Part shown: in pieces, positions 1-64,000 of the stretch
How the letters are laid out: the number at the start of each line of letters is the position of its first letter
How positions within the stretch are numbered: position 1 is the first letter of the stretch
Position numbers and translations under genes: made by a program
Notes under the pieces: model-generated
What the model was told of the DNA's origin: nothing
Database searches by the model: none
What the model saw: the letters and a program-made list of their open reading frames with translations, nothing else
NCBI GenBank assembly: GCA_903835065.1
Contig: CAILLO010000006.1
Span: forward strand, 4,839-68,838
Reading direction: 5' to 3'
DNA length: 64,000 nucleotides
Source: an uncultured Eubacteriales bacterium
GTDB taxonomy: Bacteria; Bacillota; Clostridia; Saccharofermentanales; UBA5734

Positions 1-53
1 GGTCCATGGTCCGATGAAGAACGAGCGGACCGGATTCGAAGGGAACCACGAGG

Positions 54-392
54 ATGGCCCGAGGTCATCGAAAGGAAGGTAGCGACATGAACGGACAGAA
101 CCCGAAGAAATCCAGGTACTCGAAGAGAATGACCCTGATGGTGCTGGCACTGGCCATCGCGGTGGTGGCCGGTTCGGCAGTGGCGGTCTCGGCCGCGACG
201 ACGACTCCGACGCCAGTGACGACCGGGACGATCACCCAGGCGCAGTCCGACATGATGACGACCGCGGAAGCGACCGAGCACCAGAACATGGACGCGAACG
301 GCCACAAGGGCGGCGGTCGTCCGAACGACAATGACGCCGACGACGCGACCAGCACCACCACGACCACCCCGGCCGCGACCACGGCCGCCTGA
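54..392 (+). CDS. Hypothetical small secreted/membrane-anchored Thr-rich low-complexity protein (likely start at ATG 84 after a GGAAGG RBS)
   Basis: Hydrophobic N-terminal segment (MTLMVLALAIAVVAGSAVAVSAA) followed by a T/P/A-rich low-complexity tail. An RBS-like GGAAGG lies upstream of the internal ATG. No recognisable family. Confidence 0.35.
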   Translation: MARGHRKEGSDMNGQNPKKSRYSKRMTLMVLALAIAVVAGSAVAVSAATTTPTPVTTGTITQAQSDMMTTAEATEHQNMDANGHKGGGRPNDNDADDATSTTTTTPAATTAA

Positions 393-604
393 GTCCGGGA
401 GTCCAGCGACCCCAGCCGGGCCGGAAGGCCCGGAGGAGCCGGGACGTTCCTCCGTCTTTGCCGTTGCGACGGACAAGGGCGGGGAGAGCGTCGGAAAGGG
501 AACGACCGATTTGTAAACGCCACCCGCCCGGACTATACTCGAGTCATCGTCGATCACCGCAAGGCGCTTCTTCAAGCGCATTTCGAACCTGGAGGGAAAT
601 CAGG

Positions 605-934
605 ATGGAATGGGAGAACAAGGTTCAGGAACCGACCGGAACCGAAGCCGCCGCCGTCGTGGAAGTCGAGCCCGCGGTCTTCGACGAGCTCGTCGACGCA
701 GCCGCGGAGACGGAGGAGAAGTCCGGGAAGCACGATAAGAAGAAGCACAAGATCCGCAAGCTGTGCAAGCTCGTGAAGAAGGACTTCCTGGAAGGCGACC
801 TCGAGGCGTACAAGGCGCTCGTGGTCGATTCCAAGTGGGTCTGCACCGAGTGCGGGCGCGCGTCCAACGACCCGGCGAGGCTCCACGCCCCCGTTCCGCT
901 CGAGAAGGCGGAAGAGGAGACTCCGACCGAGTGA
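605..934 (+). CDS. Hypothetical acidic/Lys-rich small protein with a C-terminal Cys cluster, immediately upstream of ppk1
   Basis: GGAGGG RBS about 9 nt before the ATG at about 605. Acidic N-terminus, then a KHDKKKHKIRKLCKLVKK basic patch and a CTECGR motif. The gap to ppk1 is 20 bp. Confidence 0.4.
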   Translation: MEWENKVQEPTGTEAAAVVEVEPAVFDELVDAAAETEEKSGKHDKKKHKIRKLCKLVKKDFLEGDLEAYKALVVDSKWVCTECGRASNDPARLHAPVPLEKAEEETPTE

Positions 935-954
935 GCGCTCGAGGGGCGCCATGA

Positions 955-3030
955 ATGGATAGGCTGGACTTCAACGACCCCGCGCATTATATCAACCGGG
1001 AACTGAGCTGGCTGGAATTCAACGACCGCGTTCTGGAGGAGGCGAAGGACAAGGGGAACCCGCTGTTCGAGAGGCTGAAGTTCCTCTCGATCACGGGCTC
1101 GAATCTCGACGAGTTCTTCATGATTCGCGTCGGCTCGATCAAGGACCAGCACCGGGCAGGGTTCAACCGCGCCGATTTCGCGGGGCTGACGCCGAAGAAA
1201 CAGCTGACCCTGATTTCCTTGCGCGCGCACGATCTCGTCGAGACCCTCTACAGCACCTGGACCAAGTCGCTCCTCCCGCTGCTGCGCAAGAACGGCCTCT
1301 ACGTCCTGTCCGAAAAGGACCTGAGCGAGAAGCAGCGAAGCTTCGCGAAGGAATACTTCGACGGTACCGCCTTCCCCGTCCTGACGCCGATGGCGATGGA
1401 CCAGAGCCGACGCTTCCCCCTGATCCTCAACCTGAGCCTCAACATCGCCGTCCTGCTCAAGAAGAAGGACGAGGCGGACGAGCACGTCTTCGCCACGGTC
1501 CAGGTCCCGTCCGTGCTGCCCCGCCTGGTCGAGGTCCCCCGGTCGGACGAACACCCCGGCCGGTGCTTCCTGCCTCTGGAGGACCTCCTGCTCGCCTTCC
1601 TGCACCGCCTCTTCCCGGGGCGCGAGATCGTGGCGGCGCATCCGTACCGGATCACGCGCAACGCCGACCTGACGCTCGAGGAGGAGGAGGCGCAGGACCT
1701 CCTGATTGAAATCGAGAAATCACTCAAGAAGCGCCGCTGGGGGATGGCCGTCCGGCTCGAGGTCCACCACGCGATGGACGAGAAACTGCTGGCGACGCTC
1801 AAGGAGGCCCTCGAGATCCACTCCGAGGACATCTACGCCGTGAAGGGTCCGCTCGACGTGACCGGGTTCCTGTCGCTCTGCTCGCTGCCCGCTTTCGAAT
1901 CCCTGCACTACCGGCCCTTCGAACCCCAGACGCCCCGCGCCCTGGTCGGCCGGGACGACCTCTTCGAGGTCATCCGGGAGAAGGACGTGTTCCTGCACCA
2001 CCCCTACGACTCCTTCGACCCGGTCGTCGAGTTCATTCGACGCGCCGCGGCGGACCCGGACGTCCTCGCGATCAAGCAGACCCTCTACCGCGTCAGCGGC
2101 GACTCCCCGGTCGTGAAGGCTCTCGCTCTGGCCGCCGAGGCCAAGAAGCAGGTGATGGTCCTGCTCGAGGTCAAGGCGCGCTTCGACGAGGAGAACAACA
2201 TCTTCTGGGCGAAGCGGCTGGAGCAGGCGGGCTGCCACGTGATCTACGGCCTGGTCGGCCTGAAGACGCACTGCAAGATCACGCTGGTCGTGCGCCGGGA
2301 AGAGACCGGCATCCAGCGCTACGTGCACCTCGGCACGGGCAACTACAACGACATCACGGCGCGGGTCTACACCGACATGGGCCTGTTCACGTGCAAGGAA
2401 CCGTTCGGTGCGGACGCCTCGTCCCTCTTCAACATGCTGTCCGGCTATTCCGAAGGCCCGCAGTGGAACCGCCTCGAGGCGGCCCCGAACGGTCTCCGGA
2501 AGCGGTTCCTCGAGCTGATCGAGGCCGAACGCCAGAACGCGCTCGCCGGCCGGCCGGCGTCGCTCACGGCCAAGATGAACTCCCTCGTCGACCAGGAGTC
2601 GATCGCGGCGCTCTACCGGGCGTCCGCGGCCGGCGTGAAGATCCGGCTCGTCATCCGCGGGATCTGCTGCCTGCGGCCCGGCATCAAGGGGATCAGCGAG
2701 AACATCGAGGTCGTCAGCATCGTCGGCCGCTTCCTCGAGCACAGCCGGATCCTCCACTTCTGCAGCGGAGGCACCGACGCCGTCTACCTCACCAGCGCCG
2801 ACCTGATGCCCCGGAATCTGGACCGCCGCGTGGAACTGATGTACCCCATCGAGGACGAGTCGATCAAGGAGACGATCCTCGGCGTGCTGGACCTCGAGTG
2901 GAACGACACGGTCAAGGCGCGGCAACTGGACGCCACCGGCCGATACCACCGCGTCGAGCGCCACGGGAAGGCGCGCCTGGACAGCCAGGCCGTCCTCTGC
3001 GAGCGCGCCCTGGGGATGGAGACGGAATGA
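955..3030 (+). CDS. ppk: Polyphosphate kinase 1
   Basis: 691 aa. The N-terminus ELSWLEFNDRVLEEA is the canonical PPK1 motif. Length and overall architecture match PPK1. Confidence 0.95.
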   Translation: MDRLDFNDPAHYINRELSWLEFNDRVLEEAKDKGNPLFERLKFLSITGSNLDEFFMIRVGSIKDQHRAGFNRADFAGLTPKKQLTLISLRAHDLVETLYSTWTKSLLPLLRKNGLYVLSEKDLSEKQRSFAKEYFDGTAFPVLTPMAMDQSRRFPLILNLSLNIAVLLKKKDEADEHVFATVQVPSVLPRLVEVPRSDEHPGRCFLPLEDLLLAFLHRLFPGREIVAAHPYRITRNADLTLEEEEAQDLLIEIEKSLKKRRWGMAVRLEVHHAMDEKLLATLKEALEIHSEDIYAVKGPLDVTGFLSLCSLPAFESLHYRPFEPQTPRALVGRDDLFEVIREKDVFLHHPYDSFDPVVEFIRRAAADPDVLAIKQTLYRVSGDSPVVKALALAAEAKKQVMVLLEVKARFDEENNIFWAKRLEQAGCHVIYGLVGLKTHCKITLVVRREETGIQRYVHLGTGNYNDITARVYTDMGLFTCKEPFGADASSLFNMLSGYSEGPQWNRLEAAPNGLRKRFLELIEAERQNALAGRPASLTAKMNSLVDQESIAALYRASAAGVKIRLVIRGICCLRPGIKGISENIEVVSIVGRFLEHSRILHFCSGGTDAVYLTSADLMPRNLDRRVELMYPIEDESIKETILGVLDLEWNDTVKARQLDATGRYHRVERHGKARLDSQAVLCERALGMETE

Positions 3031-4562
3031 ACGGCGTCGGCAACGGCAAGGTCGCGATCATCGACCTCGGGTCCAACTCGATCCGCATGATTGTCATGAA
3101 GATCGCGGAGAACGGCGCCTACCGGATGATCGACCAGGCCAAGGATTCGGCTCGGCTGAGCGAGGGCATGTCGTCCACGGACCGGCTGGGCGGGCCGTCG
3201 ATGGACCGCGCGACCGAGACGCTCGGACTGTTCCGCAAGCTGATCGATTCGCACCAGGCGGAACACGTGGTGGCGCTCGCGACCGCCGCCGTGCGCAATG
3301 CGTCGAACGGCGGAGCCTTCCTCGAACGCGTCCGGAAGGAGACCGGACTGGAATTCACGGTGGCGACCGGCGAACAGGAATCGTACTTCGACTACCTCGG
3401 CGTCATCAACACGCTCGACGTCCGGGACTGTCTGATCCTCGACACCGGCGGCGGCAGCACGGAGATCGTCCAGGTGGCGGACCGCAGGCTCGCGAACGCG
3501 GTCAGCATCCCCTACGGCGCCGTCGTCCTCACCGAGGGGTTCCTGAACGGTGGCAACCCTTCGCGGTCCGACTTGAAGAAGACCGAGGAGTTCCTTGCGA
3601 TACGGATCCGGGAGATCCCCTGGCTGCGGAACCTCCGCGGCACGACGGTCGTCGGGCTCGGCGGATCGATCCGCAACCTCGCCAAGATCCACCGGAACCA
3701 GAAGGGCTTCGACCAGTTCGGCCTGCACAACTACGCCGTCGGGGCCGCCGACGTCGCGGCCGGCTACGAGCGGCTCTCGGGCCTGCGGACCGACGAACGG
3801 CGGAAGATCCAGGGCCTCGGCAAGGACCGCGCCGACATCATCCTCGGCGGCCTGGTCCCGCTGAAGGCCGTCATGGAAATGACCCGGGCCGAACGGCTCC
3901 TGATCTGCGGCCACGGCCTCCGGGACGGGGTCTTCTTCGACCGCTTCCATGAACGGCTGGGCATGGACGACGCGGTCGTCGACGACGTGCTCGAGCACAG
4001 CCTCCTCAACACGATGAGGATCTACGAGGCGAACATCCCGCACGGCAACCACGTGCGCGACCTCTCCCTCGCGATGTTCGACCAGCTCCGGGAACTCCAC
4101 GGGCTGGGCGACGCGCACCGCCGGCTGCTCACGGTCGGCGCCCTGCTGCACGACATCGGACTGTACGTCGGCTACTACGACCACCACGCGCACGGCTTCT
4201 ACCTCGCCCTCCACTCGGAGATCGACGGCCTGTCCCACCGTGAGCTCGTCCAGAGCGCCTTCGTGATCGCCCTGCACCGCAACGAGGACTTCCGGCGCGA
4301 CTGGACCGAATTCCCGCTCTACATGGACCGCGCCGACTACGAGGCCGTCCTGCGGCTCGGACTCATGGTCCGCATCGCCGAGGGGCTCGACCGCAACGAA
4401 TACGGCTACGTGGACGGGTTGCAGTGCCGGATTGGGAAGGACCGGGTCGACCTGGTCCTGTCGACGAAGCGGATCGCCGACGTGGAGATCGCGACGGCGC
4501 GCCTGGCGGCGAAGGAATTCCGGAAACGCTTCGGTAGGGACCTCCAGATCGGATACGGTTGA
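3027..4562 (+). CDS. ppx: Exopolyphosphatase / guanosine pentaphosphate phosphohydrolase (Ppx/GppA) with C-terminal HD domain
   Basis: ATG overlaps the ppk stop (ATGA). The N-terminus KVAIIDLGSNSIRMIV is the Ppx/GppA actin-like fold. The C-terminus HDIGLYVGYYDHHAHGFY is an HD motif. Confidence 0.9.
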   Translation: MNGVGNGKVAIIDLGSNSIRMIVMKIAENGAYRMIDQAKDSARLSEGMSSTDRLGGPSMDRATETLGLFRKLIDSHQAEHVVALATAAVRNASNGGAFLERVRKETGLEFTVATGEQESYFDYLGVINTLDVRDCLILDTGGGSTEIVQVADRRLANAVSIPYGAVVLTEGFLNGGNPSRSDLKKTEEFLAIRIREIPWLRNLRGTTVVGLGGSIRNLAKIHRNQKGFDQFGLHNYAVGAADVAAGYERLSGLRTDERRKIQGLGKDRADIILGGLVPLKAVMEMTRAERLLICGHGLRDGVFFDRFHERLGMDDAVVDDVLEHSLLNTMRIYEANIPHGNHVRDLSLAMFDQLRELHGLGDAHRRLLTVGALLHDIGLYVGYYDHHAHGFYLALHSEIDGLSHRELVQSAFVIALHRNEDFRRDWTEFPLYMDRADYEAVLRLGLMVRIAEGLDRNEYGYVDGLQCRIGKDRVDLVLSTKRIADVEIATARLAAKEFRKRFGRDLQIGYG

Positions 4563-4596
4563 CGTCCGGGCCCGGCGGCGAGCCGGCGGGGGAGGG

Positions 4597-5100
4597 GTGA
4601 ACGTGGAACTCGTGCTGGTACGCCATGGGGAGGCGGAGGAGCGGCTACCGGCCTTCGCGGACGCGAACCGCGCCCTGACGGCGCGGGGGACGGACCGGCT
4701 GAAGAAGGCCATGAGAGGCCTGCCGGTGCTGCTCGAGCACCCAGACGACGTCGTCGTGTGGACGAGTCCGCTACTCCGGGCCACCCAGAGCGCCCGCATC
4801 GTGGCCGACCGCTGCGGGGCCGGAGAGCCGGAGGTCCGCGAATTCCTGGCCACGGGCGATTTCGCGGCCTTCGCGGATGCGTACCTCGACGTGCCGCCGA
4901 CGGCCTGCCTGATTCTCGTCGGCCACGAACCGCATCTCGGCGACTGGTGCCGCAGAATCACCGGAAGCGCGCCGGGGATCGGAAAAGGGGACGCCATCGG
5001 AATCGGCGTCGAGTCGCCCGCCCCGCCGGCCGGAAGCCTTCTCTGGAAGATCGATCGCCGCACGCTGGCCCGGCTGGACAAGCGCGCGAGGAGGAGATAG
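4597..5100 (+). CDS. Histidine phosphatase family protein (SixA-like phosphohistidine phosphatase)
   Basis: GTG start after a GGAGGGG RBS. LVLVRHGEAE is the RHG catalytic motif and a conserved GHEPHLG is present. About 167 aa. Confidence 0.7.
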   Translation: MNVELVLVRHGEAEERLPAFADANRALTARGTDRLKKAMRGLPVLLEHPDDVVVWTSPLLRATQSARIVADRCGAGEPEVREFLATGDFAAFADAYLDVPPTACLILVGHEPHLGDWCRRITGSAPGIGKGDAIGIGVESPAPPAGSLLWKIDRRTLARLDKRARRR

Positions 5101-5104
5101 ACCG

Positions 5105-6433
5105 ATGGACAAGGACGCCGGCGTGGAACTGAAGTTCAGGCTCCTCGACCCCGCGGACTTCGAGCGGGTGCTCGCCTCCCTCCCCGGGCTGCCGGGCATC
5201 GCGACCGAGCCCGAGCCGGGCGGGGAATCCGGAGCGGCCTCGGCCGTGGAAGCGGCGCCCGCCGGGACCGGCGCGCCCGCCGCGGTGGAACCCTTCGTCG
5301 CCATGCAGGTCCGCCGGCGTTCGATGCGGATCGCGACCGAGGACGGCGGGCGGATCCGCGTGACCGGCGAGTCGGGGTCGATCCGGGTCGGGGATCGGAC
5401 GCGGTCGGTCTGCGACGTCACCCTGGAACTCCTCATCGGAAGCATGGCGGATCTGGTCGACCTCGCCACCCTGGTGGCGGAAATGGCCCCCATGTACCTC
5501 GCGGTCCGGACGTTGGACGAGCGCGCGCAGGACCTCGGGAAGGGGACCTTGCAGGACTCTGCGGCTCCCGGGACCGCAGGGCTCGATCGACGGGGACGGG
5601 CGGTCGACGGAATCCGACGGAAGCTGCGGAAGTTGTTGCGCGAGGCCATCCGGCGCCAGGAGCTCTTCCTCGACGCGCCCGACGGCATCGAGGAGCTCCA
5701 CCGGCTGCGCGTCTCGATCCGAAGGTTCCGGGCGCTGCTCTCCTTCCTCCGCCCGGCGCTCCCGCCCGGGACCTACGACCGGAATCAGGACCTCCTGCGC
5801 CGTCTCGGCCGTTCGTTCGCGCCGCTCCGCGACCTCGATGTGCTGCTCGACACCTGGGAGGCGATCCAGGCGACCTATCCGGAGTCCGACGCGCGGGAAC
5901 CCTCCCTGAAAGGGCTGCTCCAGGCCGAGCGGACGCGCCTGGAGACGGAGACCGCCTTCGCGCTGTCGCACGGGTCGGCGACGCCCGTCTTCCTCGAGCA
6001 CTGGCGCTGGCTCAACGGGGAGGCGCCCTTCGAGGACGAGGCCTGGACGGACCTGTCGGTCGCGTACGAGGTGCCGCACCGCCTGAAGAAGTGGCGGAAG
6101 GCATTGCGCGCGGGACTCGACGTGCTGCAGGGGTTCGACCCCGCCGCGGTGCACGCGCTCCGCATCCGCTGCAAGAAGCTGCGGTACGTGCTGGAGGAGT
6201 GCGCGGAGGTGCTTCCCGCGAAGTTGCGGAAGAGGACCGAGCGGGTCAGGGACCTGCAGGACCTGCTCGGCGCGGTCTTCGACACGCACCGGGGCATCGA
6301 GGTGCTGGACGCGCTGACGACCGGCCGGCGCTCGTCCGGGATCCAGTACGAGCGCGGCGTTCTCACGGGATTCCTGCAGTACCGGTGCGCCGAGCTCTAC
6401 GCCGAGCTCGCGGTCCGGAAGCGGCGGATCTAG
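5105..6433 (+). CDS. CYTH (triphosphate tunnel) - CHAD domain protein
   Basis: N-terminal VELKFRLLDP..FER region is CYTH-like. The C-terminal part is helical with conserved His and Arg residues (RVSIRRFRALLSFLRP, RIRCKKLRYVLEE), typical of CHAD. CHAD is a polyP-granule-associated domain. Confidence 0.8.
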   Translation: MDKDAGVELKFRLLDPADFERVLASLPGLPGIATEPEPGGESGAASAVEAAPAGTGAPAAVEPFVAMQVRRRSMRIATEDGGRIRVTGESGSIRVGDRTRSVCDVTLELLIGSMADLVDLATLVAEMAPMYLAVRTLDERAQDLGKGTLQDSAAPGTAGLDRRGRAVDGIRRKLRKLLREAIRRQELFLDAPDGIEELHRLRVSIRRFRALLSFLRPALPPGTYDRNQDLLRRLGRSFAPLRDLDVLLDTWEAIQATYPESDAREPSLKGLLQAERTRLETETAFALSHGSATPVFLEHWRWLNGEAPFEDEAWTDLSVAYEVPHRLKKWRKALRAGLDVLQGFDPAAVHALRIRCKKLRYVLEECAEVLPAKLRKRTERVRDLQDLLGAVFDTHRGIEVLDALTTGRRSSGIQYERGVLTGFLQYRCAELYAELAVRKRRI

Positions 6434-6434
6434 C

Positions 6435-7253
6435 CTAGCAGCTCGCGACGACCTCGCGGATCAGCGCCTGGATGTTCTCGGACGGCTGCGGGTAGGACAG
6501 GTCCAGGTCCTCGAGCGTCTTCACGAGCACCTTCAGGACGAGGTAATCCCGGAACCAGCGGTGGTCGGCCGGCACGACGTGCCACGGGGCGTCGGCCGTG
6601 CAGCAGCGGGCCAGCACGTCCTCGTAGCAGGACTGGTACTCGTCCCATTTCTGGCGTTCCTTGAGGTCGGCCTCCGAGAACTTCCAGAACTTGTCCGGAT
6701 TCTCGAGGCGGCTCAGCAGCCTCTCCTTCTGGAATTCCTTCGAGATGTGGAGGAAGAACTTCAGCACGACCGTCTGGTTGTCCACCAGGTACTTCTCGAA
6801 GTCGCGGATCTCGCGGAAGCGGCGGTGGGCCGTCTCGTCGTCGATCTGGCCGTGCACGCGCGTGACGAGGACGTCCTCGTAGTAGGACCGGTTGAACACC
6901 GTGATGTCGCCGCGGAGGGGCGTCTTGCGGTGGATGCGCCACAGGTAGTCGTGCCCGGACTCCTCCGGCGTCGGCACCTTGAAGGTCTCGACGCGGAAGC
7001 CGCTCGGGTTCAGGTTCGTCATGGCGTTCTTGACCGTGCCGTCCTTGCCGCTGCAGTCCATCCCCTGGAGGACGATCAGCAACCCGTGGCTCCGGCTCGC
7101 GTAGAACCTGTCCTGGAGTTCGACGACCTTCTCCTGGAGCTTGGCGTACTCCGCCTCCACGTCCTCCTTCGAAAGGCCGTCCGTGTCGTCGGGGTCGTAG
7201 TCCTTGAGGCGGACCTTCGCGTCCTCGCCATCGATCGTGTATTTCCCGATCAT
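6435..7253 (-). CDS. ppk2: Polyphosphate kinase 2 (polyP:nucleotide phosphotransferase)
   Basis: Walker A-like GMDCSGKDG and PPK2 lid motifs, about 272 aa. Start chosen at MIGKYT, which follows a GGGAGGG RBS. The ORF extends to 7304. Confidence 0.85.
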   Translation of the reverse strand: MIGKYTIDGEDAKVRLKDYDPDDTDGLSKEDVEAEYAKLQEKVVELQDRFYASRSHGLLIVLQGMDCSGKDGTVKNAMTNLNPSGFRVETFKVPTPEESGHDYLWRIHRKTPLRGDITVFNRSYYEDVLVTRVHGQIDDETAHRRFREIRDFEKYLVDNQTVVLKFFLHISKEFQKERLLSRLENPDKFWKFSEADLKERQKWDEYQSCYEDVLARCCTADAPWHVVPADHRWFRDYLVLKVLVKTLEDLDLSYPQPSENIQALIREVVASC

Positions 7254-7378
7254 CGCACCCTCCCTGCCGTCGGACCGGACCGCCGGACCGCTTTCCTCGA
7301 GCATACCACTTCCGACCGGCGCAAGCGCCGCCGGAGGGTGGAGCGATCCGGGTCATCCCGTCGAGCGGTCGACGCCTT

Positions 7379-8462
7379 CTACCGGAACGTCACCAGCCCG
7401 CCCGTGCGCGCGGACTCGTAGGCGCCTTCGAGGATCTGCGTGACGACCAGGGCCTGTTCGGGGTCGACGGCGGGCGGCGCGTCGTGGAGGATGCAGTCCA
7501 CCCAGAGCCGCGCTTCCTGCTGCATGGGGTCGAGCTCGGGGGGGATTCCGGGGAAGACGACGGGGGAGAGGTCGGGCCGGAGGATCGCCGGCTTGCCGTC
7601 GTGGATCAGGTTGAGGCGGACGCCGCCGTTGTCGGCGAACATGTCGACGCCGGCCTTCGTGCCGCACAGCGTCGTCTTCATGTCCTGCCCCTCGGCGATG
7701 TTGATGAGCCAGGCGGCCTCGATCGACACGGTCGCGCCGTTCTCCATCGTGACCAGCGCGAAGCCGCTGTCCTCGACGCGGAAGTCCTCGGTACGCCAGA
7801 TTCCCCAGGGATTCCCCTCCGGCTTGTCGCGCATGAGGTCATGCACGTTGGCGTAGACGCTCTTCGGCTTGTGGTTGTCCATCGCCCACAGCGTCAGGTC
7901 GAGCGAGTGGGGCGCGCCGTCCCACAGGATGCCGCCGCCGTTCTTGTCCGGATCCATGTAGGAGCCCCAGGTCGGGACGCCGCGCCGGCGCAGGCCGTGC
8001 GCCTTCGCGAAGTAGATGTCGCCGAGTTCGCCGCGCTCGCACAGCTGCCTGATGTACATCGCCTCGGGGCGCCAGCGCCACTGGAAGCCGACGGTCAGCT
8101 TCTTGCCGGCCGTCTTCGCGGCGTCGATCATGCGTCGCGCGTCGGTGGCGCGGGTCGCCATGGGCTTCTCGCACAGCACGTGCTTGCCGGCAGCGGACGC
8201 CGCGACGGCGATATCGGCGTGCAGCGCGTTAGGCACGGCGACGACCACGACGTCGACCTTCGGGTCCTGGAGCATCTCCCGATAGTCTACGTAGAGGCGG
8301 GCGTCGGTCAGGCCGGCCTGGCGGGCGGCCGCCTCGGCCTTCGACCGGTCGATGTCGCACAGCGCGACGACCTCCGTCTCCGCCATCCTGGAATAGATGC
8401 GGATGTGCTTGAGCGTGCCGATCCATCCGCAGCCGATGATCCCGAATCCGAGCTTCTTCATG
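7379..8462 (-). CDS. Gfo/Idh/MocA family NAD(P)-dependent oxidoreductase (sugar/inositol dehydrogenase-like)
   Basis: MKKLGFGIIGCGWIG Rossmann motif and an EKP motif. Only the C-terminal 361 codons of the 646-aa track ORF are the real gene. Confidence 0.85.
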
Positions 8463-9249
8463 CCCTTGTCCTCCCGATGAGCTTCCTGGCCTCGCGGAGG
8501 CCGGTTCCGATGTCGTGGCTGGGGAAATACTCGAGGCCCACGCAGCCCGCGTAGCCGGTGGCTTCGATGGCCGCGAACACGGCTTCGTAGCGGATCTCGC
8601 CGGTCGTGATCTCGTGCCGGCCGGGGTGCCCGGCGGCGTGGAAGTGGGCGATGCGCCCGATGTTCCGGGTCAGCGACGGGATCAGGTCGCCTTCCATGAT
8701 CTGCTGGTGGTAGAGGTCGAAAAGGATCTTCACGTTCGGGCTGCCCACTTCGTCGACGAGCCGGAACCCTTCCGTGCAGGTCGGCAGGAAGTAGCCCGGG
8801 TGGTCGACGTGCGTGTTGAGCGGCTCGACCGCGAGCGTCAGGCCGGAGGCCTCGACGAGCGGCGCGGCGGCGCGGAGGCCCGCGACGAGGTTCGCGCGCT
8901 GGAGGTCGTGCGGCACGCCCTCCAGCGTCCAGCCGGCCTGCGTGATCAGGGTCGGGCAGTCGAGGCGCTTCGCCTGCGCGATCGCGACCTTCAGCCCGGC
9001 GAGATATTCGTCGTGGAGGCGCGCGTCGCAGAGGTTGACGAACGAGGTGCAGAAGGCGGCGGTCTCGAGGCCGAGGCGCTCCTTGGCCGCGCGGACGGGC
9101 TCGAGGTCGCGCTTCCCCGGCAGCCAGAACTCGAAGGCGTCGAAGCCGGCTTCCGCGACCTGTTCCATCAGCGGGACGAAGCGATCGACGGGGGTGCCGA
9201 AGACCGCCGGGTCGAAGGCGAACGGGTCGATGCAGACCGAATACTTCAT
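8458..9249 (-). CDS. Sugar phosphate isomerase/epimerase (xylose isomerase-like TIM barrel)
   Basis: Start at MKYSVCID. TIM-barrel family pattern (AGFDAFEFW..., LAVEPLN, HFHAAG). Overlaps the downstream oxidoreductase start by a few nt. Confidence 0.8.
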   Translation of the reverse strand: MKYSVCIDPFAFDPAVFGTPVDRFVPLMEQVAEAGFDAFEFWLPGKRDLEPVRAAKERLGLETAAFCTSFVNLCDARLHDEYLAGLKVAIAQAKRLDCPTLITQAGWTLEGVPHDLQRANLVAGLRAAAPLVEASGLTLAVEPLNTHVDHPGYFLPTCTEGFRLVDEVGSPNVKILFDLYHQQIMEGDLIPSLTRNIGRIAHFHAAGHPGRHEITTGEIRYEAVFAAIEATGYAGCVGLEYFPSHDIGTGLREARKLIGRTRA

Positions 9250-9319
9250 GGCAGGCCCTCCTCCGGAGCCGGTGCCGATTTCGGACCGCGCCCCACGACC
9301 CCATCGTATCGCATCGCAT

Positions 9320-9372
9320 CCGCCATGCATCTCCATTCGATGCACCAATGCATCAGGTCCCGATGCATTCCG
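9320..9372. promoter_or_regulatory. Cluster of ATGCAT palindromes and (C)GATGCA variants in the isomerase / RpiR divergent intergenic region
   Basis: ccATGCATct, cgATGCAcc, caATGCATca and cgATGCATtc occur within about 50 bp, spaced 11-15 bp apart. Confidence 0.45.
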
Positions 9373-9397
9373 CCGGATTCCATGCCATAATGGGCGC

Positions 9398-10180
9398 ATG
9401 AACCTCATGCACAACCTCTGCGCCCTCTACAACGCGACCGAGCCCGAGGACACCTACCACCGGGCGCTCGGCGAGCTGCTGCGCAATCTGTCCGAAGTCC
9501 GCGAGGCCTCGATCTTCGAGATCGCCGACCTCTGCCACGTCTCCAAGGCGACGATGGAGCGCCTGATCCGGAAGCTCGGCTACCGGAGCCTCCCGAAGTT
9601 CCGGAACGACATCGCGATGATCGCGTCGAAATACACGTACTACAACCGGGTGCTGCCGCCCGCGACCGGCCGCGGCGACCGCGAGGCCGCGGCGGTGTAC
9701 TTCGCGGAAGTGCGCGCGACGGTCGACGCCCTGGAGGCGGGGGCCGACCTCGGTGAAATCCGGCGCATCGTCGACGCGATGCGCGGCGCGCGGCGCGTGG
9801 TCTTCTACACGATGGGCCGCTCGTTCTCCGAGATTCCGCTGCAGGTCTCCCTGTCCATCGCCGGCAAGGAGTCGCAGTGCTTCGACCGCTATGCGGACCA
9901 GCTCGCCGACGCGTCCCGCCTGGACCCGTCCAGCGTCGTCTTCGTCGAGACGATCGACTTCCAGAACGCGCTCGACATGGAGCCCGTCTTCGCGGAGGTA
10001 CGCCGGCGCGGCGCGCGCATCGTGCTCGTGACGACCAGCGCCGCCTCGCAGTACGCCCGGTTCGCGGACTTCCGGCTCGTCGCGCGTTTCACGGAGACGA
10101 TGGTCAGCGACTACGGACTTCAGATGGGGCTCGACCTCGTCCACCTGGCCTTCCGCCGCGAGGCGATCGACCGGGCCTGA
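9398..10180 (+). CDS. MurR/RpiR family transcriptional regulator (HTH + SIS domain)
   Basis: N-terminal HTH (SIFEIADLCHVSKATMERLIRKLGY) and a C-terminal SIS-like region. Divergent from the isomerase operon. Confidence 0.8.
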   Translation: MNLMHNLCALYNATEPEDTYHRALGELLRNLSEVREASIFEIADLCHVSKATMERLIRKLGYRSLPKFRNDIAMIASKYTYYNRVLPPATGRGDREAAAVYFAEVRATVDALEAGADLGEIRRIVDAMRGARRVVFYTMGRSFSEIPLQVSLSIAGKESQCFDRYADQLADASRLDPSSVVFVETIDFQNALDMEPVFAEVRRRGARIVLVTTSAASQYARFADFRLVARFTETMVSDYGLQMGLDLVHLAFRREAIDRA

Positions 10181-10192
10181 AAGGCGGGACCC

Positions 10193-10888
10193 TCACTCGT
10201 CGACCAGGCGATAGCCCACCCCGACTTCGGTCCGGATGTACCGGGGGTGGGTGGGTTCGGCCTCGATCTTGTGGCGGATGCCCGTCATGAAGACGCGCAG
10301 CGAATTCGCGTCCTTGTCCAGGACGACACCCCACAGTTCCTTCGCGAGCAGCCGGTGCGTCAGGACCTTTCCGGCGTTGCGGGCCATCAGCGCCAGGATC
10401 TTGTACTCGTTCGGCGTCAGATGCACTTCGGCGCCGTCGAGGACGACCCGGCGCCGGTCGAACTCGATCCGGAGCCTCCCGACTTCGTACACGGGGTCGT
10501 CCCTTCGCCCGGCGACCTGCGCCGAGTGGCGCAGCGCGACGCGGATGCGGGCCAGGAGCTCGACCATGCTGAAGGGCTTGCTGAGATAGTCGTCCGCTCC
10601 ACTGTCCAGCGTCCGGGCCATCTCGCTCTCCTGGTCGCGCGCCGTGACGACGATCACGGGGACCTGCGAGAACGAGCGGATCTTCCGCAGCACCTCCGTC
10701 CCGTCGATGTCCGGCAGTCCGAGGTCCAGCAGTACCACGTCCGGGGCCTCCTGCGTCAGCAGGCGGAGCCCCTGGCGGCCGTCCGCGGCCTCGAGGCAGA
10801 CGTAGTCGCGCGCTTTCAGCGTCACGCGGATGAAGTTCGCGATCGTCCGGTCGTCCTCGATCAGGAGCACGGTGGGCCGGTCAGCCAT
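10193..10888 (-). CDS. kdpE: KdpE response regulator (OmpR family)
   Basis: Receiver domain (LLIEDD, D in LLDLGLPD) plus a winged-helix C-terminus. Overlaps the kdpD 3' end. Confidence 0.9.
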   Translation of the reverse strand: MADRPTVLLIEDDRTIANFIRVTLKARDYVCLEAADGRQGLRLLTQEAPDVVLLDLGLPDIDGTEVLRKIRSFSQVPVIVVTARDQESEMARTLDSGADDYLSKPFSMVELLARIRVALRHSAQVAGRRDDPVYEVGRLRIEFDRRRVVLDGAEVHLTPNEYKILALMARNAGKVLTHRLLAKELWGVVLDKDANSLRVFMTGIRHKIEAEPTHPRYIRTEVGVGYRLVDE

Positions 10889-13622
10889 TCCGCACCTCCG
10901 CGGCCGCCCGCATCGGGATCGTGAAGCGGAACACCGCGCCGCGGGGCTGGGCGTTGAAGGCCGAAATCGTACCGCCGTGCGCCGTGACGATCGACCGGGA
11001 GATCGACAGGCCCAGGCCGATCCCCCGGCGGGCGTCGGCGCGGCTCTCCCCCTTGGTGAAGAACCGGTCGAACAGGTGCGGGATGTCCTTCTCGTCGATG
11101 CCCGGCCCGTCGTCCCGGACTTCGAACGTCGCCGCCGGTCCGTCGCACCAGGCGTTGACCTGGATGGTCGTCCCTTCGGGCGTGTACCGCACCGCGTTGT
11201 CGATCAGGTTGACGAGGACCTGTTCGATCAGCCGGCCGTCCATGGGCACCATGTCGGACGGCTGGCGGAGATGCGTCTCGATCCGGTGGCCGTGGAGATG
11301 CTTCTCGATGTGTTCGAGGGACTCGGCCACGATCTCCTCGACGACCTCGTCCTTGACGTGGAGGGCCAGCCGGCCCTCGTCGATCCTCGTGACGCTGAGC
11401 AGGTTCTCGACAATCTGGATGAGCCAGTCCGCGTCGTCGCAGATGGACTGCAGCAGTTCCTTCCGCGTGGCGGGGTCGAGCGTGTCGTCGTTCTCGAGCG
11501 CCGTGGCGGCGGCTCCGGAGATGCCCGTCAGCGGCGTGCGGAGGTCGTGTGAGACGGCGCGGAGCAGGTTGGACCTCAGCTCTTCGCGCTCGATGTTCTT
11601 CTGGGCCAGGTGACCGGCTTCGTCGAGCTGTTCGCGCTCCACGGCCAGGGCGATCTGCCCGGTCACGGTCATCAGCTTCCGCCGCTGCTCGGCGGGCAGC
11701 GGGCGGCCGTTGGCGCAGAGCACGCCGATCACGGCCAGGGCCTTCAATTCGCCGATGACGGGCAGATAGAACCCGGCCGACCCGGGCAGCGTATCCGTGC
11801 CGCACCCGGCCTGCCGGGCGTTCTCGAGCACCCAGTGGGCGACCGACCGCTCGTTCGGTGTCAGGAGGGCTCCGGCGCCGTCGTTGCCGACCTCCTTCGC
11901 TACGGCGGGTTCCGGTAGCTCGGATTCTCCGTTGCCGTCCGGAATATAGCAGACGACCGGACGGTCGAGAAGTTTCACCAGGTGGCTGGAGATCGCCTCC
12001 GCGAGAGAATCCATGTCCTGGGCGCACAAGAGGACCCGGCTGGTCTGGAGCAGCAGGTCGTCCGTCTTCTCGCGCTCCGCCACGATGCGCGCCTGGCGGC
12101 GGATCCGCGTCGTCAGGGTCGTCGTCAGGAGGGCGGCGCCGAGCATGACCGCGAACGTCAGCGGATAGTCGCGGCCATAGGCCAGCAGCGTGTATTTCGG
12201 CTCCGTGAAGAAATAATTGAAGGTCAGGACGGACAGGACGGAACTGAGGATTCCCGGTACATGGCCGTTCGTCAGGGAGGAGACGACCAGCACGCCCATT
12301 AGGTAGAGGACGACGAGACTGGATTCCGAATACGCGCTGCGCTGCAGGAAGAACCCGACCAGGGTGACGACGGCGATCACGAGCAGCATGACGAGCAGGT
12401 CCCGCAGCGAGACGTGGAAGTTCAGCGCCGGCATCCGGAACCTGCGGCGCTTGTGCTGGGAGCGGTCCTCCGGGATGACGTAGACGTCGATGTAGGGCGT
12501 CGCGGCGATGATCCGGTCGGCAATGTCGATGTTGAAGAGGCGTCGCTGGAACGACAGATTCCGGTGGTACTTCCCGATGACGATTTTCGTGACGTTGCGG
12601 ACCCGGGAGTACTGCACGACCTGCTCCGCGATGTCGTCGCCCTGCACGGTCACGACCCGTGCGCCGAGCCGCTCGGCCAGGTCCATGTTCTCCTTGAGGC
12701 GCTGCCGCTCGTCCTCCTGCATCCGCTTGCGCTGGGGCGTCTCCACGTACAGCGCGATCCAGCGGGCGTGGAAGGCCTCGGCGATCCGGCTGGCCGAGCG
12801 GATCACGTGGCCGTTCTGCTGGGAGGAGCTCAGGCACACGAGCAGGGTCTCGCCCAGGGCCGCCAAGCCCTCGTCGGCTCCCCGCAGCTTCTGGGGCGTG
12901 CTGAGATTGAAGATCCGGTCCGCGCTGCGCCGCATCGCGATTTCGCGCAGCGCGACGAGGTTGTGCTCGGTGAAGAAGTTCTGCGTCGCGAGGGAGGCCT
13001 GGCGAGGGACGTAGACCTTGCCTTCGCGCAGGCGCTGGATCAGGTCGGTCGGTTCGATGTCGATGAGCTCGACCTGATCGGCGCCATCGAACACGGCGTC
13101 GGGAATCGTCTCGCGGACCAGCACCTGGGTGATGGACGCCACGATGTCGTTGAGGCTCTCGATGTGCTGGACGTTGACCGTGGTGTAGACGTCGATTCCG
13201 GAAGCCAGCAGCTCCTCCACGTCCTGCCAGCGCTTCCGGTGCCGCATCCCTTCGGCGTTCGAATGCGCCAGCTCGTCGACGAGGAGGATACCGGGACGGC
13301 GCGCCAGGGCGGCATCCAGGTCGAATTCCTTCAGCAGGAGCTCGCCCTGGCTGACTTCCCGATAAGGAAGACGCTCGATGCCGATGGCCAGGTTCATGGT
13401 CTCCGGACGGGCATGGGGTTCCAGGTATCCGATGACGACGTCGGTGCCGGCCTTCTTCTGCGAAAGGGCGGAGTCGAGCATGGAGTAGGTCTTGCCGACT
13501 CCGGCGGCGTAGCCGAAGAAGATCTTGAGCTTGCCCCGCGCCTGGACCTGCTCCTCCCGCTTCACTCGCTCGAGCAGTTCTTCCGGGTCGGGACGGGAAT
13601 CCCCTGGCCGTCGGTCCATCAT
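10881..13622 (-). CDS. kdpD: KdpD sensor histidine kinase
   Basis: 913 aa. N-terminal KdpD domain with P-loop (GYAAGVGKT), then USP, TM segments, HisKA (SHDLRTPL) and HATPase regions. Confidence 0.95.
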   Translation of the reverse strand: MMDRRPGDSRPDPEELLERVKREEQVQARGKLKIFFGYAAGVGKTYSMLDSALSQKKAGTDVVIGYLEPHARPETMNLAIGIERLPYREVSQGELLLKEFDLDAALARRPGILLVDELAHSNAEGMRHRKRWQDVEELLASGIDVYTTVNVQHIESLNDIVASITQVLVRETIPDAVFDGADQVELIDIEPTDLIQRLREGKVYVPRQASLATQNFFTEHNLVALREIAMRRSADRIFNLSTPQKLRGADEGLAALGETLLVCLSSSQQNGHVIRSASRIAEAFHARWIALYVETPQRKRMQEDERQRLKENMDLAERLGARVVTVQGDDIAEQVVQYSRVRNVTKIVIGKYHRNLSFQRRLFNIDIADRIIAATPYIDVYVIPEDRSQHKRRRFRMPALNFHVSLRDLLVMLLVIAVVTLVGFFLQRSAYSESSLVVLYLMGVLVVSSLTNGHVPGILSSVLSVLTFNYFFTEPKYTLLAYGRDYPLTFAVMLGAALLTTTLTTRIRRQARIVAEREKTDDLLLQTSRVLLCAQDMDSLAEAISSHLVKLLDRPVVCYIPDGNGESELPEPAVAKEVGNDGAGALLTPNERSVAHWVLENARQAGCGTDTLPGSAGFYLPVIGELKALAVIGVLCANGRPLPAEQRRKLMTVTGQIALAVEREQLDEAGHLAQKNIEREELRSNLLRAVSHDLRTPLTGISGAAATALENDDTLDPATRKELLQSICDDADWLIQIVENLLSVTRIDEGRLALHVKDEVVEEIVAESLEHIEKHLHGHRIETHLRQPSDMVPMDGRLIEQVLVNLIDNAVRYTPEGTTIQVNAWCDGPAATFEVRDDGPGIDEKDIPHLFDRFFTKGESRADARRGIGLGLSISRSIVTAHGGTISAFNAQPRGAVFRFTIPMRAAAEVRNG

Positions 13623-13632
13623 GTCGGTGCCC

Positions 13633-14226
13633 TCACTGCCTGGCCAACGCGTCGAGCGCGATGTTCAGCTCCAGGACGTTCACCCGCTCCTCGCCGAAGA
13701 TTCCGAGGAAACGGCCCTGGGTGTGTTCGGCGACCAGTTTCGCCAGGGAATCCGCCGCGAGTCCCCTCGCCCTGGCGACGCGACCCGCCTGATAGAGTGC
13801 GCCCGCGACCGAGATATCGGGGTCCATGCCGCTCGCCGAGGCCGTCACCAGATCCACGGGGACTGCCGCTTCATTGCCGGGGTCCGCGTCGCGAAGGTAG
13901 GCGATGCGGGCCTGCACGGCCGCCGCCTCGTCCCCGCTCGTCACGGACAGGTTCGAACCGGCGCTGGCGAGGACGTTGTAGGGATAGTCCGCCGTCGCGG
14001 AGGGTCTGCCCCAGAAATAGCCCGGGTCGGTGAAGTTCTGGCCGATCAGCGAGGATCCGACGGCGGTTCCATTCTTCTGGATGATACTTCCGTTGGCCTG
14101 GCGCGGGAAGAAGAGCTGGGCGACGCCGGTCACCGCGAGCGTGTACAGGACGCCGCAGAGGAGCGTCAGGACCAGAAGCATCAGCAGGGATCGGACAAGA
14201 GTCTTCCGGATGTTCATTTCGTTCAC
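13633..14226 (-). CDS. kdpC: K+-transporting ATPase subunit C
   Basis: About 197 aa with a single N-terminal TM segment. Family pattern matches KdpC, and the gene sits between kdpB and kdpD. Confidence 0.9.
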   Translation of the reverse strand: MNEMNIRKTLVRSLLMLLVLTLLCGVLYTLAVTGVAQLFFPRQANGSIIQKNGTAVGSSLIGQNFTDPGYFWGRPSATADYPYNVLASAGSNLSVTSGDEAAAVQARIAYLRDADPGNEAAVPVDLVTASASGMDPDISVAGALYQAGRVARARGLAADSLAKLVAEHTQGRFLGIFGEERVNVLELNIALDALARQ

Positions 14227-14227
14227 C

Positions 14228-16309
14228 TCAAGCCAGTCCGAAGGCCACGAGCAGCAGGTCGATGGCCTTGATCGCGAGGAACGGGGCGATGAGCCCCCCG
14301 ACGCCGTATAGCAGCAGGTTGCGCTTCAGCAGGACGGCCGCCGGCACCTCCCGGTACTTGACGCCCTTCAGGGCGAGCGGGATCAAGGCCACGATGATGA
14401 GCGCGTTGTAGATCACGGCGGACAGGATGGCACTCTGCGGGCTGTGCAGCCCCATGACGTTCAGGGCGCCGAGGGCGGGGTAGATGCCGAGGAACAGCGG
14501 CGGGATGATGGCGAAGTACTTCGACACGTCGTTCGCGATGGAGAACGTCGTGAGCGCGCCGCGGGTCATCAGCAGCTGCTTGCCGATGCGCACGATATCG
14601 ATGAGCTTGGTCGGGTTGCTGTCGAGGTCCACCATGTTGCCGGCTTCCTTGGCGGCCTGCGTCCCCGTGTTCATCGCCACGGCGACGTCGGCCTGCGCCA
14701 GGGCCGGCGCGTCGTTCGTCCCGTCGCCCGTCATGGCGACGAGGTGGCCCTTCCGCTGGTATTCGCGGATCATCGCGAGCTTGCTCTCCGGCGTCGCCTC
14801 GGCGAGGAAGTCGTCCACGCCGGATTCCGCGGCGATGGCGGCCGCCGTCATCGGGTTGTCCCCCGTGATCATGATGGTCTTGATGCCCATCTTCCGGAGG
14901 TCCTCGAAGCGTTCCTTCACGCCGTGCTTGACGATGTCCTTCAGGTGGATGACCCCCAGGATCTCCGCGTCGCGGGCGACCACCAGCGGGGTGCCGCCCG
15001 AGCGCGCGATGGATTCGACGATGCGCTGGCACTGGGCGTCCATCGCCCCGCCCTGTTCCTCGACGAAGCGTCGGACGGCTTCGGAAGCCCCCTTGCGGAT
15101 CCTGCGGCCGTCGATGTCGACTCCGCTCATCCGCGTCTGGGCCGTGAAGGGCACGAAGACGATGCTGCTCTGGCCGAGCGTGCGGGCGCGGATGTTGAAT
15201 TCCTCCTTGGCCAGCACGACGATGCTGCGGCCTTCCGGGGTCTCGTCGGCGAGCGAGGAGAGTTGCGCGACATCGGCCAGCTCCCGCTCCTCGACGCCGT
15301 CCAGCGGCAGGAAGGCCGTCGCCTGCCGGTTGCCGAGCGTGATCGTGCCGGTCTTGTCGAGCAGCAGCACGTCCACGTCGCCGGCGGCCTCGATCGCCCG
15401 GCCGCTCATCGCGAGCACGTTGGCCTGGTTCAGGCGGCTCATGCCGGCGATGCCGATGGAAGAGAGCAACGCTCCGATGGTGGTCGGCGCCAGGCAGACC
15501 AGCAGCGCGACGAGGGACGTGACCGAGACCCAGGCGCCGCGGCCCAGCTGGGCGACGGCGAAGACGCTGTAGGGGAGGAGCGTGGCGCAGACGACGAGGA
15601 AGATGATCGTGAGGGCGACGAGCAGGATCTGGAGGGCGATCTCGTTGGGCGTCTTCTGCCGCGACGCGCCTTCGACCATGGCGATCATCCGGTCGAGGAA
15701 GCTGTCTCCGGGCATGGAGGAGACCCGGACGACGAGACGGTCGGACAGCACCGTCGTGCCCCCCGTGACCGCGCTCCGGTCTCCGCCGGCCTCCCGGATG
15801 ACGGGTGCGGATTCGCCGGTGATGGCGCTCTCGTCGACCGAGGCGGCGCCCACGACGACGTCGCCGTCGGCCGGGACCTGTTCGCCGGCCAGGACGAGCA
15901 CGAAGTCCCCCAAGATGAGCCTTTCGGAATCCACGTCGACCGACCGGGCTTCAAAATCAGGACGGTCAAGCTTGTGCGCCAGGATGTTCCGCTTCGCGCG
16001 GCGCAGCGAGTCCGCCTGCGCCTTGCCCCGCCCCTCGGCGATGGCCTCCGCGAAATCGGCGAACAGCACCGTGAACCACAGCAGCAGGCTGATGGCGAGG
16101 ATGAAGTCCGGGTCGGTGTCCGAGGCGCCCTTGAGCGCCGAGAAATAGAAGACCAGCGTCAGGATCGCGGCGATGTACACCACGAACATGACCGGGTTCT
16201 TCCACTGCGTGGAGGGGGCCAGCTTCCGGAAGGAATCCCCCACGGCGCGCAGCAGCATCCTGCCCGTAAGAGCACCGTTCGACTTCATTCTTCGATTCAT
16301 CGCATCCAC
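14228..16309 (-). CDS. kdpB: K+-transporting P-type ATPase subunit B
   Basis: DKTGTIT phosphorylation motif, TGDN and [10 protein letters not shown] motifs. 693 aa. Confidence 0.95.
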
Positions 16310-16318
16310 CCCCGTCGC

Positions 16319-17998
16319 CTATCGGATTCTGGAGAGTTGCTCGGCGACGGGCCCCAACGCCAGCGCAGGGAAGAAGCTCAAGGCGCCCAGGATCAGCACC
16401 ACGAAAATGAGCAGACCCACGAACAGGAGATTGTTGGTCGAAAGGGTCCCTGCGCTGACAGGCACGAGCTTCTTGCCTGCGAGGGATCCGGCGATGCCCA
16501 GCGTCGCCGCGATCGGCACGAAGCGGCCGACGAGCATCGAGACGGCCAGGGCGACATCGTAGAAGACCGAATTCGCGTTCAGGCCCGCGAAGGCGCTGCC
16601 GTTGTTGTTGGCGGCTGAGGAGAACGCGTAGAGGATTTCGGAGAAGCCATGCGCCCCGGTGTTGGCCAGCGCCGCGGAAGTTCCGGGGTAGACGGCGGCC
16701 AGGGCCGTGCCCAGCAGGACTGTCAGCGTCGGTCCCAGGATGACCAGGACTGCCATTCGCATCTCCCAGGGTTCGATCTTCTTGCCCAGGTATTCCGGCG
16801 TCCGCCCCACCATCAGGCCCGCGATGAACACGGCCATCAGCGCGAAGGCGATCATTCCATAGAGCCCACTGCCGACGCCGCCGCCGACCACCTCGCCGAG
16901 CTGCATCAGGACGAGGAGCACGAGCCCGCCGAGCGGCGTGAAGGAATCGTGCATGGCGTTGACGGACCCGTTTGAAGCTGCAGTAGTCGTGACAGCCCAA
17001 AGCGAGGAGTCGACGATACCAAACCGCGTTTCCTTGCCTTCCATGTTGCCGGCCGACTGCTCGAAGTACAGCGCGAACGCGAGACAGGCGACGAAGATGA
17101 CGAGCATCGCGGCGAGCAGGGCGAGGCCCTGCCGCTTCTGGCGCACGGCGTACCCGAAGGCGAAGCAGCAGGCGAAGGGGAGGAGGAGGATGGACAGCAT
17201 CTCCAGCAGATTGGAGAAGGGCGTCGGATTCTCGAACGGGTGGGCCGAGTTGACGCCGAAGAAGCCACCGCCGTTCGTTCCCAGTTGCTTGATGGCGATC
17301 TGGCTGGCCGCGGGACCCATCGGCAGGGTCTGCGAAGCGATGGTGGTCCCGTTCGAGACGAAGGGCTGCAGGACGGAGACCTGCTGGTAGTCGCCGAAGT
17401 TCTGGACGACGCCTTGGGATACGAGCAGGATCGCCAGCACGAAGGAGAGCGGAAGAAGGATGTGGACGATGCCGCGGACGAGGTCCTGCCAGAAATTCCC
17501 GATGGTCTTCATCGATGCGCGCGTGAACCCGCGGATCAGGGCGAACAGCACCGCGAGGCCGACGGCCGCGGACACGAAGTTCTGGACGGCCAGCCCCAGC
17601 ATCTGGGTCAGGTAGCTCATCGTGGTCTCGCCCGAATAGGACTGCCAGTTGGTGTTCGTCACGAAGCTGACGGCCGTGTTCAGGGCCAGGTGCCAGGAGA
17701 GGCCGGACATCCCCTGGGGATTCAGCGGCAGCAGGTTCTGGAGCAGCTGCAGCGCGAACACGGCCAGGAAGCACACCGCGCTGAAGATGCCGACGGCCGC
17801 GAGGTATTGCTTCCAGTCCATCTCCTCTTCCGGGTCGATCCTCGCGAGACGGTGGACCAGGCGTTCGACGGGGACGAAGATCCCGGAGGTCCAGGTCTTC
17901 CGACCCTCCATGACCTTCCAGAGGTAGCGGCCCAGCGGCCAGGCCAGCAGCACCACGAGCACGACGAACAGGACGCTTTGAAGAATCAGATTGGTCAT
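16319..17998 (-). CDS. kdpA: K+-transporting ATPase subunit A
   Basis: Polytopic membrane protein of about 560 aa starting MTNLILQ. Typical KdpA selectivity-filter-like GTNGGGF segments. Confidence 0.9.
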
Positions 17999-18008
17999 CT
18001 CACACACC

Positions 18009-18086
18009 TCAATGGAACAGCATGTAGGCGAGATAGACCAGGAGTCCCAGGGCGCAGACGCCCGATAACGCAATCAACCAAGCCAT
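18009..18086 (-). CDS. kdpF: K+-transporting ATPase subunit F (25-aa single-TM peptide [25 protein letters not shown])
   Basis: Small ORF immediately upstream of kdpA with a GAGAGGA RBS. Hydrophobic, with KdpF-like LV/YLxYAL composition. Coordinates are hand-counted and accurate to about 1 nt. Confidence 0.6.
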
Positions 18087-18125
18087 GCCGCATCCTCTCT
18101 TTCAGGACCATCGTACCGCGCCTGA

Positions 18126-18142
18126 CATTAGGAATCAATTAG
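18126..18142 (-). promoter_or_regulatory. Putative KdpE box: direct repeat CTAAT-N6-CTAAT in the AT-richer kdpF upstream region
   Basis: On the minus strand the motif reads CTAATTGATTCCTAATG. It lies about 45 nt upstream of the kdpF ATG, and the direct-repeat spacing of about 11 bp is typical for OmpR-family binding. Confidence 0.35.
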
Positions 18143-18189
18143 AGACCGGGAGGGCGGGCGTTAGGAACCGGTTCGGGACGCGCCGTCCC

Positions 18190-18770
18190 GCCGCGCCCAG
18201 ACTTCCGGGCCCCGTATGCGTGAACGGGGTCCATTACTTCGACACGGCCTACCTGGAGTACGGGGTCTTCCAGGCCTCCGACGGGGAGTGCGAACGCAGC
18301 GTGCTGGACGCCCTCGGCGTCGGCTACCGCTCCGTCGACGCCGCCCGGTCCTATGGGAATGAGGAGGGGGTTGGACGGGCCATCGGCGTCTCGGACTTCT
18401 ACCCCAACCGGCTCGCCGACCTGTGCCGGTTCGTGGAGGTCATGCCCGCGGTCGACCAGGTGGAGCCCACGTGTACCGGCAGCAGGTCCTGGCCCGCGAG
18501 TCCATGGACAAGCACGGCGTCCGGATCGAATCCTGGGGTCCCTTCGCGGAAGGTCGCAAGGACCTCTTCACGAATTCCGTCCTGAAGGGCATCGGCGACC
18601 GGCTGGGGAAGTCCGTGGCCCAGGTGGCCCTGCGTTTCCTGATCCAGCGGGGCGTCGTGATCATCCCGAAATCCACCCACCGGGAGCGGATGGAGGAGAA
18701 TTTCCGCGTGTTCGACTTCGCGCTGTCCGACGAAAACGTGCAAGCCGTCTCCGGCGCTGGACGAGGGACA
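18190..18770 (+). pseudogene. Aldo/keto reductase pseudogene (N-terminally truncated, internal deletion and frameshift)
   Basis: Two frames carry AKR signature blocks. One has [29 protein letters not shown]. The other has [45 protein letters not shown]. The roughly 80 aa between the VGxAI and IGVSNF blocks are missing, and the frame shifts near 18420-18480. Confidence 0.6.
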
Positions 18771-18852
18771 GAGCCTCTTCTTCTCGCATGCGGACCCCGT
18801 GAGGGTCGAGTGGCTGAGAAGTCACGAGGCGCCCCCTCGTGACTGTTCCATC

Positions 18853-18905
18853 TTGACAGGGGAGGGAGTCCGTCGCATATTATATATGAACACATGTTCA
18901 CATGA
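18853..18905 (+). promoter_or_regulatory. Sigma70-like promoter (TTGACA...TATTAT) with an overlapping ArsR/SmtB-type 12-2-12 operator TATATGAACAcaTGTTCACATGA
   Basis: Perfect TTGACA -35. An AT-rich -10 sits in an otherwise 70% GC context. The inverted repeat TGAACA-N2-TGTTCA matches the CadC/CzrA/SmtB operator architecture and lies about 50 bp upstream of the arsR-family gene. Confidence 0.7.
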
Positions 18906-18956
18906 GCCGATGAAAATGCTTCGAACGTCGAGATCCGAAGACCGGAGGAGCCCGCC

Positions 18957-19325
18957 ATGAGAGAGAACCAGACCCCCGTCGAAAGCTGTTCCTGCGACGT
19001 GATCCACCAGAACGTCGTCGACCGCGTCAAGCCCCTCATGCCGAAGGAAGAGGCGCTCTACGACCTCGCGGAGCTGTTCAAGGTCTTCGGCGACACGACC
19101 CGGATCCGGATCCTGTGGGCGCTCGACGCCTCCGAGATGTGCGTGTGCGACATCGCCTTCCTCCTGAACATGACCCAGTCCGCGATCTCGCACCAGCTCC
19201 GCGTCCTCAAGCAGGCGCAGCTGGTCCGGGGCCGCAAGGACGGCAAGATCGTCTTCTACTCGCTGGAGGACGAGCACGTCCGGCAGATCTTCGACCAGGG
19301 CCTCGTCCACATCCATGAAATGTGA
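18957..19325 (+). CDS. cadC: ArsR/SmtB family metalloregulator (CadC/CzrA-like)
   Basis: HTH (LFKVFGDTTRIRILWAL) and an alpha3N-type CVCD metal-site motif. 122 aa. Confidence 0.85.
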   Translation: MRENQTPVESCSCDVIHQNVVDRVKPLMPKEEALYDLAELFKVFGDTTRIRILWALDASEMCVCDIAFLLNMTQSAISHQLRVLKQAQLVRGRKDGKIVFYSLEDEHVRQIFDQGLVHIHEM

Positions 19326-19348
19326 AGGTCGGAAGGAGCGTCGGCACC

Positions 19349-21478
19349 ATGGAAACGGCACGAAGGAGAGAACTGGTCCTCGAGAACCTGGACTGCGCCG
19401 ATTGCGCGGCCCGGATCGAAGCGCAGGTGGGGAAGCTGGACGGCGTCTCCCGCGCCTCGCTGGACTTCGTCCTGAAGCGGTTGACCCTCGACCTGCGCCC
19501 CGGCTCGTCCCCGGTCGACGTCATGGCCCGGACGAATCGGATCATCCACGACATCGAACCCGGCGTGGTCGTCCAGGACCTCGGCCGCCTGGCCGCCACC
19601 GGCGACTCCGACGACGGCGACGACGCCTTCTCCCGCGCCCGCATCGTCCGCCTGGCGGTCGCGGTCGCCTTCTATGCCGCCGCCCTCGCCTTCGCCGCCG
19701 CCCTTCCCCCCGCGCTCGGCATCACCCTGTACCTCGCCGCCTACCTCCTGGTCGGCGCCGACGTGCTGATCGCCGCCGGACGCAACATCCTCCACGGCCG
19801 GGTCTTCGACGAGAACTTCCTCATGGCCGTCGCGACCCTGGGCGCCTTCGCGATCCGCGCCTACCCGGAGGCCGTCGCCGTCATGCTCTTCTACCAGGCC
19901 GGAGAATTCTTCGAGAAGCTCGCCATCGGGCACTCCCGCCGGTCGATCGACGCCCTGATGGACATCCGCCCCGACTCCGCCAACGTGCGGCGCGGCGACG
20001 TCCTCGTCAAGGTCCCGCCCGACGAGGTCCTCGTCGGAGAGCGCATCTCCGTTCGGCCCGGGGAGCGCGTCCCGCTCGACGGCCGCGTACGGGAGGGCGT
20101 CTCGACGCTGGACGCGTCCGCACTGACCGGCGAGTCGCTGCCCCGCGGCGTGCGACCCGGCGACGAGGTGTTCGCCGGCACCATCAACCTCAACGGGCTG
20201 CTCGAGATCGAGACGACGAAGGCGTTCGGCGAGTCGACCGTCTCCCGCGTCCTGGACCTGGTCCAGCATGCGAGCGCCTGCAAGGCGCCCACGGAGACCT
20301 TCATCGCGAAGTTCGCGCGCGTCTACACTCCGGCCGTCGTCGGCATCGCCGCCTCGCTCGCCGTCCTCCCGCCGCTGCTCGTGCCGGGCGCGACCTTCTC
20401 CGCCTGGATCTACCGCGCCCTGGTATTCCTGGTCGTCTCCTGCCCCTGCGCGCTCGTGATCTCGATCCCTCTCGGCTACTTCGGCGGCATCGGCGCGGCG
20501 TCGCGGCACGGCATCCTGGTCAAGGGAGGCAACTATCTGGAAGCCCTGAACCGGGTCGACACGGTCGTCTTCGACAAGACCGGAACGCTGACGAAGGGCG
20601 TGTTCGAGGTCATCCTGGTCGAGCGCGCGGCCTCCTTCGACGGTGACCTGCTGGAACTGGCCGCCCTCGCCGAGCACCATTCGAACCACCCGATCGCCGC
20701 GTCGATCGGCAGGGCCTACGGTAAAGCCGTCGACGCGCGGCGGATCGGCGGACACGAGGAAATCCCCGGGCAGGGCGTGCGGACGCGGGTCGACGACGTC
20801 CCGGTCCTGGCCGGCAATGCGGACTACCTGCGGCGGGCGGGCGTCGTCTTCGACGAAGCCACCGAACCCGGCACGGTCGTCTATCTGGCGAAGGACGGGC
20901 ACTATGCGGGACACCTCGTCATCGCCGACGAGATCAAGGAGGACGCGGCGCTGGCGATGAGGAGGCTGCGCGAGGCCGGCGTGCGCCGCCTCGTGATGCT
21001 GACCGGCGACAGCCGCGCGGTCGGCGAGAAGGTCGGCCGGGAGCTGGGCTTCGACGAGATCCACGCCGAACTGCTGCCCGACCGGAAGGTCGAGGCGATC
21101 GAGGCGCTGGAGCGGTCCTCCGGGCGGCGCGGCTCGCTCGTGTTCGTCGGCGACGGCATCAACGACGCGCCGGTGCTGGCGCGCGCCGACGTCGGCATCG
21201 CCATGGGCGGACTCGGGTCGGACGCCGCGATCGAGGCCGCCGACGTCGTGCTGATGACCGACGAGCCGTCGAAGGTGGCGGAGGCCGTGCGCCTCGCCCG
21301 CCGGACGCGGCGCATCGTCTGGCAGAACATCGTCCTCGCGCTGGGCATCAAGGCCGTCGTGCTGCTGCTGGGCGCCGCGGGGCTCGCGACCATGTGGGAG
21401 GCCGTGTTCGCGGACATGGGCGTCGCGATGATCGCGATTTTCAATGCGATGCGTGTCCTGAACGACCGGAAGGGCTGA
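19349..21478 (+). CDS. cadA: Heavy-metal (Cd/Zn/Pb-type) translocating P1B-type ATPase
   Basis: N-terminal HMA with CADC (CxxC), CPC transmembrane motif (VSCPCALVIS), DKTGTLT and GDGINDAP. The ATG at 19349 follows a GGAAGGAG RBS. The ORF opens at GTG 19322, overlapping the cadC stop. Confidence 0.9.
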   Translation: METARRRELVLENLDCADCAARIEAQVGKLDGVSRASLDFVLKRLTLDLRPGSSPVDVMARTNRIIHDIEPGVVVQDLGRLAATGDSDDGDDAFSRARIVRLAVAVAFYAAALAFAAALPPALGITLYLAAYLLVGADVLIAAGRNILHGRVFDENFLMAVATLGAFAIRAYPEAVAVMLFYQAGEFFEKLAIGHSRRSIDALMDIRPDSANVRRGDVLVKVPPDEVLVGERISVRPGERVPLDGRVREGVSTLDASALTGESLPRGVRPGDEVFAGTINLNGLLEIETTKAFGESTVSRVLDLVQHASACKAPTETFIAKFARVYTPAVVGIAASLAVLPPLLVPGATFSAWIYRALVFLVVSCPCALVISIPLGYFGGIGAASRHGILVKGGNYLEALNRVDTVVFDKTGTLTKGVFEVILVERAASFDGDLLELAALAEHHSNHPIAASIGRAYGKAVDARRIGGHEEIPGQGVRTRVDDVPVLAGNADYLRRAGVVFDEATEPGTVVYLAKDGHYAGHLVIADEIKEDAALAMRRLREAGVRRLVMLTGDSRAVGEKVGRELGFDEIHAELLPDRKVEAIEALERSSGRRGSLVFVGDGINDAPVLARADVGIAMGGLGSDAAIEAADVVLMTDEPSKVAEAVRLARRTRRIVWQNIVLALGIKAVVLLLGAAGLATMWEAVFADMGVAMIAIFNAMRVLNDRKG

Positions 21479-22678
21479 CTATTCCGCCTTGTTCGCCTTC
21501 GCGATCTCGCGGCCGATCGCCATGCACCGGGCCTGGTCCTCGGCGGTCGGGTTCCACATGCACTTGATGCCTTCGCTCACCAGCGTGAAGCCGGCCTTCG
21601 ACAGCAGTCCGTTGAGCTTCGCGACGGACTCGCCGCTCCAGCCGTAGGCACCGAAGGCAGCGGCCTTCTTGTTCTTGAACTTGAGGCCCTCGATCTCCTC
21701 GAGGATGGCGGCCATGGCCGTCGAGATGCCGTGGTTGATGGTCGGGGAGCCCGCCACGACCGTGCGGGACTTGAAGACCTCGGAGATCGCGTCGTTCTTG
21801 TCGGTCTTGCCCACGTTGTAGAGTTTGACCACGACGGCCGGGTCCTCGAGGTGGATTCCTTCGGCGATGCGGTCGGCCATGGTGCGCGTGGCGTCCCACA
21901 TCGTGTCGTACAGGATCGTGATCTGGTTTTCCTGGTAGTCCTGGGCCCACTCCATGTACTTCAGGACGATCCGCGTCGGGTCGCCGCGCCAGATCACACC
22001 GTGGCTCGGGGCGATCAGGTCGATCGGCAGCCCGAGCGCGAGGACCTCCTTGATCTTGGCGACGACCAGCGCACTGAACGGGGTCAGGATGTTGGCGTAG
22101 TATTTCAGCGCCTCCGCCATGAGCTCGGCCGGGTCGACCTTGTCGCTGAACAGGAACTCGCTCGCGAAGTGCTGGCCGAAGGCGTCGTTGCTGAACAGGA
22201 CCTCGTCGCCGGTGAGATAGCTGGCCATGCTGTCCGGCCAGTGCAGCATGCGCATCTCGACGAACACGAGCTTCTTGCCGTTGCCGACGTCGAGCGAGTC
22301 GCCCGTCTTGACGGTCACGAAGTTCCAGTCCTGATGGTACAGGCCCTTGAGGATCTTCACGCCGTTCGCCGTGCAGTAGATCGGGAGGTCGGGGCGGCGG
22401 GCCATCAGCTCGGGCAGGCTGCCGCTGTGGTCGACTTCGGAGTGGTTCATGACGACCGCGTCGAGGTTCGCCAGCCCGACCTCCTGGTCGAGGTTGTCGA
22501 CGAACTGCCGGTCGTAGGGCGCCCAGACGGTGTCGATCAGGACCGTCTTCTCCTCGCGGACGACATAGGCGTTGTAGCTCGAACCGCGGTGCGTCGAGTA
22601 CTCCATGCCGTGGAAGTTGCGCAGCTCCCAGTCGATGCGGCCCACCCAGTCGATGTGGTTCTTCACGTGGATCTTCAT
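21479..22678 (-). CDS. fprA: FprA-family flavodiiron protein (NO/O2 reductase; metallo-beta-lactamase + flavodoxin domains)
   Basis: 399 aa. A di-iron HxExDH-type motif (MNHSEVDHSGS) and a C-terminal flavodoxin-like domain. Convergent with cadA at zero gap. Confidence 0.85.
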   Translation of the reverse strand: MKIHVKNHIDWVGRIDWELRNFHGMEYSTHRGSSYNAYVVREEKTVLIDTVWAPYDRQFVDNLDQEVGLANLDAVVMNHSEVDHSGSLPELMARRPDLPIYCTANGVKILKGLYHQDWNFVTVKTGDSLDVGNGKKLVFVEMRMLHWPDSMASYLTGDEVLFSNDAFGQHFASEFLFSDKVDPAELMAEALKYYANILTPFSALVVAKIKEVLALGLPIDLIAPSHGVIWRGDPTRIVLKYMEWAQDYQENQITILYDTMWDATRTMADRIAEGIHLEDPAVVVKLYNVGKTDKNDAISEVFKSRTVVAGSPTINHGISTAMAAILEEIEGLKFKNKKAAAFGAYGWSGESVAKLNGLLSKAGFTLVSEGIKCMWNPTAEDQARCMAIGREIAKANKAE

Positions 22679-23232
22679 TTCATCTCCCCTCCGAGGTAGG
22701 TCTTCCGGAGCCGGTGCAGCAGGTCGTGGAATCGCTCGTGGGCACCGGGCCCCATCACGGTCTTCTCGTGCCGCTCGAACCGGTCGAGCAGCCCGGCCTC
22801 CTGCTCGACCGGGATCTTCCGGTCGCCGAGCGGGAACAGGATCATGTTCTCCTTGCGGATGTGGATGCGGAGAAGGGCGAGGTAGGCGTCCGCACCTTCA
22901 ACGAAGGCGGCGGAGTCGAGTCCGCCGTCCGCGAGGGCGGACTTCATCCGGGCGACGGCGGCGCGCCCTTCGACGTGCTCGGCGAGCATGACCCCGATCG
23001 GACCGTTCTCGTTGGGGATGCCGGCCTCGGCCATGGCGGGGAAGAGGATGCCCTCCTCCTTGCCGTGGTGGCACCGGTCGGCGAACTCGACGAAGAAGGC
23101 CACGAGGTCGGCGGCGTCGGCGCGTTCGACGGCGCGGCCTTCGCGGAGCCACTGGGCCATCCGCTCGAGGACGTCGAGCCCGGCGTTGATGGAAACGTGC
23201 TCCTGGATCAGGTCTTCACTGGCGTACTTCAT
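22675..23232 (-). CDS. Hemerythrin-like (HHE cation-binding) domain protein
   Basis: 185 aa with multiple H/E pairs (HHGKEEGILFP, HIRKENMILFP) characteristic of hemerythrin-like di-iron proteins. Overlaps the fprA start, so the two are co-transcribed. Confidence 0.75.
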   Translation of the reverse strand: MKYASEDLIQEHVSINAGLDVLERMAQWLREGRAVERADAADLVAFFVEFADRCHHGKEEGILFPAMAEAGIPNENGPIGVMLAEHVEGRAAVARMKSALADGGLDSAAFVEGADAYLALLRIHIRKENMILFPLGDRKIPVEQEAGLLDRFERHEKTVMGPGAHERFHDLLHRLRKTYLGGEMK

Positions 23233-23288
23233 GAGGGTCCCTCGCTTTCTTTCATGACCCCATTGTAGTCCGTCTCGTCGAAGGATTC

Positions 23289-23304
23289 CGTGATTCCGGT
23301 CACA
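23289..23304 (-). promoter_or_regulatory. CRP/FNR-family site TGTGACCGGAATCACG, 21 nt upstream of a TACAAT -10 (about -41.5), in front of hemerythrin-fprA
   Basis: TGTGA-N6-TCACg dyad. Position relative to the TACAAT -10 (minus strand, about 23262-23267) fits class II activation geometry. Confidence 0.5.
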
Positions 23305-23319
23305 GGAAGCGGAGCCGCT

Positions 23320-24855
23320 TCATGAAACGTCGTCGTGGAGGAAATCGAGGAATTCCACGAGCGCCGGGTCCCGGAGGTCCTCGGTGCAGATCCGCCGCTC
23401 GTCGAGCCGGATCATGGCCGGGGCGTCCGGGTGGAAGGCCGGCCACGACGGCAGGCCGTTCCCGTTGGGGTCGCCGGTCCGGGCGAAGTGGGTCCAGTAG
23501 TCGGCCATCGCCTCGGACAGGTCGTGGTGCCGGCCGTCGAACCGGCGCCAGCAGCGGCCCAGGACGCCGAAGAGGTACCACATCTCGCTCGAGTGGTAGG
23601 CCATGCCGTCCGGGACGAACGAGGCCGCGTTGTGTCCGGGGACGTGGGGGTCGAAGAAGTAGAGGTAGACCGGCGCGTGACCGTTGCGGAACTGGCCGTG
23701 GGCGATCGCGAGGTCCCCGACGCGGGGTCCGGCCTCCAGCAGCGCCGCGGCGATCCGTCCGCCTTCCCCGTCCAGGGGGAACCGGGCCAGGAATTCGTCT
23801 GTCCGCCGTCCCAGCCGCGACCGCAGCGCGCGCCGCTTCTGCTCGCGGATCGGGTGCTCCGGCTCGGCGAAAAGGGCGCGATCGCCTCCGACGCTGCCCA
23901 CCAGGATCGGGACGTCGCGGGCGGCTCCGGTCGCGAAGGCCCGGACCGGATCGACGGGGAACAGGTACGGATCCGACAGGTGGCGGGGCGCCGGTCCGGC
24001 GCCGTGCCGTTCGGCCCACTTCAGGGCCTTGAAGGCCTCCTCGCCGGACAGGGCCCGCAGGTCGTCGACGGATTTCCCGAGCAGGCCGCAGGCTTTCTCT
24101 CCCCAGGCTTCGCCCTCGGCCAGGGTCGCGGACAGGCGGTTCTCGCCAGCGGTGCCATAGCTGCCGCTCTGGACGATGGCTCGGGAGAAGAGCCCCTCGC
24201 TCCGCGGCGAGACGAGGAGGGAGACGACCGAGGAGCCGCCCGCCGATTGACCGAAGATCGTGACGTTGTCCGGGTCGCCCCCGAAGGACGCGATGTTGCG
24301 GTGCACCCAGCGGAGCGCCGCCAGCTGGTCGAGGATCCCGCAGTTGCCCGAGGAGCCGGTCCCGCTTTCGAGGGACAGGTCGGGGTGGGCGAACCAGGCC
24401 AGTACGTCGAGCCGGTAATTGAGCGTGACGAGCAGGACGCCCCGCCGGGCCAGCCCCTCGCCGTCGAATTCCATCTCGTGGCCGTACCCGGTGGACATTC
24501 CGCCCCCGTGGATCCAGACCATGACCGGCAGGCGGTCGGCGGTCGACGCGGCCGGCGTCCAGACGTTCAGGCGGAGGGAGTCCTCGCTCATCGGGAAGGC
24601 GCAGGGATAGAACTCCTTGATGAAGAAGTCCGCGAAGGCCGTGCCGGGCTTGAGGACGGGCTGGAAGCAGAGGTCGGGGAAGTCGGAGCAGAGCCGCTCC
24701 TCCTCCCAGGGCGCGGGGGGTCGCGGGGGGGCGAAGCGGTTCGCGCCCTCCGTCGGGGCGGCGTAGGGGATGCCGCGGAAGACCGTGAAGAGCGGGTTCC
24801 CGCAGGGCACGCCGCGAACGGCGCCGGTCTCGATGCGGGTGGTCCGGATAGCCAT
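23320..24855 (-). CDS. Carboxylesterase type B (para-nitrobenzyl esterase-like)
   Basis: GQSAGG nucleophile elbow and WIHGGG oxyanion-hole motif. About 511 aa from MAIRTT. The upstream part of the 609-aa track ORF is non-coding. Confidence 0.85.
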   Translation of the reverse strand: MAIRTTRIETGAVRGVPCGNPLFTVFRGIPYAAPTEGANRFAPPRPPAPWEEERLCSDFPDLCFQPVLKPGTAFADFFIKEFYPCAFPMSEDSLRLNVWTPAASTADRLPVMVWIHGGGMSTGYGHEMEFDGEGLARRGVLLVTLNYRLDVLAWFAHPDLSLESGTGSSGNCGILDQLAALRWVHRNIASFGGDPDNVTIFGQSAGGSSVVSLLVSPRSEGLFSRAIVQSGSYGTAGENRLSATLAEGEAWGEKACGLLGKSVDDLRALSGEEAFKALKWAERHGAGPAPRHLSDPYLFPVDPVRAFATGAARDVPILVGSVGGDRALFAEPEHPIREQKRRALRSRLGRRTDEFLARFPLDGEGGRIAAALLEAGPRVGDLAIAHGQFRNGHAPVYLYFFDPHVPGHNAASFVPDGMAYHSSEMWYLFGVLGRCWRRFDGRHHDLSEAMADYWTHFARTGDPNGNGLPSWPAFHPDAPAMIRLDERRICTEDLRDPALVEFLDFLHDDVS

Positions 24856-25045
24856 GTCGTCACTCCTTGAGGCACGATTTGCCGGGGCGGACGGCGCGTC
24901 CGCGCCCCGAAACTCCAGTATACCGGAAAAGCGGGGCCGGTTCCGGAACCGATGCTGGAAACCGGTACCGAATTCACGGCTCGCTTTTCGGTAAGATGGA
25001 AGCAGGAACCACAGGGGGCCCGAAAGGGCGGAACAGGAGTCCACC

Positions 25046-25888
25046 ATGGCATTGATCCACGTCGATTTCGTGTCCGAATGTCTCGCGAGGACCGTTCCCT
25101 TCACCGCCATCATCCCGTCGGAGCAGCTCGGTCGCCCCGGCACGCCCAAGCGGGAAAAGAAGCCGTTCAGGACGCTCTACCTCCTGCACGGGATCATCGG
25201 AAACGACACGGACTGGGTGACGGGCACGCGAATCCAGCGCTGGGCACAGGAACGGGACCTCGCGGTCGTCATGCCGTCCGGCGACAACGGCTTCTACGTC
25301 GATCACCCGGGCCGCGGTGACCAGAAGCACGGAGAATACATCGGGCGGGAGCTCGTGGAGTTCACGCGCCGGTTGTTCCCGCTGTCCTGCGAGCGCGAGG
25401 ACACGTATATCGCCGGTCTCTCCATGGGCGGTTACGGAGCGCTGCGCAACGGCCTCAAATACGCCGACACGTTCGGACGGATCGGTGCCTTCTCCAGCGC
25501 GCTGATCCTGGATGCGGCCGTCGCATCGACGGACGACGCCCCCTTCTTCATGCAGCAGCGCTCCTATTTCGAGAGCGTCTTCGGAGACCTGTCCCGTTTG
25601 AAGGGCAGCGACAAGGACCCCGAGATGCTGGTCCGGGGACGGCTCGCAGCCGGGGATCCCGTTCCGGGGATGTACATCTCCTGCGGGACGGAGGATTTCC
25701 TGCTGCCGGCGAATCGCGGTTTCCGCGACTTCCTTCGGGGACAGGGCGTGGACTTCACCTATGTGGAGACGCCCGGCGGGCACGAATGGGACTTCTGGGA
25801 CACGCAGTTGAAGCGGTTCCTCGAGTGGCTGCCCCTGAGACAGTACGGCAAGGACGATCGGAACAGCGGCAACGTCGGCATCCAGTAG
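25046..25888 (+). CDS. Alpha/beta-hydrolase esterase (esterase D / tributyrin esterase-like)
   Basis: GLSMGGYGA nucleophile motif and a C-terminal GGHEWDFW motif. 280 aa. Confidence 0.75.
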   Translation: MALIHVDFVSECLARTVPFTAIIPSEQLGRPGTPKREKKPFRTLYLLHGIIGNDTDWVTGTRIQRWAQERDLAVVMPSGDNGFYVDHPGRGDQKHGEYIGRELVEFTRRLFPLSCEREDTYIAGLSMGGYGALRNGLKYADTFGRIGAFSSALILDAAVASTDDAPFFMQQRSYFESVFGDLSRLKGSDKDPEMLVRGRLAAGDPVPGMYISCGTEDFLLPANRGFRDFLRGQGVDFTYVETPGGHEWDFWDTQLKRFLEWLPLRQYGKDDRNSGNVGIQ

Positions 25889-25925
25889 AAGGGTGCGCGG
25901 TCGTGGAAGAAGAAGGAGAAATGAA

Positions 25926-28121
25926 GTGGAGAACCGCATCGACGCGCTTCTTGAGAAGATGACCCTTGCAGAGAAGGTGGGGCAGCTGACATCGTGGTCG
26001 GCCTCGATCTTCGGCGCCTTCGACATGGGCGCCCTGATCCAGCAGCTCGTGGACGGCGCGATCTCGATCGAGGAGTTCGAGAGCCTGCCGCGCGACTATC
26101 ACGAACAGGAGATCCGCGACGGCCTGGTCGGCAGTCTCGGCGGCGCGCCCGACGTCGACACGCTGCTGAAGCTGCAGCGGATCGCCGTCGAGGAATCGCG
26201 CCTCGGCATCCCGATCCTGTTCGGCTTCGACGTGATCCACGGCTTCCGCACGATCTTTCCGATCCCCCTGGCCGAGGCCTGCAGCTGGGAGCCCGACCTG
26301 GCCCGCCGGACCGCGGCCGTCGCCGCGAAGGAGGCTTCCGCGGCCGGCCTCAACTGGACCTATGCGCCGATGGTGGACATCGCGCGCGATCCCCGGTGGG
26401 GCCGCATCTCGGAAGGGGCGGGAGAGGACAAGTTCCTGGGCAGCGTCTTCGCCGCCGCGCGGGTCGAAGGGTTCCAGGGCGACCTGTCGTCCGACGAGAG
26501 CGTCCTCGCCTGCGTCAAGCACTACGCCGCCTATGGGGCGGCCGTCGGAGGCCGCGACTACAACACGGTCGACATGTCCCTGCCCCTGCTGCACGACGTC
26601 TACCTGCCGCCCTTCGAGGTCGCGGCGCGTGCCGGGGCGGCGACCTTCATGAGCGCCTTCAACGATCTCAACGGCGTGCCCTGCACGGCCAATCCCTACC
26701 TGCTGGACACGGTGCTGCGCGGGCGGTTCGGCTTCCGCGGCTTCGTCGTCAGCGATGCGAATGCGGTCGGCGAACTGGTCGTCCACGGGTTCTCCGCGAA
26801 TCTACGCGAGGCGAGCCGGATGGCCCTGCAGGCGGGCGTCGAGATGGACATGAGCCACGGCTACTATCGCGAGAATCTGCCCCTCGCCGTCGCCGACGGG
26901 AGCCTTCCCGGGAAGGACCTCGACGAGGCCGTTCGGCGGGTGCTGCGCGTCAAGTTCCGGCTCGGGCTGTTCGAGCGCCCCTACCGGACGGACGCGGCGA
27001 AGGCGGAGCGCACGCTGCTCGCGTCGGCGCACGTCGACCTCGCCCGCGAAGCGGCGCGGCGGTCCATGGTGCTGCTGAAGAACGAGGGAGCCGTCCTGCC
27101 GCTCGCGAAGGAACTCCGCCGCGTGGCGGTCGTCGGTCCGCTGGCCGACGACGCGGCCGACCTGCTCGGCGCCTGGGCCGGCGTCGGCAAGCCCGAGGAC
27201 TGCGTGTCCGTGCTGGCGGGGATGTGCGCGGCCGCCGGCGTCGCGACGGAGATCCTGCATGCGCCGGGCTGCAAGGTCCTCGGCGACGACACGTCCGGGT
27301 TCGCCGACGCGATCCGCGCGGCCGAACTGTCGGACGTCGTGGTCGCGGTCGTCGGCGAGAGCAAGGACATGAGCGGCGAGGGCGGCTCGCGCATCGACCT
27401 GGGCCTGCCCGGCGTGCAGGAGGAGCTGGTCCGCACGCTGGTCGGCACGGGGAAGCCCGTCGTCGTCGTGCTGGTCAACGGCCGCCCGCTGGCCTTCCCC
27501 TGGATCAAGGAACATGCGGCCGCCATCGTGGAGGCCTGGCAGCCCGGCATCCAGGGCGGACCGGCCGTCGCCGACGTCCTGTTCGGCGCGTACAACCCCA
27601 GCGGGCGGCTGGCCGCGACGTTCCCGTACTCCGTCGGCCAGGTCCCGGTCCACTACGACCACCCGATGACCGGCCGCCCGGCGGCGGCGACCCGCTTCAG
27701 CTCGAAGTACATCGACGGCCCGACCGAGCCGCTGTATCCGTTCGGGTATGGGCTGGGCTACACGGAGTTCACGTACGCCGATCTGCGCGTGGACCGCGTC
27801 GAAGTGCCGGCGGACGGGAAAGTCGCCGTCGAGGTGGACCTGACGAACGTCGGACCGGTCTTCGGCGAGGAGGTCGTGCAGCTGTACGTCTCGGACCTCG
27901 TGGGCTCCCGCGTCCGGCCGGTCAAGGAGCTGAAGGGCTTCCACAAGGCCGCCCTGATGCCGGGGGAGACGCGCTGCGTGCGGTTCGACCTCGAGATCGC
28001 GGCCCTGGGCCATCACGACGAGGCGCTGCGCTACCTCGTGGAGCCGGGGGAATTCCGGATCACCGTGGGTCCCGACTCGCAGCGCGGGCTGCAGGCGACG
28101 ATCCGCGTCGTCGCGGGCTGA
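25926..28121 (+). CDS. bglX: Glycoside hydrolase family 3 beta-glucosidase (BglX-like)
   Basis: GH3 signature blocks (KHYAAYG, GFVVSD catalytic Asp region) and a C-terminal fibronectin-like domain. Likely GTG start at about 25926 after a GAAGGAG RBS. The track ORF opens at 25893. Confidence 0.9.
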   Translation: MENRIDALLEKMTLAEKVGQLTSWSASIFGAFDMGALIQQLVDGAISIEEFESLPRDYHEQEIRDGLVGSLGGAPDVDTLLKLQRIAVEESRLGIPILFGFDVIHGFRTIFPIPLAEACSWEPDLARRTAAVAAKEASAAGLNWTYAPMVDIARDPRWGRISEGAGEDKFLGSVFAAARVEGFQGDLSSDESVLACVKHYAAYGAAVGGRDYNTVDMSLPLLHDVYLPPFEVAARAGAATFMSAFNDLNGVPCTANPYLLDTVLRGRFGFRGFVVSDANAVGELVVHGFSANLREASRMALQAGVEMDMSHGYYRENLPLAVADGSLPGKDLDEAVRRVLRVKFRLGLFERPYRTDAAKAERTLLASAHVDLAREAARRSMVLLKNEGAVLPLAKELRRVAVVGPLADDAADLLGAWAGVGKPEDCVSVLAGMCAAAGVATEILHAPGCKVLGDDTSGFADAIRAAELSDVVVAVVGESKDMSGEGGSRIDLGLPGVQEELVRTLVGTGKPVVVVLVNGRPLAFPWIKEHAAAIVEAWQPGIQGGPAVADVLFGAYNPSGRLAATFPYSVGQVPVHYDHPMTGRPAAATRFSSKYIDGPTEPLYPFGYGLGYTEFTYADLRVDRVEVPADGKVAVEVDLTNVGPVFGEEVVQLYVSDLVGSRVRPVKELKGFHKAALMPGETRCVRFDLEIAALGHHDEALRYLVEPGEFRITVGPDSQRGLQATIRVVAG

Positions 28122-28125
28122 ACCG

Positions 28126-29340
28126 CTAGACGACGGGCGTGTCGGCCGGGGTGGGCGACTCCGCCGCTCCGACCGTCGCCTCGACGGTCGGAGCGGCGGT
28201 CGCCGTCGGACCGTGCGTCGCGCTCGGCTCGGGCGTCGCGGTCGGCGTCGGGCCGGGACCCTCGTACGGCGTGACGATCGGCGCGAAGGGCGTGAACGGG
28301 AGGGTCTGCTCCCAGATGAACTGCTGGATCTTCGGCAACAGCGCGTTGCGGTCGGGGACCATGCACCAGTTGCCGCCGCGATAGACCGTGTAGTCGCCGG
28401 TGGTCGGGACGAGCATCTCCTTCACGCCGTTCTTGAGCAGCGGAAGCGCTTCGAGTCCCAGCCAGGTGATCTCGGTGGGCGACAGATTGGTCGTGCAGTC
28501 GGACAGACCCTGCTGGATCAGGTGGGCCTTCGTGACGATGGAATCCTTCTCGAAGCTGACGAGCAGGGCCTTCAAGACGGTGCGCTCGCGCTGCGTCCGG
28601 ACGAAATCGCTGTCGAGCTTGCGGATGCGCGCGTAGCAGACGGCCTGGCGCCCGTCGAGGTGCTGCAGGCCGGCGACCGTGACGTAGGGGATCTTCGGGG
28701 TGTTCGGGAAGATGGAATTGTTCTCCTCGTCGAGGTTCTTGTTCAACCAGGGGATCTCCGCCGTGGTCACGTCGATGTCGACGCCGCCGCCGAGGTCGAT
28801 CAGGTTCTCCGCGTTCTTGAAGTCCACTTCGACGTACTTCGTGATGTCGAGTCCGAAGTTCTGGTTCACGGTCTTCATGGTCATCTCGGCGCCGCCATAG
28901 GCGTACGCGGCGTTGATCTTGGCGGTCCCTCGCCCGGGGATCGGGACCCAGAGGTCGCGCATGATGGACATGAGCTTCAGGGTGCCGTGCAGGCGGTCGA
29001 CGGTGACGACCATGAGGACGTCGGAATTGCCGTTGACGTCCGACGCGTGGCGGCTGTCGGTGCCGATCAGGAGGATGTTGAGGACCTGGTCGAGGTGGGG
29101 CGCCTCGACGGTCGGCTCCAGGGTCGTGGAGGGCTCGGGGGTGCCGGAGACGTCCGACGAAGCGGAGGCCGTGACGGTGGGCTGGCCCGTGGGACGGTAG
29201 TTCAATCCGGAGAAGAGATAGGACCACGCGGCGTATCCGAGCGTGGCCAGGACGAGCACGAGACAGCCGAGGATGGCGAACGGTCGGAGGAGACTCCTCT
29301 TGTCGTGTTTCATGGGTGTGGACGCTTTCTGCCGCTGCAA
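28126..29340 (-). CDS. LytR-CpsA-Psr (LCP) family cell-envelope phosphotransferase
   Basis: N-terminal TM anchor, LCP core (ILLIGTDSR, MVVTV) and a P/T-rich C-terminal tail. Confidence 0.8.
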   Translation of the reverse strand: MQRQKASTPMKHDKRSLLRPFAILGCLVLVLATLGYAAWSYLFSGLNYRPTGQPTVTASASSDVSGTPEPSTTLEPTVEAPHLDQVLNILLIGTDSRHASDVNGNSDVLMVVTVDRLHGTLKLMSIMRDLWVPIPGRGTAKINAAYAYGGAEMTMKTVNQNFGLDITKYVEVDFKNAENLIDLGGGVDIDVTTAEIPWLNKNLDEENNSIFPNTPKIPYVTVAGLQHLDGRQAVCYARIRKLDSDFVRTQRERTVLKALLVSFEKDSIVTKAHLIQQGLSDCTTNLSPTEITWLGLEALPLLKNGVKEMLVPTTGDYTVYRGGNWCMVPDRNALLPKIQQFIWEQTLPFTPFAPIVTPYEGPGPTPTATPEPSATHGPTATAAPTVEATVGAAESPTPADTPVV

Positions 29341-29384
29341 CCGCTTGCAGGCTTCGCATGTGCCCTATACTATCACGCTTTGCG

Positions 29385-29455
29385 GCGTGATTCACGCATT
29401 TTCGACGCGGGGGAGAGGGGTTTGCGGGACCTGGCCTATCGTGATAGTATGAGGG
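29385..29455. promoter_or_regulatory. Dyad elements in the LCP / blaI divergent promoter: ATCACGC-N6-GCGTGAT plus a long-range inverted copy TACTATCACG ... CGTGATAGTA
   Basis: Read directly from the sequence. Lies 30-95 bp upstream of the blaI ATG. Confidence 0.4.
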
Positions 29456-29481
29456 GCAGAACCGCCCGAGGAGGAACCGAG

Positions 29482-29841
29482 ATGAAGCCTGCCACGCTCT
29501 TCGACAGCGAATGGAAACTCATGGAGATCCTCTGGGAATCCGGACCGACGTCCGCGAAGGAAGCCAGCCGGCTCGCCGCGGACCGGATCGGCTGGAACAA
29601 GAACACGACCTACACGGTGCTGAAGAAGCTCGTCGACAAGGGATACCTCGACCGCAGCGAGCCCGGTTTCGTCTGCACGGCCAGGATCGGTCGCGAAGAC
29701 GCGCGCACCGAGGAAACGAGCCACCTGATCGACCGCCTCTTCGACGGGTCGAAGAAGGCCTTCTTCTCCCACTTCCTGGACCGCAAGGACCTGACGCCCG
29801 AGGAGATCGACGCATTGCGTACGCTGCTCGAGGACCGGTGA
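29482..29841 (+). CDS. blaI: BlaI/MecI/CopY family transcriptional repressor
   Basis: About 119 aa winged helix (EWKLMEILWESGPTSAKE...NTTYTVLKKLVDKGYL). GGAGGAA RBS. Confidence 0.85.
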   Translation: MKPATLFDSEWKLMEILWESGPTSAKEASRLAADRIGWNKNTTYTVLKKLVDKGYLDRSEPGFVCTARIGREDARTEETSHLIDRLFDGSKKAFFSHFLDRKDLTPEEIDALRTLLEDR

Positions 29842-29845
29842 TCCC

Positions 29846-30751
29846 GTGGTATCCACGACCTTCTACTGGCTGCTGAACATGAGCCTCGCCGCCAGCGCGG
29901 CCGGTCTCGCGATCCTGCTGGTGCGGCGCATCCCCGGTGTCCCGCGGTTCGCCGTCTATTCGCTCTGGGGCATCGTCCTGCTCCGGCTCGTCGTCCCGGT
30001 CTCGGTCGCGTACCGCTACAGCCTGATGGGGCTGATCGCCTCGCTGACCAGCCCCACGGTCGTGCCGGTGGGGGAGGGCAGCTTCACCAACATGATCCAG
30101 GCCGCCAACGCCTACGGCCCCGTCCACTATCGGACGCCGGCGCTGACGCAGGTCTTCGCCGTCGCGTCGGTCGTCTGGCTCGCGGGAGCGGTCCTGGCCT
30201 GGACCGCGATGGCCGCGACGTACCTCGCCGCGAGCCGCCAGCTGCGGGACGCGGTGCGCGTGGACGGGAATCTCTACCGGAGCGTCCGCGTCGACTCGCC
30301 CTGCGTCGTCGGTCTCCTCCGCCCGCGGATCGTCGTGCCGGAGGGCATGGAGGGCGAAGCGCTCGAATGGGCGCTGCACCACGAGAGGATCCACCTGCGG
30401 CGCCGGGACAACGTGACCCGGGCCGTCGCCCTGGCCGTCTGCGGGCTGCATTGGTTCAATCCGCTGGTCTGGCTGTTCCTGAAGGCGTTCTTCCAGGACA
30501 TGGAGTCCGCTTGCGACGCCGGCGTCCTCAAGGGCCGCTCCGAGCCGGAGAGACGGGCCTACGCCCGGGCGCTGCTGGATTGCGCCGATTCCCGGAGGCG
30601 GCTGCCGGTGCCGGCGTTCGGCGGCGGCACGGTCCGCCGCCGCATCGCGCTGCTGCTCGCCTATCGGCCCTACGCGTTCGCCGCGCTGCTGGGCTTCTCC
30701 GCCCTATGGGCCGCGATCGCGGTCGCGCTGCTGGCCAACCCGCCCGCCTAG
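29846..30751 (+). CDS. blaR1: BlaR1/MecR1-type M56 peptidase, sensor domain absent (TM + HExxH protease module only)
   Basis: HExxH (ALHHERIHLRRRD) in a polytopic membrane context. 301 aa, against about 585 aa for full-length BlaR1. Confidence 0.75.
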   Translation: MVSTTFYWLLNMSLAASAAGLAILLVRRIPGVPRFAVYSLWGIVLLRLVVPVSVAYRYSLMGLIASLTSPTVVPVGEGSFTNMIQAANAYGPVHYRTPALTQVFAVASVVWLAGAVLAWTAMAATYLAASRQLRDAVRVDGNLYRSVRVDSPCVVGLLRPRIVVPEGMEGEALEWALHHERIHLRRRDNVTRAVALAVCGLHWFNPLVWLFLKAFFQDMESACDAGVLKGRSEPERRAYARALLDCADSRRRLPVPAFGGGTVRRRIALLLAYRPYAFAALLGFSALWAAIAVALLANPPA

Positions 30752-30757
30752 TCCGGC

Positions 30758-32230
30758 CTAGCCGACGAGCAGCTTGTCCTCGGATGTCGGGACGATGACG
30801 TCTCCCCGCGTGTCGTGCTTGTACTGGTCGATGGTGCGACGCCAGACGAGATGCAGTCCGGCGTCGTAATGCGAGACGACCGCCTCGCTGTCCTGCCACA
30901 TCGAGGAAATATAGGGCGGCTGCGGCAACGCGCCCACGGTCTGCCGCGTGCACGCGGTGAACCCGCCGTCCTTCGTGGCGTGGAGCCAGTCCATCGTGCC
31001 GGGGAGGACGTCCAGTTCCCGGAGAAGCTTCCCGTCGGCCGAGAGGAGTTCGAGGAAGGCTTCCTGGCCGCCCGCGGCGGTCGGACGGAACCCGCCGAGT
31101 ACGGCGGTGCCGTCGGCGAGAGCCAGCGCGGACCGGTACCAGGTGTTCGCGGCCGTCGCGACGAAGGTCCACTTCAGGCTTCCCTGCCCGTCGAAGCGGA
31201 AGAGCGCGGACTGGGCCTTGGAACCGGATCCGGTCGTCGCGGACTCGACGGATTGGCCGAATCCGAAGATCCCGCCGGTCCCGTCCTGCAGCAGGAGCTC
31301 ATAGAGCTGGGCCTTCTCGGACAGGTCCGTCTTCCATGTCCGCACGAGCTGCGCGTCGTAGCACGAAAGGTGGGAGTCCATCGGGAACGCCGTGCCCTGC
31401 TGGCTGTCCATCCGTCCGGAGTCGCTCCGCCAGGAGAGGACCAGGCCGATCGGGTCGGCGTAGGTCGCGTCCATCAGGGAGTCGAATTCGCCCGAGCCGA
31501 TCGTGACGTCCTTCGTGAAACGGCCGTCGGACTCGATCCGGAGCAGGGAGAGGTCCGAATCGTGGGAATATGTGCCGTCCGGGAGCTTCGGCGTGACGGT
31601 CCCCGCGGACAGCAGAGCGCCGTCGGACAGCGGGAGCAGGAATTGGAACGCGTCGATGTCGACCTGGCCCTCCGCCGTCTTCCAGAGGAGCGTGCCGTCC
31701 GGCGAGAAGCGCCGCAGCAGCGAGACCTGCTCTCCTTGGGAGGACCCGGCGCGCGCGGCCGTCAGCGAGACGGCGAATCCGTCGTCCGGGAAGACGCAGG
31801 CCGTGGAGACATAGCCGCTGAAAGGATCCTGGCCGTACGTCCGGTCCCAGCGGACCTTTCCGTCGGCCTGGAAGCGGAGTGCCCGCAGGACGGACTGCGG
31901 ATTGCCGGCCGGGTCCTTCTTGTCGAGGGCGACGGTCGTGACGAGGAGACAGCCGCCGTCGGACAGCGCCAGGGCCTGGTTCGGGGACACGCCGTCCGGC
32001 AGTGCGAGGCGCAGGGCGGGCACGGCGGAAAGGGCCACCGGCGGAATGGCGACGTAGTGCGCGTCCACGCCGACCGTGCCCCAATCGGCCGGGGCCTTCG
32101 TCGGCGTGAAGCCGGGCGGGTCGAGCGGGTCCGACGTGGCGGTCGCGGTCGCGCAGGCGGACAGGAGTGCGGGGAAAAGGACGAGGACCGCGAAGAGACG
32201 GGTCATTCGGGCGCGCAGCATGGGAGCCAC
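30758..32230 (-). CDS. Lipoprotein with repeated xDG beta-propeller-like blades (hypothetical)
   Basis: Signal peptide with lipobox LLSAC. About nine DG-containing repeats roughly every 40 aa. Confidence 0.5.
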   Translation of the reverse strand: MAPMLRARMTRLFAVLVLFPALLSACATATATSDPLDPPGFTPTKAPADWGTVGVDAHYVAIPPVALSAVPALRLALPDGVSPNQALALSDGGCLLVTTVALDKKDPAGNPQSVLRALRFQADGKVRWDRTYGQDPFSGYVSTACVFPDDGFAVSLTAARAGSSQGEQVSLLRRFSPDGTLLWKTAEGQVDIDAFQFLLPLSDGALLSAGTVTPKLPDGTYSHDSDLSLLRIESDGRFTKDVTIGSGEFDSLMDATYADPIGLVLSWRSDSGRMDSQQGTAFPMDSHLSCYDAQLVRTWKTDLSEKAQLYELLLQDGTGGIFGFGQSVESATTGSGSKAQSALFRFDGQGSLKWTFVATAANTWYRSALALADGTAVLGGFRPTAAGGQEAFLELLSADGKLLRELDVLPGTMDWLHATKDGGFTACTRQTVGALPQPPYISSMWQDSEAVVSHYDAGLHLVWRRTIDQYKHDTRGDVIVPTSEDKLLVG

Positions 32231-32249
32231 CTTCTTTCGGGCGGAGCCG

Positions 32250-32748
32250 CTATCCGGGTTTCGCCGTGTAGAAACCTTCGTTCTTCGAAATCAGGACGTG
32301 CAGGACGTTCGTCGTGCGCCCCGCCATCGTGGCGGTCACGGTGACCTGGAGCGCGTCGCTCACGGGAATCGAGACGGTGCCGCCGTTCCCGTCGAGCAGC
32401 GGGGACCAGTAGAAGGTCCTCGCCGCGCCGGAGGACGTGAACGTCACGGTCGACCCCTGCGACATAACCTTGCTGCCGGTGTCGGCTCCCCATCGCTCCA
32501 GGTCGCCCTGCGCGGCGGTCGCCTGGACCTGGGCTCCGTCCTCGGCGAGGATCGTGATCGGGAGACCCGGGACGGAATCCATCATGAGGGAGTAACTCGG
32601 GACCGGCAGCGTGACTTCCAGCGTCACGGGACGCGTGGCGGCGCAGGCCGTCGGGACGAGCGCGAGGGCGGCCGCGAGGAGCAGGGCCGGCAGACGGCGG
32701 AGGAACCGGAGTTGCGGGGAGGAGGGGTTCTTCGCGAGGCGCTTCATG
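32250..32748 (-). CDS. Small lipoprotein (hypothetical)
   Basis: Start at MKRLAK. Lipobox LVPTAC. About 166 aa. The track ORF extends to 32963, but the upstream part lacks a coding signal. Confidence 0.45.
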
Positions 32749-32955
32749 GGATCCACCTGGCTTTCCGAGGGGCCATCGACGATCGAGAAGATCATCGTAC
32801 TATAGCAGTAGTCCGAATACAGGATAGCACGGCCCGCACGGCCCGTCAATCGCCCGGTGGGACCGTCCGACGATTCCACTTGACCGGAAGCGCGCATCCC
32901 GAGGTATCCTAGGGAAGAGATCCCGGCCGAGGCCGGGCCGGGAGGACGACCCACG

Positions 32956-34011
32956 ATGGACACGCCGCGCGAGGCCTACCTGAAAGCCGTCCGGTTCGAA
33001 ACGCCGGACTTCGTTCCGATGTCCTATAGGATCAACGACGCGTGCTGGCGGAACTACGACCCGGACACGCTGCTCGAGCTGATGGACCGGCACCCGTTCC
33101 TGTTCCCGCCCGAGGACCGGCCCGCCGACCCGTCGCACCCCGTCTTCGCGCTCGTCGCCCGGCGCGACGAGCCCTATGCGGACGACTTCGGCTGCGTCTG
33201 GCGGACGCTCGAGGACGGCATCACGGGCACGGTCGTGACGCACCCTCTCTCCGATTGGGCGCGCTACCCTTCGTACGTCATGCCCGACCCGGCCGCCTGC
33301 ACGGGCATCGGCCCGGTCGACTGGGCCGCCGAGCGCGCACGGGCGGAGGCTCTCCGCACCGCCGGGAAGCTCGCGGTCGGCAGGCTCCGCCACGGGCACA
33401 CGTTCCTCCAGCTGTGCGACCTGCGAGGCTATGAGAACCTGATGTACGACTTCGCGGACGATGGACCGGAGATCCGTCGGCTGATCGCCGACCTCGAGGA
33501 ATTCAACGCGGGGATCCTGGCGCGCTGGCTCGACCTCGGCGTCGACGTCGTCGAGATCCCGGAGGACCTCGGCATGCAGGTCGGGCCGATGCTGTCGCCC
33601 GACCATTTCCGCAGGTTCATCCGACCCAGCTACCGGCGGTTCACCCGGATGGTCCGCGAACGGGGCGCGATCGTGCACATGCATTCGGACGGCGACATCC
33701 GGGACCTCGCGGACGACCTCGTCGAGGGCGGCGTCGAGGTCCTCAACCTGCAGGACCTGGTCAACGGGATCGACTGGATCGCCGGGCGGTTCGGCGGGAA
33801 GGTGTGCGTCGAACTCGACGTCGACCGGCAGCAGGTCACCGTGCGCGGCACGCCCGAGGAGGTCGACCGGCTCGTGCGCGAGGAAGTCGGAAGGATCGGC
33901 TCGCGGCGGGGCGGACTGATGATGGTCTTCGGGCTGTATCCGGGCGTTCCGCTCGCGAACGTGCGGGCGCTCATGGACGCCATGGAGCGGTACGCCTTCT
34001 TCTACGCGTAG
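32956..34011 (+). CDS. Uroporphyrinogen decarboxylase (URO-D) family protein (MtaA/CmuA-like)
   Basis: 351 aa with URO-D family architecture (cobalamin-independent methyltransferase / decarboxylase fold). The assignment is by overall pattern and is tentative. Confidence 0.55.
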   Translation: MDTPREAYLKAVRFETPDFVPMSYRINDACWRNYDPDTLLELMDRHPFLFPPEDRPADPSHPVFALVARRDEPYADDFGCVWRTLEDGITGTVVTHPLSDWARYPSYVMPDPAACTGIGPVDWAAERARAEALRTAGKLAVGRLRHGHTFLQLCDLRGYENLMYDFADDGPEIRRLIADLEEFNAGILARWLDLGVDVVEIPEDLGMQVGPMLSPDHFRRFIRPSYRRFTRMVRERGAIVHMHSDGDIRDLADDLVEGGVEVLNLQDLVNGIDWIAGRFGGKVCVELDVDRQQVTVRGTPEEVDRLVREEVGRIGSRRGGLMMVFGLYPGVPLANVRALMDAMERYAFFYA

Positions 34012-34182
34012 GTTCCGAAGCGCTCGGTCGCGTCGCGCAGCGCGCGCAGGTTCTCCGGCGGCACCCGCGGCGACGCGGAGCAGGCCGTGCTCAGGATGTA
34101 GCCGCGCGGGCGGACCCGGGACGCGAAGAGAAGCCCCCGCACGGCGTGCGGGGACCCCTCCGATGTCCTGGACTCGAGCGCG

Positions 34183-36225
34183 TCAGTCGTCCTGCAGCGC
34201 GTCGTATCCCTCTTCCCCGGTGCGGACCCGGATGACGTTCTCCACGTCGTAGACGAAGAGCTTGCCATCGCCGATGTGGCCCGTGTAGAGCGCCTTCTTG
34301 GCGGTCTCGATGACCTTGCGGACCGGGACCTTCGAGACGACGATCGAGACCTGCACCTTGGGCAGCAGGTTCATCTCCTTCTCGACGCCGCGGTAGTATT
34401 CCGTCTTTCCCTTCTGGATGCCGCAGCCGAGGACCTGCGTCACGGTCATGCCTGCGATGCCGATGTCGTTCATGGCCTCCTTCAGGAGCTCGAACTTGCT
34501 CAGCTTGGTGATGATGTCGATCTTGGTGAACTTCACGTCGGAGGCCATGAGGGTGGACGGGGAGGTCACGAGCTCGACGGGGACGGCCCGGTCGATGTGC
34601 ACTTCCGGATTCTTCGGGACCGGCGGGGCGAGGGGGCCGCCGTGGGCCAGCCGGTGGTTGAAGCGGGCGAGCTGCGGAATCGGGGCGTTGTCGGCGGAGT
34701 CGTAGTCGAGTTCGGAGGCGGCGCGGACGTTGTCCGGGTAGGCGAGCACGCCCATCTCCGGGACGTCCAGGCCTTCCAGTTCGTCCTCCGGCGCGGAGCG
34801 CAGACCCCAGACGCGGTCGAGGACTCGGAAGAACGCGTAGGAGACGCCGAAGCCGAAGACCAGCAGCACGCCGACGGCGATGAGCTGGGCGACGAACTGG
34901 GACGCGTCGCCGTAGAACAGGCCGCGCACGCCGCCGGCCACGCCGTTGTACCCGTCGCCGTAGGATCCGTCCGCGAATAGGCCGAGCGACAGTACGCCCC
35001 AGAATCCGTTCACGCCGTGGACCGAGATGGCGCCGACCGGGTCGTCGAGCTTGAATCGGTTCTCGACGAACGGGACGGCCAGGCAGACCAGCACGCCGGC
35101 GACGGCGCCGATCGCGAAGGCCGACAGGCCGTTGACGAAGGCGCAGGGGGCGGTGATGGCGACGAGGCCCGCCAGCGCGCCGTTGGCGGTCATGGACGGG
35201 TCGGGCTTGCCGAACCTGATCCACATGAAGGCCATGGCGACGAGCCCGCCGATGGCGCCCGCGATCATGGTGTTGGTGGCGACGACCGACAGGCGGAGGT
35301 CGGTGGCGTTGAGCGTGGAGCCCGCGTTGAAGGCGAACCAGCAGAAGAACAGGATGATCGTGCCGATGATGGCCATCGGGATGTCGTGGCCCGGGAAGGC
35401 GCGCGCCGTGCCGTCCTTCTTGAACTTGCCGATGCGGGGGCCGATGACGATCGCGCCGGCCAGCGCCAGCATCCCGCCCATCGAGTGGACCACCGCGGAG
35501 CCGGCGAAGTCGACGACGCCGTGGCCCAGTCCGAAGTTCTTGCCGAGGGTCGACAGCCAGCCGCCGCCCCAGACCCAGTTGGCGAACACGGGATACAGGA
35601 AGATGGAGATGAAGAACGAGGTGATGACGACGGCCGAGTACTTGACGCGTTCGGCCATGGCGCCGGTGGGGATCGTGACGGTAGTGTCCATGAAGACCAT
35701 CTGGAAGAAGAACAGGGCGTAGATGCCGGCGTCGTAGGTGCCGACCAGGCCGAAGCCCTTGAGTCCGAGGATGCCGCCGAATCCCGGGACGGACAGCATC
35801 GCGTTGAGGGCGGAGCCGCCCGAGCCGAGGCCGGCCGCACCGCCGGATCCGCCCATCTGCAGGGCGAAGCCGACGAGGAAGTAGCCGATCGCGCCGACCA
35901 GGAAGACCATGAAGTTCATCGTGATGGTGTGGGCGGCGTTCTTGGAGCGGCAGAAGCCGGTCTCGACCATGGCGAAGCCGCACTGGAAGAAGAACACGAG
36001 GAAGGCGCAGATCATGACCCAGACGTAGTTGGCGCCGAGCATCGCCTTGTTGGCGGTCGTCGCGACGTCGGTGAGGGTCTCGGTGCCGGTCGTGGCGGAG
36101 TAGGAGGCGCCGGTCGGGTCGGCGGCGGAGGAATCGCCGATGAACCGGCTGGCGATGACGAGAATCGCGGCGAACGCGACGATGGCGACGAGGATGAGGA
36201 TCAGGGACTTCCTGGGAATCTTCAT
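34183..36225 (-). CDS. amt: Ammonium transporter (Amt) fused to a C-terminal P-II (GlnK/GlnB) domain
   Basis: 680 aa. The N-terminal roughly 470 aa is Amt/MEP/Rh (FLVFFFQCGFAMVETGF, multiple TMs). The C-terminal roughly 110 aa is P-II-like (KFTKIDIITKLSKFELLKEAMNDIGIAGMTVTQVLGCGIQKG...YRG...). Confidence 0.9.
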   Translation of the reverse strand: MKIPRKSLILILVAIVAFAAILVIASRFIGDSSAADPTGASYSATTGTETLTDVATTANKAMLGANYVWVMICAFLVFFFQCGFAMVETGFCRSKNAAHTITMNFMVFLVGAIGYFLVGFALQMGGSGGAAGLGSGGSALNAMLSVPGFGGILGLKGFGLVGTYDAGIYALFFFQMVFMDTTVTIPTGAMAERVKYSAVVITSFFISIFLYPVFANWVWGGGWLSTLGKNFGLGHGVVDFAGSAVVHSMGGMLALAGAIVIGPRIGKFKKDGTARAFPGHDIPMAIIGTIILFFCWFAFNAGSTLNATDLRLSVVATNTMIAGAIGGLVAMAFMWIRFGKPDPSMTANGALAGLVAITAPCAFVNGLSAFAIGAVAGVLVCLAVPFVENRFKLDDPVGAISVHGVNGFWGVLSLGLFADGSYGDGYNGVAGGVRGLFYGDASQFVAQLIAVGVLLVFGFGVSYAFFRVLDRVWGLRSAPEDELEGLDVPEMGVLAYPDNVRAASELDYDSADNAPIPQLARFNHRLAHGGPLAPPVPKNPEVHIDRAVPVELVTSPSTLMASDVKFTKIDIITKLSKFELLKEAMNDIGIAGMTVTQVLGCGIQKGKTEYYRGVEKEMNLLPKVQVSIVVSKVPVRKVIETAKKALYTGHIGDGKLFVYDVENVIRVRTGEEGYDALQDD

Positions 36226-36289
36226 TCGGATCTCCTTTCAGGCCGGGGGCATCCGGATGGGCTGCGGGACAGGGGGCGACGGTCGCGCT

Positions 36290-36592
36290 CTAGCGGCGCT
36301 GTCGGGACTTGTCCGACCGGAAGTTGTCCCAGGAGAACCGGGACGTATCCTTGTAAACTTCGGCCCGGAGCTTCCGGACGGAAAGCAGGTACCGGACGCC
36401 CAGGAACATCAGGACGACGCCGAACACGGCTCCGGGGACCTGGGATCCCATGACCGTGAACTGGAAATCCTCGAGCGTGCAATCGATGCCGAACGCGGCA
36501 CCGCCCACCAGGATCATGACGGCCAGGACGAACAGCAGGACGATGGGGCTGGACTTGGAAGGGTCGACTTTCATCTGCGCGGGTGTCTTCAT
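36290..36592 (-). CDS. Small two-TM membrane protein (hypothetical), first gene behind the amt leader
   Basis: 100 aa. Strong RBS GAGGAGAGGAGG. Two hydrophobic helices. It lies between the attenuator leader and amt-glnK. Confidence 0.45.
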   Translation of the reverse strand: MKTPAQMKVDPSKSSPIVLLFVLAVMILVGGAAFGIDCTLEDFQFTVMGSQVPGAVFGVVLMFLGVRYLLSVRKLRAEVYKDTSRFSWDNFRSDKSRQRR

Positions 36593-36599
36593 GTGTCTA

Positions 36600-36771
36600 C
36601 CTCCTCTCCTCGCTTTTCCGAAAATGCCGAAGGCGCCTGCCCGGACTGTCCGGACAAGCGCCTTCGCTCGTACAGAAAAGGCGCCTCTGACCGTCGGATC
36701 AGAAGCGCCTTCGCTGTTTGTGGGGGAGTATACGGGGTCGGCGGCGGGTTGTCAATCCCGGGTCCGGGATT
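36600..36771 (-). promoter_or_regulatory. Consensus sigma70 promoter (TTGACA-17-TATACT) with an upstream 8-2-8 palindrome AATCCCGGgtCCGGGATT, followed by a roughly 130-nt leader carrying two tandem terminator-like hairpins
   Basis: -35 at about 36750-55 and -10 at about 36727-32 on the minus strand. Hairpin 1 (about 36675-36714) is a 13-bp stem followed by UUUUC. Hairpin 2 (about 36618-36665) is an 11+5 bp stem followed by GGCAUUUUCGG. Both hairpins share GCGAAGGCGCUU...AGGCGCCUU arms. Confidence 0.6.
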
Positions 36772-36777
36772 CGGATC

Positions 36778-37716
36778 CTACAGCCTCCGGATCACCGTCG
36801 GGTCGATGTGCGCGAGGTCCGGAGAGGCGGTGCGGCCCATGCACGAAGCGAGCACCTCGGTCACCGAGACGATCTTCTCCGCCACACCTTCCGCTCCCCC
36901 TTCGGCCAGGGAGTCCATCAGGGAGCGCCCGAACGACACGGCGGTCGCCCCGAGCGCCAGCGCCTTGAACGCGTCGATGCCGGTCATCAGGCAGCCGTCC
37001 AGGAAGACGGGGATGCGGCCGGCGACGGCCTTCGCGATCTCCGGAAGGACGAGCAGCGGGGGCACGGCGTAGTCCTGGATGCCGTGGTGGTGCGAGAGGA
37101 CGATGCCGCGCACGCCGGCCTCCAGGCCCTTGAACGCATCCTGCAGGCTCAGGGTGCCCTTGAGGAGGAACGGCACGTCACCCGCCGCCGCGACGTAGCG
37201 TCGGATATCGGCGGCGGACTTGGCACCCATCGCGACGCCCTTGACCTCTCCGAGCTGGCCCCGCTGGTTGAACGAGTGGTCGACGTCCATGCCGATGCCC
37301 AGCACGCCGCAGGACTTCGCGTGGGCGATCCGCCGCATCGCGACGTCCTCGTCGGCGTAGGGCTTGAGCACGACGACCGTGCGGGCGCCCGTCGCGACGA
37401 TGCTCTCGAGCTCCGCTTCGTCGCCGAACCCGGCCCAGTACACCGCTCCGGCCAGCGCGGCGCCGCGCGCCAACTCGACCATGCCGTTCGGGCGGATCCA
37501 TTCGAGGTGCGACAGGGCGGCGGTCATGACCGGCGTCGCGAACGTCTCCCCGTACAGCGTCAGCGCGGTGGAGGGGACGACGGCGTCGAGGTAGCGCGGC
37601 TCGATCAGCAGCGAGTCGAGGTATTCGCGCGCGATCCGGTTCGAGTCGCCGGGGCGCGGCTGGGTCATCGGGAAAATCTCCGAGGGCTTTCTGGGCTTCT
37701 GGGTCGTCTCTTCCAT
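36778..37716 (-). CDS. FMN-dependent alpha-hydroxy acid dehydrogenase/oxidase family (LldD/glycolate oxidase-like)
   Basis: TIM-barrel FMN motifs (GIVLSHHHG, DGCLMTGIDAFKALALGA). About 312 aa from MEETTQK. The track ORF's upstream extension is non-coding. Confidence 0.75.
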   Translation of the reverse strand: MEETTQKPRKPSEIFPMTQPRPGDSNRIAREYLDSLLIEPRYLDAVVPSTALTLYGETFATPVMTAALSHLEWIRPNGMVELARGAALAGAVYWAGFGDEAELESIVATGARTVVVLKPYADEDVAMRRIAHAKSCGVLGIGMDVDHSFNQRGQLGEVKGVAMGAKSAADIRRYVAAAGDVPFLLKGTLSLQDAFKGLEAGVRGIVLSHHHGIQDYAVPPLLVLPEIAKAVAGRIPVFLDGCLMTGIDAFKALALGATAVSFGRSLMDSLAEGGAEGVAEKIVSVTEVLASCMGRTASPDLAHIDPTVIRRL

Positions 37717-37889
37717 GGACTTCCTTCCTCTTCCGGACTTCGCCGAAACCGCGGGCGGGCTGCCTCCCGCATTATACCGCGGGACGGCGGCGAGCGGGCG
37801 CCCGGAATCGGGACAGCGCGGCGAGCCCCTGCGCGGCGTGAGGGAACCACATGGGCTCCGCGTGCGTCTAAAGGCATATCGGGAGGGAG

Positions 37890-38315
37890 GTGGACCCCTT
37901 GGCCGGACGAATCGGACGCTCGATCCTGTCGGGACTGCTGATCGCGGTGACGATCGCCCTGTCGACCTACGCCGTCCTCGACCACCTCGTGGGCGCGGTG
38001 CAGGCGACGGACAGCGGCGTCCAGGGCACCGCATGGGTCGGACCGGTCTCGCCCGTCCAGAAGGCCGGCGACGCCAGCGAGCAGGTCTATGCGAACGCCT
38101 GGATCCTCGTGAAGGACGCGGCGGGGAGGACCGTCGCGACGGCCGTCTCCGACAAGGCCGGACTGTACCGCGTGGCCCTCTCCCCGGGAAACTACACGCT
38201 CAGCCCGCAGCCGCCCGTGGGGAGCGCCCTGCCGCGCGGCGCGGACGTGGTCGCGGAGGTCGTGAAGGGACGGTTCACCCGGCTCGACGTGCATTATGAT
38301 TCGGGAATCCGATAG
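37890..38315 (+). CDS. Small secreted protein with carboxypeptidase-regulatory-like beta-sandwich (hypothetical)
   Basis: N-terminal TM/signal segment. A ...GLYRVALSPGNYTL... pattern resembles CarboxypepD_reg/transthyretin-like domains. Confidence 0.4.
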   Translation: MDPLAGRIGRSILSGLLIAVTIALSTYAVLDHLVGAVQATDSGVQGTAWVGPVSPVQKAGDASEQVYANAWILVKDAAGRTVATAVSDKAGLYRVALSPGNYTLSPQPPVGSALPRGADVVAEVVKGRFTRLDVHYDSGIR

Positions 38316-38442
38316 CGGACTCCACCTCGCCGCCGACGCCGGGGGCCTCCGCCGACCGAAGACTCGTCACGCCCCGATCCGGACGCTATACTGGGAGCGG
38401 TGCGACCGGCCTGAAGCCCGTCGCTTTCAGGAGGGCTCCGAC

Positions 38443-38754
38443 ATGACCGTTCCCCACGTCCGCCACATCGTCCTGTTCACGCTCCGCCACGCCCGCGGCT
38501 CCGCCGAGGAGCGCGCGTTCCTCGCCGACGGCGAGCGGATCCTGGCGTCGATTCCCGGCGTCGAGCATTTCGAGGCACTGCGGCACGTCAGCGCCAAGAC
38601 CGATTTCGACTTCTGCTTCTCCATGGAATTCGCGGACCGCGCGACCTATGACCGCTACAGCGCGCATCCCGACCACGGCGGTTTCGTCGCGCGCCGCTGG
38701 GCGACCGAAGTCGCAAGGTTCCAGGAGATCGATCTCGAGGGAGTCGCGCAGTGA
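38443..38754 (+). CDS. Dabb-family stress-responsive alpha/beta-barrel protein
   Basis: About 103 aa from MTVPHVRHIVLF after an AGGAGGG RBS. The length and pattern fit the dimeric alpha/beta barrel family. Confidence 0.6.
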   Translation: MTVPHVRHIVLFTLRHARGSAEERAFLADGERILASIPGVEHFEALRHVSAKTDFDFCFSMEFADRATYDRYSAHPDHGGFVARRWATEVARFQEIDLEGVAQ

Positions 38755-39749
38755 ACGGAACAACGCTCGCCGCCCCGCTCCGCCTCCGCGACCGGGTCGC
38801 GAAGAACCGCATCGTCCTGCCCCCCATGGTCGTCTGCGGGCTGCACCCGGACGGCCTCGTGAATGAAGACACGCTCGCGCATTACGAGCGATTCGCCGCC
38901 GGCGGCAGCGGCATCCTGATCCAGGAGGCGACCTGCGTCTCCCCCGACGGCCGGCTCGCGGATCCGCAGCTCGGCCTTTGGAGCGACGACCGGCTCGACG
39001 GACAGAAGCGACTCGTCGACCGCTGCCGCCCCCACGGCCCCCTCTACCTCGTCCAGATCCACCACGCCCGGGTCGTCGGCCGCGAGCTCGGGACGGCCGA
39101 GGTGGAGCGCATCCGCGACGACTTCACGGAAGCCGCGGTCCGCGCCGAGAAGGCCGGCGCCGACGGCGTCGAGCTCCACGGCGCGCACGGGTACCTTTTG
39201 TGCGCCTTCATGAACCCGCGCGTCAACGTCCGGACGGACCGCTACGGCGACCCGATGGCCCTCGTGGACGAGATCTACCGGGCCATCCGCCAGCGCACGC
39301 GCCCCGGCTTCCTGGTCACGATCCGCGTCGGCGCCGACAACCCGGACCTCGACACCGGCATCGCCCGCAGCCGGGCGCTCGAAGCGCTGGGGTTCGACCT
39401 TCTGAGCATCTCCTCGGGCATGACGAAGCCTGAGGACCCGAAGCTCGCGGTGCCGGACGATTTCCCGTTCTCGGCGCTCGCCTGGCGCGGCTGCGAGGTG
39501 AAGAAGCGCGTGTCGGCACCGGTCGTCGCTGTCGGACAGCTGGACGACCCCGCGAAGGCGGCGCGGCTCGTGGAAGGCGGCTTCGCGGATTTCGCGGCCG
39601 TCGGGCGCGGGCAGCTGGTCGACCCCGAATGGGCGAAGAAGGTGCTGGCCGGCGAGCCGGTGCACCCCTGCCAGAACTGCAGCCCGTGCCGCTGGTTCCG
39701 TCACCACGAGAACTGCCCCGGACGCAAGCTCGCCGAGGGCAGGGACTAG
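38751..39749 (+). CDS. Old Yellow Enzyme family NADH:flavin oxidoreductase
   Basis: OYE blocks (RIVLPPM, HGAHGYLLCAF, SGM...). GTG start overlapping the stop of the upstream gene. Confidence 0.85.
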   Translation: MNGTTLAAPLRLRDRVAKNRIVLPPMVVCGLHPDGLVNEDTLAHYERFAAGGSGILIQEATCVSPDGRLADPQLGLWSDDRLDGQKRLVDRCRPHGPLYLVQIHHARVVGRELGTAEVERIRDDFTEAAVRAEKAGADGVELHGAHGYLLCAFMNPRVNVRTDRYGDPMALVDEIYRAIRQRTRPGFLVTIRVGADNPDLDTGIARSRALEALGFDLLSISSGMTKPEDPKLAVPDDFPFSALAWRGCEVKKRVSAPVVAVGQLDDPAKAARLVEGGFADFAAVGRGQLVDPEWAKKVLAGEPVHPCQNCSPCRWFRHHENCPGRKLAEGRD

Positions 39750-39767
39750 CCTGGAGCCGGCCCATGG

Positions 39768-41603
39768 CTAGCCCGGAGCGGCCAGCCCCTCTTCCCGCAG
39801 GCGGCGGACGAGGCGGGCCATCAGCCCGAACCGCGAGAACGGCGTGACGAGGAACCAGCCCGCGACATCCGGTCCGCAGGCGCGCGCCCCGGCGACGGCG
39901 GCCTCGAGCCCCGCCTCCTCGGCCTCCTCGCGCGTCATGTCGGCGCGGAACCGGGCGATCGCGTCGTCCGGCAGCGAGATGCCGGGCACTTCATTGTGGA
40001 GGAACAGGGCGTTGCGCAGCCCGACGGGCGGCAGTAGCCCCGCATGCACGGGTACGGCGAAGGTGCGGGCGAGTTCGGCCGTGAAGTCGGCGGACGTCCC
40101 TTCGTAGACCGGCTGGGTGAACAGGAACCCCGCCCCCGCCTCGATTTTGCGCGCCGTCCTGGCGATTTCCGCCTTCCGGTTGGGGAGGTGGACGCCGACG
40201 GCCGCGCCGGCGACGATCGGGTCCTTCCCGAAGACGGAGCGGCCCATCTCGGCGACCAGTTCCAGCAACCCCCGCGAATTCAGGTTGAACACCGGCTTCA
40301 CGTCCATCGCCACGCCCTCGGGCAGTGGGTCGCCAGTCACGCACAGGACACGGCGGATGCCCTCGGCGTGGGCACCGAGCAGCAGCGAGCGCAGCGCGTT
40401 GAGGTTGCGGTCGCGGCAGCAAAGGTGGGGAATCGCGACGACACCGGTCTCGCGCTGGATGCGGGCCGCTAGGAGAACCGGGTCGAGCCGGGCGCGGCCC
40501 ATGGGGGAGTCCGCGACGCTGAAGGCCGAGACGCCCTCCGCGGCGAGGAGGCGCGCACCCTCGAGCAGCTTGCCGAGATCGGCGTCGAAGGGCGGGTCGA
40601 TCTCGACGGAGACCGGCCTGCCGGAGCGGTGGGCGAGCGAGGGGGCTGGCGGGACGGGAGCCGGCGCGGACGAGAGGCGCCGGGGCTCGGCGGGCCGGTG
40701 CGGGGCGGCGGGTCTGTCCTGGACCGTGCCGTCCTTCAACGCCTGCAATCGGAGGTCGAGACACCGGACATGCTCGGGGGTCGTGCCGCAGCAGCCGCCC
40801 AGGACCCGCGCACCGAAAGCGGGGGCGCGGAGGACGGTCTCGGCGAAGTACACCGGGTTGCGGCGGAAGACCGTTCGCTCCTCGACGCGTACGGGATAGC
40901 CCGAATTGGGGAGGAAAAAGCGCACGGCGCCTTGCGGCAGGCCGGACAGCACCTCGAGCAGATGCGACGGACCGCTGCCGCAGTTGAGGCCGAGGGCGTC
41001 GACGGACGGCTCGTCGCGCAGTTCGCGCTCGATTGCGGCGAAGGGGCGGCCCCTGCGGGTGAGCCCGTCCTGCAGGACGGAGAAGGAGGCGACGACGAAG
41101 GCGTCCGGACGGCGGCTCTTGACGCGGCGCGCCGCCTGCAGAAGGTCGGCCGTCTCGGAGAAGGTCTCGAAGAAGAAGAAGTCCGCGCCGGCGTCGAGGT
41201 GGGCGTCGACGGCTTCGGCCAGCAGGGAGGCGCGGGCCTCGCCGGGGGCGACCGCGTCGGAGGAGGCGTCGGCCGGGACGGGGCCGACCGAGGCGGCGAC
41301 GAGGACGTCGGGGCGGCCCGCGGCGGCGGCGCGCGCTGCGGCGTGTCCGGCGGCGACGACCTGCCGGACCGTGGCGGCTTCAACGCGGAGGGAGGTGCGG
41401 TTGGCCGCGAAGGTGTTGGTGCGCAGCAGGCGGGCGCCGGCATCGAGGTACTCGCGGTGGATCGAGACGACGAGCGCCGGATCGGAGAGGTTCGCGAGCT
41501 CGCAGCGCATTTCGTCGTCGCCGGTCCGCTCCGCGAACCAGGTCCCCATCGCACCGTCGGCGAGGAGAGGGGAAGGGAGGGCGAGAAGGTCGTGCGCTTT
41601 CAT
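39768..41603 (-). CDS. yitJ: Bifunctional homocysteine S-methyltransferase / 5,10-methylenetetrahydrofolate reductase (YitJ-like)
   Basis: 611 aa. The N-terminal Hcy-binding methyltransferase domain has a GCCGTTPEH zinc-site motif. The C-terminal half is MetF-like (MTHFR). Architecture and length match Bacillus YitJ. Confidence 0.85.
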   Translation of the reverse strand: MKAHDLLALPSPLLADGAMGTWFAERTGDDEMRCELANLSDPALVVSIHREYLDAGARLLRTNTFAANRTSLRVEAATVRQVVAAGHAAARAAAAGRPDVLVAASVGPVPADASSDAVAPGEARASLLAEAVDAHLDAGADFFFFETFSETADLLQAARRVKSRRPDAFVVASFSVLQDGLTRRGRPFAAIERELRDEPSVDALGLNCGSGPSHLLEVLSGLPQGAVRFFLPNSGYPVRVEERTVFRRNPVYFAETVLRAPAFGARVLGGCCGTTPEHVRCLDLRLQALKDGTVQDRPAAPHRPAEPRRLSSAPAPVPPAPSLAHRSGRPVSVEIDPPFDADLGKLLEGARLLAAEGVSAFSVADSPMGRARLDPVLLAARIQRETGVVAIPHLCCRDRNLNALRSLLLGAHAEGIRRVLCVTGDPLPEGVAMDVKPVFNLNSRGLLELVAEMGRSVFGKDPIVAGAAVGVHLPNRKAEIARTARKIEAGAGFLFTQPVYEGTSADFTAELARTFAVPVHAGLLPPVGLRNALFLHNEVPGISLPDDAIARFRADMTREEAEEAGLEAAVAGARACGPDVAGWFLVTPFSRFGLMARLVRRLREEGLAAPG

Positions 41604-41706
41604 GCGGCTACTATATCAAAAATCCGGGGGAAGGGGGACGTTTCGGGAGTTCGTCGCGCTGAGCCGCGCTTCTGATGATAAGATGGGAAAAAAGGGGGAC
41701 AAGGGC

Positions 41707-42702
41707 ATGCGTTTCGACGAACTGACCCAGCTGACCGGCGTGAGCGGATACGAATCGACGGTGCGCGAGAAGATCGCCGCCGACGTCCGGGGGTTCGCCG
41801 ATGAACTCACCGTCGACGCGATCGGCAACCTGATCGCCTTCCGGAAGGGCTCCGGTACCGCGAAGCGGCGCGTGATGCTCGCCGCGCACATGGACGAGAT
41901 CGGCTTCCAGGTGATCAAGGTGCTGGAGGACGGCCTCCTGATGATCAAGACGCTGGGGCACTCGTTCCTCCACGTGGCCTACGGCTCCCGCATCCGGTTC
42001 CGCAACGGGACGACCGGCGTCGTGTCCAGCCGCGTTCCGGCCGAGAAGCTGGGCAAGGACTTCACGGACCTGTTCGTCGATATCGGGGCGAACTCGAAGG
42101 AGGAGGCCCTGAAGCACGTCGACGTCGGGGACGTCGCCTGCTACGTGGGCGACTTCACGCCGCTGGTCGGCCGGACCGTGGTCTCCAAGGCCGTGGACGA
42201 CCGCGTCGGGTGCTACATGATGATGGAGACGATGAAGCGCTGGCCGAAGCCCTACCACGACGTGTACTACGTGTTCTCCGTCCAGGAGGAGGTCGGCTGC
42301 CGCGGCGCGAAGGTCGCCGCCTCGACGATCCGCCCCGACATCGGGATCGCCGTCGACGTCACGCCCCACCACGACCGACCGGGCGACCTCGAAGGCAGCA
42401 ACCGGCAGGGCAAGGGCATCGCGGTCAAGATCTCCGATACGTCCGTGATCTGCGACGAGGGCCTGTGCGCGCACCTGTTCGACCTGTGCCGCCGGGACGG
42501 GATCCCCTTCCAGAAGGAGGTCCTCTATGTCGGCGGCTGCGACGCGAGCGCGATGAACCTGTCCTGGGAGGGCGTCCGCGTGGGCGCCGTCTCCGTCGTC
42601 ACGCGCTACACGCACGGACCCGGCTGCCTGGTCGACCTCGACGACGTCGAGGCGGGCATCCGGTTGCTCGGCGCGCTGGCGGGCGAGGAGATCCGGCTTT
42701 GA
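41707..42702 (+). CDS. M42 family metallopeptidase (glutamyl aminopeptidase / FrvX/YsdC-like)
   Basis: An N-terminal GVSGYE motif, AAHMDEIGF and VQEEVGCRGA blocks typical of M42. Confidence 0.8.
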   Translation: MRFDELTQLTGVSGYESTVREKIAADVRGFADELTVDAIGNLIAFRKGSGTAKRRVMLAAHMDEIGFQVIKVLEDGLLMIKTLGHSFLHVAYGSRIRFRNGTTGVVSSRVPAEKLGKDFTDLFVDIGANSKEEALKHVDVGDVACYVGDFTPLVGRTVVSKAVDDRVGCYMMMETMKRWPKPYHDVYYVFSVQEEVGCRGAKVAASTIRPDIGIAVDVTPHHDRPGDLEGSNRQGKGIAVKISDTSVICDEGLCAHLFDLCRRDGIPFQKEVLYVGGCDASAMNLSWEGVRVGAVSVVTRYTHGPGCLVDLDDVEAGIRLLGALAGEEIRL

Positions 42703-44624
42703 AATGGCCCTATGAGAACGCCGTCGGCGCGACGGAGACCCTGTCCTGCGACGTCCTGGTCCTCGGCGGCGGCATCGCCGGCTGCTGGGCCGCGATCGCG
42801 GCGGCGCGCAAGGGCGCGTCGGTCGTGCTGCTCGAAAAGGGCGCGACGATGCGCAGCGGCTCGGCCGGCAGCGGATGCGACCACTGGGAGAGCGCCGCGA
42901 CCAACCCCGGTTCGACGGTGTCGCCCGAAGAACTGACCGCGGCGGTCCTGGACGACCAGGACGGCTACAACAACGGCATTTCGCACTACATCGAGAGCCG
43001 CGAGGGATACGACCGGATCCTTGACCTCGAGCGCTTCGGCGGCAAGGTGCGTGACACCGCGGACGAGTTCGCGGGCGCCCGGTTCCGCGACGAGGCGACG
43101 AAGTTCCTGTACGCGTACGACGACCGCGCCCGGACGACGCTGCGCGTCTGGGGCACGACCTTCAAGCCCGCCCTGTACCGCGAGTGCCGCCGCCTCGGCG
43201 TGAAGGCGCTCGACCGCACGGCGGCGACGTCGCTGCTCGTCTCCGAGGCCGGCGGCGTCCGTCGCGGCGCGGGGGCGACGGCGGTGAACGCGCGGACCGG
43301 GAAGTTCCTCGTGTGCCGCGCGAAGACGACCGTGCTGTGCATGTCCCGTCCGGCGCGGATCTGGCTGTTCCACCCCGACCTCGTCGGGTTGTCCGAGTTC
43401 CGCCCGCCGCAGTGCGTGGGCAACGGGCACGCGATGGGCTGGCGCGCCGGCCTCGATTTCACCATGATGGAGAAATCCGTCCCCGCCGAGTTCTCGGCCG
43501 CGGGCCGGAGCTTCCCGCCGTATTCCACCGGCAACAACCACAACACATGGTTCCCCGCCACGATCGTCGACGCGGACGGCCGCGAGGTCCCCTACCTCGA
43601 CCGCGACGGCCGCGAACTGCGCACCTACGAAGAACGCTTCCAGCCCGCGCCGGGCCAGAAGTTCTTCCTGATGGGCGGAGGCGTCGACGCCCCCAAGTAC
43701 GCCTACCGCGGACCCGAGGTCCCCGACTTCGGCGAGTTGCTCGAACGCGGCTACCGGCCGCCGTTCTACGCGGATCTCAGCCGCCTGCCCGAACTGGAAC
43801 GCAGGGCGATCTGGGGGCTCATGGTCGGTCAGGAGGGCAAGACCCAGGTCCCCGTGCTCGCCGAGTTCACCGGCCGCGGGTTCGACCCCGCGAAGCACCG
43901 GCTGCAGAGCTACGGCTCGGGCTGGAAGTCCGCGTCGTTCCTGCCCCAGGAGCGCCAGCTGTTCGGCCTGCCGGGCGGCCTGCTGCACGACTGGGACCTG
44001 CGCACCTGCCTCGAGGGCGTGTATGCCGCCGGCGACCAGCTGTTCGCGTCGAACTGCATGGGTCACGCCGCAGCGACCGGCCACTATGCGGGCCGCCACG
44101 CGGCCGACGCGGCGCGCGCGACGGACCTGCCCGCGTACGACGAAGCGGAGGCCGCCCGCGAGCAGGCCCGCGTCCTCGCCCCGCTCGGGTCGGACGGCGA
44201 CCTGGGCTGGAAGGAGCTGAACATGGGCATCGCCAAGGCCATGCAGCTCTACTGCGGCGACCGCAAGCACGAGGAGACGCTGCGCCAGGGGCTCGCCCTG
44301 CTCGGCGAATACGAGCGCGAACAGGTGCCGCAGCTGCACTGCGACAACCCGCACGACCTGATGCGCACGCTCGAGACGATCGACGTGCTGGCCGTGTCCC
44401 AGCTGATCCTGCACGCCTCGCTGGCCCGCCGGTCCTCGTCGCGCGCCCTGTGCTTCGACCGCGTGGACTACCCCGAGGTCGACCCCGAAGCCGACCGGAA
44501 GTTCTTCACGATCCGCCGCGAGGGCGGCGAAGTCCGGACCGGCGCCCTTCCGCTCGACTTCCACGGCGACCTGGCCGCGAACTATGCCCGCCACAACCGG
44601 GCGGACGGGGAGGATGCGCGATGA
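42699..44624 (+). CDS. FAD-dependent oxidoreductase, succinate dehydrogenase/fumarate reductase flavoprotein superfamily (AprA-like)
   Basis: N-terminal dinucleotide-binding motif VLVLGGGIAGCWAAIAAA. About 640 aa. No signal peptide. Probable TTG start overlapping the M42 stop. Confidence 0.7.
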   Translation: MKWPYENAVGATETLSCDVLVLGGGIAGCWAAIAAARKGASVVLLEKGATMRSGSAGSGCDHWESAATNPGSTVSPEELTAAVLDDQDGYNNGISHYIESREGYDRILDLERFGGKVRDTADEFAGARFRDEATKFLYAYDDRARTTLRVWGTTFKPALYRECRRLGVKALDRTAATSLLVSEAGGVRRGAGATAVNARTGKFLVCRAKTTVLCMSRPARIWLFHPDLVGLSEFRPPQCVGNGHAMGWRAGLDFTMMEKSVPAEFSAAGRSFPPYSTGNNHNTWFPATIVDADGREVPYLDRDGRELRTYEERFQPAPGQKFFLMGGGVDAPKYAYRGPEVPDFGELLERGYRPPFYADLSRLPELERRAIWGLMVGQEGKTQVPVLAEFTGRGFDPAKHRLQSYGSGWKSASFLPQERQLFGLPGGLLHDWDLRTCLEGVYAAGDQLFASNCMGHAAATGHYAGRHAADAARATDLPAYDEAEAAREQARVLAPLGSDGDLGWKELNMGIAKAMQLYCGDRKHEETLRQGLALLGEYEREQVPQLHCDNPHDLMRTLETIDVLAVSQLILHASLARRSSSRALCFDRVDYPEVDPEADRKFFTIRREGGEVRTGALPLDFHGDLAANYARHNRADGEDAR

Positions 44625-44944
44625 GCGGAGACGTGAACCGCAACGGGACCGACGGCGCGACGAACGGCCTGCGCGCCGAGGTCGTGCCCTGCAGCGCACG
44701 GCCGATCCGGTTCGACCCGGCGAAGTGCAACGGGTGCAACCGGTGCCTCGAGGCATGCCAGGTGGACGTGTTCCTCCCGAACCCCGAGAAGGGGAGCCCG
44801 CCGCTCGTCGTCTGGCCGGGCGAATGCTGGTACTGCGGCAGCTGCGTGCAGGAATGCCCGCGGCCCGGCGCGATCGCCCTCTCGCACCCGCTGATGAACC
44901 GCACCCGCTTCGTGCCCGTCGGATCTTCGGACTCCCAAGACTAG
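44621..44944 (+). CDS. 4Fe-4S dicluster ferredoxin partner of the FAD oxidoreductase
   Basis: CNGCNRCLEAC and CGSCVQECP cluster motifs. ATGA overlap with the flavoprotein stop. 107 aa. Confidence 0.75.
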   Translation: MSGDVNRNGTDGATNGLRAEVVPCSARPIRFDPAKCNGCNRCLEACQVDVFLPNPEKGSPPLVVWPGECWYCGSCVQECPRPGAIALSHPLMNRTRFVPVGSSDSQD

Positions 44945-45134
44945 TCGAGCGGTTTCCGGACCGGGCGAACGACCGCAGCGCAGTGATGCGTTCTCTTGTC
45001 CATTCTTCTCGTCCCTCCTTCTCCTGTCCTTCCCCTATGGACTCCTCCTCTTCCCTTTGAGAGATTTACTCCATGTCCCGGCCGACCCTGGAAGGCTAGG
45101 ATGGATGTATCTGCCTCGAAAGGAAGGAATACTC

Positions 45135-45902
45135 ATGAGTATGATCAAGGAATGCAGGACCGATTTTCTGAACTTGCAGGTCCACGATACGCGCACTTCG
45201 ATGGGGGAGACCGCCGCCCGTGCCGTCGCCGCGAAGATCCGCGAGATCCTGGCGGAGCGGGATGAAGTGAACATGGTCTTCGCTTCTGCACCTTCGCAGG
45301 ACGAGTTCCTGCAGGCGCTTCGACAAGATGGCACGATTCCGTGGAATCGGATCCACGCCTTCCACATGGACGAGTACATCGGGCTGCCGGCCGACGCTCC
45401 GCAGGGGTTCGGCAACTTCATCCGCGCGCGTCTATGGGGACACGTGCCCTTGAAATCCGCCAACTACCTCGACGGCTCCGGACGGGACGTCGAGGGCGAG
45501 TGCCGGCGATACGCGGACCTGCTCCGCACGCACCCCATCGACATCGTCTGCTTCGGGATCGGCGAGAACGGGCATCTCGCGTTCAACGACCCGCCGGTCG
45601 CCGATTTCGCCGACCCGAAGGCCGTGAAGCGCGTCGAACTCGAGGAGGCGTGCCGGCTGCAGCAGGTCCACGACGGCTGCTTCGCCGCGCTGGACCAGGT
45701 GCCCCGCTCCGCGATCACGCTCACGATTCCGGCACTCGTCTCGGGGCGCTTCCTGTACGGCATGGTGCCGGGACGGACGAAGGCCGTCGCCGTGCGCCGC
45801 ACGATGACGGATCCTGTATGGACGGCCTGCCCGTCGACGATCCTGCGCGGACACCGCGACGCCCGCCTGTACGTCGACCGCGAGAGCGCCTCCCTGCTCT
45901 GA
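45135..45902 (+). CDS. nagB: Glucosamine-6-phosphate deaminase/isomerase (NagB) / 6-phosphogluconolactonase family
   Basis: A GIGENGHLAFNDP catalytic-site block. About 255 aa. Start at ATG 45135 after an AAGGAAGGAA RBS. Confidence 0.75.
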   Translation: MSMIKECRTDFLNLQVHDTRTSMGETAARAVAAKIREILAERDEVNMVFASAPSQDEFLQALRQDGTIPWNRIHAFHMDEYIGLPADAPQGFGNFIRARLWGHVPLKSANYLDGSGRDVEGECRRYADLLRTHPIDIVCFGIGENGHLAFNDPPVADFADPKAVKRVELEEACRLQQVHDGCFAALDQVPRSAITLTIPALVSGRFLYGMVPGRTKAVAVRRTMTDPVWTACPSTILRGHRDARLYVDRESASLL

Positions 45903-46078
45903 ATCCGCCCGCGACTGCGAGAAGAGGGCCAGGACGTCCGCTTCGGGCCTCCTGCCCTCACGAGACGCTCACGGCGCCACCTCCGTGCGTGCTACAATGA
46001 GGTCGAATCCATGGAAGGCCGGCGGCGGAAGGCCGCGGCGCCCGTGGACCCGGCAAGGCCGGGAAGAGAGGGTTCCAG

Positions 46079-48106
46079 ATGGATCCGCTGACCTACGTCA
46101 TCATCGGCGTCGTCGCCCTGGTCGTCCTGTATATCCTGCTCGGATTCCGGATCATCCCCAACAGCAAGATCGCGATCGTCGAGAAGTGGTGGTCCCTGAA
46201 GGGGTCGCTGAACGAGCAGATCATCGCCCTCCACGGCGAAGCGGGCTTCCAGCCGCAGGTGATCCGCGGTGGCTTCCACGTCCTGTCGCCGCTCATGTAC
46301 AAGGTCCATATCTGCCCGCTCGTCACCGTCCCGCAGGGACAGATCGCCTACGTGTTCGCTCGCGACGGCAAGCCCCTGGAGCCGATCCAGACGCTCGGCA
46401 AGGTGATTCCGGAAGGCAGCAACTTCCAGAACGCCCGCGGCTTCCTCGAGAACGGCGGCCAGAAGGGCCCGCAGCGCGGCATCATCCGGGAAGGCACGTA
46501 CGCCTTCCACCTCGCGCAGTTCATCATCATCACCGAGGACCGCACCTACTACCTGCCGATGGGCACCAACGCCGAAGAGGCCTCGATCCAGAAGATGGCC
46601 GTGCTCCTCAAGGAGCGCGACGGCTTCCGGCCGATCGTGATCAAGGGCAACGAGGACCGCGTCGGCATCGTGACCGTCCACGACGGTCTGTCGCTCAACC
46701 GCGAGGACATCATCGCCCCCGCCGTCGGCGATGACCCGTCCAGACCGGAGACCTACCACAACAACTTCCAGGACCCCGAGAAGTTCCTGAAGGCCGGCGG
46801 CTACCGCGGCCGCCAGTACCAGGTGCTGGTCGAGGGCACGTACTTCGTCAACCGATTCTTCGCCACGGTCGAACTGATCGAGAAGACCTTCGTGGACGTC
46901 GGCTACGTCGGCGTCGTCGTGTCGTACATCGGCCCGAAGGGCACCGATTCGACCGGCGAGGACTACAAGCACGGCGAGCTGGTCGAGAAGGGCGCGCGAG
47001 GCGTCTGGCAGGACCCGCTGATGCCCGGCAAGTACGCCTTCAACACCTATGCCGGCAAGATCATCCGCGTCCCCACCACCAACATCATCCTCAAGTGGAT
47101 CAGCAACCAGTCCGGCGCGCACCTCTTCGACGAGAACCTCAAGGAGGTCAGCCTGATCACCAAGGACGCCTTCGAACCGTCGCTGCCGCTGTCGGTCGTC
47201 ATGCACATCGACTACAAGAAGGCCCCGCTCGTGATCCAGCGCTTCGGCGACATCAAGATGCTCGTCGACCAGACGCTCGACCCGATGGTCTCCGCGTACT
47301 TCAAGAACATCGGCCAGACCAAGACGCTGATCCAGATCATCCAGGAGCGCAGCGAGATCCAGGCCCGGTCCTCCGCGGAGATGAAGGTCAAGTTCGAGCA
47401 CTACAACCTCGAGCTCGAGGAGGTCCTGATCGGCACGCCCGCGGCCTCGGCCAACGACAACAAGATCGAGATCATCCTCGCGCAGCTCCGCGACCGGCAG
47501 ATCGCCGTCGAACGCATCGAGACCTACACGCAGCAGGAGCGCGCGGCCGGCAAGGAGAAGGAGCTCCGCCAGGCGGAGGCCAAGGCGAAGCAGCAGACGA
47601 TCCTGACCGAGTCGGACATCAACATCGAGATCCAGGGCAACCAGGGCAAGGCCGACTACCAGCGCTCGCTGCAGGAAGCCGCCAAGATCAAGGCGATCGC
47701 CGAGGCGGAAGCCGAGAAGGAGGCCCGCGTCGGCATCGGCAAGGCCATCGCGATCCAGGAGCAGGTCAACGCCTACGGCGGCCCGCAGTACCAGGTCGTC
47801 CAGGACGTCATGACCAAGTTCACGGCCGCGATCCAGCAGTCGAAGATCGACATCGTCCCCAAGACCGTCGTCAACATGGGCGGCGGCCAGGGCCAGGGCA
47901 TGGGCAGTTCGGTGAACGCGTTCGAGATGCTGCTGGGCCTGCTGATCAGCAACAAGCTGGGCGTCGACTTCACGAGCGGCGCCGCGACCGAGGAGGACCT
48001 GCGCGTCAAGGAGCTCAAGGCTTCGATCATGAAGGCCATGGAGCAGAAGGTCGCTCCGCCAGTGGAAGTGCCCGAGTCCGCGAAGTCCAGCGAGCCGAAG
48101 AAGTAG
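46079..48106 (+). CDS. Flotillin-family SPFH/band-7 protein (FloT/YqiK-like)
   Basis: N-terminal TM, an SPFH domain, then a long EA/KA-rich coiled-coil flotillin repeat region (AEAKAKQQ..., AEAEAEKEAR). 675 aa. TACAAT -10 upstream. Confidence 0.85.
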   Translation: MDPLTYVIIGVVALVVLYILLGFRIIPNSKIAIVEKWWSLKGSLNEQIIALHGEAGFQPQVIRGGFHVLSPLMYKVHICPLVTVPQGQIAYVFARDGKPLEPIQTLGKVIPEGSNFQNARGFLENGGQKGPQRGIIREGTYAFHLAQFIIITEDRTYYLPMGTNAEEASIQKMAVLLKERDGFRPIVIKGNEDRVGIVTVHDGLSLNREDIIAPAVGDDPSRPETYHNNFQDPEKFLKAGGYRGRQYQVLVEGTYFVNRFFATVELIEKTFVDVGYVGVVVSYIGPKGTDSTGEDYKHGELVEKGARGVWQDPLMPGKYAFNTYAGKIIRVPTTNIILKWISNQSGAHLFDENLKEVSLITKDAFEPSLPLSVVMHIDYKKAPLVIQRFGDIKMLVDQTLDPMVSAYFKNIGQTKTLIQIIQERSEIQARSSAEMKVKFEHYNLELEEVLIGTPAASANDNKIEIILAQLRDRQIAVERIETYTQQERAAGKEKELRQAEAKAKQQTILTESDINIEIQGNQGKADYQRSLQEAAKIKAIAEAEAEKEARVGIGKAIAIQEQVNAYGGPQYQVVQDVMTKFTAAIQQSKIDIVPKTVVNMGGGQGQGMGSSVNAFEMLLGLLISNKLGVDFTSGAATEEDLRVKELKASIMKAMEQKVAPPVEVPESAKSSEPKK

Positions 48107-48263
48107 CGGATCGGCGGGTCCGCAGCCCGGATGCGGCCCGGGAGGGGGTCCAAGCGCCTCACCTGGCCTTTCGTCGGGGGTTCCTGGATACAATTTGCAC
48201 GAGCGTTGTGATAGGCTTGGGTATGCCGCGCAGCGGCTGGGTGCTCGCGAGGGAGGTCGGACC

Positions 48264-49295
48264 ATGCATGCGTTGATCCTGAAGGAATACGGGCGATTCT
48301 CGTACGAGGACGTGGCGGCTCCGACCGTCGGGCCCGAGGACGCGCTCGTCCGCGTGAAGGCCTGCGCGATCTGCGGCAGCGACGTCCACGGGATGGACGG
48401 CAGCACCGGCCGGCGGATCCCGCCGGTCGTGATGGGGCACGAGGCCGCCGGAATCGTCGAGGCCGTCGGCGCCGCCGTGACGGAGTACGCGCCCGGCGAC
48501 CGCGTGACGTTCGACTCGACGGTCTCCTGCGGCCGCTGCGCCTACTGCCGACAGGGCGACGTCAACCTCTGCGACGACCGCCGGGTCCTCGGCGTCTCCT
48601 GCGCCGAATACCGCTACGACGGCGCCTTCGCCGAGTACGTCGCGGTCCCGGCCCGCATCCTGTACCGCCTCCCCGACGCCCTCTCCTTCGAGCGGGCCGC
48701 CCTGGTCGAGCCCCTCTCCGTCGCCCTGCACGCCGTGCGCAGGTCGCGCGTCCGCCCCGGCGAGTCCGCCGTCGTCGTCGGCGCCGGCCTGATCGGCCTG
48801 CTGGTCGTCCAGTGCCTGCGTGCCGCCGGCTGCCGTCCGATCGTCGCGGTCGACCCCGTGCAGGGCCGGCTCGACCTCGCCGTCCGCTTCGGCGCCGACC
48901 TCGCCCTGCAGCCCGACGCCGCCGACGTCGCGGCCGCCGTGCGCGACGCGACGGGCGGACGCGGCGCCGACGCCGCCTTCGAGTGCGTCGGACTGACGCC
49001 GACGATCGGCAGCGCCGTCTCCGTCCTGCGCAAGGGCGGCACGCTGGCGCTCGTCGGCAACGTCAGCCCTCACGTCGAACTGCCGCTGCAGGCCGTCGTG
49101 ACCCGCGAGCTGAACCTCATCGGCTCGTGCGCCTCCGCCGGCGAATACCCGGCCTGCCTCGACCTCCTCGCCGCGGGGCAGGTCGACGTCGACCCCCTGG
49201 TCAGCGCCGTCGTGCCGCTCGCGGAGGGCGACGCCTGGTTCCAGCGGCTGCACCGCGCCGAGCCCGGCCTGCTGAAGGTGGTGCTCGTCCCGTGA
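48264..49295 (+). CDS. Zinc-dependent alcohol/polyol dehydrogenase (MDR family, sorbitol/threonine DH-like)
   Basis: GHEAAG catalytic-zinc motif, structural-zinc CGRCAYC and a Rossmann GAGLIG. Start at MHALIL after a GGGAGG RBS. Confidence 0.85.
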   Translation: MHALILKEYGRFSYEDVAAPTVGPEDALVRVKACAICGSDVHGMDGSTGRRIPPVVMGHEAAGIVEAVGAAVTEYAPGDRVTFDSTVSCGRCAYCRQGDVNLCDDRRVLGVSCAEYRYDGAFAEYVAVPARILYRLPDALSFERAALVEPLSVALHAVRRSRVRPGESAVVVGAGLIGLLVVQCLRAAGCRPIVAVDPVQGRLDLAVRFGADLALQPDAADVAAAVRDATGGRGADAAFECVGLTPTIGSAVSVLRKGGTLALVGNVSPHVELPLQAVVTRELNLIGSCASAGEYPACLDLLAAGQVDVDPLVSAVVPLAEGDAWFQRLHRAEPGLLKVVLVP

Positions 49296-50398
49296 GCGGC
49301 GGGCGCTCCGCACGGCGCGTCCGGACCGGTCTGATCGGCTGCGGCAAGGTCGGCCGCATCCACGCCGGGGTCCTGCAGGACCTTCCCGGCTCGGAGTTCG
49401 CCGGCTGCGTCGGGCGCGACCCGGACCGCACCGCGGCGTTCGCGCGCGAGTTCGGCGTCCCCGCCTTCGCGACCGTCGAGGAGATGGCCTGGAGCGGCGT
49501 CGAGGCCGTCGTCGTCTGCACGCCCCACCCCCTCCACGCCGAGTCCGCCGTGCGCGCCGCGAACGCCGGGATGCACGTGCTCGTCGAAAAGCCGCTCGCC
49601 GCCTCGCTCGCCGACTGCGACCGGATGCTGGCCTCCGCGGAGGCGAACCGCGTCGTCCTGTCGACCGTCTCCCAGCGCCGCTTCTTCGAACCGTGCCTGC
49701 GGATCCGCAGGGCCATCGACGACGGGAAGGTCGGGACGCCGGTCCTCGGCACCGTGACCATGCTCGGCTGCCGCAAGGAGGCCTATTACCGCAGCGACCC
49801 CTGGCGCGGCTCCTGGAGCGGAGAAGGCGGTGGCGTCCTCGTCAACCAGGCACCCCACCAGCTGGACCTGCTGCTCTGGTACATGGGGCCCGTCGAGGAG
49901 GTCTATGGCGCCTGGGCCAACCTCAACCACCCCTATATCGAGGTGGACGACACCGCGACCGCCGTCGTCCGCTTCCGCAGCGGCGCGCTCGGCACGATCC
50001 TCGTGACCAACTCGCTCGACCCCGCCCTCTATGGAAAGGTCCACGTCCACGGCTCCAACGGCGCGACGGTCGGCGTCCAGACCGACGGAGGCGCCATGTT
50101 CATCGCCGGCATGTCGAAGATCGAGGAACCGCCGCTGAACGACCTCTGGACCGTGAATGGCGAGGAGTCACGGCTGGAGGCCTTCCGCGAGGAGGATGCC
50201 GCCTTCTTCCGGACCATCGACCCGATCCGCCACTACGTCGAACGGCAGGACGCCGATTTCCTGCGCGCCGTCGCCCTCGGCACGCCGCCGCTGGTCGACG
50301 GCCGGGCCGGACGCGCCACGGTCGAGCTGTTCACGGCGATCTACCGCTCGAATCGCGACCGGCTGCCGGTCCGGTTCCCCCTCGCGCCCGAGGGCTGA
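49292..50398 (+). CDS. Gfo/Idh/MocA family oxidoreductase
   Basis: RTGLIGCGKVGRIH Rossmann motif and an EKP motif. GTGA overlap with the ADH stop. Confidence 0.8.
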   Translation: MSGGRSARRVRTGLIGCGKVGRIHAGVLQDLPGSEFAGCVGRDPDRTAAFAREFGVPAFATVEEMAWSGVEAVVVCTPHPLHAESAVRAANAGMHVLVEKPLAASLADCDRMLASAEANRVVLSTVSQRRFFEPCLRIRRAIDDGKVGTPVLGTVTMLGCRKEAYYRSDPWRGSWSGEGGGVLVNQAPHQLDLLLWYMGPVEEVYGAWANLNHPYIEVDDTATAVVRFRSGALGTILVTNSLDPALYGKVHVHGSNGATVGVQTDGGAMFIAGMSKIEEPPLNDLWTVNGEESRLEAFREEDAAFFRTIDPIRHYVERQDADFLRAVALGTPPLVDGRAGRATVELFTAIYRSNRDRLPVRFPLAPEG

Positions 50399-50561
50399 CG
50401 CCGCGGAGCCGGCCCCTTTGGGAAAGGCGCACCGCGCTCCTTGTGCATGTGCCCAAATCGTGCGGTCAAGGGCGATTCCCGAGTTCCATGACACAGTTCG
50501 TACATAATCCGGTGCTATGATGAGATATCAAACTACTTGAAGAAATCAGAGGAGGACCCCG

Positions 50562-52121
50562 ATGAGCCCCAACGACAAGAAGACGACCCGCAACCGCCGC
50601 CGCCGCTGGCCGTGGCTTTTCCTGCTCTTGCTGCCGATTCTCGTGCTGGGCATGATGTTCGGCACGGCGCGCTCCGCGGCGATCGCCGCGCGCGACAACC
50701 ACACGACGGTCCTGCCCACGGTCGGCGCGATCGCCGTGACCGTCTACGGCAGCGGCTCGATCGACGCCGGCAAGGCCGACCCGGTCTATGCGCCGGCGAC
50801 GGGACGCGTCGAGACGCTGAACGTCGCGGTGGGCGATTCCGTGAAGCAGGGCGACGTGCTCGCCGTCCTGTCGAGCGACGCCCTCGATGCCCGGATCACC
50901 CAGTACGAGACCTCGATCAAGCAACTCGACGCGCAGATCGCAGCGATGCCGTTCACGGCCGGTTCCGCCACGATCGCGGCGCCGGTCGCCGGTCGCATCC
51001 TGTCGGTCTTCGCGGCGGCTGGCGACCCGGTCGCCGGCGTCATGGACCAATATGACGCCCTGCTCGTCCTGTCGGGCGACGGCAGGATGAAGGTCGTGCT
51101 GACGGGCGCGAACGACCTCAAGGCGGGCGAAACCGTCCGCGTGACCGATGGGTCCGTCACGGCGGACGCCACGGTCATGGAGAAGACGGCCGCGTCGACC
51201 GTCGTGACGTTTTCGGATTCCGGCTTCTCGGGCGGCAGCCCCATGGACAAGACGACGCAGATCACCGTCTCCACGACCGGCGGAACGGCCGTCGGTACCG
51301 GAGCCCTCGAGATCGACGCCCCCGTCTATGTGACCGCGTCCTCCGGCATCATCAAGTCGGTGGCCCACGCCGCCGGCACCAAGGTCACAAAGGGCGAGAC
51401 GCTGTTCACGCTCAAGGAGGCCGGCTACTCGGCCGCCTACCTCGACCTGGTCGACCAGCGCACGACCGCGCTCTCCGACCTGCAGGCCGCCCGCGCCCAG
51501 AAGGTCGCGCTCACGCTCACCGCACCGGCCGACGGCATCGTCCAGACGATGAACGTCACCCTCAAGGGCCAGGTCGTCGAGAACCAGCTGGTCGTCCAGG
51601 TCGGCGAGACCGGCAGCTTCGTCATGCAGGTGATGGTCGACGAGCTCGACATCGCCGGCGTCCAGATCGGCCAGACGGCCACGATCACCCTCTCCGCCTT
51701 CTCCTACAAGTCCTTCCCGGCCACGGTCGAGGAGATCTCCTCGGTCGGAAAGACGACCGGGGGCGTGACGACCTATCCCGTGACCCTGCGCATCACCGCC
51801 GCGACGGGCATGAAGATCGGCATGAGCGCCAACGCCGACATCCTGGTCGCCCAGAAGACCGACGCGCTCACGATCCCGCTGAAGGCCCTCAAGGTCGACG
51901 GCACGCGCACCTACGTGACGGTCGTCAAGAACAACGGCACGCGCCAGGTCACGACCGAGCAGCGCGACGTCACGGTCGGCCTCACGAACGGCAACCTGGT
52001 CGAGATCCTGACGGGCCTCGCCACGACGGACGAGGTCCAGCTGGTCGACAACACGGCCTCGGGCATCGCCGGCTTCTTCGGACGCGCCCGCTCGACGACC
52101 GCTCCGACCGCGGGGGCATGA
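50562..52121 (+). CDS. macA: HlyD/MacA-type periplasmic adaptor (membrane fusion protein)
   Basis: N-terminal TM anchor. Biotinyl-lipoyl-like and beta-barrel segments typical of MFPs. Followed by MacB-type ABC genes. Confidence 0.8.
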   Translation: MSPNDKKTTRNRRRRWPWLFLLLLPILVLGMMFGTARSAAIAARDNHTTVLPTVGAIAVTVYGSGSIDAGKADPVYAPATGRVETLNVAVGDSVKQGDVLAVLSSDALDARITQYETSIKQLDAQIAAMPFTAGSATIAAPVAGRILSVFAAAGDPVAGVMDQYDALLVLSGDGRMKVVLTGANDLKAGETVRVTDGSVTADATVMEKTAASTVVTFSDSGFSGGSPMDKTTQITVSTTGGTAVGTGALEIDAPVYVTASSGIIKSVAHAAGTKVTKGETLFTLKEAGYSAAYLDLVDQRTTALSDLQAARAQKVALTLTAPADGIVQTMNVTLKGQVVENQLVVQVGETGSFVMQVMVDELDIAGVQIGQTATITLSAFSYKSFPATVEEISSVGKTTGGVTTYPVTLRITAATGMKIGMSANADILVAQKTDALTIPLKALKVDGTRTYVTVVKNNGTRQVTTEQRDVTVGLTNGNLVEILTGLATTDEVQLVDNTASGIAGFFGRARSTTAPTAGA

Positions 52122-52128
52122 CCGTCCA

Positions 52129-52811
<683 letters not shown>

Positions 52812-52815
<4 letters not shown>

Positions 52816-53981
52816 TGCTGTCGCAGTCCATCCGGATGGCCTTCAAGGCCATCGGCGCCAACAAGTCCCGCTCCTTCCTCACCATGCTCGGCATCATAAT
52901 CGGCGTGCTCGCCGTCTCCACGCTGATCTCGGTCGTCCAGGGCGCCACGGGCAGCATCACTTCGCAACTCCAGGGCCTCGGCAGCAACATGCTGATGGTG
53001 AACTTCCGCAACTCGGGCAACGTCGAAATCACCCAGAGCGACCTCCAGTCGCTCGTCTCGCCCTCGACCGGCATCTCCGCCGTGTCGCCGACCGTGACCA
53101 GCCAGGGCACGGTGCGCTCCGCCGGCAAGTCGATGACCGCGACGGTCACCGGCGTGAACAAGGACTACTTCGGCATCCGCAGCCTCACCGTGACGACGGG
53201 CCGGTCGCTCCAGGCGGCCGACGACCTCTACCGCACGCCCGTGGCCGTGATCGGCACCGGCGTCGCCGACACCCTCTTCGGGCAGCGGAACGTGGTCGGC
53301 AGCACGATCGTCGTGATGGGCCGCGAGATGACCATCGTCGGCCTGCTCAAGGAAGAGGGCACGTCGCAGTTCAACACCAACGACAACACGATCTTCATTC
53401 CCTACCAGACCGCGCAGCGGCTGCTCAAGAACACCTACTTGTCCAGTTTCTACGTCGCGAGCGCCTCTTCGGACACGGTCGCGCTGGCCAAGACCTCGGT
53501 CGAGGCCTTCCTCGACGAGCGCGTCCACAGTTCGGACAACTACAGCATCTTCAGCATGAACGACATCCTCAGCGCCCTCGGCTCGGTGACGAGCCTGCTG
53601 TCGCTGCTGCTCGGCGGCATCGCCGGCATCTCGCTGCTCGTCGGCGGCATCGGCATCATGAACATCATGCTGGTGTCGGTGACAGAGCGCACGCGCGAGA
53701 TCGGCATCCGCAAGGCCATCGGCGCCAAGCGCCGCAGCATCCTCAGCCAGTTCATGATCGAGGCGCTGGTGATCTCCCTCGTCGGTGGCCTCATAGGACT
53801 CGGCATCAGCTGGCTCGGGGTCACGATCATCGGGAGCCTCATGGGCATCTCGATCGGCATCACCTTCGGCGTCGCCTCGCTATCGCTGGGTTTCTCCGCG
53901 GGCGTCGGCCTCGTGTTCGGCATCTACCCGGCCGCCAAGGCCTCCAAGCTCGCCCCGATCGACGCGCTGCGGTACGAATAG
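52812..53981 (+). CDS. ABC transporter permease, FtsX/MacB family
   Basis: MacB_PCD-type periplasmic domain between TM1 and TM2, and a C-terminal FtsX 3-TM bundle. Overlaps the ATPase stop. Confidence 0.85.
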
Positions 53982-54052
53982 GAAGCGTCGGGCCAAAACG
54001 GGGAAAACGGGTCATCCTCGGTAGGGGATGCACGCACGCCAGAGGACCCGGA

Positions 54053-54092
54053 TTCGGAAAGGGAGCCCCCCGCGGCTCCCTTTCCTTTCGCA
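54053..54092 (+). terminator. Rho-independent terminator after the efflux operon (GGAAAGGGAGCC-cccgc-GGCTCCCTTTCC + T-rich)
   Basis: Perfect 12-bp inverted repeat with a 5-6 nt loop, followed by TTTCGC. Confidence 0.7.
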
Positions 54093-54190
54093 TGGATTCC
54101 GTTGCAAGGACGATTGACGGACTCGGGCGCGATTGATACCGTGAAGGCAGGTCACGGCATGCGGAAGCAAACCGAAAGGAGAAGACGAAG

Positions 54191-54952
54191 ATGAAGATCG
54201 TCTCCCGGATCGCGCTCGCACTCGTTCTCGTCGCGTCCCTCTCTCTGGTCGCCGCCGGCTGCTCGAACCCGGGGGGAGGCGATTGGACCGGGAAGATCAC
54301 GGACCTCTCGAGGACGTACCTCTACAAAGGGTACGCGTTCAATCTGTACCGCTCCGCGTCGGAAGTCGGCACCGATGCCGCCTCGCTGGGCAAATCCTAC
54401 ATCGACATGGCCTTCTCGGTCCTGCCGGAATATACGTCGACAAACGACTACGACCCGTCCGCCGGATACAACGTCAAGAAGTTCTCGATCGGGAACGTCC
54501 ATGTCGTGTCGTCCTCGAAGATGGGCACGGTCGGGAGCCTCTCGGTCTGGAAACCCGGTACGGTCGACCCGAGCGGCCCCCGCGTCGACCTGGTGGGATC
54601 CTTGGATCGTGCGGATTTCGCCGTCTCCCCGGCCGATTCGTCCGGTCGCCAGACCGTCCTGTACCTGGAACTCGACAAGGTCGCGCAATATGACCTCGCG
54701 AAATCGCCCGCCGCCGCGAACGGCGCGAGCCCCACCATGGAGCAGATCTACCGGGAACTCGGCATCGACCGGTCCGCCGTCACCCTGAAGCTCGCCTTCC
54801 GCATCGAGCTCGTCACGGTATCCGGAAAGACGCTGTTCCATGACGTGGAGATCGAGCTGCCGCCTTCGAACGTCGACGTCACGGGGCCCGAATTCCACTA
54901 CGAGTATTTCGTGGCCGAAGTCACCGCCATGGAACCCTTCCTCGAAAAATAG
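54191..54952 (+). CDS. Lipoprotein (hypothetical), 15 bp upstream of the FTR1 permease
   Basis: Signal peptide plus lipobox VAAGCS. 253 aa. GGAGAAG RBS. No recognised family. Confidence 0.55.
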   Translation: MKIVSRIALALVLVASLSLVAAGCSNPGGGDWTGKITDLSRTYLYKGYAFNLYRSASEVGTDAASLGKSYIDMAFSVLPEYTSTNDYDPSAGYNVKKFSIGNVHVVSSSKMGTVGSLSVWKPGTVDPSGPRVDLVGSLDRADFAVSPADSSGRQTVLYLELDKVAQYDLAKSPAAANGASPTMEQIYRELGIDRSAVTLKLAFRIELVTVSGKTLFHDVEIELPPSNVDVTGPEFHYEYFVAEVTAMEPFLEK

Positions 54953-54967
54953 AAGGAGAGACCCGCC

Positions 54968-55825
54968 ATGCTGATCCGGATCTCCGGCCTCGTCCTCGGC
55001 TTCCGGGAAGCCCTGGAGGCCTTTCTCGTGCTCGCCGTCCTCCTTCGTTCCCTCGAGCGCAGCGGACGCCCCGGTCGCCGTCTTCCGCTCTGGCTCGGCG
55101 CCGGGTTCGGCATCGCCGCCTCGGTCGCCCTCGGCTTCGGCCTCGATCAGGCCGAGAAGACGTTCGGAGGCGCCGAAGCCTATACCGCGAGCTGGGCGCT
55201 CGTCTCGAACCTGCTCGCGCTCGCCCTGATCACCCTGTTCCTGGTCTGGATGACCCGACAGGGCGGGGACCTGGCCACGTCCGCACACCGACGCCTCGCC
55301 GCCGCCCCCACGCCGTTCGGCATCCTGACGCTCGCGTTCTTCATCGTCGGCCGCGAGGGCGCCGAAGTCTCCCTGTTCGCCTTCGCCGGCGCCTACCCGG
55401 CGCTGTCGATCGCACTCGGCGTCGCCGTCGCCCTGGCGCTCGCCCTGCTGATCCAGCGGTCCCTGGTCCGGATCGACCTGAAGACGGTCTTCCGCGCGAC
55501 GCTCGTGTACCTGGTCCTGCAGGCGGGCTATCTCGCCGGCTCCGGCGCGCACGAGGCGCTGTCGCTGGCCGCCGCGACGGGCGCGATTCCGGACGCCTCC
55601 TTCCTGCTCGCGAAACTCTACGACCTCTCCGGCACCGTGCTCGACCGCGAGACGGGTCCCGTCGGCGTCGTGCTGAACATCCTCGCGGGATGGAACTCGG
55701 ACCCCGAGTGGCCCGCCTTCGTCCTCCAGTACCTGTACACCGCCGCGCTGCTCGTCTTCTGGAGCCGCTCGCTGCGGCCCGCCGCGCCGGCCGCGCCGCC
55801 GCCCGCGACGCACGACGCTCCGTGA
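54968..55825 (+). CDS. FTR1/EfeU family high-affinity iron permease
   Basis: Two RExxE motifs (FREALEAF in TM1, GREGAEVS in TM4). About 7 TM segments. 285 aa. Confidence 0.75.
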   Translation: MLIRISGLVLGFREALEAFLVLAVLLRSLERSGRPGRRLPLWLGAGFGIAASVALGFGLDQAEKTFGGAEAYTASWALVSNLLALALITLFLVWMTRQGGDLATSAHRRLAAAPTPFGILTLAFFIVGREGAEVSLFAFAGAYPALSIALGVAVALALALLIQRSLVRIDLKTVFRATLVYLVLQAGYLAGSGAHEALSLAAATGAIPDASFLLAKLYDLSGTVLDRETGPVGVVLNILAGWNSDPEWPAFVLQYLYTAALLVFWSRSLRPAAPAAPPPATHDAP

Positions 55826-57174
55826 CGCCCTCGCGCGCCCCCGTCCCCGCACCTCCGCGCGTCGGCTACGCCTGCATCGCGCTCGCCGTGCCCGGCGCGG
55901 CGCTGTCGGCCTGCTCGCTCGCGTCGGCCGCCGCGCACCCCGGCCGTCCCGTCGAGGTCGCGCTCGCGAACCTCGACGCCGTCGAGGCGATGGTCGCCTA
56001 CAACGCGCGCGTCGGCATCCGCCTCTACCGCCTCTCCTCCGACCTCGTCCCCCTCGCGACGCACCCCTCCCGGCCGGTCGACCTCGCGGCCGCGCTCGCC
56101 GGACCGCTCGCCCCGGCCCTCTCGCGCATCGGCGCGGCGCTTCGGGAGTCGTCCCAGCGCGTGTCCATGCACCCCGGCCAGTACACCGTCCTCAACACGC
56201 CCTCGCCGGACGTGCTCGAGCGCTCCGTCGACGAACTCCGCTACCACGCCGCGCTGCTCGACGCCCTCGGCGCCGGCTGCGAGGCGCGCCTGGTCCTCCA
56301 CGTCGGCGGCGGCTACGGAGACCGGACGGCCGCGAAGGAGCGCTTCGTCCGCAGCGTCCGCATGCTGCCGGAGAACGTCCGCTGCCGCCTGTCGGTCGAG
56401 AACGACGACCGGATCTTCACGCCGGCCGACGCGCTCGAAGTGGCGACCGCACTGTCGATCCCCGCCGTCTACGACAACCTGCACGCGGCGCAAAATCCCG
56501 GCGGCGAAGGCGGCGACGACGCCCTCTGGACCGCGCGCTTCGCCGCGACCTGGAAGCCGGGGGACGGCCCGCAGAAGGTCCACTACTCCCAGCAGGCGCC
56601 CGACCGCCGCGGCGGCTCGCACTCCGACTCGATCCTCGCCGTGCCCTTCCTCGCGCACCTCGCGGCCCTGCGGACGGCGCTCGGCGACGCCGCGCTGCCC
56701 GACCTCATGCTCGAGGTCAAGGACAAGAACGTCTCGGCCGTGAAGGCCGCGCTGCTCGTCGACCAGGCGTTGCGCCCCGACGCGCGCTCCGCCGTCCACC
56801 GTCTCGAGGCCGAGTGGGCCCGGGCGAAATATCGCGTGCTCGCGCGCTCCGAACGGGAGTACGACGCGATCCGGCAGCTCCTCAAGGACAAGACGCCGGC
56901 CGACCCCTTCGCGCTCGCCGCCGCCTACTACGCCCACGTCGAGGCGGCGCTCGCCCGGCCCGAGGACCCGGGCGCCGAGGTCAACGCCGCGGAACATGTC
57001 CGGGGCTACTTCAAGAAGACCGCGACGCCCGCCGACCGGCGCCGGTTCGACGCGCTGCTCGTGAACTACCGTGCCGGGCGGGCGACGGCCGCCCAGGTGC
57101 GCGCGCTGTTGTCGCGGCTGGCCGACCGGGAAGGGGAGCGCTACCTGCTGGAGTCGTACTACTTCCTGGGGTGA
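55822..57174 (+). CDS. uvsE: UV DNA damage endonuclease (UvsE/UVDE) fused to a C-terminal DUF1722 (YbgA-like) domain
   Basis: The UVDE core matches Bacillus UvsE blocks (YRLSSDLVPLATHP, SMHPGQYTVLN, LVLHVGGGYGD, LSVENDD, QKVHYS). The C-terminal roughly 140 aa carry GYFKK...YRAG... resembling DUF1722. GTGA start overlap with FTR1. Confidence 0.8.
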   Translation: MTPSRAPVPAPPRVGYACIALAVPGAALSACSLASAAAHPGRPVEVALANLDAVEAMVAYNARVGIRLYRLSSDLVPLATHPSRPVDLAAALAGPLAPALSRIGAALRESSQRVSMHPGQYTVLNTPSPDVLERSVDELRYHAALLDALGAGCEARLVLHVGGGYGDRTAAKERFVRSVRMLPENVRCRLSVENDDRIFTPADALEVATALSIPAVYDNLHAAQNPGGEGGDDALWTARFAATWKPGDGPQKVHYSQQAPDRRGGSHSDSILAVPFLAHLAALRTALGDAALPDLMLEVKDKNVSAVKAALLVDQALRPDARSAVHRLEAEWARAKYRVLARSEREYDAIRQLLKDKTPADPFALAAAYYAHVEAALARPEDPGAEVNAAEHVRGYFKKTATPADRRRFDALLVNYRAGRATAAQVRALLSRLADREGERYLLESYYFLG

Positions 57175-57293
57175 GCGGACGAGGAGCCTCGGGTCGACGA
57201 AGAAGCGCGGCTCCCGGAGGAACCGCGCTTCCGCTTCGTCGTTTCGTCGCTTCAAACGACGGCGTCCCGGAGGAACCGCCGCCTCTCGCGCCC

Positions 57294-60479
<3,186 letters not shown>

Positions 60480-60483
<4 letters not shown>

Positions 60484-62309
60484 GCGCCTTCCCCCCCTTC
60501 TCCGTCCGCCTCGGTGCCGAGCGCGCTCTGGATCTCCCAGACGCGGCGGTACAGCCCGGGCCGCGCCACGAGCTCGGCGTGCGTCCCCGACTGGGCGATC
60601 CGGCCGTGCTCGAGCACGAGGATCAGATCGGCCTCCGCCAGCGTCGAGACGCGGTGGGAGATGATGAAGGTCGTCGACTGGTGCCTGCGGGCGCCGAGCT
60701 CGGCGCGGATCTTCGAATCGGTCTCCGTGTCCACGGCCGACAGCGAGTCGTCGAACACCACGACCGGGCATTCTCGGATGATGGAGCGGGCCATCGCGAC
60801 GCGCTGCCGCTGCCCGCCCGACAGGGTCACGCCGCGCTCGCCGACCACGGTCTCGTAGCCCTGGTCGAAGGCGAGGATGTCGTCGTGGACGGCGGCCGTG
60901 CGCGCGGCCTCGTGCACCGTCGCGTCCTCCGCGTCGGGGCGCGGCAGGCGGATGTTCTCCTTCAGCGAGCGCGAGAACAGGAACGCCTCCTGCAGCACGA
61001 GCCCGACGTTCCGGCGCACGTGCGCGCGGCGGATGCTCTTCAGGTCGACGCCGTCGAGCAGGATCCGGCCGGAGGTCGGCTCGTAGAGGCGCTGCAGCAG
61101 ATGGACCAGCGTCGACTTGCCCGAGCCGGTCGGCCCCAGGATCGCGACGGTCTGCCCCTTCTGGACCGTGAACGAGACGTCCTCGAGGACGTCCTTGCCC
61201 TCTTCGTAGCGGAAGCCGACGTGCTCGAACGTCACGCCGCCGCGGATCTCCGGCTCGAGCAGCTCCTCGTCGGACGGCTCCTCGGGCTCGGTCAGGACCT
61301 CCTCGATGCGGGACAGCGAGATCTGCATCTTGCCGGCGTCCGCCAGCGTCCGCGCGAGGCCGCGCAGCGGGTAGAGCAGCATGTCGACGTACGCGATGAA
61401 GGCAAGCAGCGTGCCGAGGCTCATCCCGGCCTCCACGACGCGGTAGGTGCCGAACACGACGACGGCGCCCATCTGGACGAGGCACAGGAAGTCCGAGTAC
61501 ATCCAGAACGCCCCGACGATCTTCATGAGCTTGATGCCGAGTTCGCGAAGCGAGGAGTTCCCCTCCTCGAAGCGGGCCATCTCGTCGTCCTGCCGCGCGA
61601 ACGCCTTGACGACGCGCACTCCGGTCAGATTCTCCTGGAGCAGCGTGGACAGCCGCCCCTCCTGCTCGTCGTAGGCCTGGAACGCCGTGCGCTCCTTCCG
61701 GAAGTAGAGCAGCGACGTCACGAAGACGACCGGGGTGACGGCGACCGAGACGAGGGCCATCCCGGGGTCGAGCAGGAACATGAGGCCGGCCGAGAACAGG
61801 ACCAGCGCCAGGCAGCGGACGATCTCCAGCAGCTGGAGCGCGAGGAACTTGCGGACGGTGTCGACATCGGACGTGCAGCGCTGGACCAGGTCCCCCGTCT
61901 CCGCCTTCGCATGGTAGGAGTAGGGGAGGGCGCCGAGGTGACGGTAGAGCTTCATGCGGATCGTGCGCGCGCTGTGCTCCGACACGATCGCCATCCACTT
62001 GCCCTTGAAGAAGTCGACGCCGCCGGAGATCGAATTGACGACCACGATCGCGACGCCGCACAGCCAGAGGTTCGCGACGAAGAAGTCGCGCGACCCGAGC
62101 CCGGCATAGAAGGACTGCAGCAGGGGCGGCAGGGCGGGCGAGCCGCCGTCGATCACCGTGTCGACGACGAAGCGGAACACGAGGGGCATGATCATCGACA
62201 GCGCCGCGGAAAGCAACGTGAAGAGCACCGAGCCCACATAGGGCGCGGCGGTGCCTTCCAGGAATCCGGCCAGTCGCCGGACCGTCGTCCGAACCGTCAA
62301 TCGCTTCAT
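60480..62309 (-). CDS. ABC exporter, fused permease-ATPase (MdlA/YheI-like), first subunit
   Basis: 609 aa. TMD plus NBD (GPTGSGKST, LSGGQRQRVAMARS, FDDSLSAVD). Confidence 0.9.
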
Positions 62310-62362
62310 CGTCCCGCCATTCTACCCCAGCCCCCCGCCGGACCGCAATCCGGGCCTTCGCC

Positions 62363-62399
62363 GCTTTCGGGAAATGCTTTCGGGAAATCTTCCGGAAAT
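62363..62399. repeat. Three tandem roughly 13-bp repeats GCTTTCGGGAAAT / GCTTTCGGGAAAT / CTTCCGGAAAT in the divergent ABC-exporter / MATE promoter region
   Basis: Read directly from the sequence. Units contain the half-palindrome TTCnGGAA and sit about 45 bp upstream of the MATE ATG. Confidence 0.7.
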
Positions 62400-62443
62400 C
62401 CCATCTCGTCAAATCCGGGTCCAAGGCGTATCATGTCGAAAGC

Positions 62444-63823
62444 ATGGAAGACTTCGAACCCGTCGAGACCCCGACCCCCCCGGTCGCCAAGCGCCGCCCG
62501 CTGTTCCGGAAGGACGTCCTTTCGGCTATCCTGCGTCTGTCCTGGCCCGCCGTCCTCGAACAGGTCCTGCTGATGATGGGCGGGCTGGTCGTGACGATGT
62601 TCCTCGGCAAGCGCGGCAATGCGGAGCTCGCCGCCGCGGCGCTCGTGAACATGGTCGTCGTCGTGCAGCAGACGGCGTTCGCCGGCCTCGCGACCGGCGC
62701 GACCGTCATCATCGCCCGCGTGATCGGCGAGGGCGACGACCGCAAGGCGCGAAGCGCTCTCTTCCAGGCGCTGGTGATGGGCCTCGCGATTTCCGGGGCC
62801 ATCACGGTCCTGACCTATCTGTTCGCGGATCCGATCCTGTCGGTCTTCTTCGGCCCCAACAGCGCGGACGCCGCCGCCCTCGCCCCCTCCTACTTCCGCA
62901 TCCTGCTCTACGCGATGCCGTTCATGGTCCTCGACATGACCATCGCCGCGTCGATGCGCGGCGCCGGCGACACCGCCACCCCGATGGTCGTCTCCGGGAT
63001 CGGCGCCGCCCTCAACGTCGGGCTGTGCTTCCTGCTGATCGGGCCGATGGGCATCGTCGGCGCCGGCATCGCCCTGACCGTCTCGCGCATCACGACCGCC
63101 GCGCTGCGCGTGACCCTGATGTTCGCCTACCGGAAGGTCCTGTATCTCCTGCCGCGGGAGCGCTACCGCATCGACCGCGTCCTGATGGCCCGCATCTTCC
63201 GCCAGGGACTGCCGGCTTTCCTCGAGCAGGCCGTCATGCAGGGCGGTTTCCTCATGATGAGCTGGCTCCTGACCGGCCTCGGCACCGCGGAGTACGATTC
63301 GTGGCAGGTCGGCGTCAACATGAACTCGATGGCCTTCATGCCCATCTTCGGCCTCGCCGTCGCGACGACCACATACGTGGGCCAGGCCCTCGGCGCCGGC
63401 CGCCTCGAGGACGCCGCCGACGGCGTCAAGGAATCCGTCCGCGTCGCGGTCGTGACGATCACCCTGCTCGGCATTCTCGCCGCGGTCTTCGCGGACCCGA
63501 TCGCCCGGATGTTCACGAACGACCCCGAGGTCGTCCGCAAGGGCGTCGAGCTGATCCGCTTCTTCGCCGTCCTCGAGCCTCTGCTGGCCATCATGAACGT
63601 CTGCGCGGGCACTCTGCGCGCCGGCGGCGACATCATCTTCGTCACCTGGACCGCGTTCGTCGGACTCTGGGTGTTCCGCGTCCTCGTATCCTTCCTGATG
63701 ATCCGCTTCGTCGGGCTCGGCCTCGAGGGCGTCATGGTCGGTACCGCGATGGACTTCGTCGCGCGCGCCGCGCTCTACGGCCAGCGGGTCCGGCGAGGCC
63801 GGTGGAAGCACAAGCGGGTCTAG
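62444..63823 (+). CDS. MATE family multidrug efflux transporter (NorM/DinF-like)
   Basis: 459 aa and 12 TMs, with a MATE family pattern. Confidence 0.85.
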   Translation: MEDFEPVETPTPPVAKRRPLFRKDVLSAILRLSWPAVLEQVLLMMGGLVVTMFLGKRGNAELAAAALVNMVVVVQQTAFAGLATGATVIIARVIGEGDDRKARSALFQALVMGLAISGAITVLTYLFADPILSVFFGPNSADAAALAPSYFRILLYAMPFMVLDMTIAASMRGAGDTATPMVVSGIGAALNVGLCFLLIGPMGIVGAGIALTVSRITTAALRVTLMFAYRKVLYLLPRERYRIDRVLMARIFRQGLPAFLEQAVMQGGFLMMSWLLTGLGTAEYDSWQVGVNMNSMAFMPIFGLAVATTTYVGQALGAGRLEDAADGVKESVRVAVVTITLLGILAAVFADPIARMFTNDPEVVRKGVELIRFFAVLEPLLAIMNVCAGTLRAGGDIIFVTWTAFVGLWVFRVLVSFLMIRFVGLGLEGVMVGTAMDFVARAALYGQRVRRGRWKHKRV

Positions 63824-63894
63824 TCTGCGACGCCTGGCCGGGGTGACGCTTCAAGCGTTCTAGTACAACGTTTTGCAGATGAATATGCAAATCA

Positions 63895-64000
63895 TCAAAC
63901 GGCCACCTCGTCCATCTTGTACTTCCAGCGGTAGATCACGGGTTGAGCATTGATCTCATCCATGTACTGATAGATACGCTGGACCAACTCTTCCTTTGTA
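63895..64000 (-). mobile_element. 3' end of an IS630-family-like transposase gene (partial, runs off the window) in a low-GC segment
   Basis: The minus strand encodes ...KEELVQRIYQYMDEINAQPVIYRWKYKMDEVAV*, which fits the IS630/Tc1 C-terminal pattern (..Y....N..PkPf.WtyK). GC drops from about 70% to about 45% from about 63850 onward. Confidence 0.5.

Follow-up and report, generated by a model that had tools for sequence, protein, structure and literature searches.

The leader of an operon that encodes a fused ammonium channel and P-II protein in an uncultured Eubacteriales bacterium probably consists of tandem, protein-dependent attenuators of the ANTAR type, which would place the operon, including a small membrane protein gene ahead of the fusion, under nitrogen control. 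The switch is of a known kind with an unusual layout, namely one hexaloop per terminator. The operon lies on the minus strand of the analysed 64-kb stretch of DNA (the window), in the order promoter, leader with two hairpins, 100-aa ORF, 680-aa Amt-P-II fusion and terminator.

Operon, promoter and leader

The features of the operon are listed below in the direction of transcription.

36754–36771, no strand assigned: perfect 8-2-8 palindrome AATCCCGGacCCGGGATT (AATCCCGG-2-CCGGGATT), overlapping the first two bases of the −35
36727–36755, minus strand: near-consensus σ70-type promoter TTGACA-17-TATACT, 11/12 match
36672–36716, minus strand: terminator-like hairpin 1, −30.5 kcal/mol, tail UUUUCUGU at 36679–36672
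36704–36715, minus strand: hexaloop mini-hairpin 1, AGC-GAAGGC-GCU, in the 5′ arm of terminator 1; putative ANTAR-type antiterminator element
36615–36672, minus strand: terminator-like hairpin 2, stem 36666–36628, −36 kcal/mol, followed by GCA and then UUUU (36624–36621)
36657–36668, minus strand: hexaloop mini-hairpin 2, AGC-GAAGGC-GCU, in the 5′ arm of terminator 2
36600–36609, minus strand: Shine-Dalgarno GGAGAGGAGG of the small ORF, read from the sequence; ATG at 36592
36290–36592, minus strand: conserved 100-aa two-TM protein, first gene of the operon, two hydrophobic segments, GC3 0.87
34183–36225, minus strand: Amt-P-II fusion, 680 aa; Amt domain nt 34738–36024, P-II (GlnK/NrgB-like) domain nt 34213–34527
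34127–34161, minus strand: ordinary terminator hairpin 3′ of the operon, CCCCGCAC-GCC-GUGCGGGG and then CUUCUCUU, lacking the hexaloop motif

The −35 element TTGACA (36755–36750, minus strand) is separated by a 17-nt spacer from the −10 element TATACT (36732–36727). The original prediction had described this promoter as perfect and as extremely improbable by chance; the hexamers and their spacing were as described, but the score is 11/12. Its improbability was confirmed by scanning both strands of the 64 kb, where it was the single site scoring ≥11/12, and by first-order-Markov simulation, in which only 1 of 200 windows contained any site of this quality. An equivalent promoter, followed after 7–12 nt by the first hexaloop hairpin, was found in at least 20 related loci. 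Judged from the promoter position, transcription is predicted to start near 36721–36719, with the first hexaloop beginning about at +1 and ~5 nt preceding the first terminator.

Counted from a start near 36720, the leader is ~128 nt long and folds at −75.4 kcal/mol (z = −8.0), a stability reached by none of 200 shuffled sequences. Both terminator-like hairpins carry the same 5′ arm, AGCGAAGGCGCUU, in agreement with the predicted ~130-nt leader with two stable hairpins of near-identical arms. A simple terminator scan called neither hairpin. Our covariance model CM R1 matched both, hairpin 1 at 36674–36715 with 26.6 bits and hairpin 2 with 29.5 bits; these were its only matches in the window, and the terminator 3′ of the operon was not matched. 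The U-tract expected after each hairpin was present as the tail of hairpin 1, but that of hairpin 2 is short and displaced, consisting of UUUU only, 3 nt past the stem. U-tracts are weak in the high-GC lineage of the window, above all past hairpin 2; in lower-GC relatives canonical T-runs follow the stem, and a T-run is also present in the family consensus.

Two hydrophobic segments and the ribosome-binding site agree with the description of the first gene as a two-TM ORF behind the leader. It matched no Pfam or NCBIfam family and had only 9 word-index homologues; in ~66 of 80 related loci tblastn placed it immediately ahead of amt-P-II (E 1e-14 to 1e-34), with the conserved motif FLG.RY..SV.KL..EVYK..S.FSW.NF. 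In the second gene, Pfam placed Ammonium_transp at residues 68–496 (E 5e-108) and P-II at residues 567–671 (E 3e-23) of one ORF, confirming that channel and regulator form a single polypeptide; NCBIfam also matched both domains, which are joined by a linker of ~70 aa. This arrangement, presented at first as a departure from the usual separate genes, is common in the clade of the window: we counted 347 loci with an Amt-P-II fusion among GTDB species representatives, and Clo1313_2260 of C. thermocellum is an AmtB+P-II fusion (PMC4676874). Our literature search on Amt-P-II fusions returned nothing beyond this C. thermocellum mention, and no solved chains spanning both domains were found.

The fusion resembles the AmtB-GlnK pair of E. 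coli (PDB 2NUU/2NS1) and the NrgA-NrgB pair of B. subtilis (GlnK, 4R25) in combining an Amt channel domain with a GlnK/NrgB-like P-II. Alignment to GlnK/PII chains showed that its T-loop retains Arg47 (YRG conserved) and that the GDGK(I/L)F B-loop is conserved, whereas Tyr51 is replaced by Lys. In contrast to those systems, in which channel and P-II are separate, the two are fused here, and the operon is led by the conserved small two-TM protein, for which the classical operons have no counterpart. By analogy with AmtB-GlnK, the channel is presumed to be gated by the T-loop of its own P-II domain.

The hexaloop-terminator module in related Clostridia

Each leader 12-mer forms a 3-bp stem with a hexaloop and overlaps the terminator stem, so that the two folds are mutually exclusive. 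The mini-hairpins fold at −3.7 and −4.4 kcal/mol, compared with −30.5 and −36 kcal/mol for the terminators; because the terminators are so much more stable, the antiterminator fold would require a protein. In both window hexaloops loop position 1 is G rather than A, and a 4-bp stem with a tetraloop can form. The two hexaloops are 47 nt apart from start to start, and the 35-nt linker between them contains the rest of terminator 1.

In 641 kb of related Clostridia loci, cmsearch with CM R1 located this module, a hexaloop hairpin overlapping a terminator, at ~117 sites, across genomes of 38–68% GC. Nearly all of these sites lie just upstream, and in sense orientation, of genes for the small ORF with amt-P-II, GS III, GS I, AsnB, amt-P-II paralogues or P-II, which supports the proposed link of the attenuation to nitrogen. 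The order promoter, hairpin, small ORF and amt is kept in relatives, consistent with the hairpins being a conserved attenuator of the amt operon. Two other identities were rejected. The gene upstream of the operon, an LldD-like FMN-dehydrogenase gene in the window, differs in relatives (Nramp, sulfatase, GS III and others), which argues against the hairpins being the terminator of that gene, a case that the original prediction had named as one that would refute it. A generic terminator was rejected as well, as CM R1 matches almost nothing else in the 641 kb and misses the 3′ terminator of the operon.

The consensus of the 12-mer in 116 CM R1 hits is RRC-[R A N G R N]-GYY, with loop G4 and the closing C-G pair each present in 115 of the 116 and loop A1 in 93. 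The mini-stem covaries. Its outer pair is A-U in 61 hits, G-C in 46, G-U in 6 and A-C in 1 (Fisher p 5e-24), its middle pair covaries too (p 2e-21), and both signals persist in 33 non-seed hits (p 5e-7 and 1e-4); 92.7% of mini-stem cells are paired, versus 22–46% with the partner slid. Covariation extends to the terminator stem, which in 86 units was paired in 86.5% of cells against 69.5% in shuffles and 41–56% when slid, with double changes in 266 cells versus 84 expected and with frequent G-U pairs. Since C3, G7 and G10 were fixed by the seed regex, part of the invariance of these positions in alignment A1 was built in; besides the non-seed hits, this bias was controlled by unbiased k-mer and strand-asymmetry counts. 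The core CRANGRNG occurred 106 times on the sense strand, in 60 of 65 leaders, and its reverse complement only 30 times, which is the background level.

The units vary in their layout. The arm-to-arm distance of the hairpin ranges from 4 to >30 nt, 29 of 58 leaders contain a single unit, and where relatives have a second unit the spacing is 50–170 nt. An ANTAR-like P1 hairpin within 40 nt was missing from 115 of the 117 units; a relaxed P1 pattern occurred upstream of 20.5% of units versus a background of 20%, and only two cases were convincing. Canonical short-linker dual hexaloops are located at L076:5169-5195 and L057:2519-2547. A metagenome scan with the pattern AGCGAAGGCGCTT-N(8-30)-GGCGCCTT returned 33 loci, most of them chance matches in coding DNA, and added AsnB, amt-P-II and GS III leaders (L092, L105/L119 and L112); none of the contigs it returned belonged to the organism of the window.

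Comparison with ANTAR targets and competing explanations

We compared the module with the ANTAR dual-hexaloop RNAs (EutV with eutP, G, S and A in Enterococcus and Listeria; NasR/nasF; AmiR/amiE) as described in PMC3369931 and PMC8934654 (Walshe et al. 2022). The family consensus agrees with the P2 hairpins of the ANTAR seed alignment, which include eutP GGCAAAGGAGCC, eutA AGCAAAGGCGCU and L. monocytogenes eutA AGCGAUGAAGCU (Ramesh et al. 2012, PMC3369931), and the relatives’ 12-mers AGCAAAGGCGCU and GGCAAAGGAGCC are identical to the E. faecalis eutA and eutP P2 hairpins. The likeness comprises a short stem with a hexaloop, G4, usually A1 and A2, and the conserved closing C-G pair; the position of the hairpin at the 5′ base of an intrinsic terminator, with which it is mutually exclusive; the use of multiple attenuators per operon; and the association with nitrogen metabolism. 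The window loops begin with G; G1 is also seen in one hairpin of the ANTAR seed, L. monocytogenes eutA P2 (loop GAUGAA). Among the mechanisms suggested by the original prediction, an ANTAR-type antiterminator is the one that fits, since the 5′ arms match published targets in sequence.

Contrary to what had been proposed, such a switch before nitrogen genes does not form an uncharacterised class. ANTAR-target RNAs in this position were catalogued in 2012, including one at a C. thermocellum ammonium transporter (PMC3369931); published ANTAR matches precede genes for P-II, ammonium transporters and GS, among them Cthe_1499 of C. thermocellum, whose GS-GOGAT cluster contains an RR-ANTAR gene, Clo1313_2030 (PMC4676874). 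The predicted clostridial ANTAR nitrogen regulons (Cthe_1499; GS/GOGAT with Clo1313_2030; glnA-nitR of solventogenic clostridia) share with our family the gene classes ammonium transporter, P-II, GS and asparagine synthase, the phylum, and the proposed mechanism of a terminator with an antiterminator hairpin. However, those regulons were found by a two-hairpin model of 45–60 nt, whereas our family is mostly single-hexaloop, and the regulator gene was not adjacent in any module locus inspected.

The layout also differs from that of the dual-hexaloop RNAs. In the eut targets the P1-P2 linker is 5–12 nt, EutV needs P1, and 14–20 extra linker nucleotides abolish antitermination. The window leader, in contrast, has no P1 “recruitment” hairpin 5–12 nt upstream and one hexaloop per terminator, the first at the extreme 5′ end of the transcript, and half of the related leaders are single-hexaloop. 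By the two-hexaloop, short-linker definition of ANTAR targets, the window falls outside with its 35-nt linker, and a P1 within 40 nt accompanies only 2 of 117 units.

No cognate regulator gene was located. The search for an ANTAR homologue suggested by the original prediction gave none in the window (Pfam on 20 ORFs, an HMM on all ORFs) and none in the 3–10-kb flanks of ~120 related loci, which represent small fractions of the genomes. The HMM, built from four solved ANTAR domains and run on every ORF of the window and all loci, produced as its sole “matches” a 15-residue chance similarity within a P-II helix. A regulator was also not found in the Pfam-annotated neighbourhoods of seven homologues, in the 33 loci of the metagenome scan, or with further ANTAR query sequences.

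These results leave some room, though not much, for the same attenuator logic with a different reader, a non-ANTAR RNA-binding protein that needs a single hexaloop and is controlled, for example, by P-II/2-oxoglutarate or by glutamine. Such a reader would account for the lack of an ANTAR gene in the window and the flanks examined, and for the dominance of solitary hexaloops (115 of 117 units, with half of the leaders single-unit), which is at odds with the P1 and short-linker need measured for EutV. However, the hairpin equals experimentally defined ANTAR targets base for base, EutV binds single hexaloops with an affinity equal to that for the dual motif, ANTAR regulators are often unlinked to part of their own regulon, and only small fractions of the genomes were inspected. 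We consider an ANTAR-type reader the better account.

Stabilising 5′-terminal stem-loops are known in Firmicutes. The first hairpin lies within a few nucleotides of the predicted 5′ end, where such elements occur, and the window U-tracts are weak; the hairpins could on these grounds be unregulated, acting as mRNA-stabilising stem-loops or as constitutive partial terminators or insulators with an arm sequence shared by inheritance. This seems improbable, as it leaves unexplained the invariant G4, the closing C-G pair and the covarying 3-bp mini-stem in the 5′ arm, the asymmetry between 5′ and 3′ arms, the second units 50–170 nt downstream, and the restriction to nitrogen-assimilation genes across 38–68% GC.

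Control at the DNA level, with the inverted repeats or the −35 palindrome as operators of a dimeric nitrogen repressor, is still less probable. The 8-2-8 palindrome, which had been proposed as a candidate operator, is real, but it overlaps the −35 by two bases instead of merely abutting it, and the first hairpin likewise overlaps the start-site region. Both placements would suit a repressor. Against this, the closest relatives, L005, L122 and L006, lack the palindrome, which is no rarer than chance, as the window has 29 perfect inverted repeats with 8-nt arms and a short spacer versus 22±7 expected; the arm-to-arm distance varies from 4 to >30 nt; many units are located a long way past the promoter; and the G-U pairs, the strand asymmetry and the U-tracts make sense only in RNA.

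A metabolite-binding riboswitch, for glutamine for example, is hardly credible even though the leader precedes a nitrogen gene, has terminators and in this resembles the cis-acting glutamine riboswitches (glnA RNA, Downstream-peptide motifs), because the first hairpin starts about at +1, leaving ~5 nt and no room for an aptamer, and because Rfam 15 gave no match in the window at gathering thresholds and only chance miRNA-like hairpin matches for the leader at E up to 10. What is conserved here is a hairpin of 12 nt and no structure of aptamer size, unlike in those riboswitches.

The proposed switch and its reach

According to the ANTAR-type attenuator model, transcription would begin a few bases ahead of hairpin 1, at the strong promoter, and by default each hairpin would act as an intrinsic terminator, so that most transcripts would stop ahead of the small ORF. 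Alternatively, the 12 nt with which each terminator begins (AGC-GAAGGC-GCU) could fold into the 3-bp stem with a hexaloop. An activated RNA-binding antiterminator would grip this hexaloop as it emerges from the polymerase, withholding the 5′ arm and blocking the terminator, and read-through would follow. The most likely regulator would be a response regulator of the NitR/EutV type with an ANTAR domain, its gene lying elsewhere in the genome, and it would presumably be activated by a nitrogen signal. Two modules in series would multiply the tightness of the off state. Once made, the channel would presumably be gated by its fused P-II domain, as suggested by AmtB-GlnK. Together with the fused P-II, the conserved small membrane protein suggests an ammonium-channel unit made of three parts.

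It is possible, although we hold it doubtful, that a large group of Clostridia needs no more than one hexaloop hairpin in the 5′ base of a terminator for regulated antitermination, even where this hairpin occupies the first nucleotides of the transcript. If so, this would contradict the model of a recruitment hairpin plus strict spacing derived from EutV, and would point either to an ANTAR subfamily whose mode of binding is different, faster or RNAP-associated, or to a non-ANTAR reader of the loop, perhaps one linked to the P-II/2-oxoglutarate signal of the operon under its control. The family, in which each terminator carries a single hexaloop, frequently at +1, and in which terminators often follow one another in pairs, is a natural test of the ANTAR model that calls for a second close hairpin.

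More broadly, many uncultured Clostridia of the gut, rumen, digesters and sediments appear to use one small RNA module to switch both the uptake of ammonium and its GS-dependent assimilation, and the covariance model that finds it provides a ready marker for their nitrogen regulons.

Organization of the amt-P-II operon and its products

The amt-P-II operon and its leader occupy the minus strand of the window, where the following features were located.

Features of the amt-P-II operon and its surroundings
Ending at 36778, minus strand: FMN-dependent dehydrogenase gene, the 5′ neighbour of the palindrome and promoter
36771-36754: 8-2-8 palindrome, between the dehydrogenase gene and the hairpins
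36755-36727, minus strand: promoter TTGACA-17-TATACT
Between promoter and Shine-Dalgarno sequence, minus strand: two long hairpins
5′ of the 100-aa ORF, minus strand: strong Shine-Dalgarno sequence
36592-36290, minus strand: 100-aa ORF
36225-34183, minus strand: 680-aa ORF
34161-34127, minus strand: ordinary terminator hairpin 3′ of the 680-aa ORF

Pfam assigned an ammonium-transporter domain to residues 68-496 of the 680-aa protein and a P-II domain to residues 567-671, and NCBIfam concurred, confirming the original prediction of an Amt-GlnK fusion in one polypeptide. The P-II domain is GlnK/NrgB-like, with the T-loop Arg retained and Lys in place of Tyr51. An identical protein is encoded on four metagenome contigs with unchanged gene order, both domains are present in >120 clusters at 77-89% identity, and the fusion occurs at 347 loci among the GTDB species representatives, almost exclusively in Clostridia MAGs; Saccharofermentanales, Oscillospiraceae, Christensenellaceae and the cultured Papillibacter cinnamivorans are among the carriers. 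Thus, the fusion, which had been considered unusual, is ordinary for this clade; a C. thermocellum protein with AmtB and P-II domains, Clo1313_2260, had already been noted (PMC4676874). No single chain carrying both domains was found among solved structures. The PDB chains 8qj3_A and 8qpf_A, ammonium transporters of 644-661 aa, were matched through the Amt domain only, and the long extensions at their C termini do not correspond to P-II, indicating that structures exist for other Amt fusions and none for Amt-P-II.

The small ORF directly precedes amt-P-II in ~66 of the 80 related Clostridia loci fetched for comparison and belongs to no Pfam or NCBIfam family. Its two-TM product (~100 aa; window 36290-36592, minus strand; loci L005-L084) has a conserved C-terminal, cytoplasmic tail motif, FLG.RY..SV.KL..EVYK..S.FSW.NF, and may serve the fused channel as a subunit or chaperone. 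A second, shorter Amt-P-II class of 585-589 aa (L067 545-2314; L076 5258-7015; L028 573-2336; L105 8801-10567) is devoid of the N-terminal signal or TM extension and of the small ORF, often adjoins the 680-aa type in the same genomes, and has hexaloop-terminator leaders of its own. The small ORF is also missing at L087 2022-13502, on one 4.9-Mb Clostridia chromosome, where amt-P-II lies inside a long operon with P-II, ABC transporter, aldehyde dehydrogenase and aminotransferase genes whose content suggests catabolism of polyamines or GABA; the stand-alone P-II gene there is preceded by one hexaloop-terminator module. In the neighbourhood of an 89%-identical relative (P0003), a gene for a 906-aa PAS-GAF-HD signalling protein lies directly downstream of amt-P-II in convergent orientation. 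The first ~105 residues of the 418-aa FMN-dehydrogenase ORF (window 36778-38034, minus strand) are Arg/Pro-rich and resemble read-through of high-GC sequence, the true start probably being the Met near residue 107 (MEETTQKPRK…). Elsewhere in the window, a kdp potassium-pump cluster (10193-18073, minus strand) with KdpC, an OmpR-type response regulator and large adjoining ORFs, as well as PPK2, hemerythrin, an ArsR regulator and a BlaR1-type peptidase, are unrelated to nitrogen control.

Promoter and leader hairpins

The promoter is the sole match of at least 11/12 on both strands of the 64 kb, a score reached in 1 of 200 simulated windows, in agreement with the claim that it is unlikely to occur by chance. 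The palindrome at the −35, proposed as a candidate operator, found no support in this role: it is absent from L005, L122 and L006, whose proteins are 89%, 86% and 85% identical, respectively, and which all retain the promoter and hairpins, and perfect 8-nt-arm inverted repeats number 29 in the window versus 22±7 expected.

Folding of the leader, suggested as a check, yielded −75.4 kcal/mol (z = −8), with −30.5 kcal/mol for hairpin 1 and −36 kcal/mol for hairpin 2 alone. The two strong hairpins are therefore real features of the fold, but of the U-tracts assigned to them the second is weak: the tail of hairpin 1 reads UUUUCUGU, and hairpin 2 is followed by GCA-UUUU only. A survey of the 120-420 nt 5′ of the small ORF at 65 loci (GC 38 to 68%) revealed one to three terminator-like hairpins with the 5′ arm RGCAAAGGNGCY in almost all leaders, the first hairpin often starting ~10 nt 3′ of a TTGACA-17-TATAAT promoter. 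In an alignment of 86 hairpin units (A1), the terminator stem was 86.5% paired, compared to 69.5% after shuffling of columns and 41-56% when the partners were slid, and contained many double substitutions.

A covariance model encoding the terminator structure only (R1) produced 151 matches, or ~117 non-overlapping sites, in the 641 kb comprising the window and 80 loci. Essentially all sites were sense-oriented and directly 5′ of nitrogen genes; within the window, only the two leader hairpins were matched. The genes 3′ of the other sites encode, by Pfam, type III and type I GS, asparagine synthase, the shorter Amt-P-II paralogues and a stand-alone P-II, the last as first gene of a long operon in which amt-P-II also lies. 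This specificity and the identity of the downstream genes exclude a generic terminator and likewise the reading named beforehand as refuting, that the hairpins only terminate the upstream gene. The original interpretation is borne out in part, in that the leader would be a nitrogen-linked attenuator. The riboswitch suggested as one possibility found no support.

A hexaloop mini-hairpin shared with ANTAR targets

The 5′ arm of each terminator-like hairpin overlaps a 12-mer with self-complementary ends (AGC…GCU, GGC…GCC, GAC…GUC, AAC…GUU, CAC…GUG). This mini-stem pairing is neither required by the terminator nor built into R1, and its outer two pairs covary almost perfectly (outer p 5e-24, middle p 2e-21), including in non-seed matches (p 5e-7 and 1e-4); in alignment A2, 92.7% of mini-stem cells were paired versus 22-46% when slid. 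The loop consensus is R-A-N-G-R-N; G4 and the closing C-G hardly vary. An unbiased count of the core CRANGRNG gave 106 occurrences in 60 of the 65 leaders and 30, the background level, for its reverse complement, an asymmetry that indicates constraint on the RNA sense strand.

The units share their consensus, and in several cases their exact sequence, with the downstream (P2) hairpins in the seed alignment of proven ANTAR targets: GGC-AAAGGA-GCC (eutP), AGC-AAAGGC-GCU (eutA), AGC-AAAGAA-GCU and AGC-GAUGAA-GCU (Ramesh et al. 2012, Fig. S1, PMC3369931). Both window loops begin with G1, not A1, as do 20% of the family and one ANTAR seed sequence. The units also fit the published definition of the element, in which a mini-hairpin with a hexaloop sits at the 5′ base of a terminator; the same study reported ANTAR matches 5′ of genes for P-II, ammonium transporters (among them C. 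thermocellum Cthe_1499) and GS (Ramesh et al. 2012, PMC3369931). ANTAR was a sound lead in the original prediction, and the proposed mechanism, described there as uncharacterised, belongs to a class already known.

The mini-hairpins (~−4 kcal/mol) are far weaker than the terminators (~−30 kcal/mol), so that the antiterminator fold needs a protein. An RR-ANTAR gene lies within the C. thermocellum GS-GOGAT cluster (PMC4676874). No ANTAR domain was detected in the 20 window ORFs (Pfam), among all ORFs of the window and ~120 loci (HMM from four solved ANTAR domains), or in the annotated neighbourhoods of seven homologues.

Departure from the dual-hexaloop layout

Canonical ANTAR targets contain two hexaloops 5-12 nt apart, and EutV action is lost upon deletion of the upstream hairpin (P1) or lengthening of the linker (PMC3369931, PMC8934654). 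In contrast, the two hexaloops of the window, one per terminator, have their starts 47 nt apart; relatives show spacings of 50-170 nt, and 29 of 58 leaders carry a single unit. A convincing P1 within 40 nt was present at only 2 of 117 units (L076:5169, L057:2519), and a relaxed P1 pattern was no more frequent near the 117 units than in the background. The −10 is followed after 7-12 nt by the first hexaloop in the window, in L122 and in at least 20 loci, leaving no room for P1 in such a transcript. Walshe et al. (PMC8934654) showed that binding requires no more than a single hexaloop, although they expected single sites only where polymerase timing is irrelevant. The Clostridia modules would be single-hexaloop antiterminators.

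The two exceptions, the only leaders with a canonical dual hexaloop, are L076 5169-5195 (3-nt linker, AGCAAAGACGCU-gaa-GGCAAAGACGCC) and L057 2519-2547 (5-nt linker, GACAAAGGAGUC-aaaca-AGCAAAGCCGCU), demonstrating that both layouts coexist within one family. In one sub-clade (L021, L024, L029, L047), a conserved A/T palindrome, GCATATATTGRTATATATCGCA, lies ~16 nt 5′ of the second unit (GACAAWGGGGUC); it is readable as a hexaloop carrying A1 and G4, UAU-AUUGGU-AUA, but its pairing is lost in L019.

Taken together, the leader probably operates by protein-mediated hexaloop antitermination, and, with somewhat less confidence, the reader of the hexaloop would be an ANTAR-domain protein; the start site, termination efficiency and nitrogen response of the leader are inferred. 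Since the defining ANTAR hairpin is present and the dual-hairpin, short-linker arrangement is not, we class the leader as a variant within a known kind, predicted from its sequence to work like an ANTAR target.
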